From assembly GCA_016930515.1 (NCBI GenBank), contig JAFGGO010000022.1, positions 1 through 52,014 on the forward strand: 52,014 nt of DNA, read 5' to 3'. The notes below the pieces were generated by a model. It was given only the letters and a program-made list of their open reading frames with translations, was not told the origin of the DNA and searched no databases. Below, one piece after another: positions 1 to 52,014 of this stretch. This stretch comes from Promethearchaeota archaeon. GTDB lineage: Archaea > Asgardarchaeota > Lokiarchaeia > Sigyniarchaeales > SOKP01. Both the position numbers and the translations under genes were made by a program. Numbering within the stretch: the first letter of the stretch is position 1; every line of letters starts with the position of its first letter.

Positions 1-1018
1 AAAAAATATTTAAAAATTTCAAAAAAAACTTGAGAATCTTGTTATTTTTCCCTACTTCTCCTAATAAAATAGTATCTAAATTTCGAGAGAGTTGATACTG
101 TTTTACTTTTGGAACTCTAGAATTTCCCTTGAGGTTTCTAATATTCTTTATTGTTTTATAGTTCTGAATCAAAAATTTGTATACTTTAATCCGAGTTTTT
201 ATTTTCTTGATAATTACGGCTTGCAAGAGTAATACGAGTTCTGCAATAATGGCCTGAGGGATTATTCTTTTTAAATTTTCAAGATTCTTGGCAACGCAGA
301 TAAAACGATTCCTTTCGATGTAATAATATGTGAAATCGCTCAGGCTAAAATCGTGTTTTTGATGGTATATTTTCGTCAAATTCGTGGTATAGACGCTGAT
401 ATTATTCCTCAAGGCTTTCAAGGAGAAATCCGTATCCTCGTGATACATGAAGAAATACGTGTCGAATCCCCGAAGCCTAAGAAAAGTCTCCTTTCTCAGG
501 AACATGCATCCTCCAGCAACCTTTAAGGTTCTAAAGGTCTTAATCTTGTTTGGTAAACGCTCGTACATTGTTGGAGTGTAAGAAAATCCTAAAAAATGAA
601 TTTTAGCTCCAAAATAGTTGATGCTCTTTCCATCCTTAAAAACAGAGAGTGGACATATAATCGCAGTACCTTTTTTCTCTAACTTGTTAAACAAAGGTAG
701 TAATAATTCAAAAAAGTCGCTTGGGAAGATCATGTCTTGATTAGTAATGAAAATATAGTCGCCCTTCGCATTTAAGGCGCCAATATTGCACGCTTTGGCA
801 AATCCGCTGTTATAATCGAGTTCGATTAGGTTAATATCTAAAGACCTAAAAGACTTTATCATGTCTTTAGAACAATCTATTGAATTGTTATCAATTATTA
901 CAATCTCGATCTCAGGCGAGTTTTTCAAGTTTTCAATTGATTTTAGATTGTCTGCAATCATATCCTCGTCGTTGTAAGAAGGAAATATAATCGAAATCTT
1001 TGGTTCGGAAAAAGTCAT
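1..1018 (-). CDS. Glycosyltransferase family 2 (WbbL/GT2-like), 3' end runs off the window; not in the ORF track
   Basis: Manual translation from ATG 1018: MTFSEPKISIIFPSYN...IIDNNS...NSGFAKACNIGA...NQD...GGCMFLR...GFDTYFFMYHEDTD; frame stays open to the window edge. Confidence 0.9.
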   Translation of the reverse strand, partial: MTFSEPKISIIFPSYNDEDMIADNLKSIENLKNSPEIEIVIIDNNSIDCSKDMIKSFRSLDINLIELDYNSGFAKACNIGALNAKGDYIFITNQDMIFPSDFFELLLPLFNKLEKKGTAIICPLSVFKDGKSINYFGAKIHFLGFSYTPTMYERLPNKIKTFRTLKVAGGCMFLRKETFLRLRGFDTYFFMYHEDTDFSLKALRNNISVYTTNLTKIYHQKHDFSLSDFTYYYIERNRFICVAKNLENLKRIIPQAIIAELVLLLQAVIIKKIKTRIKVYKFLIQNYKTIKNIRNLKGNSRVPKVKQYQLSRNLDTILLGEVGKNNKILKFFLKFLNIF

Positions 1019-1063
1019 ACATGATTTAAAATTGTTAAAAAAGATTAAAAGTCTTGTTTTTTT

Positions 1064-1891
1064 CTAATTTTTTTCTTTCTTTCGATTCATTCTTTTCAAG
1101 AATTTATTAAATCGCTTTTCTAAGCCAGTTTTCATTGTAAAGAATTTAAAGGCGTATAAAGCAAGGCAAGAAAGAATTGAAAATAAGACTTTATTTACAA
1201 TAACGTAAGATGTTCCATATTCCCGAGGATTTGCAGTCATCGGGATTTCCCTTAGTCTTAAACCGTTATGTCCGCATACAAATAACATTTCCGTCGAAAA
1301 TCCCATTCCCGTGTGTCTCATTTCTTTAAATAAGGTCAAGGCTTCTCTTTTAAACGCCCGAAATCCATTTTGATTATTTCCGATCTTTTGCCTGTAAAGA
1401 ACCATCAAACATGTGTTTATGCATATTTCTCCTAATCGAGTGTGAGGCGGTACCTTGAAATTGCACTTTCCAAGATATCTGGAGCCAACAACAACATCAG
1501 CCTTGTTTTGCAATATGGGTTCAACAAGCAAAGGAATCTCTTCTGGGGTGTGCTGACCATCAGAGTCAAGAGTTACGATTATATCACCAGATGCGTGTTT
1601 TAATCCCGTTAATATCGCTTCTCCATAGCCCTTATTTGTTTTATGATGAATGACTGTTATTTTTTTTTTGCTATTTAATGCGTTTTGAACGCTATTATCG
1701 GACGAGCCATCATCAACGACGATAATTTCGTAATCGTGATGGTTTGGAATTCGATTTATCACATTTTGAATTGAATTTTCTTCGTTATAAAGGGGAATCA
1801 CGATTGATATGAGATTTATTTTTTTTGTTTGCTTCTCTAATTTGAAATCCTGTTTGATATACTTAGGCTTTTCTTGAACCATGATTCTCAA
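1064..1891 (-). CDS. GT2 glycosyltransferase, DPM1-like (polyprenol-phosphate sugar synthase family)
   Basis: IVIPLYNE, VVDDGSSD, NKGYG, LDSDGQH, GSRY motifs; true start may be ATG 1882. Confidence 0.9.
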   Translation of the reverse strand: MRIMVQEKPKYIKQDFKLEKQTKKINLISIVIPLYNEENSIQNVINRIPNHHDYEIIVVDDGSSDNSVQNALNSKKKITVIHHKTNKGYGEAILTGLKHASGDIIVTLDSDGQHTPEEIPLLVEPILQNKADVVVGSRYLGKCNFKVPPHTRLGEICINTCLMVLYRQKIGNNQNGFRAFKREALTLFKEMRHTGMGFSTEMLFVCGHNGLRLREIPMTANPREYGTSYVIVNKVLFSILSCLALYAFKFFTMKTGLEKRFNKFLKRMNRKKEKN

Positions 1892-2222
1892 GAGCTTTTG
1901 TGAATGTGATATAGGCTTTATTTTTTAACGACAGAAATTAAATATTGGTTTGAAAAAAATGCTTTTTAATAAAATGAAAATTAATCTATAAAAATGATCT
2001 TTTGTATATATCTTTTATGTAATTGTTTTTAAGCATTACTGTTATATGTGAGTATTCTGTAATATTTCACTACTTAAAGCTAGTGATTACTAATCCCTGT
2101 TAAGCAATTCAAATTTCCTTAGAGATAAGCAAATCTACATGTTTTTCGAACATCTCTCCAACTATAAAGGATTTAATTCTTCAATAATTATATCATTAAA
2201 TATTTTATTTTAAAATATAAAA

Positions 2223-3275
2223 ATGAAAGAATTACTAGATAAAATCATTGCTCAAGAAGGTTTTAACAAGCCCAAGAAAATTCAGCATTACGACATTAAA
2301 TTCTACGACAACTCAGATTTTCAGGATCTAATGCATTTATATCATCGCGTGTTTCCTGGATTCATGTCTGAAAAATTATGGTATTGGAAAAATATTCATA
2401 ATCCTTCTGGTCAATTTATAACGGTTTTATTAAAGGATGAAAAACGAGTCGTTGCAGCTTATAGCGTGGCTCCAAGACGTTTTTACATCAATAAAAAGTC
2501 GTTTTTCTGCGTTCAATCAATGGACACGATGACCGACGAAGACTATAGGGGATTAGGCATCTCAACATATCTCGCACGGGTAGTCTACGAATATTCTCGA
2601 TTGAAAGGTGCTCATTTTGTCTACGGTTTTCCAAATAGAAATAGCTGGTATTTGTTTGAAAAAAAACTATATTGGAAAACATTTGGTAAGATGACTCTCT
2701 ATCAAAAAGATCTTTCTATCATGTCAAAAAGATGTCAAAAAATGGATTCATATTACCAAATTAATCCAATTCTTAATTTTGAAGAAAATTTTTTAGATTT
2801 CTGGGAGAGTTCTAAAAATAATTATAATGTTGTTGTTGAAAAAAATTTAAGATACCTGAAATGGAGGTTTAACGAACATCCCTTTGTCAAATACAAGAAA
2901 TATTTCATAACTGAAAAATCAAAAAATAAAATAATAGCTTATTTCGTTTTGAAACATTATCAGGACGAAAAAGAATTAAAAAGAGGTCATATTGTTGATT
3001 ATATGATTGAGCCGAAAGAATTCAATTTAAAATTAGATATATTTCAGTTAATTGAATTTTTTTCATCTAAAGAATTTCGAAAAGAATGCGTTTCGATTTC
3101 GTTTTGGACTCTTGATGATGATATTAAATCCCTTGTTCTTAATGAATTAGGATATCAAGCAATGAATATCGATACTCATTTCGGATACAAAATTTTTAGT
3201 AATGATGAAGAATTAAAATTATTACATCAAAAAAATAATTGGCATATCACGATGTCAGATAACGATGTTTTTTAA
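2223..3275 (+). CDS. GNAT family N-acetyltransferase
   Basis: DTMTDEDYRGLGIS acetyl-CoA motif A, VYGFPN, YLKWRF. Confidence 0.8.
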   Translation: MKELLDKIIAQEGFNKPKKIQHYDIKFYDNSDFQDLMHLYHRVFPGFMSEKLWYWKNIHNPSGQFITVLLKDEKRVVAAYSVAPRRFYINKKSFFCVQSMDTMTDEDYRGLGISTYLARVVYEYSRLKGAHFVYGFPNRNSWYLFEKKLYWKTFGKMTLYQKDLSIMSKRCQKMDSYYQINPILNFEENFLDFWESSKNNYNVVVEKNLRYLKWRFNEHPFVKYKKYFITEKSKNKIIAYFVLKHYQDEKELKRGHIVDYMIEPKEFNLKLDIFQLIEFFSSKEFRKECVSISFWTLDDDIKSLVLNELGYQAMNIDTHFGYKIFSNDEELKLLHQKNNWHITMSDNDVF

Positions 3276-3296
3276 ACAAACGAGGATTAAAAGAAT

Positions 3297-3944
3297 ATGA
3301 ATATCTTGTTTATTGGTGCACATCCCGACGATATAGAGTTAGGTTGTGGTGGATCAATTTGTTATTTTCTCAAAAAGAAGCACGAGGTATTTTGTTATCA
3401 CTTGACGAGCGGTGTCTACAGCAATATATACGGCGAGGTAGTTAGGACATTTGAAGAAATAATTGCGGCAACCAATAAAAGTCTCGGAGTATTGGGAGTC
3501 AAGAAAGAAAACATTTCGTTTACGGAGGTACCTGCAACAGAACTGAAAGTCAATAAAGAAATGATATCTGGATTGCAAAAATTCATTATTGATCACGATA
3601 TTAACATGATTTTCACGCATCCCAATCCAGATACATACCACCAAGACCATCGAGCGGCACACAACATTGCGATGGCAAGCGCTCGTCGCTATGTTAATAA
3701 CATTTTGTTGTTCGAAATTATTTTCAATTTTGCGTCGGGTTTGATGATTCCCAATTATTACATTAATATATCAAAATTTATTGAAAAAAAGCAACAATCA
3801 ATTAGACACCACGAGATAGAATTTAACAAGTTCGGAGGAGAAAAATGGATCGATTCGATCACGAGCCTCGCAAAATATCGTGGAACGCAAGCGGAAGTCG
3901 ATTACGCCGAAGCGTTTTATGTTATGAAATATCTCTTGGATTAA
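3297..3944 (+). CDS. PIG-L/LmbE family deacetylase
   Basis: GAHPDDIELGCGG and HQDH metal-binding motifs, C-terminal AEAF. Confidence 0.9.
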   Translation: MNILFIGAHPDDIELGCGGSICYFLKKKHEVFCYHLTSGVYSNIYGEVVRTFEEIIAATNKSLGVLGVKKENISFTEVPATELKVNKEMISGLQKFIIDHDINMIFTHPNPDTYHQDHRAAHNIAMASARRYVNNILLFEIIFNFASGLMIPNYYINISKFIEKKQQSIRHHEIEFNKFGGEKWIDSITSLAKYRGTQAEVDYAEAFYVMKYLLD

Positions 3945-4906
3945 TTAGATAAGATTTTTCGTTGCCATTCGAATTGGGTCTTTAATCCCTGATCGATTTG
4001 TACTTTTGGTACATATGCTAACAATTTTTTGGCTTTTTCGGTATTTGAATATGTAACATCCACGTCTCCCTTCTGTTTCTCCACGAATTTGAGCTTCTTT
4101 GTCTTTTGAGCGATGGCGTACAACTTCTCAACTAAATCATTAACACTGATGGGATTAGAACACCCTAAATTGAATACTTGGCCATTTGAATTGTCCTTCT
4201 CAGCAGATAATATAAGACCGTTAACAATGTCAGAAACATGAGTAAAATCCCTTAGTTGCGTTCCATCACCGTAAATTACGATTTCTTTTTCCTTTAAGAT
4301 TGCTTCAAAAAATTTTCTTATCGCCATATCCGGCCTTCCTCGGGGACCGTATACGGTATAAAATCTTAAGGAAGTGATGGGTAGATCGTATTCTCGATAA
4401 TAATAGTCTGCATAGTGTTCTCCACAGAGTTTTGAAACGGCGTAAGGAGATATTGGGTTTTTAGGATGCTCCTCGTCAAGAGGGGTGTAAATGGGATTCC
4501 CGTAAACGGAAGAAGATGAAGCGAAGACTATTTTTTCGATTCGATTACAAATCCTTCCAAATTCGAAAATATTTACCGTGCTCACGATATTGTTCTGAGC
4601 TACTTCTGCTGCGTTGTTCAAGGAATATCTAACGCCTGCTTGAGCGGCAAGGTGAAAAATTACTTCTACATTAGAATTGACTCCATCTAGAATTTTTTTA
4701 TGGAGTAGGTCGCCCTTTATCAATCGAAAGTTCTTAGAATCGTATTTATTTAAAATTGCGTTTAATTGTTCTTCTTTGCCCGTATAATAGTCATTAAAAT
4801 TATCGATTAGTATGAGTTGATTTCCGTTCTCAAGTAAAGTCTCGGTCAAATGAGAACCAATAAAACCGCCAGCACCAGTAATTAAAATGGATTTATTAGT
4901 TAACAC
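3941..4906 (-). CDS. NAD-dependent nucleotide-sugar epimerase/dehydratase (UDP-glucuronate 4-epimerase-like)
   Basis: TGAGGFIG, HLAAQAGVRYS, ASSSSVYG, YAVSK, RFYTVYGPRGRPDMA; GTG start. Confidence 0.9.
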   Translation of the reverse strand: MLTNKSILITGAGGFIGSHLTETLLENGNQLILIDNFNDYYTGKEEQLNAILNKYDSKNFRLIKGDLLHKKILDGVNSNVEVIFHLAAQAGVRYSLNNAAEVAQNNIVSTVNIFEFGRICNRIEKIVFASSSSVYGNPIYTPLDEEHPKNPISPYAVSKLCGEHYADYYYREYDLPITSLRFYTVYGPRGRPDMAIRKFFEAILKEKEIVIYGDGTQLRDFTHVSDIVNGLILSAEKDNSNGQVFNLGCSNPISVNDLVEKLYAIAQKTKKLKFVEKQKGDVDVTYSNTEKAKKLLAYVPKVQIDQGLKTQFEWQRKILSN

Positions 4907-5071
4907 ATCAATCTTTTATAATCTGAAATATTGACATAGGAAAAGATAATATTTCAAGCTTTAAAATCTTTTATCGAATCTAAGATTAAAATGCATTAAA
5001 AAACAAAAACTAAAAAAAAAACTAAAGATTTAGCTAATTTATAAACCGATTATAATAAAAGAACATGTAAA

Positions 5072-6046
5072 ATGGATTTGAAAAATAAAAGTATTGCAGT
5101 AACTGGTGCTGCAGGTTTTATAGGAAGCAACTTAGTCGATCACTTGCTTGAGATGGGAGCCGATGTGGTAGGGATTGATAATTTATTTAATGGAAGGTTA
5201 GAAAATCTCGAATCCGCACTTAAATCAAAGCAATTTCGTTTTTATAAGGGTGACATCCGCGATCTTAACTTTCTTCTTGAAGTTACTACAAATATAGATG
5301 TTTTATTTCACGAGGCTGCCTTTACTAGCGTTCCTCAATCCATCTTGATGCCCGAATCATGTAACGATATTAATGTGAAAGGTGTGTTAAATGTACTCAA
5401 CGCAGCGAGAAAAAACGATATTGAAAAGGTTCTTTTTGCGTCGAGCGCTTCGGTTTATGGCGATACTCCCGTATTACCAAAAAGGGAAGATATGAAGAGA
5501 GAACCAAAATCACCTTACGGAGTTTCAAAAATGGCCGGAGAAGCATACATGCAAGTATATTATACCGTATACGGAATTAAAACCACATCGCTAAGATATT
5601 TTAACGTGTTCGGACCCCGACAAAAAGACTCTCCGTACAGTGGCGTTATTGCGATTTGGTTGGGAAAGATCTTGAGAAACGAAAACTTGATAATTTTTGG
5701 AGACGGCGAAAATTCGAGAGACTTTACTTATGTGAAGGACGTGATAAAAGCCAACATTCTAGCGGCGGAACACGACGCAAAAGGGGAAATAATGAATGTT
5801 TCGTGTAATAATCCCATATCCTTGACGAATCTCGCAAAGCTAATGCTTAAAATAACTGACAAGCAAGAACTTAAAATCGAATTTGCCGATCCCCGCCCTG
5901 GAGACATACTTCACAGTTATGGCGATATATCGCTTGCCAAAAAAGACATACAATTTGAACCAGATTACGACCAAGAAAGCGGACTTAAAGAGTATTTGAC
6001 TTGGTATAAAAACAAGTACAAGGTTGATTTGAACATAATCCAATGA
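5072..6046 (+). CDS. NAD-dependent epimerase (UDP-Glc/GlcNAc 4-epimerase, WbpP-like SDR)
   Basis: TGAAGFIG, SVPQS, YGVSK, LRYFNVFGPRQ, YSGVI. Confidence 0.9.
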   Translation: MDLKNKSIAVTGAAGFIGSNLVDHLLEMGADVVGIDNLFNGRLENLESALKSKQFRFYKGDIRDLNFLLEVTTNIDVLFHEAAFTSVPQSILMPESCNDINVKGVLNVLNAARKNDIEKVLFASSASVYGDTPVLPKREDMKREPKSPYGVSKMAGEAYMQVYYTVYGIKTTSLRYFNVFGPRQKDSPYSGVIAIWLGKILRNENLIIFGDGENSRDFTYVKDVIKANILAAEHDAKGEIMNVSCNNPISLTNLAKLMLKITDKQELKIEFADPRPGDILHSYGDISLAKKDIQFEPDYDQESGLKEYLTWYKNKYKVDLNIIQ

Positions 6047-6052
6047 TAAAGA

Positions 6053-8341
6053 ATGTCAAAAGTTAACAATTCAAATTTTTATAGGTACCTTTTTTATTCA
6101 AGAGAAAAAATTCATGTTTGGGTCTTTTTTCTTTCAATAATTTCGCTTATATTTGGTTTTCTTAATGTGTATCGGAATATTTTTCCATCAATTTATATTT
6201 CTTCGAGTTTCATCCTTCTAGAAGAATTATTGCGGATTCTTACCGTTCTATCTACAATTTATATAATCCTATTTTTGCCCTCATATCCTCTTTTCTTTTT
6301 AATTTTAAAGAACAAAAAATATAGATTCTTAGAAAAAATCAGTTTTACGATAATCTTTAATTTATGCTTTTATATTATATCGGGATATCTTGGTAATCTT
6401 GCTGGTTTTTCAATGACAAGTCTTTATTTCTTTACCTGCGTGTTAAGCTCTTATATAACATTCTTATTTGCTAATTTTATATTTAAAGGATTGAAATATG
6501 GGTTTAAAATTCAAAATCCTTTCAAATTGAAAGAAAAATCATTCCATCTTTCTTCGGAAATTTCGCCGCCTATAAAATATATTAAAAAAAAAATTTCGAG
6601 AAACGCCCTGTTATTGATAATATTTTTACTATTGTTATGCTCGTTTTATGTCGTTCGATATAGTTATTTTTTCGGCACGGATGGGTGGGCTCATATTTAT
6701 ATTACTCGATTCATAACGGACGAACATTACTTACCACTTGACGAATATTTTGGGGCAATGGGTTTACATATCTTTAGTAGCGTCATATATTTCTTTTCGG
6801 GTATTGAATTGGTATATCTTCCGAAATATTTTGTTTTTTACTCTTTTATGGTTACTTCCTTATTATTTTACAACATCCAAGTAAGGATTTTTAAAAATAA
6901 TAATTTAGCACTTCTTGGAGTGTTTATTTTACAAGCATTTCCACTAGGTTTTGGAAACCACCTCTTGATCCAGTTCTGGCCAACGAGCTTGACCGTGATA
7001 ATGTGCTTGGAAATCTTTTTCTTGTTGTATGTTCGAATGCAAAATTTCGTAAAACTTGAAAAACCGTCCAGAGAAGCACTGCTTTCGAATATGATATTTT
7101 GCTACTCGTTCGCAATAATATTATTCGTAAGCGCAATTCTTACACATACACTCGTTGCTGTTATCATGCTAATCTCGTTTATCCCATTTTATTTAATATA
7201 TTTTCTCAAGGATGTTAATCGTGGGTTTGACTTAGCGTTGCTGTGCGGAATGTTGGGGATATTTTTCGTTCTCCTTTTTTCTGGAGTGATCACTGAGTTT
7301 GTTATTTACTTTAATATTTTTAAATATCCGTGGTATTATTACGCGATAGGGGGGATTTGTGGCAGTATTGGTGCTATTATCGTTCTGAAAAGGATTGTTC
7401 GATATATCTCCTTTTCGAATGGAGCATTTAAGAAAGTTATTGAAGGTGAAAATAGCAAAATCTATTCTTTAATCGAAGATAAATACATATATCCCGTTTG
7501 TCTTATTGTGATATTGGGATTTATCCTCGTGTTTTTGATTGGAATAACCCCTATGTTAAACATTAACTTTTCTAAAACTTTAATTGGAGTTGAATCAACT
7601 GTATTAATTCTTTTTTCTATTTGGGGCTTATTCTTATTTCAGAAGAAACCTCGAGGAAAAATTCTATTAGTGTGGTTATTGAGTTTTGGGGTTCTAATAG
7701 TTGCTTCTTTAGCGATACTTCCGTTAGGATTCGGGAGGATAGCTTTACTTGCTGTACCTGTACTTGTCATTGGATTTGTTTCTTATTTTTACAAGCTCAT
7801 CAAGATTCAAAAATCAACTAGTCTAAAAATCAGTCTATTTTTAGTTTCTATGGTAATCTTTTCTTTTTTTGCTTTTTATTATGATGACTTGACCGATCCC
7901 GACCAAGACGAATACGGCCTAAAAAGAAGAGAGGTTTATTCAATTATGGTGTTTTCGAAATTATCTCCCGAACATTGTGCCATCGATTCCGAATTCGGTT
8001 GGAGTTATATCTTTATCTATTATGGATATCCTTACGGACAATCAAATGGAAACTTATCTAGTAGCGAGCTTTATGATTTCTTAGGTGGGATGCAATACTT
8101 GTTCCATCCATCTGCTCACATAAACGAAAGCGGTGTTAATATCTTAAAATCTCTCAAGCAGGAATTGGGTTCAGATGTTTTTTTAATATTGGACGATACA
8201 TACTTGGATACCGTTCATGGAGGGTTGGGAAAATTAACGAACGAGGAAATAAAACAATACAATAACTTGAATTATTTAAACAAGGTACTCGTGTCAAAAA
8301 GCGATAAGGGTACGGAAATTCCTTATTATTGGGTTATTTAA
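6053..8341 (+). CDS. Large polytopic membrane protein, putative GT-C-fold glycosyltransferase or glycan-assembly protein
   Basis: More than 15 hydrophobic segments, GTDGWAH loop motif, C-terminal soluble domain, glycosylation-cluster context. Confidence 0.55.
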   Translation: MSKVNNSNFYRYLFYSREKIHVWVFFLSIISLIFGFLNVYRNIFPSIYISSSFILLEELLRILTVLSTIYIILFLPSYPLFFLILKNKKYRFLEKISFTIIFNLCFYIISGYLGNLAGFSMTSLYFFTCVLSSYITFLFANFIFKGLKYGFKIQNPFKLKEKSFHLSSEISPPIKYIKKKISRNALLLIIFLLLLCSFYVVRYSYFFGTDGWAHIYITRFITDEHYLPLDEYFGAMGLHIFSSVIYFFSGIELVYLPKYFVFYSFMVTSLLFYNIQVRIFKNNNLALLGVFILQAFPLGFGNHLLIQFWPTSLTVIMCLEIFFLLYVRMQNFVKLEKPSREALLSNMIFCYSFAIILFVSAILTHTLVAVIMLISFIPFYLIYFLKDVNRGFDLALLCGMLGIFFVLLFSGVITEFVIYFNIFKYPWYYYAIGGICGSIGAIIVLKRIVRYISFSNGAFKKVIEGENSKIYSLIEDKYIYPVCLIVILGFILVFLIGITPMLNINFSKTLIGVESTVLILFSIWGLFLFQKKPRGKILLVWLLSFGVLIVASLAILPLGFGRIALLAVPVLVIGFVSYFYKLIKIQKSTSLKISLFLVSMVIFSFFAFYYDDLTDPDQDEYGLKRREVYSIMVFSKLSPEHCAIDSEFGWSYIFIYYGYPYGQSNGNLSSSELYDFLGGMQYLFHPSAHINESGVNILKSLKQELGSDVFLILDDTYLDTVHGGLGKLTNEEIKQYNNLNYLNKVLVSKSDKGTEIPYYWVI

Positions 8342-9116
8342 AAACCTCAAAGTCTCCTGGAAACATGTTGAGTGCTTTTTCCTTAAGGATATCTTGCTTA
8401 TTTCCTTCGATTCTTATCATCTGAGGTAATTTTCCGACTTGTCCTACCTTGTTTTCTCTCGAGATAAAAGCACCCCTGAGACCTTCGATATCGTCTACAG
8501 CGTCGAGAGCTTTTTTAATTGATTTTTCTACATCGGTCCCTTTAACAAGATTTGCAATTCGCGTTGCTGCAGCGTCCGCTAAAGCCGCATTTTTCGCAAA
8601 AATTGTTACCGCGTCCGCTTGTCCTAGGCTGATAGCATGTCCGATTGTTGCAGAACTTGTTCCAATACCTATGGGACAATCTTTTTTTTCTATTAAAAAT
8701 CCCAGATTCAAGTTCAAATCGTTTTCCCCTGCGTATAACGCTATTTTCATGGGAGAATCCGAATCAATGGCAATTTCTCCTCCGTTCTCAACGAGAGCAT
8801 CTCTAGCGAGTAATTTAGCCGATTCTTCCTTTGTTTTCATGGCTTCCAACATTAGATCGGCAATTGCTCCGGCTACGGCCGCCATAGGCCCCACATCGCA
8901 TGCATAAGCTACTTCAGACATGAGAATTACGACCCTTTCTTTTGATTTGACGGGTACTGGGGAAAATGATTTTAAAAATTTATCGTCTATTTGAACATAC
9001 TTTTCGAGAGCGACCCTATGCCGATAAAAGCTTTTCTTAGCTTCAATTATTGCAGTTTCTGAGTCTGAAATTAAAGTAATGTCAGATTCCTTTTCCGAAA
9101 AATGATATTTTATCAT
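8334..9116 (-). CDS. UPF0280 (ApbE-like) family protein
   Basis: VGPMAAVAGAIAD, VENGGEI, TSSATIGHAISLG, ADAAAT. Confidence 0.9.
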   Translation of the reverse strand: MIKYHFSEKESDITLISDSETAIIEAKKSFYRHRVALEKYVQIDDKFLKSFSPVPVKSKERVVILMSEVAYACDVGPMAAVAGAIADLMLEAMKTKEESAKLLARDALVENGGEIAIDSDSPMKIALYAGENDLNLNLGFLIEKKDCPIGIGTSSATIGHAISLGQADAVTIFAKNAALADAAATRIANLVKGTDVEKSIKKALDAVDDIEGLRGAFISRENKVGQVGKLPQMIRIEGNKQDILKEKALNMFPGDFEVFK

Positions 9117-9365
9117 ATAACTACAAACTTCGAATTAATCTTTTTAAAATTCCTATTTTATACTAATTAAATGCATTATTGCTTAATATTAAGTATTTAT
9201 CACGATCAAAACGACATTTCATATCTTAATTTTACCTTATTAGTCTATTTCGTTAATAACAAACAAGAAATCTAAATGTTCTCTTCAATAGATAACACTA
9301 TAATCTGAATGAGAAAAATATAAATAATGAATATTATATTAAATATAAAAACAAACCGCTTTAAC

Positions 9366-9857
9366 ATGAATGAAATCAATTACGAAGAAATCGTCGATCA
9401 ATTGAAATCCGAACTGGATTCTGAATGCGCCATAGCTGACAAGCATGGTGTCGTTTTGGCTTCAAGAATAAAGGAGTTTTCCATCGGCAAGATCGTGCCT
9501 CATTCGATCTTGGAACTGATCGCAAAGCATTACGAAATCTCCAAGGAATTGAACCTCAAAAAAGTTACTTCTTTTGCTGTAGCATCCGAAGACCAATTTT
9601 ATCTTTTCACATTCAGCGAAAAATTAATCTTGATTTCAAAATTGGACAAGGAAGTGAATTTAATAAAATTTATGCCAAATATCAGCGTATTTCTCCAACA
9701 CATAGAAAGCAAGTTCGTGATTCAAGAACTTAAGGATTTTACGAGGTTCGATTTTTCCGAAGAAATAGAAAAGATGAAAGATACTTTCAAGACCGACGAT
9801 GCAAAAGAAAAGAAGTATTCGATCATAAAAGCGCTTATTAAGTACATATCAAATTAA
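9366..9857 (+). CDS. Roadblock/LC7 (MglB/LAMTOR-like) domain protein
   Basis: Helix, AIADKHGVVLAS, helix, three strands, helix pattern typical of the roadblock fold; ATG 9366 preferred over 9327. Confidence 0.6.
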   Translation: MNEINYEEIVDQLKSELDSECAIADKHGVVLASRIKEFSIGKIVPHSILELIAKHYEISKELNLKKVTSFAVASEDQFYLFTFSEKLILISKLDKEVNLIKFMPNISVFLQHIESKFVIQELKDFTRFDFSEEIEKMKDTFKTDDAKEKKYSIIKALIKYISN

Positions 9858-9889
9858 AGATATTCTCGTTTGGAAAAAGGTGAAAGTTC

Positions 9890-11626
9890 ATTCTAAGACA
9901 AGTATACATTTACAAGGGACAGGATCTCATTTACAGAAGACAATTTGGAAAAGCCATTAAGGACGAGTCTTTTACGACTTTATTTGCAGAAATTAGAGAA
10001 ATGGGTTTTGGGAGGGGTTCGGAAGACGAGGTACTAAAGTTTCATGACTACTTCAAGTTTAAGGTCTCTTACATTACCGATAAACAAAAGGACTTGCTAA
10101 TCATATTTGTGACTGGTCTAAGCGATAGCTTTGATTACATAAAAAAAGAATTAAAAAAATGTAAGAAAGATTTTTTAAATCTATTTGGAGATATCTTAGA
10201 ACAAGAATGTGACGCTAAAACATTTAATGTTTTTGATCCTTCCGTTGATGCAATGCATAGAAATTTAAAGCCTAAAATCTCTCTTTGCGGATTTTCGGGG
10301 GTTGGAAAAACAACAACGACTAGACTAATAAAAGCCGAAGAAATTCCAATGCAACACGTGCCAACCATTACGGGAGACATTGCCACTATCAAGATTGGAA
10401 AGCTACAATTTAGTTTATGGGACTTTGCTGGACAGGAACAGTTCAGCTATCTTTGGACAAATTTCGTTAAAGGTAGCGATGCAATACTCTTAATCACGGA
10501 CTCAACAATAGAGAATGTCGAGAAAAGCAAGTTCTTTTTGGAACTCATAAAAGAACAAGCCCCAAACGCACATACTGCTGTTATCGCTAATAAGCAAGAT
10601 CTAGAGGGTGCAATGCCTCCCACGCAAATTGAAAAAGTAATCGGCTTGAAAGCATATTCGATGATTGCAAATAGAGAAGAAAATCGGGAGAAAATGATAC
10701 AAATCATAGCGGATGTGTTAGAGATGAACGCTGATGTGTCGCCACTCTTAAAACCATTACGAGAACGGGATCAAATAATGGAAAAAGCGAAAAACGCTCT
10801 AGAACTTGGCAATTTACAAGATGCAGCGGAACTTTTTGAGAGAATTAGTGATTTCTGTATTGAAATGGGAGACGATACGCTCGGGAAAGAATTCTTTGAA
10901 AAAGCAAGTAAAATAAAAGGGATGTTAAAAACACCTACAACAATTTCGCCTGAACCAACAGAAATAGCGAAAGAAACGACAACCAAAGGATCGATAGAAG
11001 AAAAAGCTCAAGAAACCCCTTCTCCAGAAGAACCACAAATAAAACCCTCTAAAGTTGAAATAGAAGATACTTCGGGAGGGGAAGAAGTTCTTAATGAACC
11101 CGGAATAATGTTAAATCCCGAAGATTTTATGGTAAAAGAAACTCCAAAACAAGTAACTAGCGTTCCAAAAGACGCAAAAAATAAACTGAAGACATCTGCT
11201 TTTGGGGAAGTTAAAAATCCGACTCAAATGGAGCGGGAACAACGTCAAACAGAAGATAAATCCGTTCCAATAAAACCCCCTGATAAAAGCGAAATTGCTT
11301 CAGAAATAGCTCTCGATACGGAGGGAATTGTAAAAGAAGAATCAAAACTTGAGAAAGCTTTAGAAGAATCTCCAGAAACAACCAATGCACCAAAAGAATC
11401 GGTTACAGTAAAAATATCTGACTCTGTTCAAAGGAAGGAGCTTGAAAAAACTTTAACAGACCTTAAAATAAAGAAGGCTAACATCTCAAAAATGACATTG
11501 GATTTCGAAATGAAAGAATTAATGGGTGAAATAACTACCGAAGAGTACAAGGAAAAATTAGAAAAACTAAAAGTTGTTGAGAAAAAAATTAATGAGGAAA
11601 TCGACAATATCGAAAAAATGCTTTAA
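9890..11626 (+). CDS. Longin-like domain fused to an Arf-like small GTPase, with a helical unit, low-complexity linker and C-terminal coiled coil; probable ATT start
   Basis: G1 GFSGVGKT, G2 PTI, G3 WDFAGQ, G4 NKQD; frame open from 9884 encoding ILRQVYIYKGQDLIYRRQFGK, with SD AGGTGA at 9878-9883. Confidence 0.8.
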   Translation: MLRQVYIYKGQDLIYRRQFGKAIKDESFTTLFAEIREMGFGRGSEDEVLKFHDYFKFKVSYITDKQKDLLIIFVTGLSDSFDYIKKELKKCKKDFLNLFGDILEQECDAKTFNVFDPSVDAMHRNLKPKISLCGFSGVGKTTTTRLIKAEEIPMQHVPTITGDIATIKIGKLQFSLWDFAGQEQFSYLWTNFVKGSDAILLITDSTIENVEKSKFFLELIKEQAPNAHTAVIANKQDLEGAMPPTQIEKVIGLKAYSMIANREENREKMIQIIADVLEMNADVSPLLKPLRERDQIMEKAKNALELGNLQDAAELFERISDFCIEMGDDTLGKEFFEKASKIKGMLKTPTTISPEPTEIAKETTTKGSIEEKAQETPSPEEPQIKPSKVEIEDTSGGEEVLNEPGIMLNPEDFMVKETPKQVTSVPKDAKNKLKTSAFGEVKNPTQMEREQRQTEDKSVPIKPPDKSEIASEIALDTEGIVKEESKLEKALEESPETTNAPKESVTVKISDSVQRKELEKTLTDLKIKKANISKMTLDFEMKELMGEITTEEYKEKLEKLKVVEKKINEEIDNIEKML

Positions 11627-11638
11627 ACATGTGTTCCA

Positions 11639-12517
11639 TTAAATAAACTGCTTTAAATAGGCATCTGGGACATCTGCATCTCCAATTTGCACGATTTTAT
11701 TTCCTCCGTGGTAATCAGACCCTCCTGACTTTATAAGGTTATATTTTTCTGCGATATTGCTAAAATATTTCGGAAGGTTCTCGCAAGCCCAACTAGCTTT
11801 TTCAGTGTTTACAAATGGATTACTCTTTTCGTATGGATATTCTATTTCTATCCCCCGTATTCCTGCTTGAACGCATATCTCAACTAACTTACTTCTACTT
11901 TCTACCTCGTATATGCCTGGGTGTGCCAAGATTGGAATTCCACCAGAAGAATCAATTAATTGAATGGATTCTTCGAGTGATAATTCAAAGTCTCTTATAA
12001 CATGTGCCTTACCACCCGCGCCGATCATTTTAAATAAGTCATTTACTGAACGATTATTCGTCATGTCAGGATTGTTTTTCAATAACACTTTTACGATGTG
12101 AGGTCTTCCAATGGAACTTCCACCAGCAATGCTTTTTACTTCTTGGAAATCAATATTAAATCCGAACTCGTCTCGAAGACGCTTGCATATCTTTTTCTTT
12201 TGATCGATCCTGCTCTTCAATTGAGCTCTTAAAGCATTGTTTAATTCGATAGATTCGTGATCTATGTTTAATCCTACAATGTGGACATCTTTTAAATTCC
12301 TTTCAAGATCGTCCTTTGTTGAAATCTCTATTCCTGGAATAGTGATCAAATTAGTCTTTTCTCCGATAGATAAAAACTCTGCAAGTCCCTCGATCGTGTC
12401 GTGATCGGTTAACGCAATTGCTTTGATCATTTTGTTTGAAATAAGGGTACGCTCTATCAATTGAGAAGGCGTATCCAATCCGTCTGAAAAATTTGAATGG
12501 ATGTGAAGATCAATCAT
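11639..12517 (-). CDS. PHP domain metal-dependent phosphoesterase (TrpH/YciV-like)
   Basis: DLHIHSNFSDG, ALTDHD, GIEIS, GRPHI, LAHP, GGSDYHG. Confidence 0.9.
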   Translation of the reverse strand: MIDLHIHSNFSDGLDTPSQLIERTLISNKMIKAIALTDHDTIEGLAEFLSIGEKTNLITIPGIEISTKDDLERNLKDVHIVGLNIDHESIELNNALRAQLKSRIDQKKKICKRLRDEFGFNIDFQEVKSIAGGSSIGRPHIVKVLLKNNPDMTNNRSVNDLFKMIGAGGKAHVIRDFELSLEESIQLIDSSGGIPILAHPGIYEVESRSKLVEICVQAGIRGIEIEYPYEKSNPFVNTEKASWACENLPKYFSNIAEKYNLIKSGGSDYHGGNKIVQIGDADVPDAYLKQFI

Positions 12518-12644
12518 TAAGATTGATATTTTACAAAATCATTTTACTTTTTCCATAATATTTTTGACTAGTGCACCATTAGGTCATTAAAGTGATTCCT
12601 CTTAAATATTATAATTTCACAATAAATAGAGAAATAGATTTATA

Positions 12645-13229
12645 TTGAAACTATTACGCATTCCCAAGGAAGAACGACACAGATTCGCACTACCTTTAGG
12701 ACAATTGATCGCAGGAAAAAGAGAACATACGATCAAAAAAGTAGAAGAAATTTCAAAAAATCTTTTAGAACAAGGTTATAAGATACGCTTTTATCTCGTA
12801 GGCGATGTTGTAACAAAAGATTTCATGGCAAACGAGTTTTTAAGGGACCATGTGATGCTCAGTATTATAGACGAAAAAACTCAACGAAATGAGACGAGAT
12901 CTCGATTCGAGGAATATTTCGAATCCGTTTTAACATTCGAAAATCCTGTTGGATGCATTAACGCCGAAAGTTTTCCTCTCTTGGAAAAGATCGTTAACTC
13001 TCAAAAAAAGACCTTATTAAAAATAACTGAAGGCGAAGAGGATTTACTAGTCATTCCTCTTGTAAAAGGATTGCCTTTAACTCCTAAAATAAAAAATATG
13101 GTTTTTTATGGTCAACCTCCGCTTACAGACGCTAAAAATCCGTTGCCTGAAGGAATTGTACTTGTTGAAATTGATCAAGAAAAGAAAAACGCAATTAATG
13201 GTCTGATTAATCTAATGATTGTATCTTGA
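12645..13229 (+). CDS. DUF359 family, GTP-dependent dephospho-CoA kinase-like
   Basis: VGDVVT, IIDEKTQR, ENPVGCI, GEEDLL, VFYGQP motifs; TTG start. Confidence 0.8.
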   Translation: MKLLRIPKEERHRFALPLGQLIAGKREHTIKKVEEISKNLLEQGYKIRFYLVGDVVTKDFMANEFLRDHVMLSIIDEKTQRNETRSRFEEYFESVLTFENPVGCINAESFPLLEKIVNSQKKTLLKITEGEEDLLVIPLVKGLPLTPKIKNMVFYGQPPLTDAKNPLPEGIVLVEIDQEKKNAINGLINLMIVS

Positions 13230-13349
13230 AAAATAAGAGTTATCTTGTTAAATAATGTTAAGATCCCTCTAGGTCCTTTTTATAGTGATAAAATATTTTT
13301 AAGAACAAGCATTTCTTAAATCATATAAAACAAGGAAAGAAGGAATTTT

Positions 13350-14747
13350 ATGACCGTCGTAATAATGAAATTTGGAGGAAGTTGTTTAGTTGATAATAAA
13401 GCGTTTAATAAGATATATAATATTACGAAACTATACGAAAAACAAAAAAAGATTTACGTGGCTTCTGCCTTTAACGGAATAACCGATATCTTGCTTAAAA
13501 CAGCACTTCAGGTAAGCGATGCTAAGAAAGTCGACGATAACATTGCCTTTATCGAAAAACGACACATGGATGTAATCGAACAAATATTCGAAGAGGATTC
13601 TATATATTATATTAGCGCAAAGGATTGGGTTGACGCGAAAATGGCCGAACTCGAAAATGTGTTCGCAGACATCAAGGAGTTTGGTCTAGAACCGTATTAT
13701 CAAGATTATGTGCTTAGTTTTGGAGAGATATTGTCCACGTTCATACTCCATCAATATTTAATGAGCAAGAGTCTTGATTCCTTATTTATTTCGGCTAATG
13801 ATTTAATCGTTACGAACGACGAATTTAACAACGCATACCCCTTATACAACCTCACGAACGCTCGCGTGAGAACACAAATCGTTCCATTTCTCGAGAATCC
13901 CAATAAAGACACAATTTTTTCCGTGACTGGATTTGTTGGAAGGAACAAGATAGGATATATTACAACGCTTGGAAGAGGTGGTTCCGATTATACGGCCACC
14001 ATTCTTGCAAGGGCGGTTTACGAAGAAGGTTCTGATAAGGATGTCAAGGTCGTTTTATGGAAAGACATCGATGGACTTCTTGCGATCAACCCAAAATACG
14101 TGCCTAATTCTAGCCTCATCAAGAGTATTGATTATAAGGAAGCCAAGGCAATAGCGAATTTTGGGGCAAAAGTGCTCCACCCAAAATGCCTTGAAGCCAT
14201 TGAAAAAAAACACATCCCGTTGGAAATACGGAATTTCGACAAGCCCGAAGAAGAAATTAACTTTACAAAAATAACAACCGAATCTGACAAGCAACAGATT
14301 AAGGGTATCTCGGCCGAAGAAGAAGGAACGATAATCACTCTCATTTCGGGAACCATGGTCGATATTCCTGGGGTGTTAGGAAATATTTTTAAAATCATGG
14401 GGAAAAATGGCATTAGTGTCTCGTTCGTGGCTCAGAGTTCGACCGAAATTAGCACTTCGTTCTTTGTTAAGAGTGAAGATTCTGAAAAAGCAATCAAGGC
14501 TTTAAAAGACGAATATTTCGGCTCCGACTTTTTCGAGTTAAAATGGGATGTCGTATCGATTATAAACATCACGGGATTGAAAGTATTGGAAAATAAAACA
14601 AAGGCACAAATTTTTAACGCACTAGACAAGAAAGAGATTCCTGTAAAAGCAATATCTCAAAGTTATGAAGAACTTAACATATCAATAGTTGTCAAGAAAG
14701 ATCACATGATAGACGCCATTAAAGCCATTCACGACGAGATTCAATGA
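13350..14747 (+). CDS. lysC: Aspartate kinase with two ACT domains
   Basis: MKFGGS, TTLGRGGSDYTA, FGAKVLHP, C-terminal ACT repeats. Confidence 0.9.
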   Translation: MTVVIMKFGGSCLVDNKAFNKIYNITKLYEKQKKIYVASAFNGITDILLKTALQVSDAKKVDDNIAFIEKRHMDVIEQIFEEDSIYYISAKDWVDAKMAELENVFADIKEFGLEPYYQDYVLSFGEILSTFILHQYLMSKSLDSLFISANDLIVTNDEFNNAYPLYNLTNARVRTQIVPFLENPNKDTIFSVTGFVGRNKIGYITTLGRGGSDYTATILARAVYEEGSDKDVKVVLWKDIDGLLAINPKYVPNSSLIKSIDYKEAKAIANFGAKVLHPKCLEAIEKKHIPLEIRNFDKPEEEINFTKITTESDKQQIKGISAEEEGTIITLISGTMVDIPGVLGNIFKIMGKNGISVSFVAQSSTEISTSFFVKSEDSEKAIKALKDEYFGSDFFELKWDVVSIINITGLKVLENKTKAQIFNALDKKEIPVKAISQSYEELNISIVVKKDHMIDAIKAIHDEIQ

Positions 14748-15119
14748 TTGAGATTTATTATTCATTAAGAAGAAAAAAATCCGTTAATATCATTTATTCT
14801 CTCGAATTATTTTTAAAAATTCCTTTTTCAATAAAATTTTACTGAACTTAGGGAATAAAAATTGATTCTTCAATTATGAAGAAAATATATCGTATATCTT
14901 TTAAATTCCTAATAACTAAGTTCGATATTCATGCTTAAAATTAAATACGAGTGTTCAATTTATAATTTTATAAAAATATTTAAGAAACAAATTTATTACA
15001 TTCTTAATTAAAGAATCGAAAGAAAAATAAATTATTAAATACGATTTACGATATTAAATAATATATTAACGAAAATATTTTAGTAATATTCATTCAATCT
15101 AAAGGAGTAGAAACGCTTC

Positions 15120-15644
15120 ATGTCAAGTTTTAAACTAAAGGTATTGCTAACCGGGGCAGCTGCAGTAGGAAAAACGAGCCTCGTTCAAAGATTCATCAAG
15201 CAACGATTTCAAGCAAATTACAAGCTCACCGTTGGAGTTGACATCTTAACCAAGGATGTGGAATTCAGACAAGGTGAAATCGCAACATTATCGATTTGGG
15301 ACATCGGGGGACAGCAAAGGTTCGAATTTATCAGGAGCACTTTTTACAAGGGAGCTGCCGGAGCCTTGCTCGTGTTTGATCTCACGCGGGAACAAACCTA
15401 TCAAGAAACGAGAAAATGGCTCACCGAAATTCGGCAATTTGCTGGCGCCGATTTGCCTTTCGTGTTCATAGGAAACAAGGCAGATTTGATCGAAGACGTC
15501 GGAGAAGTCATTGACAGGAACGAGGCGCGCTCATTCGCCGAAAACGAGGGAAGCATTTACATTGAAACCAGTGCCAAGACGGGAATTGGTGTTGACGACG
15601 CTTTTACGGAATTGACCCGCCGAATCATCGATTCCAGGACTTAG
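15120..15644 (+). CDS. Rab-like small GTPase (no C-terminal prenylation tail)
   Basis: GAAAVGKT, TVGVD, WDIGGQ, GNKAD, ETSAK; SD AAGGAG upstream. Confidence 0.95.
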   Translation: MSSFKLKVLLTGAAAVGKTSLVQRFIKQRFQANYKLTVGVDILTKDVEFRQGEIATLSIWDIGGQQRFEFIRSTFYKGAAGALLVFDLTREQTYQETRKWLTEIRQFAGADLPFVFIGNKADLIEDVGEVIDRNEARSFAENEGSIYIETSAKTGIGVDDAFTELTRRIIDSRT

Positions 15645-15665
15645 ATTTACCGCTTAAATTTCGGC

Positions 15666-15710
15666 AGTCCCCAAGGGACTTAAACTCTTTTATTTTCTCG
15701 TGTTTTTTTA
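15666..15710 (+). terminator. Hairpin plus T-tract downstream of the Rab-like gene
   Basis: AGTCCC-CAA-GGGACT (15666-15680) followed by T-rich runs. Confidence 0.5.
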
Positions 15711-15790
15711 CTTTATAATAAACACGCTCTTTTTATCAATTTTCAGGCGTTTTATATAAAGAAATACTTCTCTTTTTTAAACGAAATGTC

Positions 15791-15922
15791 TGAAGATCAA
15801 TAATTTCAAGTACTGCAAAAATTACCCAGATCCATTTATATATCGACAATTATTATCATTAAATTAATAATCATAGAGATTTCTATCAAGAAATCGAAAA
15901 AAAAATTGGATATTCAAAAAAA
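15791..15922. repeat. Imperfect direct repeat, copy 1 (~130 bp upstream/promoter region)
   Basis: tcaagtactg..aattacccagat.catttatatatc.acaattat...agatttctat.aagaaatcg..aaaa..ttggatattc.aaaaa shared with 16759-16892. Confidence 0.85.
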
Positions 15923-15942
15923 AAAAGTCATTCAGTTGATAT

Positions 15943-16659
15943 TTGAATAAAGCGGTGAAATTTGTGTCTGAAAAGGAAATAAGCAAGAATTTAAGAAATA
16001 AGTTGAGGAAGTTAAAAAAAATAATATATATGGCGGGTTATATAGATTTTAATGTCATTATACTGTTTATCCTGTTAATATTCATAGATTGGATATGTGG
16101 TGTTACTTTACTATTAGATTTAATACGAATCTTTATTTATTTATTGATTTTAATAAGCGCGTGTTTTTTTGGTATTATTGGTGGAAAATATCTCTCTCTA
16201 AAGAATATGTATCTGAGATCTAATTCGGAAAACAATCAAAAAGGCATGTTAGAAGATGAAAACATACAACTTCGAGAAAAAAAGATCCATAACTCAAAGA
16301 ATCTAGCACGAATAATTGGATTGATTGATCTATCAATGATCATCGTATATATAATCGTTGCGATTGAGTTATTTTCGGGGAATTATATATTCGGGGTCAT
16401 GCTAAGTCTTTATGTTGACGTACCTATATTTTTACTTCTTCTATTGAATAGTATAATCTTGGGGGGGAGGTATTTTTATTTTAGGAAAAAACTAACTATA
16501 ATGAAATTGGGTGCAGCAAAAACAGAAGAATCGTTCCAACAAGCAAGCGCTATAGATGCGCCCAAAATGAAAAAATGCTTTAATTGTGACGCTTCCATAG
16601 AAATGGCTGCACAATTCTGCGATCAATGTGGAGCAGAACAGATAAGGCAAATTCCATAA
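15943..16659 (+). CDS. 4-TM membrane protein (duplicated 2-TM unit) with C-terminal zinc ribbon
   Basis: Two similar halves (GYIDF...GGKY / GLIDL...GGRY) and CFNC...FCDQCG; start codon uncertain. Confidence 0.75.
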   Translation: MNKAVKFVSEKEISKNLRNKLRKLKKIIYMAGYIDFNVIILFILLIFIDWICGVTLLLDLIRIFIYLLILISACFFGIIGGKYLSLKNMYLRSNSENNQKGMLEDENIQLREKKIHNSKNLARIIGLIDLSMIIVYIIVAIELFSGNYIFGVMLSLYVDVPIFLLLLLNSIILGGRYFYFRKKLTIMKLGAAKTEESFQQASAIDAPKMKKCFNCDASIEMAAQFCDQCGAEQIRQIP

Positions 16660-16758
16660 ATAAGAACTCTCTTTTTAAAAGAAAATATCGGTTAACGAAT
16701 GATTTATTTAGAATGTATTAGCATATATGGATGAAAATTGAATTTTTAAAGAAATATT

Positions 16759-16892
16759 TGAAGATAATTAAATCTCAAGTACTGTAAGAATTACCCAGAT
16801 TCATTTATATATCAACAATTATAATCACTACACAAGGAGTCCTAAAGATTTCTATTAAGAAATCGTAAAAAATTATTGGATATTCGAAAAAA
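16759..16892. repeat. Imperfect direct repeat, copy 2
   Basis: Aligns by eye with 15791-15922. Confidence 0.85.
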
Positions 16893-17205
16893 TAAACGCA
16901 GATATTGTGTTTTTATAGCATTAATAATTTCACATTTAAGTGGTAATGGGTGTTTTGAGGGGGTATTAAATATTTTTTTCATCATTCCATTGATTTTTGT
17001 CAATATATGCTTGCTTTCGATTCAAGAAGGAAGATATTCGGTTACCAAGAATAAATACATTCTATTTCAAATGAAGCAAAATGCGATAGAGAATGAAAGA
17101 TCGGAACCTTTTCAATTAAAAGAGATATTAATAAAAAAAATTATGTTTATCAACTCAAATAATATTTTTTTATTGAGTATTTCCAATTATCTTTTTAATT
17201 TTTAA
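16876..17205 (+). pseudogene. Probable decayed paralog of the 15943-16659 gene
   Basis: Follows the duplicated upstream region; IFFIIPLIFVNICLLSIQEGRYSVTKNKY resembles IFIYLLILISACFFGIIGGKYLSLKNMY; no zinc ribbon. Confidence 0.5.
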
Positions 17206-17404
17206 CGCAAGTTAAAGCCATTCGATCCTTTTAAAATTTCATTTTAAATAAAACGATTTTAAGACCTTTTTATAGTATTAAGATCAAATAAATAAAAAGT
17301 TTAATTATCTCGCCTCGTTAATTTTAAGTATAAATCTGATGTTTTTACTAATCAACCCAAGTTAAGAAATTTATTTATTTAATAACAAAATCGAGCTCGT
17401 TAAA

Positions 17405-20400
17405 ATGAATACGAACCTTGAAAAGGCTGAAAATGCAATTAAATACTTTGAATTAGCCGAAAAATTCGAAGAATCAAAAGATTGGGAAAAGGCTATCGAG
17501 AATTACGAATTAGGTGTCGAGAACCTCAAGCAAAGCGGATATTTGTCCGAGCGTGTTGAAGAAATATATTCGAGAATCGCCGAATTAAACAACATTATAA
17601 GCAGGAAAAAGCAAATTCAACTCGAAAAAACTCAAGATTATAAGGATAAATTAGAGGGCGAAGCTTACGCCTTGTTAGATGGTGCGAAAAAACTGGAGTC
17701 TGAAGGTTTTCTTCAAGACGCAATCAAGCAATACATGACGGCCGTCACGGCTTTTATTAAAGTTGGATGGACCGAACAACAACTCGAATCGATTCAAACC
17801 AAAATGCTTGCTCTTGCAGAAGTCGTGGATAATCGACGTGAAAGCGAGGCTCAACAACAACAAGCTGCATCGCAAATAATTCATCCCACCTTGCTCACGC
17901 CACATTTTCAAGCAGGATCTGGAGTTTTTGAAGGAGGGGTCAAGAGGATAGAAACTGTTAAAAAATTTGAGGATAAAAAGAAAAAAGAACAGGAAATCCA
18001 GGACGAATCCTTTACTCACTTAGATAAAGCTCGCGATCTCGAACAAAGAGGAGAATTCGATCAAGCAATCCAATCGTACGAATTAGCTATCAAGCTATTA
18101 GATTCAATTGGATGGGTTGATCAGACGAAAAACCTTCGTGTTGCCGTGCAAAAGATCCAGCAGAAAAAATTAGATTCAGAGAGATTTAAAACGCAAAAAA
18201 TGCCTTCCTTGGATAGTGAGACCCCCAAAACCAAGATATCTACTGAGATTCAAGAAAGCGACAAGGGAGATAGAATAAGAAAATATCAAGAATTGAAAAA
18301 AAAAGAGCAAGCAATACAAACACAAGCCTTTAACTTCTTAGAATCTGGTAATAGGCTTGAAAGAAATGGAAATTACGAGGAAGCAATAAGTCAGTTTGAA
18401 AAAGCCGTAGAATTGTTTCAATCAATCGAATGGCATTCATACATTCAACCCATCTTGAACTTCATCGATAATGTGAAAGAAAAACACCAAAATGAGCTTC
18501 AAGCGATTGAGATTGGCAAGAAAAGGCAACAAGACCTAAAGCAGTTGCAGGACAGCATTTACCTGAAAAATAAAGAGCAGTTTGTTCAATCAACTCAAGC
18601 ATTACAAGAGAAAAGACAGAAATTTTTGGAAAAGAGAAGGGCTCAATTGCAAAAAGAACAGGAATTTTTTACCTTGGTAAACAAGGCCGATGAAACTCTT
18701 CAAAACGCCGCAAACTTGGACCTCGCACTTCATGCCTATCAGCAAGCATTGGATTTAATTAAAGATCTAGGCTCGGGATGGGAAACTCAAGTCATTACCA
18801 TACAAAATACGATAGATCACGTGCAAAAACTCAAAGAATCACAAGAGCTCAAGCTCCTTAAAGAAAAGCAAAAGATCGAAGAACAAAAGCGCGAGGAACT
18901 TGAGTTTCAAAGGCAAATTGCAGAGCAATTGGAAAAAGAAAGAAATAGGCTTCGAGAGAAAGAACTTGTTTTCAAGGAAAAACAGGAAGACTTGCAATAT
19001 CTTCAAAAAAAGAAGGAAGAAGCCTTCAAATTTCTTGATACTGCTCAGATTTATACGAGAAAAGAAGACTTAGATAAAGCTATTCACGCATATCAAAATG
19101 CGGCAATGTTATTCGGTGAAATCCATTGGTCAGAGGAGATTCCGCTTATTGAAAATTCCATAACTGAACTTGAAAGAAGGAAGAAAGAAAAACAACTTGC
19201 AAAGCAAAGAGAACTCCAAAAAGAGCTGGAACGAAAAAAGCAAGAAAAGGCATTACAAGACGAAATTTCAAATCAATTGGAGCTCGAACGACAAAAAATA
19301 AGAGAAAAAAGAATCTTCTTAAAAGAGAGGGAAGATCAGTTGGCATTTCAAGAAAAAAAAAGGGAAGAAGCCTTCAAATTTCTTGATCGAGCTAATCAAT
19401 TGTTAAATGAAAGCATGTTTGAGGCTGCTATTGAAGAATATCATTCCGCAGCAAACATTTTTGCACAAATAAACTGGAGTGACGAGGTTAACTCGATCCA
19501 GAACGCCATAATAGAAATCGAGAATAAAAAGCGCGAGAAAAACTTGAGTGAGCTAAAAAATATACAACAAAAACTTGAAAAACAAAAAGAAGAGCGTGAA
19601 TTTCAAGCGTTTTTATCGAACCAAGCTAATATTGAAAAAGAGAAATTAAAAAAGAAAACCCTTATTCTCCGAGAAAGAGAGCAAGAATTACTTTTTCGCG
19701 AGAAAAAGAAGGAAGAAGCCTTCAAATTTCTTGATCGAGCTCAAAAACATATTATCGAAGGACAGTTTCAAGAAGCAATAGATATATATAATAATGTCGT
19801 AAATATTTTTGCTTTAATACAGTGGGACGACGAGATAGTCCATTTAAAAAACGCAATTAAAGAAATCGAGGTAAAAAGATATCAAAAGGAATTAGCGGTC
19901 CAACAAAAACATCAATTAGAATTAAAACAAGAAATTGAATACGACAATTTTGTTGAGACTATTAAGTCCTTAAAATTCAAGCAAGAAACAAGACAAAATG
20001 TTCAGAGAGAAGCTTTAATCAAAGAATCTAAAAATGCTGCTCAAATCCAAGCAAAACAAGATCAAGCTTTTAACATCATGGCGGAAGCGGAACTCCTCCT
20101 CAAACAAAAAAGTTTTGATAAATCCATTGAAAAATATAAGACTGCAATTGATCTTCTGAAGAGCATCGGTTGGTCGGAGCCTTATCTTAAAACATTGCAC
20201 GATGGGATTAACCTAATTGCAATAAAAAAGGATCAATACCAAAAAGAAAAACAACGCGACCTGGAGCTTGAAAAAGCTAGAAAGGACGAAGAATTCCTTT
20301 TTCAACTTAAAATTTCGGATCAAATGTTAAGTGAACAAGAAAAATACAAGACCAAGGCGATTGAATTAAAGAAAAAGGAAGTTCTCTTAAAAGAAATGGA

Positions 20401-22372
20401 AAAAAAGCGCTTAGAATCTTTTAACTTGCTAGATGAGGCAGAAATGCTTCTAAACCAAGGGAAATACGAAGAATCAATCGATTTATACAAGCAAGCAGAA
20501 TTATATTTAAGCGAAATTCAATTTCCTACGGATTCTATTAAAGAAACGATCCAAAAAGTACGGAACAAACAAAAGGAAGACGAATTAAGGAGGATTAAAA
20601 CCGAAGAACAAGCTTTAAGGTCCCAACAAGAGGAAGCCATGTTTCAAAGAACTCTCGTGGAAAAGATGGAATCAGATAAGCTCAAGATGATCAAACGAAA
20701 GAAATCAATAAGAGAACAAGAAGAAATAAGTGCTTTAATGGAAAATAAAAAAAGAAAGGCTTTCGACATGTTAGACGATGCGGAAAACTTCACGAAACAA
20801 GCCTATTACGACAAGGCATTTCAATATTATCGTTGCGCCGAACTTGCTCTAAACGAGATTCATTTTCCTACCGATTCGCTCAGAGAAGTTATTGATAAAG
20901 TTAAACAGATGAAGAATGATGCCGAAAATTTAGAGAAACGAAAACTAGAAGAACAACTTAAGCAGCAGCAAGTTGAACTTGAATATCAAGATAAGATCCT
21001 AGAAAGCACGAAAAAAGAACAAGCAAGGCTTCGTTTTAAAGAATTAAAACTTCGTAAAATGGAAGAAATCAAACAGTCGTTCGAAACTCGGAGAAAGAAT
21101 GCCTTTGAAATACTCGATCAGGCAGAATCAATGCTCCGCAAGAACGAATATGATGGCGCAATTGGGGCATATAGGAAAGCCAGTATCATTTTAAACGAAA
21201 TTAACTTCCCCACCGATTCAATTAAAGAAGCAATTGTAAAAGTTACCAAACTCAAAAAAGCAAAAGAGTTGCGAGAAGAACGAGAGCTTAAGGCTGAACT
21301 TGAACGATTAGACGAAGATAAGCAACTTAAAACAATCATTGAAAAAAGACAAAAAGAAGAACAAAAGAAGAAGATCGCCCAAAAACAAGCCTTAGAAGAG
21401 CGAGAGCGGATGATTCAGGAAAAGGCAAGTCATCGGGAGGTCGCGTATCAACTTCTTGATAAAGCTTCCAAGCACTTAAAAGGCTTAATGCCCGATTACG
21501 ACGCCGCTATCTCTTTATACGCTCAAGCTCGAACAATCCTTACCGAAAATGTTGGTTGGGAGCCAGAAATTAAGCACATTACCGAATTAATAAAGGATCT
21601 CCAAAAAGAAAAAACTAAAATGATCCAGAGAAAGCAACTGGAAGAACAGGCTCAAATAAAAAGACAAAAAGAATACGAGGCGTTTCAAGAAGAGATTCGG
21701 AAAAGACAACTCCTCTTGGAACAGCAAAAACAAGAACAAGAGAAAAACTATCAAGAAATCGTTCAAAAGCGACAAAATTACGATCAATTAAGAGAACAAG
21801 GCTTAAAACTCATTGAAGAGGGTAAAAAATTTGCTTCAAATTACAATTTTTCAAAGGCGTACCAACTATTCGAAGGAGCAATACATAAATTCAAGCAGAT
21901 TGGATGGAACGATGAAATAAGCTATATCCAAACCGAGATTAAGAATACTAGAGCATTAGAATCTAAGATTGAAAGTGAACGACGAAACATGGAAGAACTT
22001 CGGAATGCGGTAAAAATAAAAAAAGAACATGAAAAACAGCAGATAGCAGAACAAGACAAGATTAAAGAAGTTGCTGTGGGAGAAGTTGGAAAAATAACAA
22101 ACCAAGTAACTCAGATGATCGAGCACCAGAAAAAACTTGAATTAGAACGAGCCCAACAAGAACGGGAACGAATTAAAAACGAGGCAAAGGATTTCAGAAC
22201 TAAAATGGGTTCGATGATTCGACTCAAGCAGGATCTCCTATCGGAAATGGAAAAAACAAAAGATCTAGAGCAACAAACAATAAAAAATTTAGAAAAAAAG
22301 AAGGAACAAGAGCACGTGAACGATATTGCTAAAATGATTAAAGAAGCGGCTAAAAAGAAAAAGGAGGATTAA
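17405..22372 (+). CDS. Giant repeat protein: about 14 MIT/TPR-like helical units joined by E/K/R/Q-rich long helices
   Basis: Recurring AF.xLDxA....x.x.AI..Y..A...(F/L)..I.(W/F) unit, ~116-aa period in the central part. Confidence 0.85.
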   Translation: MNTNLEKAENAIKYFELAEKFEESKDWEKAIENYELGVENLKQSGYLSERVEEIYSRIAELNNIISRKKQIQLEKTQDYKDKLEGEAYALLDGAKKLESEGFLQDAIKQYMTAVTAFIKVGWTEQQLESIQTKMLALAEVVDNRRESEAQQQQAASQIIHPTLLTPHFQAGSGVFEGGVKRIETVKKFEDKKKKEQEIQDESFTHLDKARDLEQRGEFDQAIQSYELAIKLLDSIGWVDQTKNLRVAVQKIQQKKLDSERFKTQKMPSLDSETPKTKISTEIQESDKGDRIRKYQELKKKEQAIQTQAFNFLESGNRLERNGNYEEAISQFEKAVELFQSIEWHSYIQPILNFIDNVKEKHQNELQAIEIGKKRQQDLKQLQDSIYLKNKEQFVQSTQALQEKRQKFLEKRRAQLQKEQEFFTLVNKADETLQNAANLDLALHAYQQALDLIKDLGSGWETQVITIQNTIDHVQKLKESQELKLLKEKQKIEEQKREELEFQRQIAEQLEKERNRLREKELVFKEKQEDLQYLQKKKEEAFKFLDTAQIYTRKEDLDKAIHAYQNAAMLFGEIHWSEEIPLIENSITELERRKKEKQLAKQRELQKELERKKQEKALQDEISNQLELERQKIREKRIFLKEREDQLAFQEKKREEAFKFLDRANQLLNESMFEAAIEEYHSAANIFAQINWSDEVNSIQNAIIEIENKKREKNLSELKNIQQKLEKQKEEREFQAFLSNQANIEKEKLKKKTLILREREQELLFREKKKEEAFKFLDRAQKHIIEGQFQEAIDIYNNVVNIFALIQWDDEIVHLKNAIKEIEVKRYQKELAVQQKHQLELKQEIEYDNFVETIKSLKFKQETRQNVQREALIKESKNAAQIQAKQDQAFNIMAEAELLLKQKSFDKSIEKYKTAIDLLKSIGWSEPYLKTLHDGINLIAIKKDQYQKEKQRDLELEKARKDEEFLFQLKISDQMLSEQEKYKTKAIELKKKEVLLKEMEKKRLESFNLLDEAEMLLNQGKYEESIDLYKQAELYLSEIQFPTDSIKETIQKVRNKQKEDELRRIKTEEQALRSQQEEAMFQRTLVEKMESDKLKMIKRKKSIREQEEISALMENKKRKAFDMLDDAENFTKQAYYDKAFQYYRCAELALNEIHFPTDSLREVIDKVKQMKNDAENLEKRKLEEQLKQQQVELEYQDKILESTKKEQARLRFKELKLRKMEEIKQSFETRRKNAFEILDQAESMLRKNEYDGAIGAYRKASIILNEINFPTDSIKEAIVKVTKLKKAKELREERELKAELERLDEDKQLKTIIEKRQKEEQKKKIAQKQALEERERMIQEKASHREVAYQLLDKASKHLKGLMPDYDAAISLYAQARTILTENVGWEPEIKHITELIKDLQKEKTKMIQRKQLEEQAQIKRQKEYEAFQEEIRKRQLLLEQQKQEQEKNYQEIVQKRQNYDQLREQGLKLIEEGKKFASNYNFSKAYQLFEGAIHKFKQIGWNDEISYIQTEIKNTRALESKIESERRNMEELRNAVKIKKEHEKQQIAEQDKIKEVAVGEVGKITNQVTQMIEHQKKLELERAQQERERIKNEAKDFRTKMGSMIRLKQDLLSEMEKTKDLEQQTIKNLEKKKEQEHVNDIAKMIKEAAKKKKED
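19015..19735. repeat. Three identical 25-nt blocks spaced 348 nt apart inside the giant gene
   Basis: GGAAGAAGCCTTCAAATTTCTTGAT at 19015, 19363 and 19711. Confidence 0.9.
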
Positions 22373-22520
22373 ATCGTCAATTTTCGATTCTCTAAATTTT
22401 GAACATCATTTTTTATTTTTTATCTTACTGTAAAAATCTTATACGACTTTTCCTGACTAAAAGGATTTAAATTTTAATGAAAGAATTACTAATATAACAC
22501 TAAAAATTCGAGTAAAAAAT

Positions 22521-24113
22521 ATGGTAGAAAACAACGATCAAATTTTTAAATCTCGGATGTTTGCAAGACAGCAACTCATCGAAGGTTGGGACCAACAAGT
22601 TCTCGAAGACGCTTGCGTGCTTATCATTGGAGTTGGTGCCCTGGGGTGTGAGATAGCCAAGGATTTCGCCTTGATGGGTATTGGCAAACTCGTTTTGGTC
22701 GACTTGGATACGGTTGAGACTTCGAATCTCTCGCGTCAAATGCTCTTTCGGGCAGGAGATGAGGGGAGACCAAAAGCAGAAGTAGCTGCTCAACGACTTA
22801 AAGAAATGAACCCGTATTTGAAGGTTGAATATCACTTTGAGAAATTACAAAAACTTCCAATGTCAGTTTACGAGGAAGCAGATGTTGTCATTGCGGCGCT
22901 GGACAATTTTAACGCTCGTTTGGATCTGAATAAGATTTGTCTCAATATGAAAAAACCCATGATTGAGGGTGGAACGGTAGGTTTTGAAGGACACATTCAA
23001 ATCGTCATTCCAAAGGGCGCTGGTATCGCTTATAAGGATAAAGAGCTTGAAATTGATAAGATCGTTGAGACCGAGCTGTGGTATTTAGACGAGGAAGAAT
23101 ATCCCGAATATTTTGAAGCCGAACGAATGATAGGTGAATTGGAAGAAAAGATCGAAAAATTAAGGGAGAACATCGTAAGACCTATTATCTCGAAAATACG
23201 CTCTCGAGTTGAGGAAGAATTCGACGAAAAACACGCGCCAGAATTGTTAGACCAAACACCTTGTTATCGGTGCGTTGTTCCAATCCCCCCCCCTGATGAC
23301 AAGCTTGTTGCGGCGTGTACATTAAAGGGTTTACCGCGGAATAGGAACCATTGCGTGATAAAAGCAGAAGTGGATTACGAAAAAATTCACGGAAAGAAGC
23401 CTGACCTGACGGTTGACGATCAAGTCGTTGAATTGAAAAAATTGGCCCAAGAACAGTTAGAGCAGCTAAGAGAACGCGTTTTTAAGGAAAATGTTGCTGA
23501 AGAAAAAATGACTGAAATGAGCCCGGAAGAAATACAAGAATGGAAGAATAATATTAAAGAAACCTTCGGTCCAGATTACAAGTTCGAGGAAATGGAAAAT
23601 ATTTTGGGAAACAAGATCGCAGCTATTCAATCGGTAAGTTCCATAATCTCCAGCTTGGAAACCCAAGAAGCCTTGAAAATCCTATTCCGAGTCAAGGGGA
23701 GGGACATCGGACCGCCCATGGATCCTCCATATTTAAATTATAATGGCGTATATGGGTTATTCGAAGGATTAAATATTACTAAAAGAGACGATTGCTTGGC
23801 TTGTGGCAATATAAAAGGAGAGGAAAATGTTCAGATAGTGCTTGAATTTAACGCAAACATCGCAAAAATTTTTTGGGCTTTGAAACAAATCGAAATTCCA
23901 TTGAATCAGGACGAATGGATGATTATTAATCCAGTTACCAAGGAGATTTATTGGGATCCCAATTCAAACAATCCGATTTTTAAGGATTTGAGCGTCCCTC
24001 TTCAAGCAGAATTGAAACTCAGGAATAACGATACCGTCACCTTAACTCCCGTGGGAAATGCTAGGTTAGATTCGGAAATAAAGAAATACAATGTTGTTAT
24101 CCAGTTTATGTGA
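22521..24113 (+). CDS. Ubiquitin-like activating enzyme E1 (ThiF family, UBA3/UBA2-like)
   Basis: GVGALG, DLDTVETSNLSRQMLF, ALDNFNAR, CYRC and CLAC zinc site, catalytic-Cys motif ACTLKGLPRNRNHC. Confidence 0.9.
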   Translation: MVENNDQIFKSRMFARQQLIEGWDQQVLEDACVLIIGVGALGCEIAKDFALMGIGKLVLVDLDTVETSNLSRQMLFRAGDEGRPKAEVAAQRLKEMNPYLKVEYHFEKLQKLPMSVYEEADVVIAALDNFNARLDLNKICLNMKKPMIEGGTVGFEGHIQIVIPKGAGIAYKDKELEIDKIVETELWYLDEEEYPEYFEAERMIGELEEKIEKLRENIVRPIISKIRSRVEEEFDEKHAPELLDQTPCYRCVVPIPPPDDKLVAACTLKGLPRNRNHCVIKAEVDYEKIHGKKPDLTVDDQVVELKKLAQEQLEQLRERVFKENVAEEKMTEMSPEEIQEWKNNIKETFGPDYKFEEMENILGNKIAAIQSVSSIISSLETQEALKILFRVKGRDIGPPMDPPYLNYNGVYGLFEGLNITKRDDCLACGNIKGEENVQIVLEFNANIAKIFWALKQIEIPLNQDEWMIINPVTKEIYWDPNSNNPIFKDLSVPLQAELKLRNNDTVTLTPVGNARLDSEIKKYNVVIQFM

Positions 24114-24263
24114 ACAAATATTAAAAAGTAGATATTATTACGATCACATTTTTTACTCTATTTTTAATTGATTTTTCATTGTTTTGGTATTAAAAATGTT
24201 TAAATAACATAACCCTCTCTAGCTTGTCAGATTTATTTTAAAAATATTCTTTTGCGAAGCATC

Positions 24264-24632
24264 ATGACGAAAAAGAAAGTATTGATCGTGGACGACTCGT
24301 CGTTTTCAAGAGCAATGTTAAAGAAGATCGTGAATTCTACTGATTTTTGTGAAGTGATTGGGGAAGCTTCCAACGGTGAAGAAGCCGTCGAAAAATTCAA
24401 CAATCTAAAACCCGATCTCGTTACTATGGACATTATCATGCCCGTAAAAGGGGGTATAGAGGCAATTAAGGATATCCTGCAAATCGATAAGAAAGCCATA
24501 ATTATCATTGTTTCGACTATAAACGAAGAAACATTAGGTCAAGAGATGCCAAAGGAAGTCAAAGGGTTCGTAAGAAAGCCGTTTAAATCGGATGGCGTTA
24601 TCGAAGTCCTGCAACAAGTTGTAAAAAGCTGA
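24264..24632 (+). CDS. Single-domain response regulator (CheY-like)
   Basis: VLIVDDS, TMDIIMP phosphoacceptor Asp, KPF; ATG 24264 preferred. Confidence 0.9.
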   Translation: MTKKKVLIVDDSSFSRAMLKKIVNSTDFCEVIGEASNGEEAVEKFNNLKPDLVTMDIIMPVKGGIEAIKDILQIDKKAIIIIVSTINEETLGQEMPKEVKGFVRKPFKSDGVIEVLQQVVKS

Positions 24633-24636
24633 TTCT

Positions 24637-25248
24637 TTATTCTATCTTTCGTAGATTAGATGCCAATGAGACGAGTTCATTGATGGGATATGCATCAATC
24701 TTGGCATTTCGTCCCGTTAAAATGTCGCTTTGTAAGTCTCCAAAATATACCATTTCCTCGTTTTTTAAGCCAAACTTATCCTTGATAAGTAACAACCCCT
24801 CTGGATTGGGCTTCCATTTTCTCACGTCTTCCCTGCCCACGATAAAATCGAACTTATCGTAAATCTTTGCGAACTTTAAGGCTTTTTGTACGGTTTTTCT
24901 CATGTTTAGAGATAAAATTGCGAATATGGGCTTGTTCTTGATACCAAACAATTTGTAATTGTTGATAAAAAAAATAGGATCTTCTAGAACCTCAATTTTC
25001 TCTATTTTATCAAGTTCGTATCTTTTTATTAATTCAAAAGTTTTTTCAAGCTCGTTTTCGTCTCCCTTGCTCACGATTATATCGAGATATTCAGACACTC
25101 GTTTAAAAGTCCTTTTTTCACCATAGTTATCCAAGCACCTCTTACTTAATTTCTTACGTAGATCGTCCCAATTCACTTTAAGGTGTAAAATAGTACCATC
25201 TAAATCAAAAATAATCGCTTTTTTATTACTAAACACGCTAATCATCAT
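24637..25248 (-). CDS. HAD-superfamily phosphatase
   Basis: FDLDGT, KPNP, FGDLQSD. Confidence 0.9.
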   Translation of the reverse strand: MMISVFSNKKAIIFDLDGTILHLKVNWDDLRKKLSKRCLDNYGEKRTFKRVSEYLDIIVSKGDENELEKTFELIKRYELDKIEKIEVLEDPIFFINNYKLFGIKNKPIFAILSLNMRKTVQKALKFAKIYDKFDFIVGREDVRKWKPNPEGLLLIKDKFGLKNEEMVYFGDLQSDILTGRNAKIDAYPINELVSLASNLRKIE

Positions 25249-25462
25249 AAAATATCTTTATTTTTGGTAATACTGGCTAGTTTAAAGATTTTGACCTCCT
25301 AAAATTCTTCAATAACGATTACACATTCTTGCTTTTTCAGGGACAATCGAAATCTTTATAATAAAAAGCTTTACTTTATGATTACAACTTCGATTATTTA
25401 TTAATGAATGTCTTAAATAATGGTTGTAATTCAAAAATCTCTAAGTTCTCGGGATATTTTAA

Positions 25463-26371
25463 ATGATGATGGAAAATATTGCTCAAAAAATAAGAATTCT
25501 CCTAAAAGGCTTCCCTCTCGTTCAATCAATGTTTTACTTCGGTTATCGAGTTGTTACTGATACAAAATCAAAACTTAAGATTATGCGCGGAAACTGCGCT
25601 CTATGCGGTAAATCAACGCTTATGATGTTTGAACGATATAATTTACGAGAGTCGGGATGGTGTCTCTTTTGCTCGGCCAGTACGAGGTATAAAGTAATTG
25701 GAGAACTCGTGAAAAGGCTTATTGTTATCAAGACAATAGGATATCAAAAAAAGATTAACCCGTTGGAATTAAAAAACTTAATAAATAAGCTCAACTTGAA
25801 GAAATATCCCCTTAAAACGATTGTAAAAGTTAATAAATCTCGTGATTTCAAGATTTATGAACCAAGCACATTAGGGGCGATACATAATTCTTTAAAAAAA
25901 TCGAAAATTCTTATCTCGAGCGAATTTTTTCCCGATCCTCACCTGAAAAGCGGTGATGTGTTTAAAAACGTGCTTTTTGAAGATCTCCAATCGCTTTCTT
26001 TCCCAGATAATTATTTTGACTTGGTTATAACGCAAGATGTGCTCGAACACGTGCAAAAACCATTTAAAGCTTTTGGAGAAATTCATCGCGTCTTGAAACC
26101 GGAGGGCATTCATCTATTCACGGTTCCTATAGGAAATAATAAAAAAACCTTTCATTATTTTGACGAAAACGGGAAACAACTGGTTCAAAATTTAGTTTAT
26201 CATGTTGATCCATTACGGACCGAAGGAGCACTTGTTTTTACCCAATTTGGTACCGACATTGTAGATAAGTTAAACGATTACCAATTCTCGTCGTTTTTCT
26301 ATCGCTCGGATATCGACCCTCGTTCGGGCTTTTTAGGCCCTGTTAGGTTGATAATTTCAATAAAAAAATAA
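25463..26371 (+). CDS. Class I SAM-dependent methyltransferase-like protein with N-terminal Cys4 zinc ribbon
   Basis: CALC...CLFC; DLQSLSFPDNYFDLVITQDVLEHV...LKPEG. Confidence 0.75.
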   Translation: MMMENIAQKIRILLKGFPLVQSMFYFGYRVVTDTKSKLKIMRGNCALCGKSTLMMFERYNLRESGWCLFCSASTRYKVIGELVKRLIVIKTIGYQKKINPLELKNLINKLNLKKYPLKTIVKVNKSRDFKIYEPSTLGAIHNSLKKSKILISSEFFPDPHLKSGDVFKNVLFEDLQSLSFPDNYFDLVITQDVLEHVQKPFKAFGEIHRVLKPEGIHLFTVPIGNNKKTFHYFDENGKQLVQNLVYHVDPLRTEGALVFTQFGTDIVDKLNDYQFSSFFYRSDIDPRSGFLGPVRLIISIKK

Positions 26372-26498
26372 AAAACTATACATTATAGATTAATTTAAAT
26401 CATTTTAGGGTAAATTATTTATTCTTCCTATTTTTAAATTGATTAATTCAAATTTGTTAATATATCTAAAGAAAAAGTGAGAAAAAAATCGGTTAAAA

Positions 26499-27017
26499 TT
26501 AATCCATTGCGTATTTCTGAGTCCATTTCTTCGCTTTTTCGAAGAATTTCTTTTGGTTCCTGAAATATTGCTCTCCCGCCTCGTGATTGAGGGGATCGCC
26601 AGGATTGAAAAACGGAGGCTCGACGTGCATCATGCCTTTCAAGGCCTCGATGATGTTGGTTAACGTCTTGCTTGGGGTCCACCCGGATGCGCCCGTAGAA
26701 GCGTCAACCTTGCCGACCAGGTCGGGATTGATCAAGTCGAGGCAAATGTTTAATTTTCCTGGTGGTATGCTCGAATCGATGTTAGGGTGCCACATCAAGG
26801 TTACCGCATATGCGTAGGGCGGTTGGAAGGGATAATTTTCGGGAAACTTGATTTCAAACACGAACTTGCCTTTTTCGTATGGGGTTTTTTCCTTGCCGAT
26901 GATGGTCAAGCGTAAGTGATCGATGCTCCTTCCCCAAGGCTCGAGAATGACGAGCTTATCTTCTTTATACGCTTCTAAAGCCTCGGTATAGTCTGTCTCT
27001 TCTCTAATCGTAATCAC
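26499..27017 (-). CDS. Ubiquitin-conjugating enzyme E2 (UBC)
   Basis: TPYEKGKF, FPENYPFQPP, WHPNI, catalytic ICLD, WTP, PLNHEA. Confidence 0.95.
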   Translation of the reverse strand: MITIREETDYTEALEAYKEDKLVILEPWGRSIDHLRLTIIGKEKTPYEKGKFVFEIKFPENYPFQPPYAYAVTLMWHPNIDSSIPPGKLNICLDLINPDLVGKVDASTGASGWTPSKTLTNIIEALKGMMHVEPPFFNPGDPLNHEAGEQYFRNQKKFFEKAKKWTQKYAMD

Positions 27018-27285
27018 ACTCGCAGAATTAAATTGTCAAATAGTTGTATTCTAATTTTATAACATTAAAATAGTTTAATTGTTTAAATAATTTTTCATGA
27101 CGATAAAGGTTTATTTAGGATGAAAAATGCCCTTTCCGCAGATTGTTAAATTGAACTTGTTTAGTTTAAAGAACGATCCTTCAGAATAATTAAATAATCT
27201 GAAATATAAATAAAACTACCAAGAACTGTCTTGATAATTTTATAATACTTGCAAACCGCAATCAAAACACTGAATAGTTGGAACG

Positions 27286-28335
27286 ATGACATGTCACGAA
27301 ATCTTTTATAAATCTTCCGAACACATGAAAAAGCTTGAGAACGATTCCATTGCACTCATGTTAACCTCTCCGCCATATCCAATGATTGAAATGTGGGACG
27401 AGGCTTTTTCCGCTCGAAATCCTGATATCGGTTTGGCGTTAGAAAAAAGAAACGCGAAGGAAGCGTTCTTGCTCATGCACGACGAACTCAATAAAACTTG
27501 GAAGGAAGTTTATCGAGTATTGATGCCGGGTGGTATCGCTTGCGTGAATATTGGAGATGCAACAAGAAATGTCGATAATACTTTCTGCCTTTATCCCTCT
27601 CACGCTTTAATAGTGAATTCTTTCTTTAAATTAGGATTTCAATCCTTGCCAGAAATTTTGTGGAGAAAGCAAACGAACGCTCCTAATAAGTTCATGGGTT
27701 CGGGAATGATGCCTCCAGGAGCATATGTTACCCTCGAACACGAGTTTATATTGTTGTTCAGAAAAGGAGCAAAACGAGAGTTTAACGGGTCAGATATGAA
27801 AAAAAAAAGGCGAGAAAGCGCGTATTTTTGGGAGGAGCGAAATAGGTGGTTTTCAGATGTGTGGACGAAATTACAAGGAACCAATCAGAAATTAGACGAC
27901 GGAAGCATTGAAGATGTGGGAAAGACGAGAGAAAGAAGTGCTGCCTATCCTTTTGAATTAGCTTATCGCTTGATTAACATGTTTTCAATCAAGGGAGACT
28001 TGGTTCTTGACCCTTTCCTTGGCACGGGTACGACCACCCTTGCGGCGATGATTTCTGAACGAAATAGCGTTGGTTACGAAATCGATCCCAATTTCAAGGA
28101 GGTCATCGAACGCCGAATTAACGGTATTGTTGCGTTTGGGAACGATTACATCGACCAAAGGATCGAATCGCACGTGAACTTTATAAAAGAACGAGTGGCA
28201 CGAAAGGGTCCCTCGAAATATTACAATAAATGCCACGATTTTGCCGTTATCACCCGTCAAGAAAAATTACTTCAATTGTGCAAATTAAGCTCAATTCAGA
28301 AACAAAACGAGAATAAGTACATCGTCATGTATTAA
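27286..28335 (+). CDS. Solitary amino-DNA methyltransferase, beta class, probably N4-cytosine
   Basis: Catalytic TSPPY precedes SAM-binding DPFLGTGTT. Confidence 0.9.
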   Translation: MTCHEIFYKSSEHMKKLENDSIALMLTSPPYPMIEMWDEAFSARNPDIGLALEKRNAKEAFLLMHDELNKTWKEVYRVLMPGGIACVNIGDATRNVDNTFCLYPSHALIVNSFFKLGFQSLPEILWRKQTNAPNKFMGSGMMPPGAYVTLEHEFILLFRKGAKREFNGSDMKKKRRESAYFWEERNRWFSDVWTKLQGTNQKLDDGSIEDVGKTRERSAAYPFELAYRLINMFSIKGDLVLDPFLGTGTTTLAAMISERNSVGYEIDPNFKEVIERRINGIVAFGNDYIDQRIESHVNFIKERVARKGPSKYYNKCHDFAVITRQEKLLQLCKLSSIQKQNENKYIVMY

Positions 28336-28375
28336 TGGATTAATACTATTATTCTTTTTTAAAAGAGAAAAATAG

Positions 28376-28498
28376 TCCCCCCACCCGGATTTGAGCCGGG
28401 GACCTCACGGTATCGGCTGACGCAATTTCACGGGCTCGTGCCTCGTTGCGCGATATTTATCTACAGCCGCGCGCTCTAACCAACTGAGCTATGGGGGG
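28376..28498 (-). tRNA. tRNA-Tyr(GTA) with a ~49-nt anticodon-loop intron (about 28412-28460); CCA not encoded
   Basis: Acceptor CCCCCCA/TGGGGGG with discriminator A (C1-G72, A73 archaeal Tyr identity), D-arm GCTC/GAGC, anticodon stem CGCGG/CCGTG, anticodon GTA at 28462-28464, T-stem CCCGG/CCGGG. Confidence 0.92.
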
Positions 28499-28716
28499 TT
28501 GTTCTTGCGTATCAGTCATGTGTTTCAAATGAATGATATCACGCGACTAACTTGTTAATTTAAATTCAAGATCCGAAATAAATGTTTCCAATAGATTGTA
28601 CTTGAATTAGATACACTTTGACGATTTATCATGCTGATTTTTTTCAAACGTGTCTAAAAGCGTTAAATAGAAACCCATCCTATTTATTCTATAATTATTA
28701 AAAATGTGAATTAGTC

Positions 28717-30012
28717 ATGATAAAAGACTTAAAATCAGATTTTTCTTACGCAAAAATGGAAAAGCAAATGGCTCCGAGATCCTTGTTATCCTTGAGCGTG
28801 GTTTCCGTCTTGATGAACCTGTTCTTCATTCAAGCCATGAGGGCTTACATTCCCGGCGTTTATGTGGCCATATTTCACGTGGTATTTGGGGAGAATATAG
28901 TACCCAACATGCTGGTTCTTTTAACGCTTCTCTTCTTCTTTGTTCCCGGATTAACCGTGGTCATTTGCAAGAAGATTCAAAAACAAAAATTAATGATGGC
29001 TTCTATTTACGTGGTAGCAATCGTTCGATTGCTTGTGGCGTTCAACTTGCCCTCCCTTTGGCACGTGATATGCTGTGGGTTGATCATATCGTTTTATGGG
29101 TTTTATTTAAGCACTTTTCTTTCTCTATGGTTTAAAGAAGAAGGAGGCCATAGGGTCGAACCTGCTCATAAATTCGTCGTCTTACTTACAACCTTTACCG
29201 TTGCTTTTCTCGCCGATTACTTGATAAGAACGATAGGGTTTAGCGAAGACGTGTCTTTGGTCGCTCCCGGGTTAATCGCTGATTGGCAAGTAACGCAATA
29301 TTTTTGGCTGATCTTTCAAATCCCCTTGAGTGCATCGTGCATTTATCTTGCGTTTAAATATTTCCCGCGATTTAACAGACCAGAAATAAAGGAAGCTGAA
29401 ACATCAGAAACTCAAACGCCCTTAAAATCGTATTATTTATTGATCTTTACGGGAATGGGCGTGTTCTTGTTCCTTCAATTTAGCCTGTTTCTTTATCCTA
29501 ACGCCATTGCTCAATATACATCAACAAATTATTATCTGAATAACATCTTGAGCATTATTGCGGTCATGATCGTTGCGTGCGCGGTCGTGTTTTTTAAATT
29601 TGGATTTTTGAAAAACATCGTCCTTCAAGGCGTCCTAAACGCTTTTTTAATTCTCTCCCTGATATTATTTCTTTTTTTTGGGAAAATTACCTCCGTTCTA
29701 GCGAGCATTCTTTTCACATTCTCTCTTGTTGTAATCTACTTGGATTTTTACCTCCTTCTTGTCTTAACAACGAGAATACGGTTTAAGTGGGTTGATGTAA
29801 AGTCGATTTCCAATGCAATCACTCTAGCCTTCCTGTTTTACATATTGTTTCTCGTGCTTCACGTATTCACTACCGATTGGGCCTATACTATCGAGGCGCT
29901 TCAAGGTAAAGGTCCCTTAATCCTGCTATTGGGGGGCATCTTGCTTTCTGCCTGTTCTTTAGGTTCTATTTTTATTATGAACAAGGAAAAAAGTGGAGGT
30001 ATTGAACGATGA
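28717..30012 (+). CDS. Polytopic membrane protein, similar to the TM region of Cwh43/PGAP2IP
   Basis: About 12 TM segments; LFLVLHVFTTDWAY near the C-terminus; ATGA overlap with the EEP gene. Confidence 0.6.
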   Translation: MIKDLKSDFSYAKMEKQMAPRSLLSLSVVSVLMNLFFIQAMRAYIPGVYVAIFHVVFGENIVPNMLVLLTLLFFFVPGLTVVICKKIQKQKLMMASIYVVAIVRLLVAFNLPSLWHVICCGLIISFYGFYLSTFLSLWFKEEGGHRVEPAHKFVVLLTTFTVAFLADYLIRTIGFSEDVSLVAPGLIADWQVTQYFWLIFQIPLSASCIYLAFKYFPRFNRPEIKEAETSETQTPLKSYYLLIFTGMGVFLFLQFSLFLYPNAIAQYTSTNYYLNNILSIIAVMIVACAVVFFKFGFLKNIVLQGVLNAFLILSLILFLFFGKITSVLASILFTFSLVVIYLDFYLLLVLTTRIRFKWVDVKSISNAITLAFLFYILFLVLHVFTTDWAYTIEALQGKGPLILLLGGILLSACSLGSIFIMNKEKSGGIER

Positions 30013-30866
30013 AACGAAACAAAAAAAAAATAAAATTGATTGTATTGTTTTTCGTGCCCCTGCTGACATCGTTCGTGATGATTGGCCTGGGCGAACTTCC
30101 AAGAGCGGTTCCCCAAAAAACCGACATCAAGTTCATGACCTACAACATTCATTTTGGACAGGGTATGGACGACCTGCTCAACATGGAACGCATCGCACAG
30201 AACATTTTAACCGAGGATCCAGACATTATAGGTCTGCAAGAAGTCGAAAACGGGAGAATTACCTCTCAGGGGATTGACATGGCCTTTTGGCTCGCCAAGC
30301 GATTGAACATGCATTATTTCTATTACCCTGCCGTGAACAATCACGCGTTCGGAGTTGCCATTTTAAGCAAGTTTCCCATCAAGAGCGCCAGTGGTACCCA
30401 AATACCTGCTCTACTTCAAGAACGAGTGCTTCTACACGCAATCATCGAGCTCAGCTCCTCGCTTGACATTGACGTTTTTGTAACTCATCTCGGAATTCGA
30501 GAAGAAAATAATTCCGCTCAAGTAGATTACGTGCTTGAGGCTATTCGAGCCCAGACTCATGCTCGACCGAAAGTGCTTATGGGCGATTTCAATCTCAACC
30601 AATCTACCGAGGAGATCCAAAGAATTTCGAACAATTCCCTAATTAATATGACGAATACTGGCGCTCCATACGATACTGGTGAATATACCTTCCCCAGCTA
30701 CCCACCAGATGCAATTTCAGAGGGAGTCATCGATTACATCTTCGCAACGAATTGTACCATCGTTGGGGGACGTGGTCGAATAATTGATAGTTTTGTACCG
30801 GGAAACACTGCCGCCGAATTTGGTTCCGATCACCGACCTTATGTGGCGACCCTGAGATTTAAATGA
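30009..30866 (+). CDS. Membrane-anchored endonuclease/exonuclease/phosphatase (EEP) domain protein, Cwh43 C-terminal-like
   Basis: N-terminal TM, MTYNIHFG, DIIGLQE, ILSKFPI, THL, MGDFN, IDYIF, SDHRP. Confidence 0.85.
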   Translation: MKRNKKKIKLIVLFFVPLLTSFVMIGLGELPRAVPQKTDIKFMTYNIHFGQGMDDLLNMERIAQNILTEDPDIIGLQEVENGRITSQGIDMAFWLAKRLNMHYFYYPAVNNHAFGVAILSKFPIKSASGTQIPALLQERVLLHAIIELSSSLDIDVFVTHLGIREENNSAQVDYVLEAIRAQTHARPKVLMGDFNLNQSTEEIQRISNNSLINMTNTGAPYDTGEYTFPSYPPDAISEGVIDYIFATNCTIVGGRGRIIDSFVPGNTAAEFGSDHRPYVATLRFK

Positions 30867-31380
30867 AATTACAGAAAAAATCAACCTTCAATCTATTAAA
30901 TCAATAATTTTTTTTAACCGTTTTAAACTTAACATGAATTAGAGAATAAAAATGGAAAATAAAGAATTAATTGTTGGGATATTAGGCTTAGTGGAAGGGG
31001 CACTCGCCTTAGATAAAGGATTTCTCTAACATAACTCTCTTATTTTTTAACTATATTTATTGGTTAAAAGGTCTGCATTTGAGTTTCATCAATACTCCTT
31101 CCGTGGTTTTGTTGTCTTATCAATGGTTTCTTATTTATCTTGTTCTTTCCCTATCCGCCTGAAATTAATCTAATCTTTTTCTTCAGACAATATTTTTCGA
31201 TTCTTATCTTATTGATATCTTGGTATAAATTGAATAATTAATTCACTTGATTGAAGTTATTAATAATTTTATACGGGATCGATTTTTTGAGAAAATAGAA
31301 GCGTTATGTAAGGTCATGGAATGAAAATCGAAATGTTCTTAATTTAAATATCATTTTATAAGATTAAGAGGTAATGTGTC

Positions 31381-31803
31381 ATGAACGATACTGGCAAGGA
31401 TATGGAACAGCACGAGTTAGATGTTATCCGCATGAGAAAGATGAAAGCGTTGATGGATGCTCAAAAAAGGAGTCAAGCGGTTCAAGAGCGAACTGTTACG
31501 ATTTTCGAAAAGGCAGATCAGATCTTGAGGGCCGTGCTCGCTCCAGACGCTTACGCCCGTCTCTTAGCGCTTAAGGAAAACGAACCTACCGTGTATCAGC
31601 ATATTTTTAACGAGCTCATCAGCCCTGATGTGTTACAAAACATGGATTACCTGCTCTCGATCGTGGCTCGAGGCCCCTTGCCGAGAAGAATCCCGTTGGA
31701 CGTGATCATCATGCTCGAACGCAAGATAAAGGGTATTAAAAGCACGATCCAGGTCAAGCGCGGGGACGAAACGCTCGATTTAGGGTCCTACTTGACGAAA
31801 TAG
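31381..31803 (+). CDS. PDCD5-like dsDNA-binding protein
   Basis: ELDVIRMRKM...ILRAVLAPDAYARL pattern; SD GAGGT upstream. Confidence 0.65.
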   Translation: MNDTGKDMEQHELDVIRMRKMKALMDAQKRSQAVQERTVTIFEKADQILRAVLAPDAYARLLALKENEPTVYQHIFNELISPDVLQNMDYLLSIVARGPLPRRIPLDVIIMLERKIKGIKSTIQVKRGDETLDLGSYLTK

Positions 31804-31917
31804 CGAATTATTTACCCATTATATAAAATAATAAGGTTCTAATAACATCGATTCTAATTTATATTTTTCACTATCAACCAATAAAATTCAATCAATTAAT
31901 TTGAACGCACCAAGGGA

Positions 31918-32922
31918 ATGCCAACAACAAGCGAACACGAGCGGAATTTCATAAGCACTCGAGATTGGAACAAGGCAGACCTCGATCGGCTTCTTAACTT
32001 GGCTAAAGACATGAAGCAAAATCCAAGTAAATATCGAAATGCTCTGGATGGTAAGAGCTTGTGCATGTTTTTTTACAATCCCTCGACGCGAACGAGAAAT
32101 TCCACGGAGATCGCGGCTTATCAACTGGGCATGCATCCAACGTTCAATAGCATAAAGGATTCCTGGGTGGGATACAATTCCGAATCCATCAAGGACACGG
32201 CGATCGTACTCTCGCGCTATTTTGACGCCATTGGCATTCGCATATTCCCCGTTGCCGTTGACTGGAAATATAAGGAAGGCAACAGGATTCTAAGGGAATT
32301 CGCTAAGTGGTCGACCGTGCCTATCATCAACTTTGAGGACGATCAGTATCACCCCTTGCAGGCCCTCAACGACATCTTTACCATCAAGGAAAAGAAAGAG
32401 AAGTCCGAAGGTAAAAAAATCGTCATATCGTGGGCTTACCATCCGAAACCACTTCCTTTAAGCGTTCCCAATTCAACGGTGCTTGCCACGACCCTATACG
32501 GCATGGATGTCACCTTGGCTCACCCTAAAAATTTCGAGTTAGACGACGAGATAATGTTAGCCGCTAAAAACAACGCCAAGAAATCGGGAGGTACGCTCAC
32601 GATTTCACACGACATCGAAGAGGCTTATCAGGACGCTGACGTGATCTACGCAAAAAGTTGGGGATCAATTCAGCAGTACGGTAAACCGAAGGAAGAAAAA
32701 GCATTGAGGACGCCGTATCGAGACGAATGGTGCGTGAGCGAAAAGCACATGGCGCTCACCAAACCCGATTCCGTGTTCATGCACTGCTTGCCGATCAGGC
32801 GCAATATCGTGGCAAAGGACGAGGTCGTGGACGGCAAGCACTCGATCGTTTACGATCAAGCAGAGAATCGACTCTATACCGTGAAAGCACTTTTATACGA
32901 TTTATTAAGTTCAACAATGTAA
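31918..32922 (+). CDS. argF: N-acetylornithine (or N-succinylornithine) carbamoyltransferase
   Basis: PSTRTR, HPLQAL, diagnostic SWAYHPKPLP loop, HCLPIRRN, QAENR. Confidence 0.85.
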   Translation: MPTTSEHERNFISTRDWNKADLDRLLNLAKDMKQNPSKYRNALDGKSLCMFFYNPSTRTRNSTEIAAYQLGMHPTFNSIKDSWVGYNSESIKDTAIVLSRYFDAIGIRIFPVAVDWKYKEGNRILREFAKWSTVPIINFEDDQYHPLQALNDIFTIKEKKEKSEGKKIVISWAYHPKPLPLSVPNSTVLATTLYGMDVTLAHPKNFELDDEIMLAAKNNAKKSGGTLTISHDIEEAYQDADVIYAKSWGSIQQYGKPKEEKALRTPYRDEWCVSEKHMALTKPDSVFMHCLPIRRNIVAKDEVVDGKHSIVYDQAENRLYTVKALLYDLLSSTM

Positions 32923-33036
32923 ATCGATTTTCTCTCAATGTGTTTTAGTAGAATAGTAGAATAGTTGATTTTCATTTTAAAATTTAGGATTTAATTTTTA
33001 CACACAAAATCTAATCTAAATTTTAAATGATGTTTG

Positions 33037-33678
33037 TTATTGTTCCCGCCCCGATATCACGGCGATGACCTCTTTTTCTCCGTCCGGAAGCTCTTCCAAG
33101 TCAATGTTGGAAAATTGGAACGCAAACGGCCGCTGGAAGATCTCTTCCACGAGCGGTGCGAAGGAGCTGATGGAAAAGATAAGGAGTCTTTTCACGACGC
33201 CATCCACATTTCCGTCTATGTTTAGTTCCTTCATGACTTGCTCTATTGCCTCGATTTCCTTCTTGTTGTAATGATACTTGTAAACCAGCTTGAAGTCCAC
33301 TGGTGTAGGCGCTTCCGGGTCTTCGAGGGATAAGCCCCGTTTTCTAAAGGGGAAGATGGTATTGAGCAGGAAGGTAAATATCTCCTCGTAATGATCCCTG
33401 AGGAGATGAGAGATGCGGGACTGGGCCTGGTACTGTGGCCAGTGACTTTTCATGATTTCAAGGAGCTTGGGATAATTCTTGTACTTTCGGGAACTGTCTT
33501 TTTGAAGCGAATTCACGAGCGAATTTTTAAGCGGCTTGAACTCGCTTTCTTTTCCTATTCGAATGAGAAATTTTACAAAATTGATCGACATTGCTTTCGA
33601 TATCCCAAGTAATTCTATTTTAACTTCGGCAAACCAGTATTTTTTTGAAAGTAATATTCTTATAATATTATTTCTCAT
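33037..33678 (-). CDS. Hypothetical protein, possibly the 3' remnant of a longer decayed gene
   Basis: 213-aa ORF; the frame stays open about 34 codons upstream of the ATG before in-frame TAGs. Confidence 0.5.
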   Translation of the reverse strand: MRNNIIRILLSKKYWFAEVKIELLGISKAMSINFVKFLIRIGKESEFKPLKNSLVNSLQKDSSRKYKNYPKLLEIMKSHWPQYQAQSRISHLLRDHYEEIFTFLLNTIFPFRKRGLSLEDPEAPTPVDFKLVYKYHYNKKEIEAIEQVMKELNIDGNVDGVVKRLLIFSISSFAPLVEEIFQRPFAFQFSNIDLEELPDGEKEVIAVISGREQ

Positions 33679-34062
33679 ATTTAATTTTACTTCTGCTTTT
33701 TGGTCGAAAGCGCGCTCATAAAAATTCGTGGTCGCCAGTTGGGAACAACATGATTGATAATTCGATGCATGAGAACGAGAAAGCTACAAATCTTTAAACC
33801 ATTTTTTCTAAAACGAAAACATTCTTAAAAATCAAGATAATTTCTTCTTTCCATGGTTCCAAAACGAGTCAATACCTATATAAAATCACGCCATGTTATC
33901 TGTATTAGTACACGTGTTCTAGATTATTAACAAGCTAATAATGCAAATATTGGTGATTCAATCCGTTGAGTGATCACTAATTTTTCACACTACTGCATGA
34001 TATGTCAATTTTTTCCAATGACAAAAGAGAAAAGCTTATTAACTATCCGGATAATTTATTAT

Positions 34063-34228
34063 ACAATAAAAATCGGATAATGCATGATGACCAAATATAT
34101 TCTTATACCTAAGACCGATATAATTCGGTGGAATACCTCAACCCTTAACCCTGTTATTAGATAAAACATCTCCTCTTTTTAATAAATTTCGTCGTGTCTT
34201 CCGATTTTTGTTCTCATCCTTTTTCTTA
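34063..34228 (+). ncRNA. Candidate ~150-nt structured non-coding RNA (alternatively a decayed MITE)
   Basis: 5'/3' closing stems with strand-specific G-U pairs, upstream BRE/TATA-like GAAAAGCTTATTAA (34029-34042), downstream T-tract. Confidence 0.4.
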
Positions 34229-34393
34229 TAATCTTGTTAATATATATATTTTCTATTTTTATTTCATGCTCCAAATTAGCATCTATTTCCAGAATTAATC
34301 ATGTTTTAATGATTTGAGTTATACCTACAAAAATAGACGCTTATAAATTAAACGAAAATTTAAGGTAAAAACATCAATATATAACTTTTCCTT

Positions 34394-34762
34394 TTATACA
34401 AAAAAAATTGCACCAATAATCCCAACAATCATTGATACTAAACCAAAAAAAAATAAGGTTTCAAAATAGATCCATTTCACTTTATTATCATTGGTCACTG
34501 TCATTGCTTTTGTTAATTGAATCAAATTCCCTATCAGTCTTTTCCTCGCCTTATTTAATTCCTCCTTGTGAATTTTAGTAATTATCTTTTCCAAATCAAA
34601 TTTCATGCCTCTCATTAATCGCATGCTAAGCAATAGCAACAAGATTGAGGTATTAAATAAGCACAACGAAATTATCAAAATCCACTTAACGAATATTGGG
34701 ATGTTTCCTTGATTTTCGTTATCAAAAATAAACAAGAAATAGGAATCTTTCTGCAAAAACAT
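34394..34762 (-). CDS. Hypothetical 2-TM membrane protein
   Basis: Two hydrophobic segments flanking a charged helix; may be N-terminally truncated. Confidence 0.5.
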   Translation of the reverse strand: MFLQKDSYFLFIFDNENQGNIPIFVKWILIISLCLFNTSILLLLLSMRLMRGMKFDLEKIITKIHKEELNKARKRLIGNLIQLTKAMTVTNDNKVKWIYFETLFFFGLVSMIVGIIGAIFFV

Positions 34763-34869
34763 TGATTACTTTCTGGGTTTAAATTTGAAATGGAATTCTT
34801 ATCACATTATATTATAGACATGAAAAATAACTCGGGCACTATAAATTACATAATACATGTTACTCTATA

Positions 34870-35988
34870 ATGACTCTCGAATTAAAACTATTAAAAATCC
34901 AACAAATCGAAGAATTCAATCGCGTTGATGGTCTGCTGGTCTCCAAGCCAGAAAATATTTTATATTTTTTAGGATTTAAAATCGAAAGCGAATCGTTGCT
35001 ATTCGTTCCAAATAGGGAAAAAAAACAATCGGGTAACAAGCTGTTATTGTTTTTAAGCGCGCTCGAATACGACCAAGTTAAGCATAACATTGAAAATTCT
35101 GAAGATCTCGCAAATAACGTGAAACTGAAATTAATTCCTCCTGGCAATCAAGGATATGTCGCAAATACGATAAAAAGATTAAAATTAAATCGGATCGGTT
35201 TTGAAGAAGAGCACGTGTCATTTAAGAGATATGTAGAATGGAAAGAAAAATTCAAAATTCATCGCTTGGTTGAGTTTTCTAACGCGATCAATACGGTTCG
35301 GGCTACAAAAACTCCCGAAGAAGTCGAAAGGATCAAAAAGGCCGCTTATTTGGCTGATATTGGGTTTCAAACAATTTATAAAAACCTTTCGAGTGGAATG
35401 ACGGAAAAAGAAATAGCAGCCGAAGCAGAATACGAGATGAGAAAAAAAGGTTCTGAAGGGACTTCTTTTGACACTATCGTTGCCACGGGCGAGAAAACCT
35501 GTTATCCGCATGCGAGCACGGGAGAACGAGAAATTAAGGAAGGAGACATGGTCTTGGTAGATATTGGTGCAAAATACGAGGGATATTGCTCGGACATGTC
35601 GAGAACATTCGTGTTTGGAACCCAAGATAACGATAAAGTTGATCTGATTGGAATAGTTAACGAAGCAGAGCAAGTTGCTCTCGATTCTTTGGAAATTGGT
35701 ATTGAATGTCGCCAAATAGATAAAATTACTCGAGATTTCTTTAGCAGCAAAAGGCCTAAATGGGCTTCTCGGTTCCTCCATAGTTTAGGGCATGGTGTGG
35801 GCGTGGAAATACACGAAAAGCCTTTCTTATCTCCCATATCCCAAGAGATTCTCGAAGAGGGAATGATATTTACTATTGAACCTGGACTATATGTGCCTGG
35901 CTTGGGTGGCGCTCGAACGGAAGATCTCGTTGAATTAAAAAACTCTGGATTCGTATCTTTAAGTCAATCAGAAAAATGGTATTCTTAA
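34870..35988 (+). CDS. pepQ: Xaa-Pro aminopeptidase / prolidase (M24B)
   Basis: DIGAKYEGYCSDMSRT, HSLGHGVGVEIHE, TIEPGLY, GARTED. Confidence 0.9.
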   Translation: MTLELKLLKIQQIEEFNRVDGLLVSKPENILYFLGFKIESESLLFVPNREKKQSGNKLLLFLSALEYDQVKHNIENSEDLANNVKLKLIPPGNQGYVANTIKRLKLNRIGFEEEHVSFKRYVEWKEKFKIHRLVEFSNAINTVRATKTPEEVERIKKAAYLADIGFQTIYKNLSSGMTEKEIAAEAEYEMRKKGSEGTSFDTIVATGEKTCYPHASTGEREIKEGDMVLVDIGAKYEGYCSDMSRTFVFGTQDNDKVDLIGIVNEAEQVALDSLEIGIECRQIDKITRDFFSSKRPKWASRFLHSLGHGVGVEIHEKPFLSPISQEILEEGMIFTIEPGLYVPGLGGARTEDLVELKNSGFVSLSQSEKWYS

Positions 35989-36057
35989 ATTTTAAAAAAG
36001 CTAAATCTATTATTAATTAAAAAATAAAACAAAAAATTCACCTCATCGGGACTTAAA

Positions 36058-36498
36058 ATGAACATAAAATTATCAACGGGAATGGAAGTACAGTTTGAAG
36101 AACAGAATCCAAAAACCTTGTTCGAATTGATGATCAGCGAGATTCTCATACCAAAATACAAGGAAAACAAGGATTGGAACCTCACGTTGCTTATCGTCAT
36201 TGAAGAGATGAATAGGCTCATATCTAAATACGATCTCAGCCCCAAGCTGAAGTTAGGCCTTTTAAACGATATAGAAGAACACCTGGATAAAGACATCGAA
36301 GAACTCACGGGGGTTGCCAAGATAGAGATCTTGTTCATAAACATGGAGGATTATGTGGAGGACATTAAAAAACTCATCCTTTCTGGGGCAGACAAGCAAG
36401 AATTGAGGAATAGCATGGCAAGACTCGTACAACCTCTCACGCTTTTTGAATTAGGAGAATTATTTATTTTCCTAGGAAAAAGAGCATTTTTGAAATAA
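36058..36498 (+). CDS. Hypothetical all-helical protein
   Basis: 146-aa ORF with coding-like composition and a downstream T-tract; no recognised motif. Confidence 0.65.
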   Translation: MNIKLSTGMEVQFEEQNPKTLFELMISEILIPKYKENKDWNLTLLIVIEEMNRLISKYDLSPKLKLGLLNDIEEHLDKDIEELTGVAKIEILFINMEDYVEDIKKLILSGADKQELRNSMARLVQPLTLFELGELFIFLGKRAFLK

Positions 36499-36626
36499 GT
36501 TCTTGCTTACAGAGATAATTTTCTTTTTTAATTTTCATTCTTTTGTTAATACCTGTAACTCAACAAGAGTATTCCTTCTATTGATTCGATCTAAGCACAT
36601 GGAAGGATTGGTTAACTAATTTCTAT

Positions 36627-37421
36627 TTAAACAGTTATATCTTTCGAGCCCTTGAATAAAAACTTAAAAAAATCTCTGACAATGGGTCCAAAACCTATAT
36701 AATCCGTGTAGATACCAAAATACACGTTTTTTCTCAATTGCTTTTGAGAAATTACGACAAACGCGTTAGAACCACCATCAATCACGACAATATTTGCAAA
36801 AAGCTTTTTTTGTGTTTTGATTTCTAAAACTTCACTGTAAGTCTCGTATAAATTTTTTATATCGTCTTTTTCCAATAATTCGTCTTCTATGATTAATTTG
36901 ATTTCCTTCATGCCTCGCATTCTCCTGGCCTTAATATTATCTTGTATTGCTTCAAAGAATTCTGGTTCCGAACAAGATATATATAAGGAACTTCTAGCTT
37001 TTTGAACTAGATCTAAGATTTTATTGAGGCAGGCGTTAATTCCGGCGTGGACGTAAAGTGGAACCTTTAAAGGCACGTCGTGAGAATGATAGGCTTGGTT
37101 TAAGGCTTGAATTATGTTTTCGGAATGGTTTTCAAATGTTTCTTTATATTTTCTTTTTGAAATAATAAGGGCTTCTTCAGGGCTTTTAGCAAAATATCTA
37201 GAAGGTCTCGAATCTTCTTCTTTGATGATCCACATTTTTTCTTTTTCGAGGTGCGTTAGCACATTATACACGCGAGAGTATGGGACTCCTGATGCTTCCG
37301 ATAATTCTCTTGCGTCCATTGGTCCTCTAGAAATAAGGGTTAAATAAATTGAAATCTCGTAATCTGTGAATCCCAATGCTTTTAAACTTAATTTTACGCT
37401 CTCAGGAATCTCGTTAGACAA
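36627..37421 (-). CDS. TrmB family transcriptional regulator
   Basis: LGFTDYEISIYLTL...ELSEASGVPYSRVYNVL wHTH; TTG start. Confidence 0.9.
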   Translation of the reverse strand: MSNEIPESVKLSLKALGFTDYEISIYLTLISRGPMDARELSEASGVPYSRVYNVLTHLEKEKMWIIKEEDSRPSRYFAKSPEEALIISKRKYKETFENHSENIIQALNQAYHSHDVPLKVPLYVHAGINACLNKILDLVQKARSSLYISCSEPEFFEAIQDNIKARRMRGMKEIKLIIEDELLEKDDIKNLYETYSEVLEIKTQKKLFANIVVIDGGSNAFVVISQKQLRKNVYFGIYTDYIGFGPIVRDFFKFLFKGSKDITV

Positions 37422-37733
37422 TTTATATTCGCACGCTTCTTGAAATTAGTATCCATTCTTTCTTTAAAAGTATTAATTTTTCTAACCTAATAAAAGCGCT
37501 GAAAATAATAGGATTAATACTCATCTAAGACTTTGAATATTTTTCTGAATTTTCTAATAAGAGAAGTAATATACTTTTCTGATAGATTATTCCTAAAATC
37601 AATTGGTGTTTTAATATCATTTATCATTGTATAAAAAACAAAAAGTTATATTAACAAATTAATAAATTCTCTCATGGTTCAGTAAAGTTTTCTTCTGTCT
37701 AATTTCTAAAACACGACAAAAATGTTTTTTTCG

Positions 37734-37754
37734 AAAATTTCGACGCGAAATTTT
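37734..37754. promoter_or_regulatory. Inverted repeat in the TrmB/Lrp divergent intergenic region, candidate operator
   Basis: AAAATTTCG-ACG-CGAAATTTT, perfect 9-bp arms. Confidence 0.45.
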
Positions 37755-37841
37755 GATAACACCATGGCAAAATTTAATAATTCTGAGTGATATTATTAAT
37801 TATATAGGCAATTATTAGCAAAGAAGGATATTATCATTACG

Positions 37842-38261
37842 ATGGATGTTATTGATTTAAAAATTCTGGAAGAATTAAAAGAGAATTCGCGAATCTCTTT
37901 TAACGACATTTCAGAACGAGTGGGAAAAACGGAAGCAACCGTAAGGAGAAGAGTTAAGAAATTATGCGAAGATGGCATAATTAAGAAATTCACTATTGAT
38001 TATTCCATTAACTCTAAACCTCAAACTCGAGCAACAGTTAAGATTGAACCAGACTTCAAGGAAATTAAAAGGATCTTAAAAGAACTTAGAGATATCGATG
38101 AGATCACGGATATTTGGCGGTTATCGGGAGATTGCGGTCTTTTCATGAAAGTTGAAATACCCTCAATTGAACAATTTAATCCTTTAATCGAGGAAAAAAT
38201 CAGCCAAATCAAGGGCATTAAAATCGTTGAAACATGTTTTATCACGGATATCATCAAATAA
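37842..38261 (+). CDS. Lrp/AsnC family transcriptional regulator
   Basis: MDVIDLKILEELKENSRISF...TVRRRVKKL...GII; C-terminal RAM domain. Confidence 0.92.
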   Translation: MDVIDLKILEELKENSRISFNDISERVGKTEATVRRRVKKLCEDGIIKKFTIDYSINSKPQTRATVKIEPDFKEIKRILKELRDIDEITDIWRLSGDCGLFMKVEIPSIEQFNPLIEEKISQIKGIKIVETCFITDIIK

Positions 38262-38562
38262 TCCGTTAAAAAACATACATCTTTTATTCATATTTATTCG
38301 ATTTTTGACAAATAAATTCATCCAAATACCCATTAATTATTTAGAGATTTTCACTTTCTCGTCCACATTTCATTCGACGATCTTTAAACAAAAATTTTTC
38401 ACAAATATCCTTTTTAAGTAAGTCCTATTTATGAAATAAAGAGAATGAACGATATTCGGTATGACCTCACGATTAAATTGTTTAAACAAAAATAATATAT
38501 TATATTTCAAACTTTAAATGATCAGAAATAATTTACCTCACACCTTAGTTGATTTTTGAATA

Positions 38563-39969
38563 ATGAGTTATAAATTTACTACGGAAGAATTAGAAGAGCT
38601 ATTGGTCGATTACAACAAGATCGCACTAAAGGGCAAGAATATTCCTTCCAAGGTCTCTATTTGGGACGAAACCTTAAGAGACGGCGAACAAACGCCTACC
38701 GTTTATCTTACTTTAGATGAGAAAATCCACTTGGCTAAAATGATGGACGAGATTGGCGTAAAAATTATTGCCGTTGGATTTCCAGCGGTCTCAGACTCTG
38801 AAAAGCTTATTGTCAAGACAATTGTGAACGAGGATTGTAAGAGGGCCTCGATCGTTGGTGTAGCGAGACCAAAAATCGAAGATATTGACCACTGTATCGA
38901 TGCAGATCTTAAAGAAATCGTCATATTCATGCCTATTTCTCCTATATTTCTCAAGACACTCAAACAAACAAAAGCGCAACAATTAGAAAAAATAGAAAGA
39001 TCAATTCTTTACGCTAAAAATAACGGATTCAAAGTCAACTGGGTTGCTGAAGACGGAACAAGGTCGGAATTTACTCACCTTAAAAATGTGTTTCAAACCG
39101 CTATTAAAGCTGGCGCCGAGCGAGTCGTAATTGGAGACACTGTAGGAGTTTTAACTCCAATATCTACATCTTATTTAATCAAGCGTATAAAAAAACAGGT
39201 CATAGATCCCCTCAAAATGGATGTTGGCTTGGGAATACACACACACAACGACTTTGGATTGGCAGTAGCCAACACGATCACAGGAGTATTTGAAGGGTGT
39301 GAGTTTCCCCATACATGTATAAACGGATACGGAGAACGAGCTGGAAACGCCGCTTTAGAAGAAGTTGTTACAATTCTTAAGCGGATGGGGATTGATACGG
39401 GGATCAAGTTACAAAAATTACCCGAACTAAGTGCAGTTTGTGAAAAGTATTTCTGCCAGCCCCTTGCTCGAAACAAGCCTATTGTTGGTGATTTTGCGTT
39501 CAGTCACGAAAGTGGGCTTCATATTGCAGCGATTCTTGCTCATCCTCTCACCTATGAGCCCATCAATCCAAAAATGGTGGGAAGAAATAGGCGATTTTTC
39601 TTGGGCAAATTTTCGGGTACAAAATCTATAGAACACGCCATCCAACAAGAACAAGCGCATCAAAAACAATTAGCTAAGAAAAAGATAAAAGATCTCAAAC
39701 CAGAAGAAGTCCTTTTGCAAAAACTTAAAATCTTAGATTTAGATATTCCTACGAATATCATTAAGTTAATCGTGAACGAGGTAAAAAGCAAGATAGAATC
39801 GCGATCAAAGGAAGACTTGAGAGAATCGTTTTTCAAAATAAAAAAGGAACTGGCGAAGATGATAAAAACATTAACTGATAGGGAGTTTTTTGATATCGTT
39901 AACAAATACGCTCAACCTTATGTACCAGAAGAATTTAAACCCAAGCTTGCTCCAAAAAAGGCGAGCTAG
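38563..39969 (+). CDS. DRE-TIM metallolyase of the homocitrate/isopropylmalate/citramalate synthase family, lacking the LeuA regulatory domain
   Basis: DETLRDGEQ, HTHNDFG, GYGERAGNAALEE, HESGLH, YEP. Confidence 0.85.
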   Translation: MSYKFTTEELEELLVDYNKIALKGKNIPSKVSIWDETLRDGEQTPTVYLTLDEKIHLAKMMDEIGVKIIAVGFPAVSDSEKLIVKTIVNEDCKRASIVGVARPKIEDIDHCIDADLKEIVIFMPISPIFLKTLKQTKAQQLEKIERSILYAKNNGFKVNWVAEDGTRSEFTHLKNVFQTAIKAGAERVVIGDTVGVLTPISTSYLIKRIKKQVIDPLKMDVGLGIHTHNDFGLAVANTITGVFEGCEFPHTCINGYGERAGNAALEEVVTILKRMGIDTGIKLQKLPELSAVCEKYFCQPLARNKPIVGDFAFSHESGLHIAAILAHPLTYEPINPKMVGRNRRFFLGKFSGTKSIEHAIQQEQAHQKQLAKKKIKDLKPEEVLLQKLKILDLDIPTNIIKLIVNEVKSKIESRSKEDLRESFFKIKKELAKMIKTLTDREFFDIVNKYAQPYVPEEFKPKLAPKKAS

Positions 39970-40021
39970 AATCATCCCCTTCGTGTTAAGCAAAATATTT
40001 TTCTTGATTTTATTAGAATCT

Positions 40022-41410
40022 CTATTTTTTAAGTATTTTATCAATGGCTTTTATTCGATCTTGGGATTTATTTAGGTCGCTTTTTAGTTTTTTAATTTGT
40101 TTTTTATAGGATTTATCGTCTAATTCTCCCGCATCGTGTTTTTTTTCGATGAATTCTATCAATTCCTTTACCGATTTCACCTTAGTTCCTAAGCTTTCTC
40201 TTTCAGGTTCTAGATTTTCATCTAATTCTCCTGAGGGGGCGTCATGTTTTTCTTTCAAGCTTGATGGTTTTTCGGGCAAAGAAGAAAGCACGTGTTTTCC
40301 TTGAGTTTCAAAAGCATAATCGATAAAATCGGTCGTATCCTCAACGTACTGTTCCTGCTGATGTTCTGGACCTTGCGTTTCGTATTGAGGTTCGTAATGC
40401 TGCCAATTGTTGTATTGTTGCTGTTCATGACTGTTCATATTTTGAGCTATTTGAGCTCCAGTTATTATGCTATTTTCATCAAACGCAACTTTCTCGATGA
40501 GGTGATCGATAGTCTTCTTCATTGTATTGATCTGGTCAGAAAATAGCTTGAGTAGCGACATTAATTCGCTTTTATTAGATATTTTAATATCGTAGTTGAT
40601 ATTTACATTGTCAATATTTACATTCTTTTTAGAAGAAGCGTTATTTCCAACATAATCGTATTGATAAGCAGCTGTATCGTGATTAATGGGTGCTGGAATG
40701 TTTTTACTTTTCCGTATTTCCGCCCTTTCTTCTGAGAAAAGCCAATTAAAAATATTTAATGCAAGTGCGGAATGCGTTTCGTATGCCATCCCTCCTCCCA
40801 CCTTGTTTCTGAACATCTCGTAGCTCCCCATACAACATACCCTTCCTTTTTCAGCTTCGGAAATGCAAATTAATGGTGTTGAGAAGGGATCCGATGTTTC
40901 GTTTGAGGATGCAATGGCTATGGCTCCTGCGCCAATTATTGTAGAGGAACATCCCGCTCTATAACAGATGGTATCCAATCCGTTTGTAATAATGTGTGGT
41001 GGATTGAAAGAAGTACTATAGATTATTGGGAGGTTTTCCAAGCCTAAGTTACTTTTATCGTCTAAAACTTGGTCGTTTTCAAACGCAATACCGAATGATT
41101 CTGCTAATTCGTTTAAATTACTACTTCTCCCCCGGTCTCCACCTGCGTGAGAGAGTAATAGCAACCCTCCCCCCTCCTTTTTTACCCAAGTATCTATTTC
41201 GTTAATCTCTCTTGAGGTGATCTTCGCAAAATCAGGACAGGCAAACACTAAAATATCGTAGAGTTTAAGGCTTGACTGTGTGATTGCGTCGTTAAAAGAA
41301 TGGCACTCAAAATCTTTTGATTCTAACAATTCTTTTAGATGAGAATAATTTTCAGCGATATTTCCCCGGCACTTATGTCCGGAATCGAAAGCTATATATT
41401 TTTTACTCAT
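40022..41410 (-). CDS. GIFT (GldG/IFT52-like, DUF4350) domain protein with a low-complexity linker and C-terminal helical hairpin
   Basis: IAFDSGH, GGGLLLLSHAGG...NLNELAESFGIAFENDQV, HIITNG, GRV; class I GATase-like pattern. Confidence 0.7.
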   Translation of the reverse strand: MSKKYIAFDSGHKCRGNIAENYSHLKELLESKDFECHSFNDAITQSSLKLYDILVFACPDFAKITSREINEIDTWVKKEGGGLLLLSHAGGDRGRSSNLNELAESFGIAFENDQVLDDKSNLGLENLPIIYSTSFNPPHIITNGLDTICYRAGCSSTIIGAGAIAIASSNETSDPFSTPLICISEAEKGRVCCMGSYEMFRNKVGGGMAYETHSALALNIFNWLFSEERAEIRKSKNIPAPINHDTAAYQYDYVGNNASSKKNVNIDNVNINYDIKISNKSELMSLLKLFSDQINTMKKTIDHLIEKVAFDENSIITGAQIAQNMNSHEQQQYNNWQHYEPQYETQGPEHQQEQYVEDTTDFIDYAFETQGKHVLSSLPEKPSSLKEKHDAPSGELDENLEPERESLGTKVKSVKELIEFIEKKHDAGELDDKSYKKQIKKLKSDLNKSQDRIKAIDKILKK

Positions 41411-41631
41411 TAAGTTTCACTTGATAAGATTATAAAAGGTTTATAATTGCTCGAAAATTCTTTTTAAACCGTATTTGTTACTTGATATTCTATCAATCGC
41501 AACAATACTATATAAGATTTTATATCAAATAAATGTACATGTAATTACTGCTTAGACTAATTTATTTCCATTTAAGCAGAAAAATAATAACGCTATGAGT
41601 TTGAACTAAAATCATTATTTTTTTTGAATTG

Positions 41632-42732
41632 TTAATAAACGCTTTTATCTCCTATTATAAGGCTATCCTTGATGATTCCATTGATATTCACGTTGCTACC
41701 TACGATTGAACTGTCCGTGATCACCTTTTTTAAGGAAGCTTCTTGTTCTATAATACTATTACTTATGATCGAGTCTTGAATAATCGAATTATCCCCAATC
41801 GAAACGTGAGGTCCGATTACGGAGTTAACGATTTTCACGCCTTTTCCAATGTGGATGGGATTTTTTAACCATGATTTTTCGACTTGAATCCCTTTTTGTT
41901 GAAATTCTTCTTTTTTTGTTGAATATTGTTCTAATAAAAAGCGATTTCCGCTTAAAACCTCTGATGGACGACCAAAATCCAGAATTCCTTTTTTTAATTC
42001 CACGGCGGCTATTTTATAGCCTTGATCAACCAAGTCTTGAAGACTTTCTGTAAGATAAATTTCCTTAGAATCTTCCGTTCTCTTATCAAGGTATTTTTTT
42101 ATGTTTTTGTAAAGTGCTTGCATTGTATCATGAGAAAAAGCGTAGATCCCCGCAATTGCCAAATCTGAAACGAAATATTCAGGTTTTTCCACGAGTTTCT
42201 GAATTAAATTGTTTTGATCGACTATAACGACGCCATAAGAGCTGGCTTCTTCTTTTGGAACCTTCATGACCGTGATTATACCGTCAATATCGGATTCGTA
42301 ATATCTGTATAATAAATAGGAATAATCGTCGATAGGTATCATGTCGCCTAGAAAGATTAACGCGCCTTTTCTCTTGTTCTCTTCGTGATTGACAATTTGT
42401 TCTTCTTCAAAACTGTTTTTAGTGAGATAAATTGCTTCACCAAGACCCCAATAATACGGAACTTCGTCCTTGTATCCCCGAGGAATTTGCTCGATAAATT
42501 TCAGTTTGAAGAGTTGGTTATAATCGTGTTCTTTTAGGTAAGATATGATTTGACGCTTCTTATAGCCAACTATAAGTATCAATTCCGTATCTTTGTTAAA
42601 TGTGTCGGTAAATTTGAGGAGGATATGATCCAAAACGGTTTTTCCCGCTACACTAATAAACGCTTTGGGTTTACTAAGAGTGAACGGTCGTAGTCTTGAA
42701 CCAATACCAGCAATAGGTCCAATTATTTTCAT
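41632..42732 (-). CDS. Sugar-phosphate nucleotidyltransferase (glucose-1-P thymidylyltransferase long form)
   Basis: AGIGSRLRPFT...PK, LGD, YGVV, VEKP, C-terminal hexapeptide repeats. Confidence 0.9.
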   Translation of the reverse strand: MKIIGPIAGIGSRLRPFTLSKPKAFISVAGKTVLDHILLKFTDTFNKDTELILIVGYKKRQIISYLKEHDYNQLFKLKFIEQIPRGYKDEVPYYWGLGEAIYLTKNSFEEEQIVNHEENKRKGALIFLGDMIPIDDYSYLLYRYYESDIDGIITVMKVPKEEASSYGVVIVDQNNLIQKLVEKPEYFVSDLAIAGIYAFSHDTMQALYKNIKKYLDKRTEDSKEIYLTESLQDLVDQGYKIAAVELKKGILDFGRPSEVLSGNRFLLEQYSTKKEEFQQKGIQVEKSWLKNPIHIGKGVKIVNSVIGPHVSIGDNSIIQDSIISNSIIEQEASLKKVITDSSIVGSNVNINGIIKDSLIIGDKSVY

Positions 42733-42788
42733 TTTATAATTTTTTGAAACAATGCTTATTTGACGATATTTGTAGTAGTGTTTGTTGG

Positions 42789-43565
42789 TTAATAAAATTT
42801 TGACTCGTCAGAATCAAAAATTCTTTGTAAATAGCCAAATAGCATCGATTCTCCTTCTTCTTCTCGAACCGTACAAGGAATTAATTCTGCCGTTGATCCC
42901 ATTTGAACGAAAACTTCTGAGATTAGCATTGACAACTCCCTGATAAGCCCTGCTTCTCTTTCGTTCGTGGAATCCTCCAACGCTTGAAAGTCTTGGCTCC
43001 AGTTTACGATCATATCTAATTGATCGTCGCTAAGAATGTCTGACTTGGAAAGGACATTGATCTGGGGGATGTTTTTGAATCGAAATTGAACTGAAGCCGC
43101 TAAAAGAAGCGTTGAGATGAATCCGTTAGGTCTGAGAACGAAGTTCGAATCAAAGAGAAACGTGACCGCTCTTTGTATTGAACCAAAACCTAACGAACTT
43201 GCAATCAATGGTCCCGTTTCCCGAAAGGCAAATAGCTCTAACTGACCTGCAGTGTCAACGAAAATCCACTCTGGATTGTATTCGTCGATCTCGTCTTTAA
43301 GATCGTCTAAATAATTTACCATCAGATCTGAAGCCAATATCATTGCCCCATTTGGTCCGAGGCCGTATTCTTCCATGATATCGTCTAAAACAATAAAATC
43401 TCGAATGTCTATGTCTGGAATATAGGGCATTTTCTTTACTCCAGGATCTAAATTTATGGTTATGGCGAAAGTTTCGGGATTTCGATGCAATACAAATTCC
43501 TTTAGAGCACCGGTGAGATTAGATTTTCCACTTCCGGCGCTTCCTATGATGTAATTTAATAAAAT
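42789..43565 (-). CDS. GPN-loop GTPase; probable ATT start
   Basis: Walker A GSAGSGKS lies upstream of the track start (43490); NLDPG, GLGPNGA, DTAGQLE, SKSD; SD GGAGG at 43575-43579. Confidence 0.9.
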   Translation of the reverse strand: MLLNYIIGSAGSGKSNLTGALKEFVLHRNPETFAITINLDPGVKKMPYIPDIDIRDFIVLDDIMEEYGLGPNGAMILASDLMVNYLDDLKDEIDEYNPEWIFVDTAGQLELFAFRETGPLIASSLGFGSIQRAVTFLFDSNFVLRPNGFISTLLLAASVQFRFKNIPQINVLSKSDILSDDQLDMIVNWSQDFQALEDSTNEREAGLIRELSMLISEVFVQMGSTAELIPCTVREEEGESMLFGYLQRIFDSDESKFY

Positions 43566-43629
43566 TTTCCGAGTCCTCCCTTTGTTATTCTTGAATAGAT
43601 AACGGTAGGATTATCAATATAAAAAACAA

Positions 43630-44022
43630 TTACTTTTCAATTTTACGCAAATTTGACAAGTAATAAATCGGGCGTTTCAAAGAACCTTCAAAAAGCTCTA
43701 TTTCTTCCCTCGTGTGAGATCCGATGTACCCATCCACATCCAATACTAACATGGCTTCTTGGGATTTTAATTTTTCTAGGGCAATTTCCTGTAATTTATC
43801 CCATTCCTGCGTTGAAAATTCTTCTTTGTGTAATAATCCATCTATGGAACAAATAAAAACTAGCTTGTTATATAAAATTTGAAGTATTGATTCCACCTTG
43901 AAAAAATATTCTCTTGCACGAGAGTTTGAGCCTGCTAAAAATACTACTCTTTCCTTAATCCTTGAAAAATCGTAGATCTTCATTTCTTCTAGAAATTCTT
44001 GATTTAAACGCTTATTTTCCAT
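43630..44022 (-). CDS. Nucleoside deoxyribosyltransferase-like / DUF4406-like small Rossmannoid protein
   Basis: VFLAGS...LVLDVDGYIGSHTREEI pattern. Confidence 0.5.
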   Translation of the reverse strand: MENKRLNQEFLEEMKIYDFSRIKERVVFLAGSNSRAREYFFKVESILQILYNKLVFICSIDGLLHKEEFSTQEWDKLQEIALEKLKSQEAMLVLDVDGYIGSHTREEIELFEGSLKRPIYYLSNLRKIEK

Positions 44023-44141
44023 TTTTCAATATTCACCGTTGAGCTGTATCCAATAAAAATACTAAAAAATTTTATCTTACTCGTAAAAAGAATTGGAATT
44101 TAAAAACCTTTATTAGACCTCGTTCCTATTTCATTCTCACC

Positions 44142-44963
44142 GTGATTTCAAATACCGTTTACCTTGCTGATAATTTGGAATTGCTTAAAAAAATCGATTC
44201 AAACTCGATTGATCTCATCTATATAGATCCTCCTTTTTTCAGTGGCGTTGATTATAAGGAATTTTCGGATCAATGGAAGTCTATTGACAATTATCTAGAA
44301 TTCATGAGCGTTAGGATAAAGGAAATGCATAGGGTTTTAAAGAATTCTGGAAGTTTTTATTGTCATTGCGATTCCAGTGCGGCATTTGATTTAAAACCAA
44401 TATGCGACGGCATTTTTAAACGTGAAAACTTTAAAAGAGACATTATCTGGAATGTGGGAAGCGTCTCGGGATTTAAAAGTCAAATAAAAGGGTGGGTGAG
44501 GCAACACGATTTCATTTTTTATTATACGAAAAGTTCAGATTTCACTTTTAATAAACAATACCTTCCCTATAAGGAAGAATACATCAAAAAAATGTTCCGC
44601 TACGAAGATGAAGACGGGCGAGTCTATAGAACACGCAGGAAAGGGCGTCAGTATTTAGACGAAAAACCTGGAAATCCCGTAGGCGATGTTTGGACCGATA
44701 TTCTGATAGGTGATGTTTGGAACGACATTCTTTCCTATCAAACGAGAACCCGTTCGAAAGAATATACCGGATATCCTACACAAAAACCCATTCGGCTTCT
44801 CGAGCGCATAATATTAGCTTCTTCAAATGAGGGAGACCTTTTTGCCGACTTTTTTTGTGGTTCTGGAACCTCCCTAGTTGTCGCAAAAAAACACAATAGA
44901 AACTGGATTGGCGTGGATATTAATCCAAGAGCGATCGAATTATGTAATATTAGGCTCGGGTAG
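44142..44963 (+). CDS. Solitary beta-class DNA methyltransferase, probably N6-adenine
   Basis: IYIDPPF, YPTQKP, DFFCGSGT; GTG start. Confidence 0.9.
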   Translation: MISNTVYLADNLELLKKIDSNSIDLIYIDPPFFSGVDYKEFSDQWKSIDNYLEFMSVRIKEMHRVLKNSGSFYCHCDSSAAFDLKPICDGIFKRENFKRDIIWNVGSVSGFKSQIKGWVRQHDFIFYYTKSSDFTFNKQYLPYKEEYIKKMFRYEDEDGRVYRTRRKGRQYLDEKPGNPVGDVWTDILIGDVWNDILSYQTRTRSKEYTGYPTQKPIRLLERIILASSNEGDLFADFFCGSGTSLVVAKKHNRNWIGVDINPRAIELCNIRLG

Positions 44964-45071
44964 GAAAAAATTATCAAATAAAAACAAGTTGTATTTTGAT
45001 AAGCGCAGATTTATTTATTAGATTTTTCATTACTATGTTATCGATCAATACTTAAATTTATTATTAGACAG

Positions 45072-45902
45072 ATGTTAGGCGATATCTTTTACAATATATT
45101 TTACGCATTCATGATATTCTACATGGCAACATTTCTAATTGTTGGAATATATTTTTTATTTCGTGGATATAAGGTCAAGATGCCCAACTTATATTATGCC
45201 GGTTTAAGTTTTTTACTAATGGCAATATCTCAATTAATTAGCAGGATGATTAGATCGTTAAAAATCATTGAAGTTAGTTTAATTGCGATTAGCCTTATAT
45301 TTGTAATATTATTTATTAATCAAACCTTTTATAAAGAGCGAAAATCGATGATCCTTAAAAAGAATCGTCGTACCTACTTGCCAACAATCTTGATTGCGTT
45401 AACAATCTTGGCCTCGATAGTAACATGCTGTTGTAGTATTCTCATCGATACACCTTTAAATACTCCCGAAAATAATTTAATCTATCTCCTTGCTACGGTA
45501 ATTCAGAGGTTCTTGGTATTTCACTGGGCCGCTCTTTCGTCCTATCTTGCGTATAAAAAGCTTAGGGATAAAAATATTCGCCCTTGGATAAAGTTCAGAT
45601 ATAAAATATTTGCATTTACCTCCTTTCTCTTGGGGTTTCAACCAATCGTCCTTTTTTTCCAGCCCTATGGAATACCTTTCGGTTCTCCTCATCCTACCCA
45701 AAGTGCCGTTATTTTTGGGATTACTGCTTTGATAGCCATGATGTATTCCATTGGTTCTTTGCTCATTTGGATAATGCCAAAATGGCTAAAAACTTTCTTG
45801 GATAGAAATTATCGTTCTCTCGATGAAAACATAGATTATTCAGAAGCTGAATTACTTACTTTGATAAAGAACCAATTACCATCGAGGGGGGAAGATTGGT
45901 AG
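45072..45902 (+). CDS. Predicted 7-TM membrane protein
   Basis: Seven hydrophobic segments, basic loop between TM5 and TM6, WIMPKWLK after TM7. Confidence 0.7.
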   Translation: MLGDIFYNIFYAFMIFYMATFLIVGIYFLFRGYKVKMPNLYYAGLSFLLMAISQLISRMIRSLKIIEVSLIAISLIFVILFINQTFYKERKSMILKKNRRTYLPTILIALTILASIVTCCCSILIDTPLNTPENNLIYLLATVIQRFLVFHWAALSSYLAYKKLRDKNIRPWIKFRYKIFAFTSFLLGFQPIVLFFQPYGIPFGSPHPTQSAVIFGITALIAMMYSIGSLLIWIMPKWLKTFLDRNYRSLDENIDYSEAELLTLIKNQLPSRGEDW

Positions 45903-46174
45903 AGATAATTAACTATCTTGGGATACATTTAGCCCAACTAGTCCAAATTTCACCTCTAGCTGCCAGGGGATTGATTAAATTAGCCATAAAAGACGAATTA
46001 GGACCTTACTTTCAATTTGATAAAATTAAGTTTCAAGAACTCAAATTAACGATTAGCAATTCGCTAAAAATTAGGATCCAAAAATTAAAAAATATCGAAA
46101 CAGATAAAGTAATAAAAAAATTGGAAGAAGAATTAATAGAAAATCAATCGTTAATTACGATGTCAAAAGTATGA
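45896..46174 (+). CDS. Small soluble helical protein coupled to the 7-TM gene
   Basis: TTG start overlaps the upstream gene end, G-rich SD; AARGLIKLAIKDELG. Confidence 0.7.
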   Translation: MVEIINYLGIHLAQLVQISPLAARGLIKLAIKDELGPYFQFDKIKFQELKLTISNSLKIRIQKLKNIETDKVIKKLEEELIENQSLITMSKV

Positions 46175-46215
46175 TCTTACTCCTAATCACATAGAAAATT
46201 CATATTGTAAAAACA

Positions 46216-46842
46216 TTACAAAATTTTTAATACTAACTCTCCCACGCGCTTGCCCACATCCCTAGCGATCGTTCCTGCTAACTCGTCAACTTCGCCTTTA
46301 CCCATGAATTCCTTGAGCGTGAACTTTTGCAGGCTATTAATTGGGATATTTCCCTCCAAAACAGGGCTACCAAGATTATTTCCTACCACGATCATTCCTT
46401 GGATGAGCGCAAAATTTATGAGCCCTGAAATAACGCCCTCCCCGTATCCTCGAAGTCCCGTGGAAGCCAAGGGAGCAAATATTACATCTTTTAATAAATA
46501 TCCTTTCATTTTCCACGGTCTTGAACGGTCAATGAGCACTTTTACTTGTGAACTCATGGAGCCAAAGTAATTTGGGGCCGCAATTAAAAGCGCTGCTGAA
46601 TTCAGTAATGTTTCTTCAAGCTTTTTCGTATCATCGTTTTCTGCTAGCGGGCAGTCGTTTGGAGGCCTCAAACATTGATCGCATCCGTTGCACGGCGTTA
46701 TACTATAATCCGATATTTGCAGCTTGTTTATCTCTAGCTCTTCAGAAACCGATTTGATACCATCAATCGCACAATCTATTAGATAATTACAGCTTCTATT
46801 TTTTCTTGGTGAACCAACAATCAAAGTTATTTTCTTGGACAT
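46216..46842 (-). CDS. Flavodoxin-fold iron-sulfur flavoprotein / NADPH-dependent FMN reductase
   Basis: GSPRK, CNGCDQC...C cluster motif, APNYFG, IDRS. Confidence 0.88.
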   Translation of the reverse strand: MSKKITLIVGSPRKNRSCNYLIDCAIDGIKSVSEELEINKLQISDYSITPCNGCDQCLRPPNDCPLAENDDTKKLEETLLNSAALLIAAPNYFGSMSSQVKVLIDRSRPWKMKGYLLKDVIFAPLASTGLRGYGEGVISGLINFALIQGMIVVGNNLGSPVLEGNIPINSLQKFTLKEFMGKGEVDELAGTIARDVGKRVGELVLKIL

Positions 46843-46893
46843 TCTTGATTTTCCTCTTTAATATCGATTAAATGTTTGCATGAACTATAACTA

Positions 46894-47052
46894 CTAATCG
46901 TCATCATTGTCTTCTTCCTCTTCGTCCTCTTCGTCGAAATCAAATTCTCCGTGGCATCTCTCGCAAAACGGAGTACAGTTTATATAGATGGCCTTGCTAT
47001 CACGCAATTCTCGTCCACAACGTGAGCATTCGACATAATCCTTGCCTTCCAT
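46894..47052 (-). CDS. 52-aa zinc-finger microprotein with acidic tail (not in the ORF track)
   Basis: MEGKDYVECSRCGRELRDSKAIYINCTPFCERCHGEFDFDEEDEEEEDNDDD*, SD AAGGAG upstream. Confidence 0.8.
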   Translation of the reverse strand: MEGKDYVECSRCGRELRDSKAIYINCTPFCERCHGEFDFDEEDEEEEDNDDD

Positions 47053-47181
47053 AATATCAAATTCTCCTTGTTATAATCATGACTTTGAATGAATAAAATA
47101 ATTGGTATGTTTTAATCCTTTTTGATTTGGATTTTAAATATTATAAATTATAATAAATAAAAATTAAGTAAGGCTGTAGAC

Positions 47182-47580
47182 TTACTCGAGTTCTTCGTCT
47201 TCAAACTCAATTTCGTCTGATTTATTTTCTATTTTATCGTTTGCCTTCTTTGTTTCCTTGACTTTCTTTTTCGATTCTCTTTTCGAATCGTCTGAATAGT
47301 CTTTTTTCTTTTTTCCAAAATGTTTTTCGTCGAATTCGTCGAATTTTGCCTTTAATTTGTCTCCCACGGGTGAGGTATTCACGAGGACGCCCAAAACGAT
47401 TAAAATAGCGAAAATAACGATGTATAACACCAAACTTTGGTCGGGGAAATACGCTAAAAGGACATTAATCGCTCGCACCATAACTTCTCCAATGGGCACT
47501 ACTAATGGTTTTATGAAATTAATTAACGCAGCAACTATCGTGGCGAGCATTTCTAGGGCCGGTATTATTTCAAAGATCAT
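47182..47580 (-). CDS. Hypothetical membrane protein with charged C-terminal tail
   Basis: Hydrophobic N-terminal half; ATGA overlap with the upstream gene. Confidence 0.7.
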   Translation of the reverse strand: MIFEIIPALEMLATIVAALINFIKPLVVPIGEVMVRAINVLLAYFPDQSLVLYIVIFAILIVLGVLVNTSPVGDKLKAKFDEFDEKHFGKKKKDYSDDSKRESKKKVKETKKANDKIENKSDEIEFEDEELE

Positions 47581-48107
47581 TTCTTTTTAGCCTCCTCTTT
47601 TAATCTTTTTTTTTCCTCTTTTAATCTTTTTTTTTCCTCTTTTTGTTCTTGAATTTTGTGTCTATTTATTGAGAAATCAACGATATCATATAGTCGTAAG
47701 ATTATCGTTAAGAAATACAATCCCAAGTAAACCATGATCATTTGTTGCAAGTTTATATAGACAGAACCTTGTCCAATTACTAAGAACTCTATTTCGAGAG
47801 CACCCGAAAAGCGATAACTCCACACATAAAAACAGTTTAGTATGACCTGAACAAGAGCAAAAATGGCCCTGCGTACCGATTGCGGAGGTGAAGAATACGC
47901 AACGAAGGCGCATCCAGTAATGACTAAACCGAAAGCAAAAACCCAGAACACGATGTTGTTGTATTGAACTTGAGTGAGGGTGATGTCAAAACCAGCAACT
48001 TCCAAGTCTCTAACCCAAGAAAAGGTTAGATATGGAACAATAACGGTAACAACGAGATAAACGAGCATGTAAAAGAAGCCTCTTATTATATTTTTCTTAC
48101 TCTCCAT
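47577..48107 (-). CDS. Hypothetical 4-TM membrane protein
   Basis: Four hydrophobic segments; SD AGGAGG; K/E-rich tail. Confidence 0.75.
   Translation of the reverse strand: MESKKNIIRGFFYMLVYLVVTVIVPYLTFSWVRDLEVAGFDITLTQVQYNNIVFWVFAFGLVITGCAFVAYSSPPQSVRRAIFALVQVILNCFYVWSYRFSGALEIEFLVIGQGSVYINLQQMIMVYLGLYFLTIILRLYDIVDFSINRHKIQEQKEEKKRLKEEKKRLKEEAKKK
47593..47643. repeat. In-frame 21-nt tandem repeat (~2.4 copies) encoding EEKKRLK
   Basis: TCCTCTTTTAATCTTTTTTTT at 47593 and 47614, partial copy at 47635. Confidence 0.85.
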
Positions 48108-48126
48108 ATTAATATCGCCTCCTTAT

Positions 48127-48630
48127 TTAGGGAACCTCATATATTGTTTGGTTAGTAAAAACGGCTCTAAATTCGAGCATGTCAAGCGAATATCGCCCAC
48201 TGAGTGTCATGTCGCCCTTAAACTGCATGCCCGATGTTACAATAAATCCAGATGGGACCTCCACGCCCGTAATATTAAACCAAGTTAATAGATCCCGCCC
48301 ACTTGGGATATTTGGATAATTCTGAGAAACTGATAATATCTCAGTTCCTTCACTGGAACCATTGTAATAAGACATGGAAAGTGAAAAACTCAATCTCGTC
48401 AAGTCAAAATACCCGTCGTTGTTTATGTAAAATTGAATGCTCACTTGCCAGTTATTGGGGTTAGAATCTGAAAAGTCTGGATCTGGAGCGCCCACGAGTT
48501 GTACATTGTTTGGGTTTCCCAAGATATTTACCGCCGAAATTCCAGCAAGCACGGAAACTATCGATAGAGATAGGGTGAAAAAGAGAAGAACTATGGTCAG
48601 AATCAACTTAACAATTCTTGATTTTCTCAT
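48127..48630 (-). CDS. Single-TM-anchored beta-rich extracellular protein (LEA_2/Ig-like)
   Basis: Basic N-terminus plus TM, then beta-strand pattern FYINNDGYFDL; NxS/T sequons. Confidence 0.6.
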   Translation of the reverse strand: MRKSRIVKLILTIVLLFFTLSLSIVSVLAGISAVNILGNPNNVQLVGAPDPDFSDSNPNNWQVSIQFYINNDGYFDLTRLSFSLSMSYYNGSSEGTEILSVSQNYPNIPSGRDLLTWFNITGVEVPSGFIVTSGMQFKGDMTLSGRYSLDMLEFRAVFTNQTIYEVP

Positions 48631-48920
48631 GGTGTTTAACTTATATTATTCTTATATTTAGATTTGTAACATATAAAAACGTTTTTATATTAATATTTAG
48701 GTTTTATTCGATATAAAAAAGATCTCAAGGGAAAAGACCTTTAACTTCAATTTGAAATCGGTAAAACGAATTATAAAAACTATCTCTAATGGTGCAATTT
48801 AATAGTAAAAAACGAATAAGAATCCTTGCGAAATAGTATTGGCTTCAAATCATAATATGTTTATAAAACGAGAATGTGGAAGAAAATAAAAAAAAATTTT
48901 TGGATTTGAGTCCATCAAAT

Positions 48921-51770
48921 TTATTGGACGAAAATGCCTTGTTTTTGCTTGCGCCTTATGAGATACTTTCTCGTTTCGTCGAGTGGAATGATTCCAAAAG
49001 ACCCGATGAAGATTGCAAGCCAATGATACCACTTGTCCATGGGTACTGCGTGAAATGCGATACCCATCGGCGTGTATAGTATTAACAAGTGCAACGCAAA
49101 CGATATTCCAGTTGCCCAGAATAGGTGCTTGTTTGGGAATGACCATAATGGTTTTGTTTCCGAGGTACAGGAAAACACGAAAAACAGTTCGAAAAACACC
49201 ACGTTCGTAAACACTATAGTTTGAACAACCCCGATCTGATACTGTTCTGCCGTGTAAACAATACCCCAAATTTCCGTACCATTTACCAATCGTGGATCAA
49301 AGAAAGGAGATGTTGGATCGGACCAAGCAGGGATCAACACGGACCATGAAACGACATAAAGTGCAACATCTGTAAAAGCAGCGAACACCGCAGCGATGAT
49401 GATGGCTTTCCTGATGTCCTTGATCATGTTAAATCCCTTTCGGGGTTTATATTTCATGACATCTGGATCCGTTGGCGTTAAACCAAGTACCATGGCGGGA
49501 ATTCCGTCCGTTGCAATGTTCAACCAGAGGATTTGGATTGCCTCTAATGGTGAGGCGAGAAAAATGTTAACGGTGACTTTCATCAAGATCCACGCAGATA
49601 GAATTAAGAAAATTTCGTCAAAATTTGCACTCAACATGTATCGAAAGAAGCTTTTAGTCGTTTGGAATATACCACGACCTTCTTCGATTGCGTTCACAAT
49701 GGTGGCATAGTTATCATCTATGAGGATCATGTCTGATGCTTCTTGGGTAACCTCAGTTCCTTTCAAACCCATCGCTACACCAACATTCGCGCCTTTTACC
49801 GCTGGAGCGTCGTTCACACCATCTCCCGTCATCGATACGATATTTTTCATGTTTTTAAGAACTTTCAAGATGCGTAATTTATGTTCCGAAGTGACTCGAG
49901 CAAAAACATCCACATCTTTTAGTTTCTCCGCTAATGTTTCGTCCGTCATCTCCTCTAATTCGGCTCCCGTGATTGCCAATTCTCTGTCTGTTAAACCTAT
50001 TTGCTTGGCGATTGCGATGGCCGTGATTTTGTGGTCTCCCGTGATCATGATAGTTTGAATACCTGCCATTCTCGCTTCCTCTATGGAATCTTTAACCTCG
50101 TCCCTTGCTGGGTCGATAATACCTGCTAAACCGAGATAAACGTAATCTTCTTCCATGTCTTCTTCCGTAAATCCTTCGTTTAACTGCTTGTAAGCTACGC
50201 CCAATACTCTTAAGGCGTTTTTAGCGAACTCTTCGTTTTTAGTTAGTATGGTATTTTTAACTTCACTGATGGGTTTTTCCTGTCCGTCAATGAGTGCTTT
50301 ACTAGCACCATTCAACAATACATCAGGAGCGCCTTTAAGAAGCGAATATTTTTTACCACCCATCTCAACGGCAACCGACATCATCTTCCTGTCAGAACTA
50401 AATGGAACTTCGTTTATCTTGTGTGCCTTGCTTTCTAGTCCCATTTTCATTGCTAAGACTTTAAAACAAATTTCAGTCGGATCTCCAACAACATCCGTAT
50501 TGTTGGTACCATCGTTTCTGAGGTTCACGCTTGAATTGTTGCAAAACATGGCAACTTCCAGGAATCTTTTTAGGTCTGGAGTCATGGCCATGGCTTTATC
50601 GTTGTCCATTATTTTTCCTTCGATAGTATAGCCCACTCCTTCTACATTATATTCCTTACCCCCCAAAAAGATCTTCACGATGGTCATCTCATTTTTCGTC
50701 AAAGTGCCCGTCTTATCAGAACAAATCACATTAACTCTTCCCAAGGTTTCAACTGCAGTTAATGTTTTGACGAGAGCGTTTCTGGCGGCCATCTTTCTCA
50801 TACCAATGCTCATGACGACAGTGATTACAACAACTAATCCTTCTGGAACGGCAGAAACGGCAAGACTGATTGAAATAGTCAAGGCGTCAATGATATCTTC
50901 TATCTCTTCGTCTCCTGGTTTTTCAGTTATGAGTATAATGATAAGCTCTATTATAAAAACCATGAGACAAATGACAATAATGATTTTTCCGAGTTGCTTT
51001 CCAAATCTATCTACTTCTTGTTGGAATGGGCTCTGCTCTGGTTCTTCTTCTTGAATTTTTTCGGCAATCTTACCAATTTCAGTTTCCATTGCAGTTGCAA
51101 ATACGATAGCTTCTCCATTACCACGAGTGATTATTGTGTTGCTGTAGACGGTATTTTTCCTATCGGCAAGCATCGTTTTCTCGTCTACGAGCTTCAAATT
51201 CTTATTTACTGGCTGTGATTCTCCCGTGAGAATGGCTTCGTCGAGATAAAGGGAAAAACATTCAGTTAATCGAGCATCTGCTGGGATTTTATCTCCTTCG
51301 TCAAGTTGAAGGATATCTCCTGGTACGACCTCTCTCACGTGAATCTCCCTGATTTTACCGTCTCTTTTAACTTTTGCAATGCTCGGGGCCATTTTTTTCA
51401 GGCTTTCTAACGCTTTTTCTGCGTTATATTCCTGATAAAATCCCAGCACTGCGTTCAATATGAGTATGACCATTATAACGATGGCGTCCAAGAATTCTGA
51501 TGGTTCTCCGCCTTTCGATAACTCGTAAATACCAACCCCTACAGATATGAGGATGGCACCAAAAAGCAAGTACACGAGAAAGTCCTTGAACTGGTTTATA
51601 AAGATCTGTAACGCCGAAATCTTTTTGGTCTGTATTAACTCGTTGAAACCAAATTTATCTAACCGATTTTCCGCTTCAACCTCAGTTAGCCCAGTTTTTA
51701 AGTTGGTATCTAAATTTTTTACCACGATATCGACATCTAACGAGTGAGGATTCATCTCTTTAATTTCCAT
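48921..51770 (-). CDS. P-type ATPase, type IIA (SERCA/SPCA-like Ca2+ pump)
   Basis: TGES, VPEGL, DKTGT, KGAP, MITGD, TGDGVNDAP, WLNIATDG. Confidence 0.95.
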   Translation of the reverse strand: MEIKEMNPHSLDVDIVVKNLDTNLKTGLTEVEAENRLDKFGFNELIQTKKISALQIFINQFKDFLVYLLFGAILISVGVGIYELSKGGEPSEFLDAIVIMVILILNAVLGFYQEYNAEKALESLKKMAPSIAKVKRDGKIREIHVREVVPGDILQLDEGDKIPADARLTECFSLYLDEAILTGESQPVNKNLKLVDEKTMLADRKNTVYSNTIITRGNGEAIVFATAMETEIGKIAEKIQEEEPEQSPFQQEVDRFGKQLGKIIIVICLMVFIIELIIILITEKPGDEEIEDIIDALTISISLAVSAVPEGLVVVITVVMSIGMRKMAARNALVKTLTAVETLGRVNVICSDKTGTLTKNEMTIVKIFLGGKEYNVEGVGYTIEGKIMDNDKAMAMTPDLKRFLEVAMFCNNSSVNLRNDGTNNTDVVGDPTEICFKVLAMKMGLESKAHKINEVPFSSDRKMMSVAVEMGGKKYSLLKGAPDVLLNGASKALIDGQEKPISEVKNTILTKNEEFAKNALRVLGVAYKQLNEGFTEEDMEEDYVYLGLAGIIDPARDEVKDSIEEARMAGIQTIMITGDHKITAIAIAKQIGLTDRELAITGAELEEMTDETLAEKLKDVDVFARVTSEHKLRILKVLKNMKNIVSMTGDGVNDAPAVKGANVGVAMGLKGTEVTQEASDMILIDDNYATIVNAIEEGRGIFQTTKSFFRYMLSANFDEIFLILSAWILMKVTVNIFLASPLEAIQILWLNIATDGIPAMVLGLTPTDPDVMKYKPRKGFNMIKDIRKAIIIAAVFAAFTDVALYVVSWSVLIPAWSDPTSPFFDPRLVNGTEIWGIVYTAEQYQIGVVQTIVFTNVVFFELFFVFSCTSETKPLWSFPNKHLFWATGISFALHLLILYTPMGIAFHAVPMDKWYHWLAIFIGSFGIIPLDETRKYLIRRKQKQGIFVQ

Positions 51771-52014
51771 AATAATCTCTATTGTTTTTTATTAGATATT
51801 TTTAAAAAATTTAGTTTATACGCTTTAAAAGAATGATTAAAATAAGATTTTTTGGTTTTTAGATATTAGCCTAGACTAAATTTCTCCTATTAAATAATAA
51901 TTTATTTTAATAGAAGGCATAAAATAAATGCATTCGTTGGTATATTTCTTATTTGGTTTGTTAGTTCCACGAAATTTTTATCAATAAATTTTATAGTCTC
52001 TATAAAAAAAGCCT

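Follow-up and report, generated by a model that had tools for sequence, protein, structure and literature searches.

On a contig of a Promethearchaeota archaeon, an open reading frame of the forward strand (positions 17405–22372 of the window, i.e., of the whole stretch of 52,014 nucleotides that was analysed) runs for 1655 codons without a stop codon, in DNA of about 35% G+C. An initial annotation, made from the sequence alone, described its product as a row of small bundles resembling MIT domains and linked by strongly charged stretches. The question is what kind of protein this gene encodes, how it is related to known helical proteins and which task it could have in the cell.

Gene product and repeat units

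The product (1655 aa plus stop; 190 kDa here, with relatives reaching about 340 kDa) is a real and conserved cytoplasmic protein, for which repeat anatomy, conservation and taxonomic range could be observed directly. It appears to be all-helical; neither a signal peptide nor a transmembrane segment was detected in it, the highest Kyte-Doolittle mean over 19 residues being 0.72. No description of this family, which is called the rod family in the following, was found in full-text searches of the literature.

A unit profile was made from 13 units, with unit 1 left out of profile building. It detected 14 units in the protein, including the left-out unit 1 (E 1.4e-6), in agreement with the number given in the initial annotation. 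Units 1–7 comprise residues 7–64, 79–147, 193–261, 299–367, 416–483, 531–599 and 648–715, and units 8–14 comprise residues 764–831, 880–948, 996–1062, 1111–1175, 1224–1290, 1338–1409 and 1457–1525. BLASTP aligned units 6 and 8 with 43% identity over 77 aa (E 1e-17) and the distant units 3 and 13 at E 0.03 only. The proposed unit size of about 36 aa holds for helices A and B, but the whole bundle including the third helix takes up about 60–66 aa; with a free linker of about 50 aa, the period is 113–119 aa. Most units end in I-x-W/F, as had been noticed, with the variants VGW (units 2 and 13), LGSGW (unit 5) and SGY (unit 1). Charged spacers of about 60 aa had been assumed throughout; they are present, with the free linker as given, among units 4–14, but not in the N-terminal part, where units 1 and 2 are 76 aa apart and linkers 2→3 and 3→4 contain proline and glycine.

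The gene, all of it on the forward strand, begins with units 1 and 2 as a close tandem pair (17423–17845), followed by unit 3 and its two flanking linkers (17846–18298; linker residues 148–192 and 262–298). Linkers 2→3 and 3→4 also differ in length between species, and unbroken charged helices are present only at units 4–14; as far as can be judged from sequence, the N-terminal units (about 1 to 3 or 4) are a flexible head before the rod proper. The latter consists of units 4–14 (18299–21979; residues 299–1525). The last 130 residues (21980–22369; residues 1526–1655) form a C-terminal tail without units, whose length (126–136 aa) and motifs are conserved among relatives, and which ends in an amphipathic and basic stretch (22310–22369) with the conserved motif D-x-I/L-K-K-M-I/L-K-E-x-x-K-K-K-K.

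The start-to-start distances of units 4–14 are 113, 119, 116, 116, 116, 117, 114, 114, 114 and 119 aa. Orthologues with 35–46% identity have the same spacing to the residue, the second step being 118 or 119 aa. Such residue-exact spacing might reflect folding constraints instead of binding in register. The number of units in relatives is 14, 18, 20, 21 or 25, and the steps in length correspond to whole blocks of units; in the 18-unit forms, units 7–10 are duplicated. Knobs, as the bundles are termed here, have an identity of 0.60 between orthologous units versus 0.23 between paralogous ones, and the corresponding values for linkers are 0.48 and 0.14. Net charges, calculated over 977 repeats, were on average −3.8 for knobs (87% negative) and +3.2 for linkers (81% positive).

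Predicted fold and relation to known domains

Unit 7 with short flanks (residues 638–728; 19318–19588), modelled alone with AF2, gave a three-helix bundle (helices 2–31, 35–51 and 55–90; pLDDT 82.7). In a four-unit model (mean pLDDT 81.8), helix C, the linker and helix A of the next unit were predicted as a single helix of about 90 residues; these unbroken helices extend over positions 60–149, 173–265 and 289–381 of the model, and the 17-residue middle helices sit between them. The pLDDT fell to about 50–65 in linker 8→9, and the pTM of the model was 0.31, so that it contains no prediction of overall straightness. An extended beaded rod, as was suggested in the initial annotation, follows from the predicted bundles and unbroken helices.

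When the unit 7 model was searched with Foldseek, the best ten matches were all MIT domains (TM 0.41–0.69), with E-values that are weak (0.03–0.16). Superpositions had rmsd values of 2.0–2.5 Å across 67–79 columns for the best MIT matches, among them NRBF2 (4zey; TM 0.59/0.64, rmsd 2.5 Å) and CdvC (2w2u; TM 0.68, rmsd 2.0 Å), followed by MITD1, VPS4A and VPS4B. VIA-align yielded Z 9.2 and rmsd 1.9 Å for the MIT domain of CdvC, and Z 9.0 and rmsd 1.7 Å for that of calpain-7, where Z values of 8–10 are the range usual for any three-helix arrangement. Solved TPR arrays could be placed on the knob only with rmsd values of about 10–11 Å. The predicted discrete three-helix bundles, with MIT domains as the closest solved folds, agree with the early description. 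With the whole four-unit model, Foldseek returned global matches only, which are meaningless (rmsd 30–78 Å); a phmmer search of PDB sequences with a piece of 241 aa gave no relevant match.

On the sequence level, the whole protein reached 68.5 bits with the Pfam MIT profile (PF04212; cut-off 30), a score that is summed from seven stretches. None of ten units examined singly reached 30 bits, the best being unit 1 with 26.4 bits, and the matches of single units mostly covered profile positions 2–39 of 66, that is, helices 1 and 2. The MIT domain of Vps4 from the same genome matched positions 3–66 with 52 bits; hhalign of the knob profile against this domain gave a probability of 35% over 26 columns. 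The knob is, like the MIT domains of Vps4/CdvC, NRBF2, MITD1, spartin, calpain-7 and Vta1/LIP5, a predicted antiparallel three-helix bundle of similar size, and shares with them the TPR-like motif G-x-(Y/F)-D-x-A-I-x-x-Y in helices 1 and 2. Unlike in MIT proteins, helix 3 is mostly without a sequence match, there is no further domain, catalytic or other, and helices 1 and 3 would extend as helices of about 90 residues linking neighbouring bundles. Calpain-7 and Vta1 contain tandem, close-set MIT domains, which the pair of units 1 and 2 resembles. To our knowledge, familiar MIT proteins possess one or two copies per chain, versus 14 in the rod protein. A design in which MIT-like bundles sit along single long helices is absent from the repeat-protein architectures that we found described.

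A TPR solenoid was considered, since a 23-residue stretch of each unit fits the TPR consensus very well, and the whole protein scores above the cut-offs of the Pfam models TPR_1, TPR_2, TPR_11 and TPR_12. It was rejected; there is one TPR-like hairpin per 113–119 aa between helices of about 90 residues, and with only one hairpin in about 115 aa, stacking into a solenoid is impossible. PUB domains (PF09409) were rejected as well: the rod protein itself had no match at E ≤ 1, and matches occurred in 7 of 65 distant relatives; in three that were checked, they had 25–34 bits (cut-off 34.3), covered positions 30–66 of 82 and contained no stretch that was significant singly.

Rods made of spectrin repeats (spectrin, alpha-actinin, dystrophin) are similar in that the last helix of a repeat runs on without a break into the first helix of its successor, as it does in the four-unit model, that each repeat keeps its own identity, and that length varies by whole repeats. 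The period of spectrin repeats is about 106 aa, to be compared with 113–119 aa here. No match to the Pfam spectrin profile (PF00435) was obtained at E ≤ 1. The spectrin bundle fills the whole repeat, whereas of each long helix the knob would include about 20 residues only, together with a middle helix of 17 residues, leaving about 50 residues per repeat as a free single helix. Also, the actin-binding and EF-hand end domains of spectrin are absent from the rod protein.

Connecting helices

The charged stretches had been interpreted as single alpha helices, and several properties are in favour of this. They are unbroken in the AF2 model; proline and glycine are absent from linkers 5→6 through 13→14; the composition in the 116-aa repeats of the family is 20% E, 17% K, 9% R and 11.5% Q (E+K+R 46%), with opposite charges exceeding like charges about 1.8–1.9 to 1 at i+3 and i+4. 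In nine of the ten long helices, a/d occupancy in the best heptad phase was 0.35–0.46 and similar to that of shuffled sequences (z −0.5 to 1.6); the last long helix is an exception (z 4.4), and occupancy over all ten was up to 0.56. A simple dimeric coiled coil with no discrete bundles, which would have contradicted the early description, is not indicated by the heptads.

A qualification to the single alpha helices comes from the hydrophobic residues, which make up 19–29% of the linkers, and from an exposed and conserved patch of the type acidic-F-Q-x-x-I, which occurs once per linker, 30 residues ahead of the start of the next unit. This position is the same in every class of period between 114 and 119 aa, with F frequencies of 0.57–0.97. 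In the present protein, the register residues are F501, L617, F733, F849, F966, F1080, Y1194, L1308 and F1427; the surroundings of F733 read E-E-R-E-F-Q-A-F-L (19589–19615). A typical single alpha helix would be expected to hold fewer hydrophobic residues than these linkers, and only its composition should be conserved. Because of the hydrophobic content and the aromatic patch, the linkers, by their sequence, are not plain ER/K single alpha helices, and the hydrophobic content also means that they may pair or pack beyond what is visible in a monomer model. A complex prediction with two copies of residues 619–849 (two knobs and one full linker; alignment of 75 rows) scored 0.00 in both runs, which were done without controls, and neither supports nor opposes such pairing.

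A known spacer of this kind is the KER helix of CAF-1, a single alpha helix of 128 Å (PMC10335832). Rod linkers resemble ER/K spacers in their E/K/R/Q-rich and Pro/Gly-free sequences, in the excess of opposite charges at i+3/i+4, in being free of heptads and in being modelled as isolated, distance-setting helices; they differ by an identity of 48% between orthologues, by the fixed register of the aromatic patch and by the presence of folded bundles at both ends.

Distribution and gene neighbourhood

Of 68 genomes sampled from the host's own GTDB family, a lineage of Loki-type Asgard archaea, 58 contain the rod family. It was found in that family only, which limits its importance; another limit is that no eukaryotic relative could be recognised among the matches of a wide sequence search, which bear no organism names. 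Downstream of the rod gene lies a conserved ThiF/E1-like gene (22521–24113, forward strand). The 148-bp spacer contains two oligo-T runs behind the stop codon (22409–22421, forward strand) and an A/T-rich box ahead of the E1 start (22465–22478), and because of these signals, separate transcription of the E1 gene is suggested. In 38 of the 43 family genomes with both genes, positions of which were compared by hand, E1 is on the same contig and strand and downstream of the rod gene; HAD and E2 genes follow. In one locus, a peptidase gene on the opposite strand lies between rod and E1. The E1 orthologue of the sister family can be aligned over nearly its full length with 52% identity, yet no rod gene is present upstream; there, an ABC-permease-like gene, an unannotated ORF of 666 aa without a Pfam match and a Ras-like gene were encountered, and a six-frame scan of the upstream regions with the unit profile yielded no unit. 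The second rod paralogue of the same genome is not near ubiquitin genes.

Genes for Ras-like and Arf-like GTPases are near the rod gene in three loci, with different strands and distances; an Arf-like gene is situated at 10001–11626, and in it the unit profile detected no unit at E ≤ 1e-3. In a metagenomic relative (P0179), rod modules are fused to a Ras-like domain. Vps4 and two ESCRT-III genes are on other contigs (C76 and C85), away from the rod gene; the ESCRT-III genes, with candidate C-terminal tails, are L004 1414–2052 and L005 1393–2043.

Possible functions

The protein is kept in most sampled genomes of the family, with a spacing that is fixed at 35–46% identity. To judge from these comparisons, it very likely bears load or sets distances within a regular assembly of some kind. 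More specifically, we favour, at a little less than an even chance, a cytoplasmic structural protein in the form of a semi-rigid beaded rod, which would act as a register-dependent scaffold, spacer or ruler. According to the predicted fold and connectivity, eleven MIT-like knobs (units 4–14) would be strung along ER/K-rich helices, each unbroken for about 90 residues, with a pitch of about 11 nm, the three-knob flexible head being in front and the conserved basic tail behind; the contour length may be, by our own estimate, roughly 110–150 nm. The helices would determine how far apart consecutive knobs are and at what angle they stand to each other, and knobs and linkers jointly could provide many weak, position-specific docking sites. 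To function, such a rod would have to be in register with a periodic partner, either adjacent copies of itself or a filament, lattice or membrane-bound assembly, and it would be neither an enzyme nor a free flexible tether. That the rod is stiff, that it binds in register and what ligand it might have are points that we only infer. The persistence length of an isolated ER/K helix is only about 15–20 nm; thus, a free molecule of this length should behave as a worm-like chain and not as a stiff rod.

Other explanations start from the same features. The initial annotation had suggested binding of MIM motifs of ESCRT-III and a role in membrane remodelling; as a multivalent scaffold, the knobs would bind MIM helices, and the rod would bundle, measure or recruit ESCRT-III polymers in remodelling or division. 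Binding of ESCRT-III tails by an Asgard Vps4 MIT domain was demonstrated by ITC (PMC7240154), the summed Pfam MIT score of the whole protein is above the cut-off, the best folds for the knob (CdvC, VPS4A/B, MITD1, calpain-7) are binders of ESCRT-III tails, and the two ESCRT-III proteins of this genome have C-terminal helices which, in our reading, look MIM-like. Yet this role was not borne out and appears quite improbable: the sequence link to MIT is weak, with single units below the cut-off, matches ending mostly at position 39, unlike in Vps4, and the short hhalign alignment; a shared ligand groove is not evident among knobs that are 23% identical; the ESCRT genes are not near the rod gene; and Vps4 and ESCRT-III are known from Asgard archaea as a whole, in contrast to a rod found in one family. 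Moreover, MIT-like bundles bind non-ESCRT helices too, as is the case with NRBF2, the top fold match of the knob (PMC12758336). If, instead, the long helices were paired, parallel or antiparallel, a two-chain rope with paired knobs would result. The hydrophobic content of the linkers fits this, as do the consensus positions 87, 91, 95, 102, 109 and 116, which are near one heptad stripe; a dimeric rod is nevertheless rather unlikely, considering the heptad occupancy at the level of shuffled sequences in all but the last long helix, charge patterns that point to salt bridges inside one helix, and the unpaired helices of the AF2 model with pLDDT values of about 90.

The gene neighbourhood could be read as pointing to a role of the rod in ubiquitin-like conjugation, as a platform, a substrate or an E3-like organiser that serves the downstream E1 and E2, given the frequent linkage of rod and E1 and the HAD and E2 genes behind. 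All linked genomes belong to one family, however, where gene order may just be inherited; the spacer signals and the intervening peptidase gene make obligatory co-transcription unlikely, the sister family has the E1 without a rod, the second paralogue is remote from ubiquitin genes, and the PUB matches in relatives are partial and below the cut-off. A ubiquitin-like scaffold is, on balance, very doubtful. A tether of the golgin/EEA1 type under the control of small GTPases, with the tail anchoring a membrane, the head capturing a target and the rod setting the reach, would fit the C-terminus, which is basic, amphipathic and conserved, and the flexibility of the head, and could be connected with the neighbouring GTPase genes and the Ras-like fusion of P0179. 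Since Asgard genomes are very rich in genes for small GTPases, the proximity of such genes means little, and their strands and distances vary between loci; the C-terminal helix is poor in large hydrophobic residues, and the residue-exact spacing, the mid-linker patch and the position-specific knobs would be left without explanation. We consider the tether unlikely.

Returning to the register-dependent scaffold, a special form of it, which is speculative and would seem to have only a small chance of being correct, is association of the rod with itself. The acidic knob of one copy would dock on a basic linker of the copy next to it, the acidic-F-Q-x-x-I patch acting as an internal MIM-like helix, and half-staggered bundles or sheets with a banding of about 11 or 5.5 nm could form. 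Such an arrangement would account for the exact spacing, the register of the patch, the alternation of charges, the separate conservation of knobs and linkers, and the block-wise growth; if true, archaea would thereby have a type of cytoskeletal or membrane-skeleton polymer that has not been known so far. Experimental handles are available in the 11-nm period, which could be searched for in tomograms, and in the defined patch, which would be amenable to mutation.

Repeat units and overall anatomy

The window is AT-rich (about 31–42% G+C), and the rod gene (17405–22372, + strand) is an uninterrupted reading frame of 1655 codons. The initial annotation had described 14 units with an I-x-W/F ending; the count was borne out, as was the ending in most units: a regular-expression scan located the ending at residues 120, 235, 341, 573, 689, 805, 921, 1038, 1152, 1266, 1383 and 1499, with G-S-G-W at 455–458 beside this set, and a profile built from 13 units recovered 14, including the N-terminal unit, which had been left out of profile building (E 1.4e-6). 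Units 6 and 8 aligned at E 1e-17, distant units weakly (E 0.03). Since the profile finds 14 units, with near ones aligning strongly and distant ones weakly, the repeat is, judged by sequence, real, old and diverged.

The protein divides into head, rod and tail. In the head, units 1 and 2 are spaced by 76 aa; linkers 2→3 and 3→4 contain six and three Pro/Gly residues, respectively, and the unit spacing across each differs from species to species (89–118 and 89–114 aa). The rod begins with unit 4, from which the spacings are 113, 119, 116, 116, 116, 117, 114, 114, 114 and 119 aa; Pro and Gly are absent from linkers 5→6 to 13→14. Scanning of the last 130 residues with the unit profile revealed no unit. 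The tail is 126–136 residues long in full-length relatives, with its motifs kept and a conserved end, D-x-I/L-K-K-M-I/L-K-E-x-x-K-K-K-K. No hydrophobic segment was detected in the protein (peak Kyte-Doolittle 19-residue mean 0.72).

Predicted fold of the units

A single unit, or knob (residues 638–728, 148 rows), was predicted as a three-helix bundle with a pLDDT of 82.7. Its ten top Foldseek matches in the PDB were MIT domains only (NRBF2, S. solfataricus CdvC, VPS4A, MITD1, VPS4B), with rmsd values of 2.0–2.5 Å for the best of them and weak E-values (0.03–0.16), as expected for a fold so small. VIA-align gave Z scores of 8–10 with many three-helix arrangements, a range which does not discriminate between helical bundles, among them the MIT domains of CdvC (Z 9.2, rmsd 1.9 Å) and calpain-7 (Z 9.0, rmsd 1.7 Å). 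TPR arrays, tried as the knob fold, superposed at about 10–11 Å and were rejected, in agreement with the discrete three-helix bundles of the initial annotation.

The MIT-like character proposed for the units held for the predicted fold; by sequence it is less certain. The whole protein passed Pfam MIT at 68.5 bits by summed stretches only; when ten of the 14 units were scanned singly, six gave sub-threshold matches and none of the ten reached the 30-bit cut-off (best, unit 1, 26.4 bits). These matches mostly spanned profile positions 2–39 of 66, which is the TPR-like hairpin. The unit profile matched consensus TPR across 23 residues and the MIT domain of VPS4A at positions 8–46 (E 6e-5). Unlike the knobs, the MIT domain of Vps4 from the window's own genome matched Pfam positions 3–66 (52 bits), and hhalign, comparing the knob profile with this domain, gave 35% probability over 26 columns. 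The knobs thus combine a predicted MIT fold with a hairpin of TPR/MIT type, homology to ESCRT-binding MIT domains not being established.

An AlphaFold2 model of several knobs (residues 520–990, 75 orthologous rows; mean pLDDT 81.8, pTM 0.31) contained helices at model positions 2–33, 37–53, 60–149, 153–169, 173–265, 269–285, 289–381, 385–402 and 406–470. Since these run uninterrupted from knob to knob, each joint is a single helix of 90–93 residues, made up of helix C, the linker and the following knob's helix A, and only the 17-residue middle helix of each knob folds back. Calculated from 1.5 Å per residue and not from coordinates, the free helix would measure about 7.5 nm and the pitch about 11 nm; units 4–14 would then extend over about 110 nm, and the protein with head and tail over at most about 150 nm, the straightness of the rod being left unpredicted because of the low pTM. 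For a homodimer of a two-knob piece, complex prediction gave "no answer", which is neutral either way.

Linker helices

The linkers of the family's 116-aa repeats contain 20% E, 17% K, 11.5% Q, 9% R, 9.5% L and 8% I, with ratios of opposite to like charges of 1.75 at i+3 and 1.89 at i+4. The charged, E/K/R/Q-rich composition noted initially was therefore found; plain ER/K helices they would not appear to be, given a hydrophobic content of 19–29% in the rod protein and a fixed conserved patch. This patch, acidic-acidic-x-x-F-Q-x-x-I (F 0.57–0.97, Q 0.51–0.80, I 0.44–0.74), occurs in each linker exactly 30 residues ahead of the next unit start, independently of the period; in the rod protein its residues are F501, L617, F733, F849, F966, F1080, Y1194, L1308 and F1427. 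In the monomer model it lies in the free helix, an estimated 5 nm or so from the nearest bundle, which would make it a candidate contact site. Averaged over 977 family repeats, knobs are acidic (net charge −3.8) and linkers basic (+3.2).

Distribution and growth of the family

A word-indexed search yielded 87 relatives; those with names were hypothetical or "TPR" proteins from MAGs of Promethearchaeota, Lokiarchaeota, Hodarchaeota or Hermodarchaeota. Identities to the rod protein were 33–46%, except for three distant matches (23–25%). When 1.84 billion cluster representatives were scanned in full with HMMER, no more than 147 matches were obtained. Among 301 genomes spread over the phylum (threshold E ≤ 1e-15), the rod region was detected in 58 of 68 from the window's own GTDB family and in 0 of 232 from 29 other families, one of them the sister family within the same order.

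Lengths fall into classes of about 1640–1670, 2113–2140, 2312–2351, 2462 and 2927 aa, corresponding by count to 14, 18, 20 and 21 units, and for the longest to about 25, estimated by length. From unit 4 on, spacings are residue-identical in nearly all of these forms. The extra block of the 18-unit forms (spacings 116, 116, 117, 114) is, by best-match mapping, a duplication of units 7–10; in 20-unit forms the duplicated block is longer. Orthologous identity amounts to 60% for knobs and 48% for linkers, paralogous identity to 23% and 14%; every unit retains its own identity.

Possible function

A free, flexible tether fits these data poorly, since spacing is residue-exact at 35–46% identity, where one residue more or less would be irrelevant to such a tether, and since knobs and linkers are conserved by position, the patch is in fixed register, charges alternate and growth is by whole blocks. 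All of these features fit simultaneous binding at many sites, in register with a periodic partner. We therefore tentatively favour a register-dependent structural scaffold or spacer. Self-association, with knobs docking on linkers of neighbouring copies, is unlikely. A dimeric coiled coil, an architectural alternative which overlaps the other readings, seems improbable: heptad a/d occupancy was at the level of shuffled sequences in nine of ten long helices, for which reason these are not canonical coiled coils. On account of this overlap between readings, the probabilities assigned here are not intended to sum to one.

The register-dependent scaffold has also to be weighed against further rival readings. 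The window carries genes of eukaryotic type (Ras-like and Arf-like GTPases, an E1-like ThiF protein and an E2), as is typical for Asgard archaea. An E1-like gene lies 148 bp 3' of the rod gene, followed by HAD and E2 genes. Rod and E1 genes were both found in 43 genomes of the family; in 38 of these (positions compared by hand) E1 is downstream on the same contig and strand, the other five having the two on separate contigs. A scaffold of the ubiquitin system is nevertheless very unlikely: the pairs all come from one family; the spacer (22373–22520) contains two oligo-T runs (22409–22421) and an A/T-rich box (22465–22478) about 45–55 nt ahead of the E1 start; a peptidase gene on the opposite strand intervenes in one locus; and the E1 of the sister family, alignable at 52% identity along almost the entire protein, has no rod gene upstream. 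The E1 gene probably possesses its own promoter. For these reasons E1 is treated as a neighbour that may or may not be relevant to the rod. Equally doubtful is a multivalent ESCRT-III binder, since the ESCRT-III and Vps4 genes are on other contigs (C85 and C76) and no genomic link to the rod gene was seen. Control of a tether by a GTPase, a reading on which the fusion protein P0179 bears, is quite unlikely.

No description of the rod family was found in the literature. Contributed here are the division into head, rod and tail, the residue-exact spacing together with a map of the blocks that were duplicated, a heptad test with negative outcome, the F-Q patch in its fixed register, the alternation of charge between knobs and linkers, the orthologous and paralogous unit identities, and the comparison of E1 neighbourhoods with the sister family.

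Related and neighbouring genes

P0179, a distant metagenomic relative of 781 aa, has N-terminal rod modules fused to a Ras-like GTPase domain (residues 554–696; E 6.5e-26 to the window's Ras-like protein); this single fusion hints at a link of the family to small GTPases. A further beaded-rod protein, 1257 aa long and more diverged, is encoded in the window's own genome (G000; C168:27449–31240, − strand, equal to L013:7947–11720, − strand) and has at least eight units by the unit profile (E 2e-43); its gene adjoins GNAT and replication-factor-C genes, E1 and ESCRT genes not being nearby.

Two small reading frames precede the rod gene: 15943–16659 (+; 238 aa, C-terminal zinc ribbon) and 16876–17205 (+; 109 aa, no Pfam match). 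In the two other loci examined neither was seen, the upstream position being taken there by a RACo-like gene of opposite orientation. In G000, Vps4 (2–1159, −) and a Vps2/24/46-like ESCRT-III gene (1414–2052, +) are divergent neighbours on C85 (L004); a second ESCRT-III gene (1393–2043, −) stands alone on C76 (L005), its product having a proline-rich stretch ahead of the C-terminal helix. Near the sister-family E1 orthologue of genome G213 a DDE transposase gene is located (L010:12219–13625, −), and gene order around this E1 is disturbed. In one genus, each of the four genomes has an orthologue of the window's E1 gene that matches it over the full length (65–69% identity) except for two in-frame stops (TAA/TAG), at G019:C52:6396–8012, G030:C178:459–2057, G117:C712:151–1761 and G159:C108:8382–9983; the gene could be split, carry an insertion, be read by recoding or be decaying.
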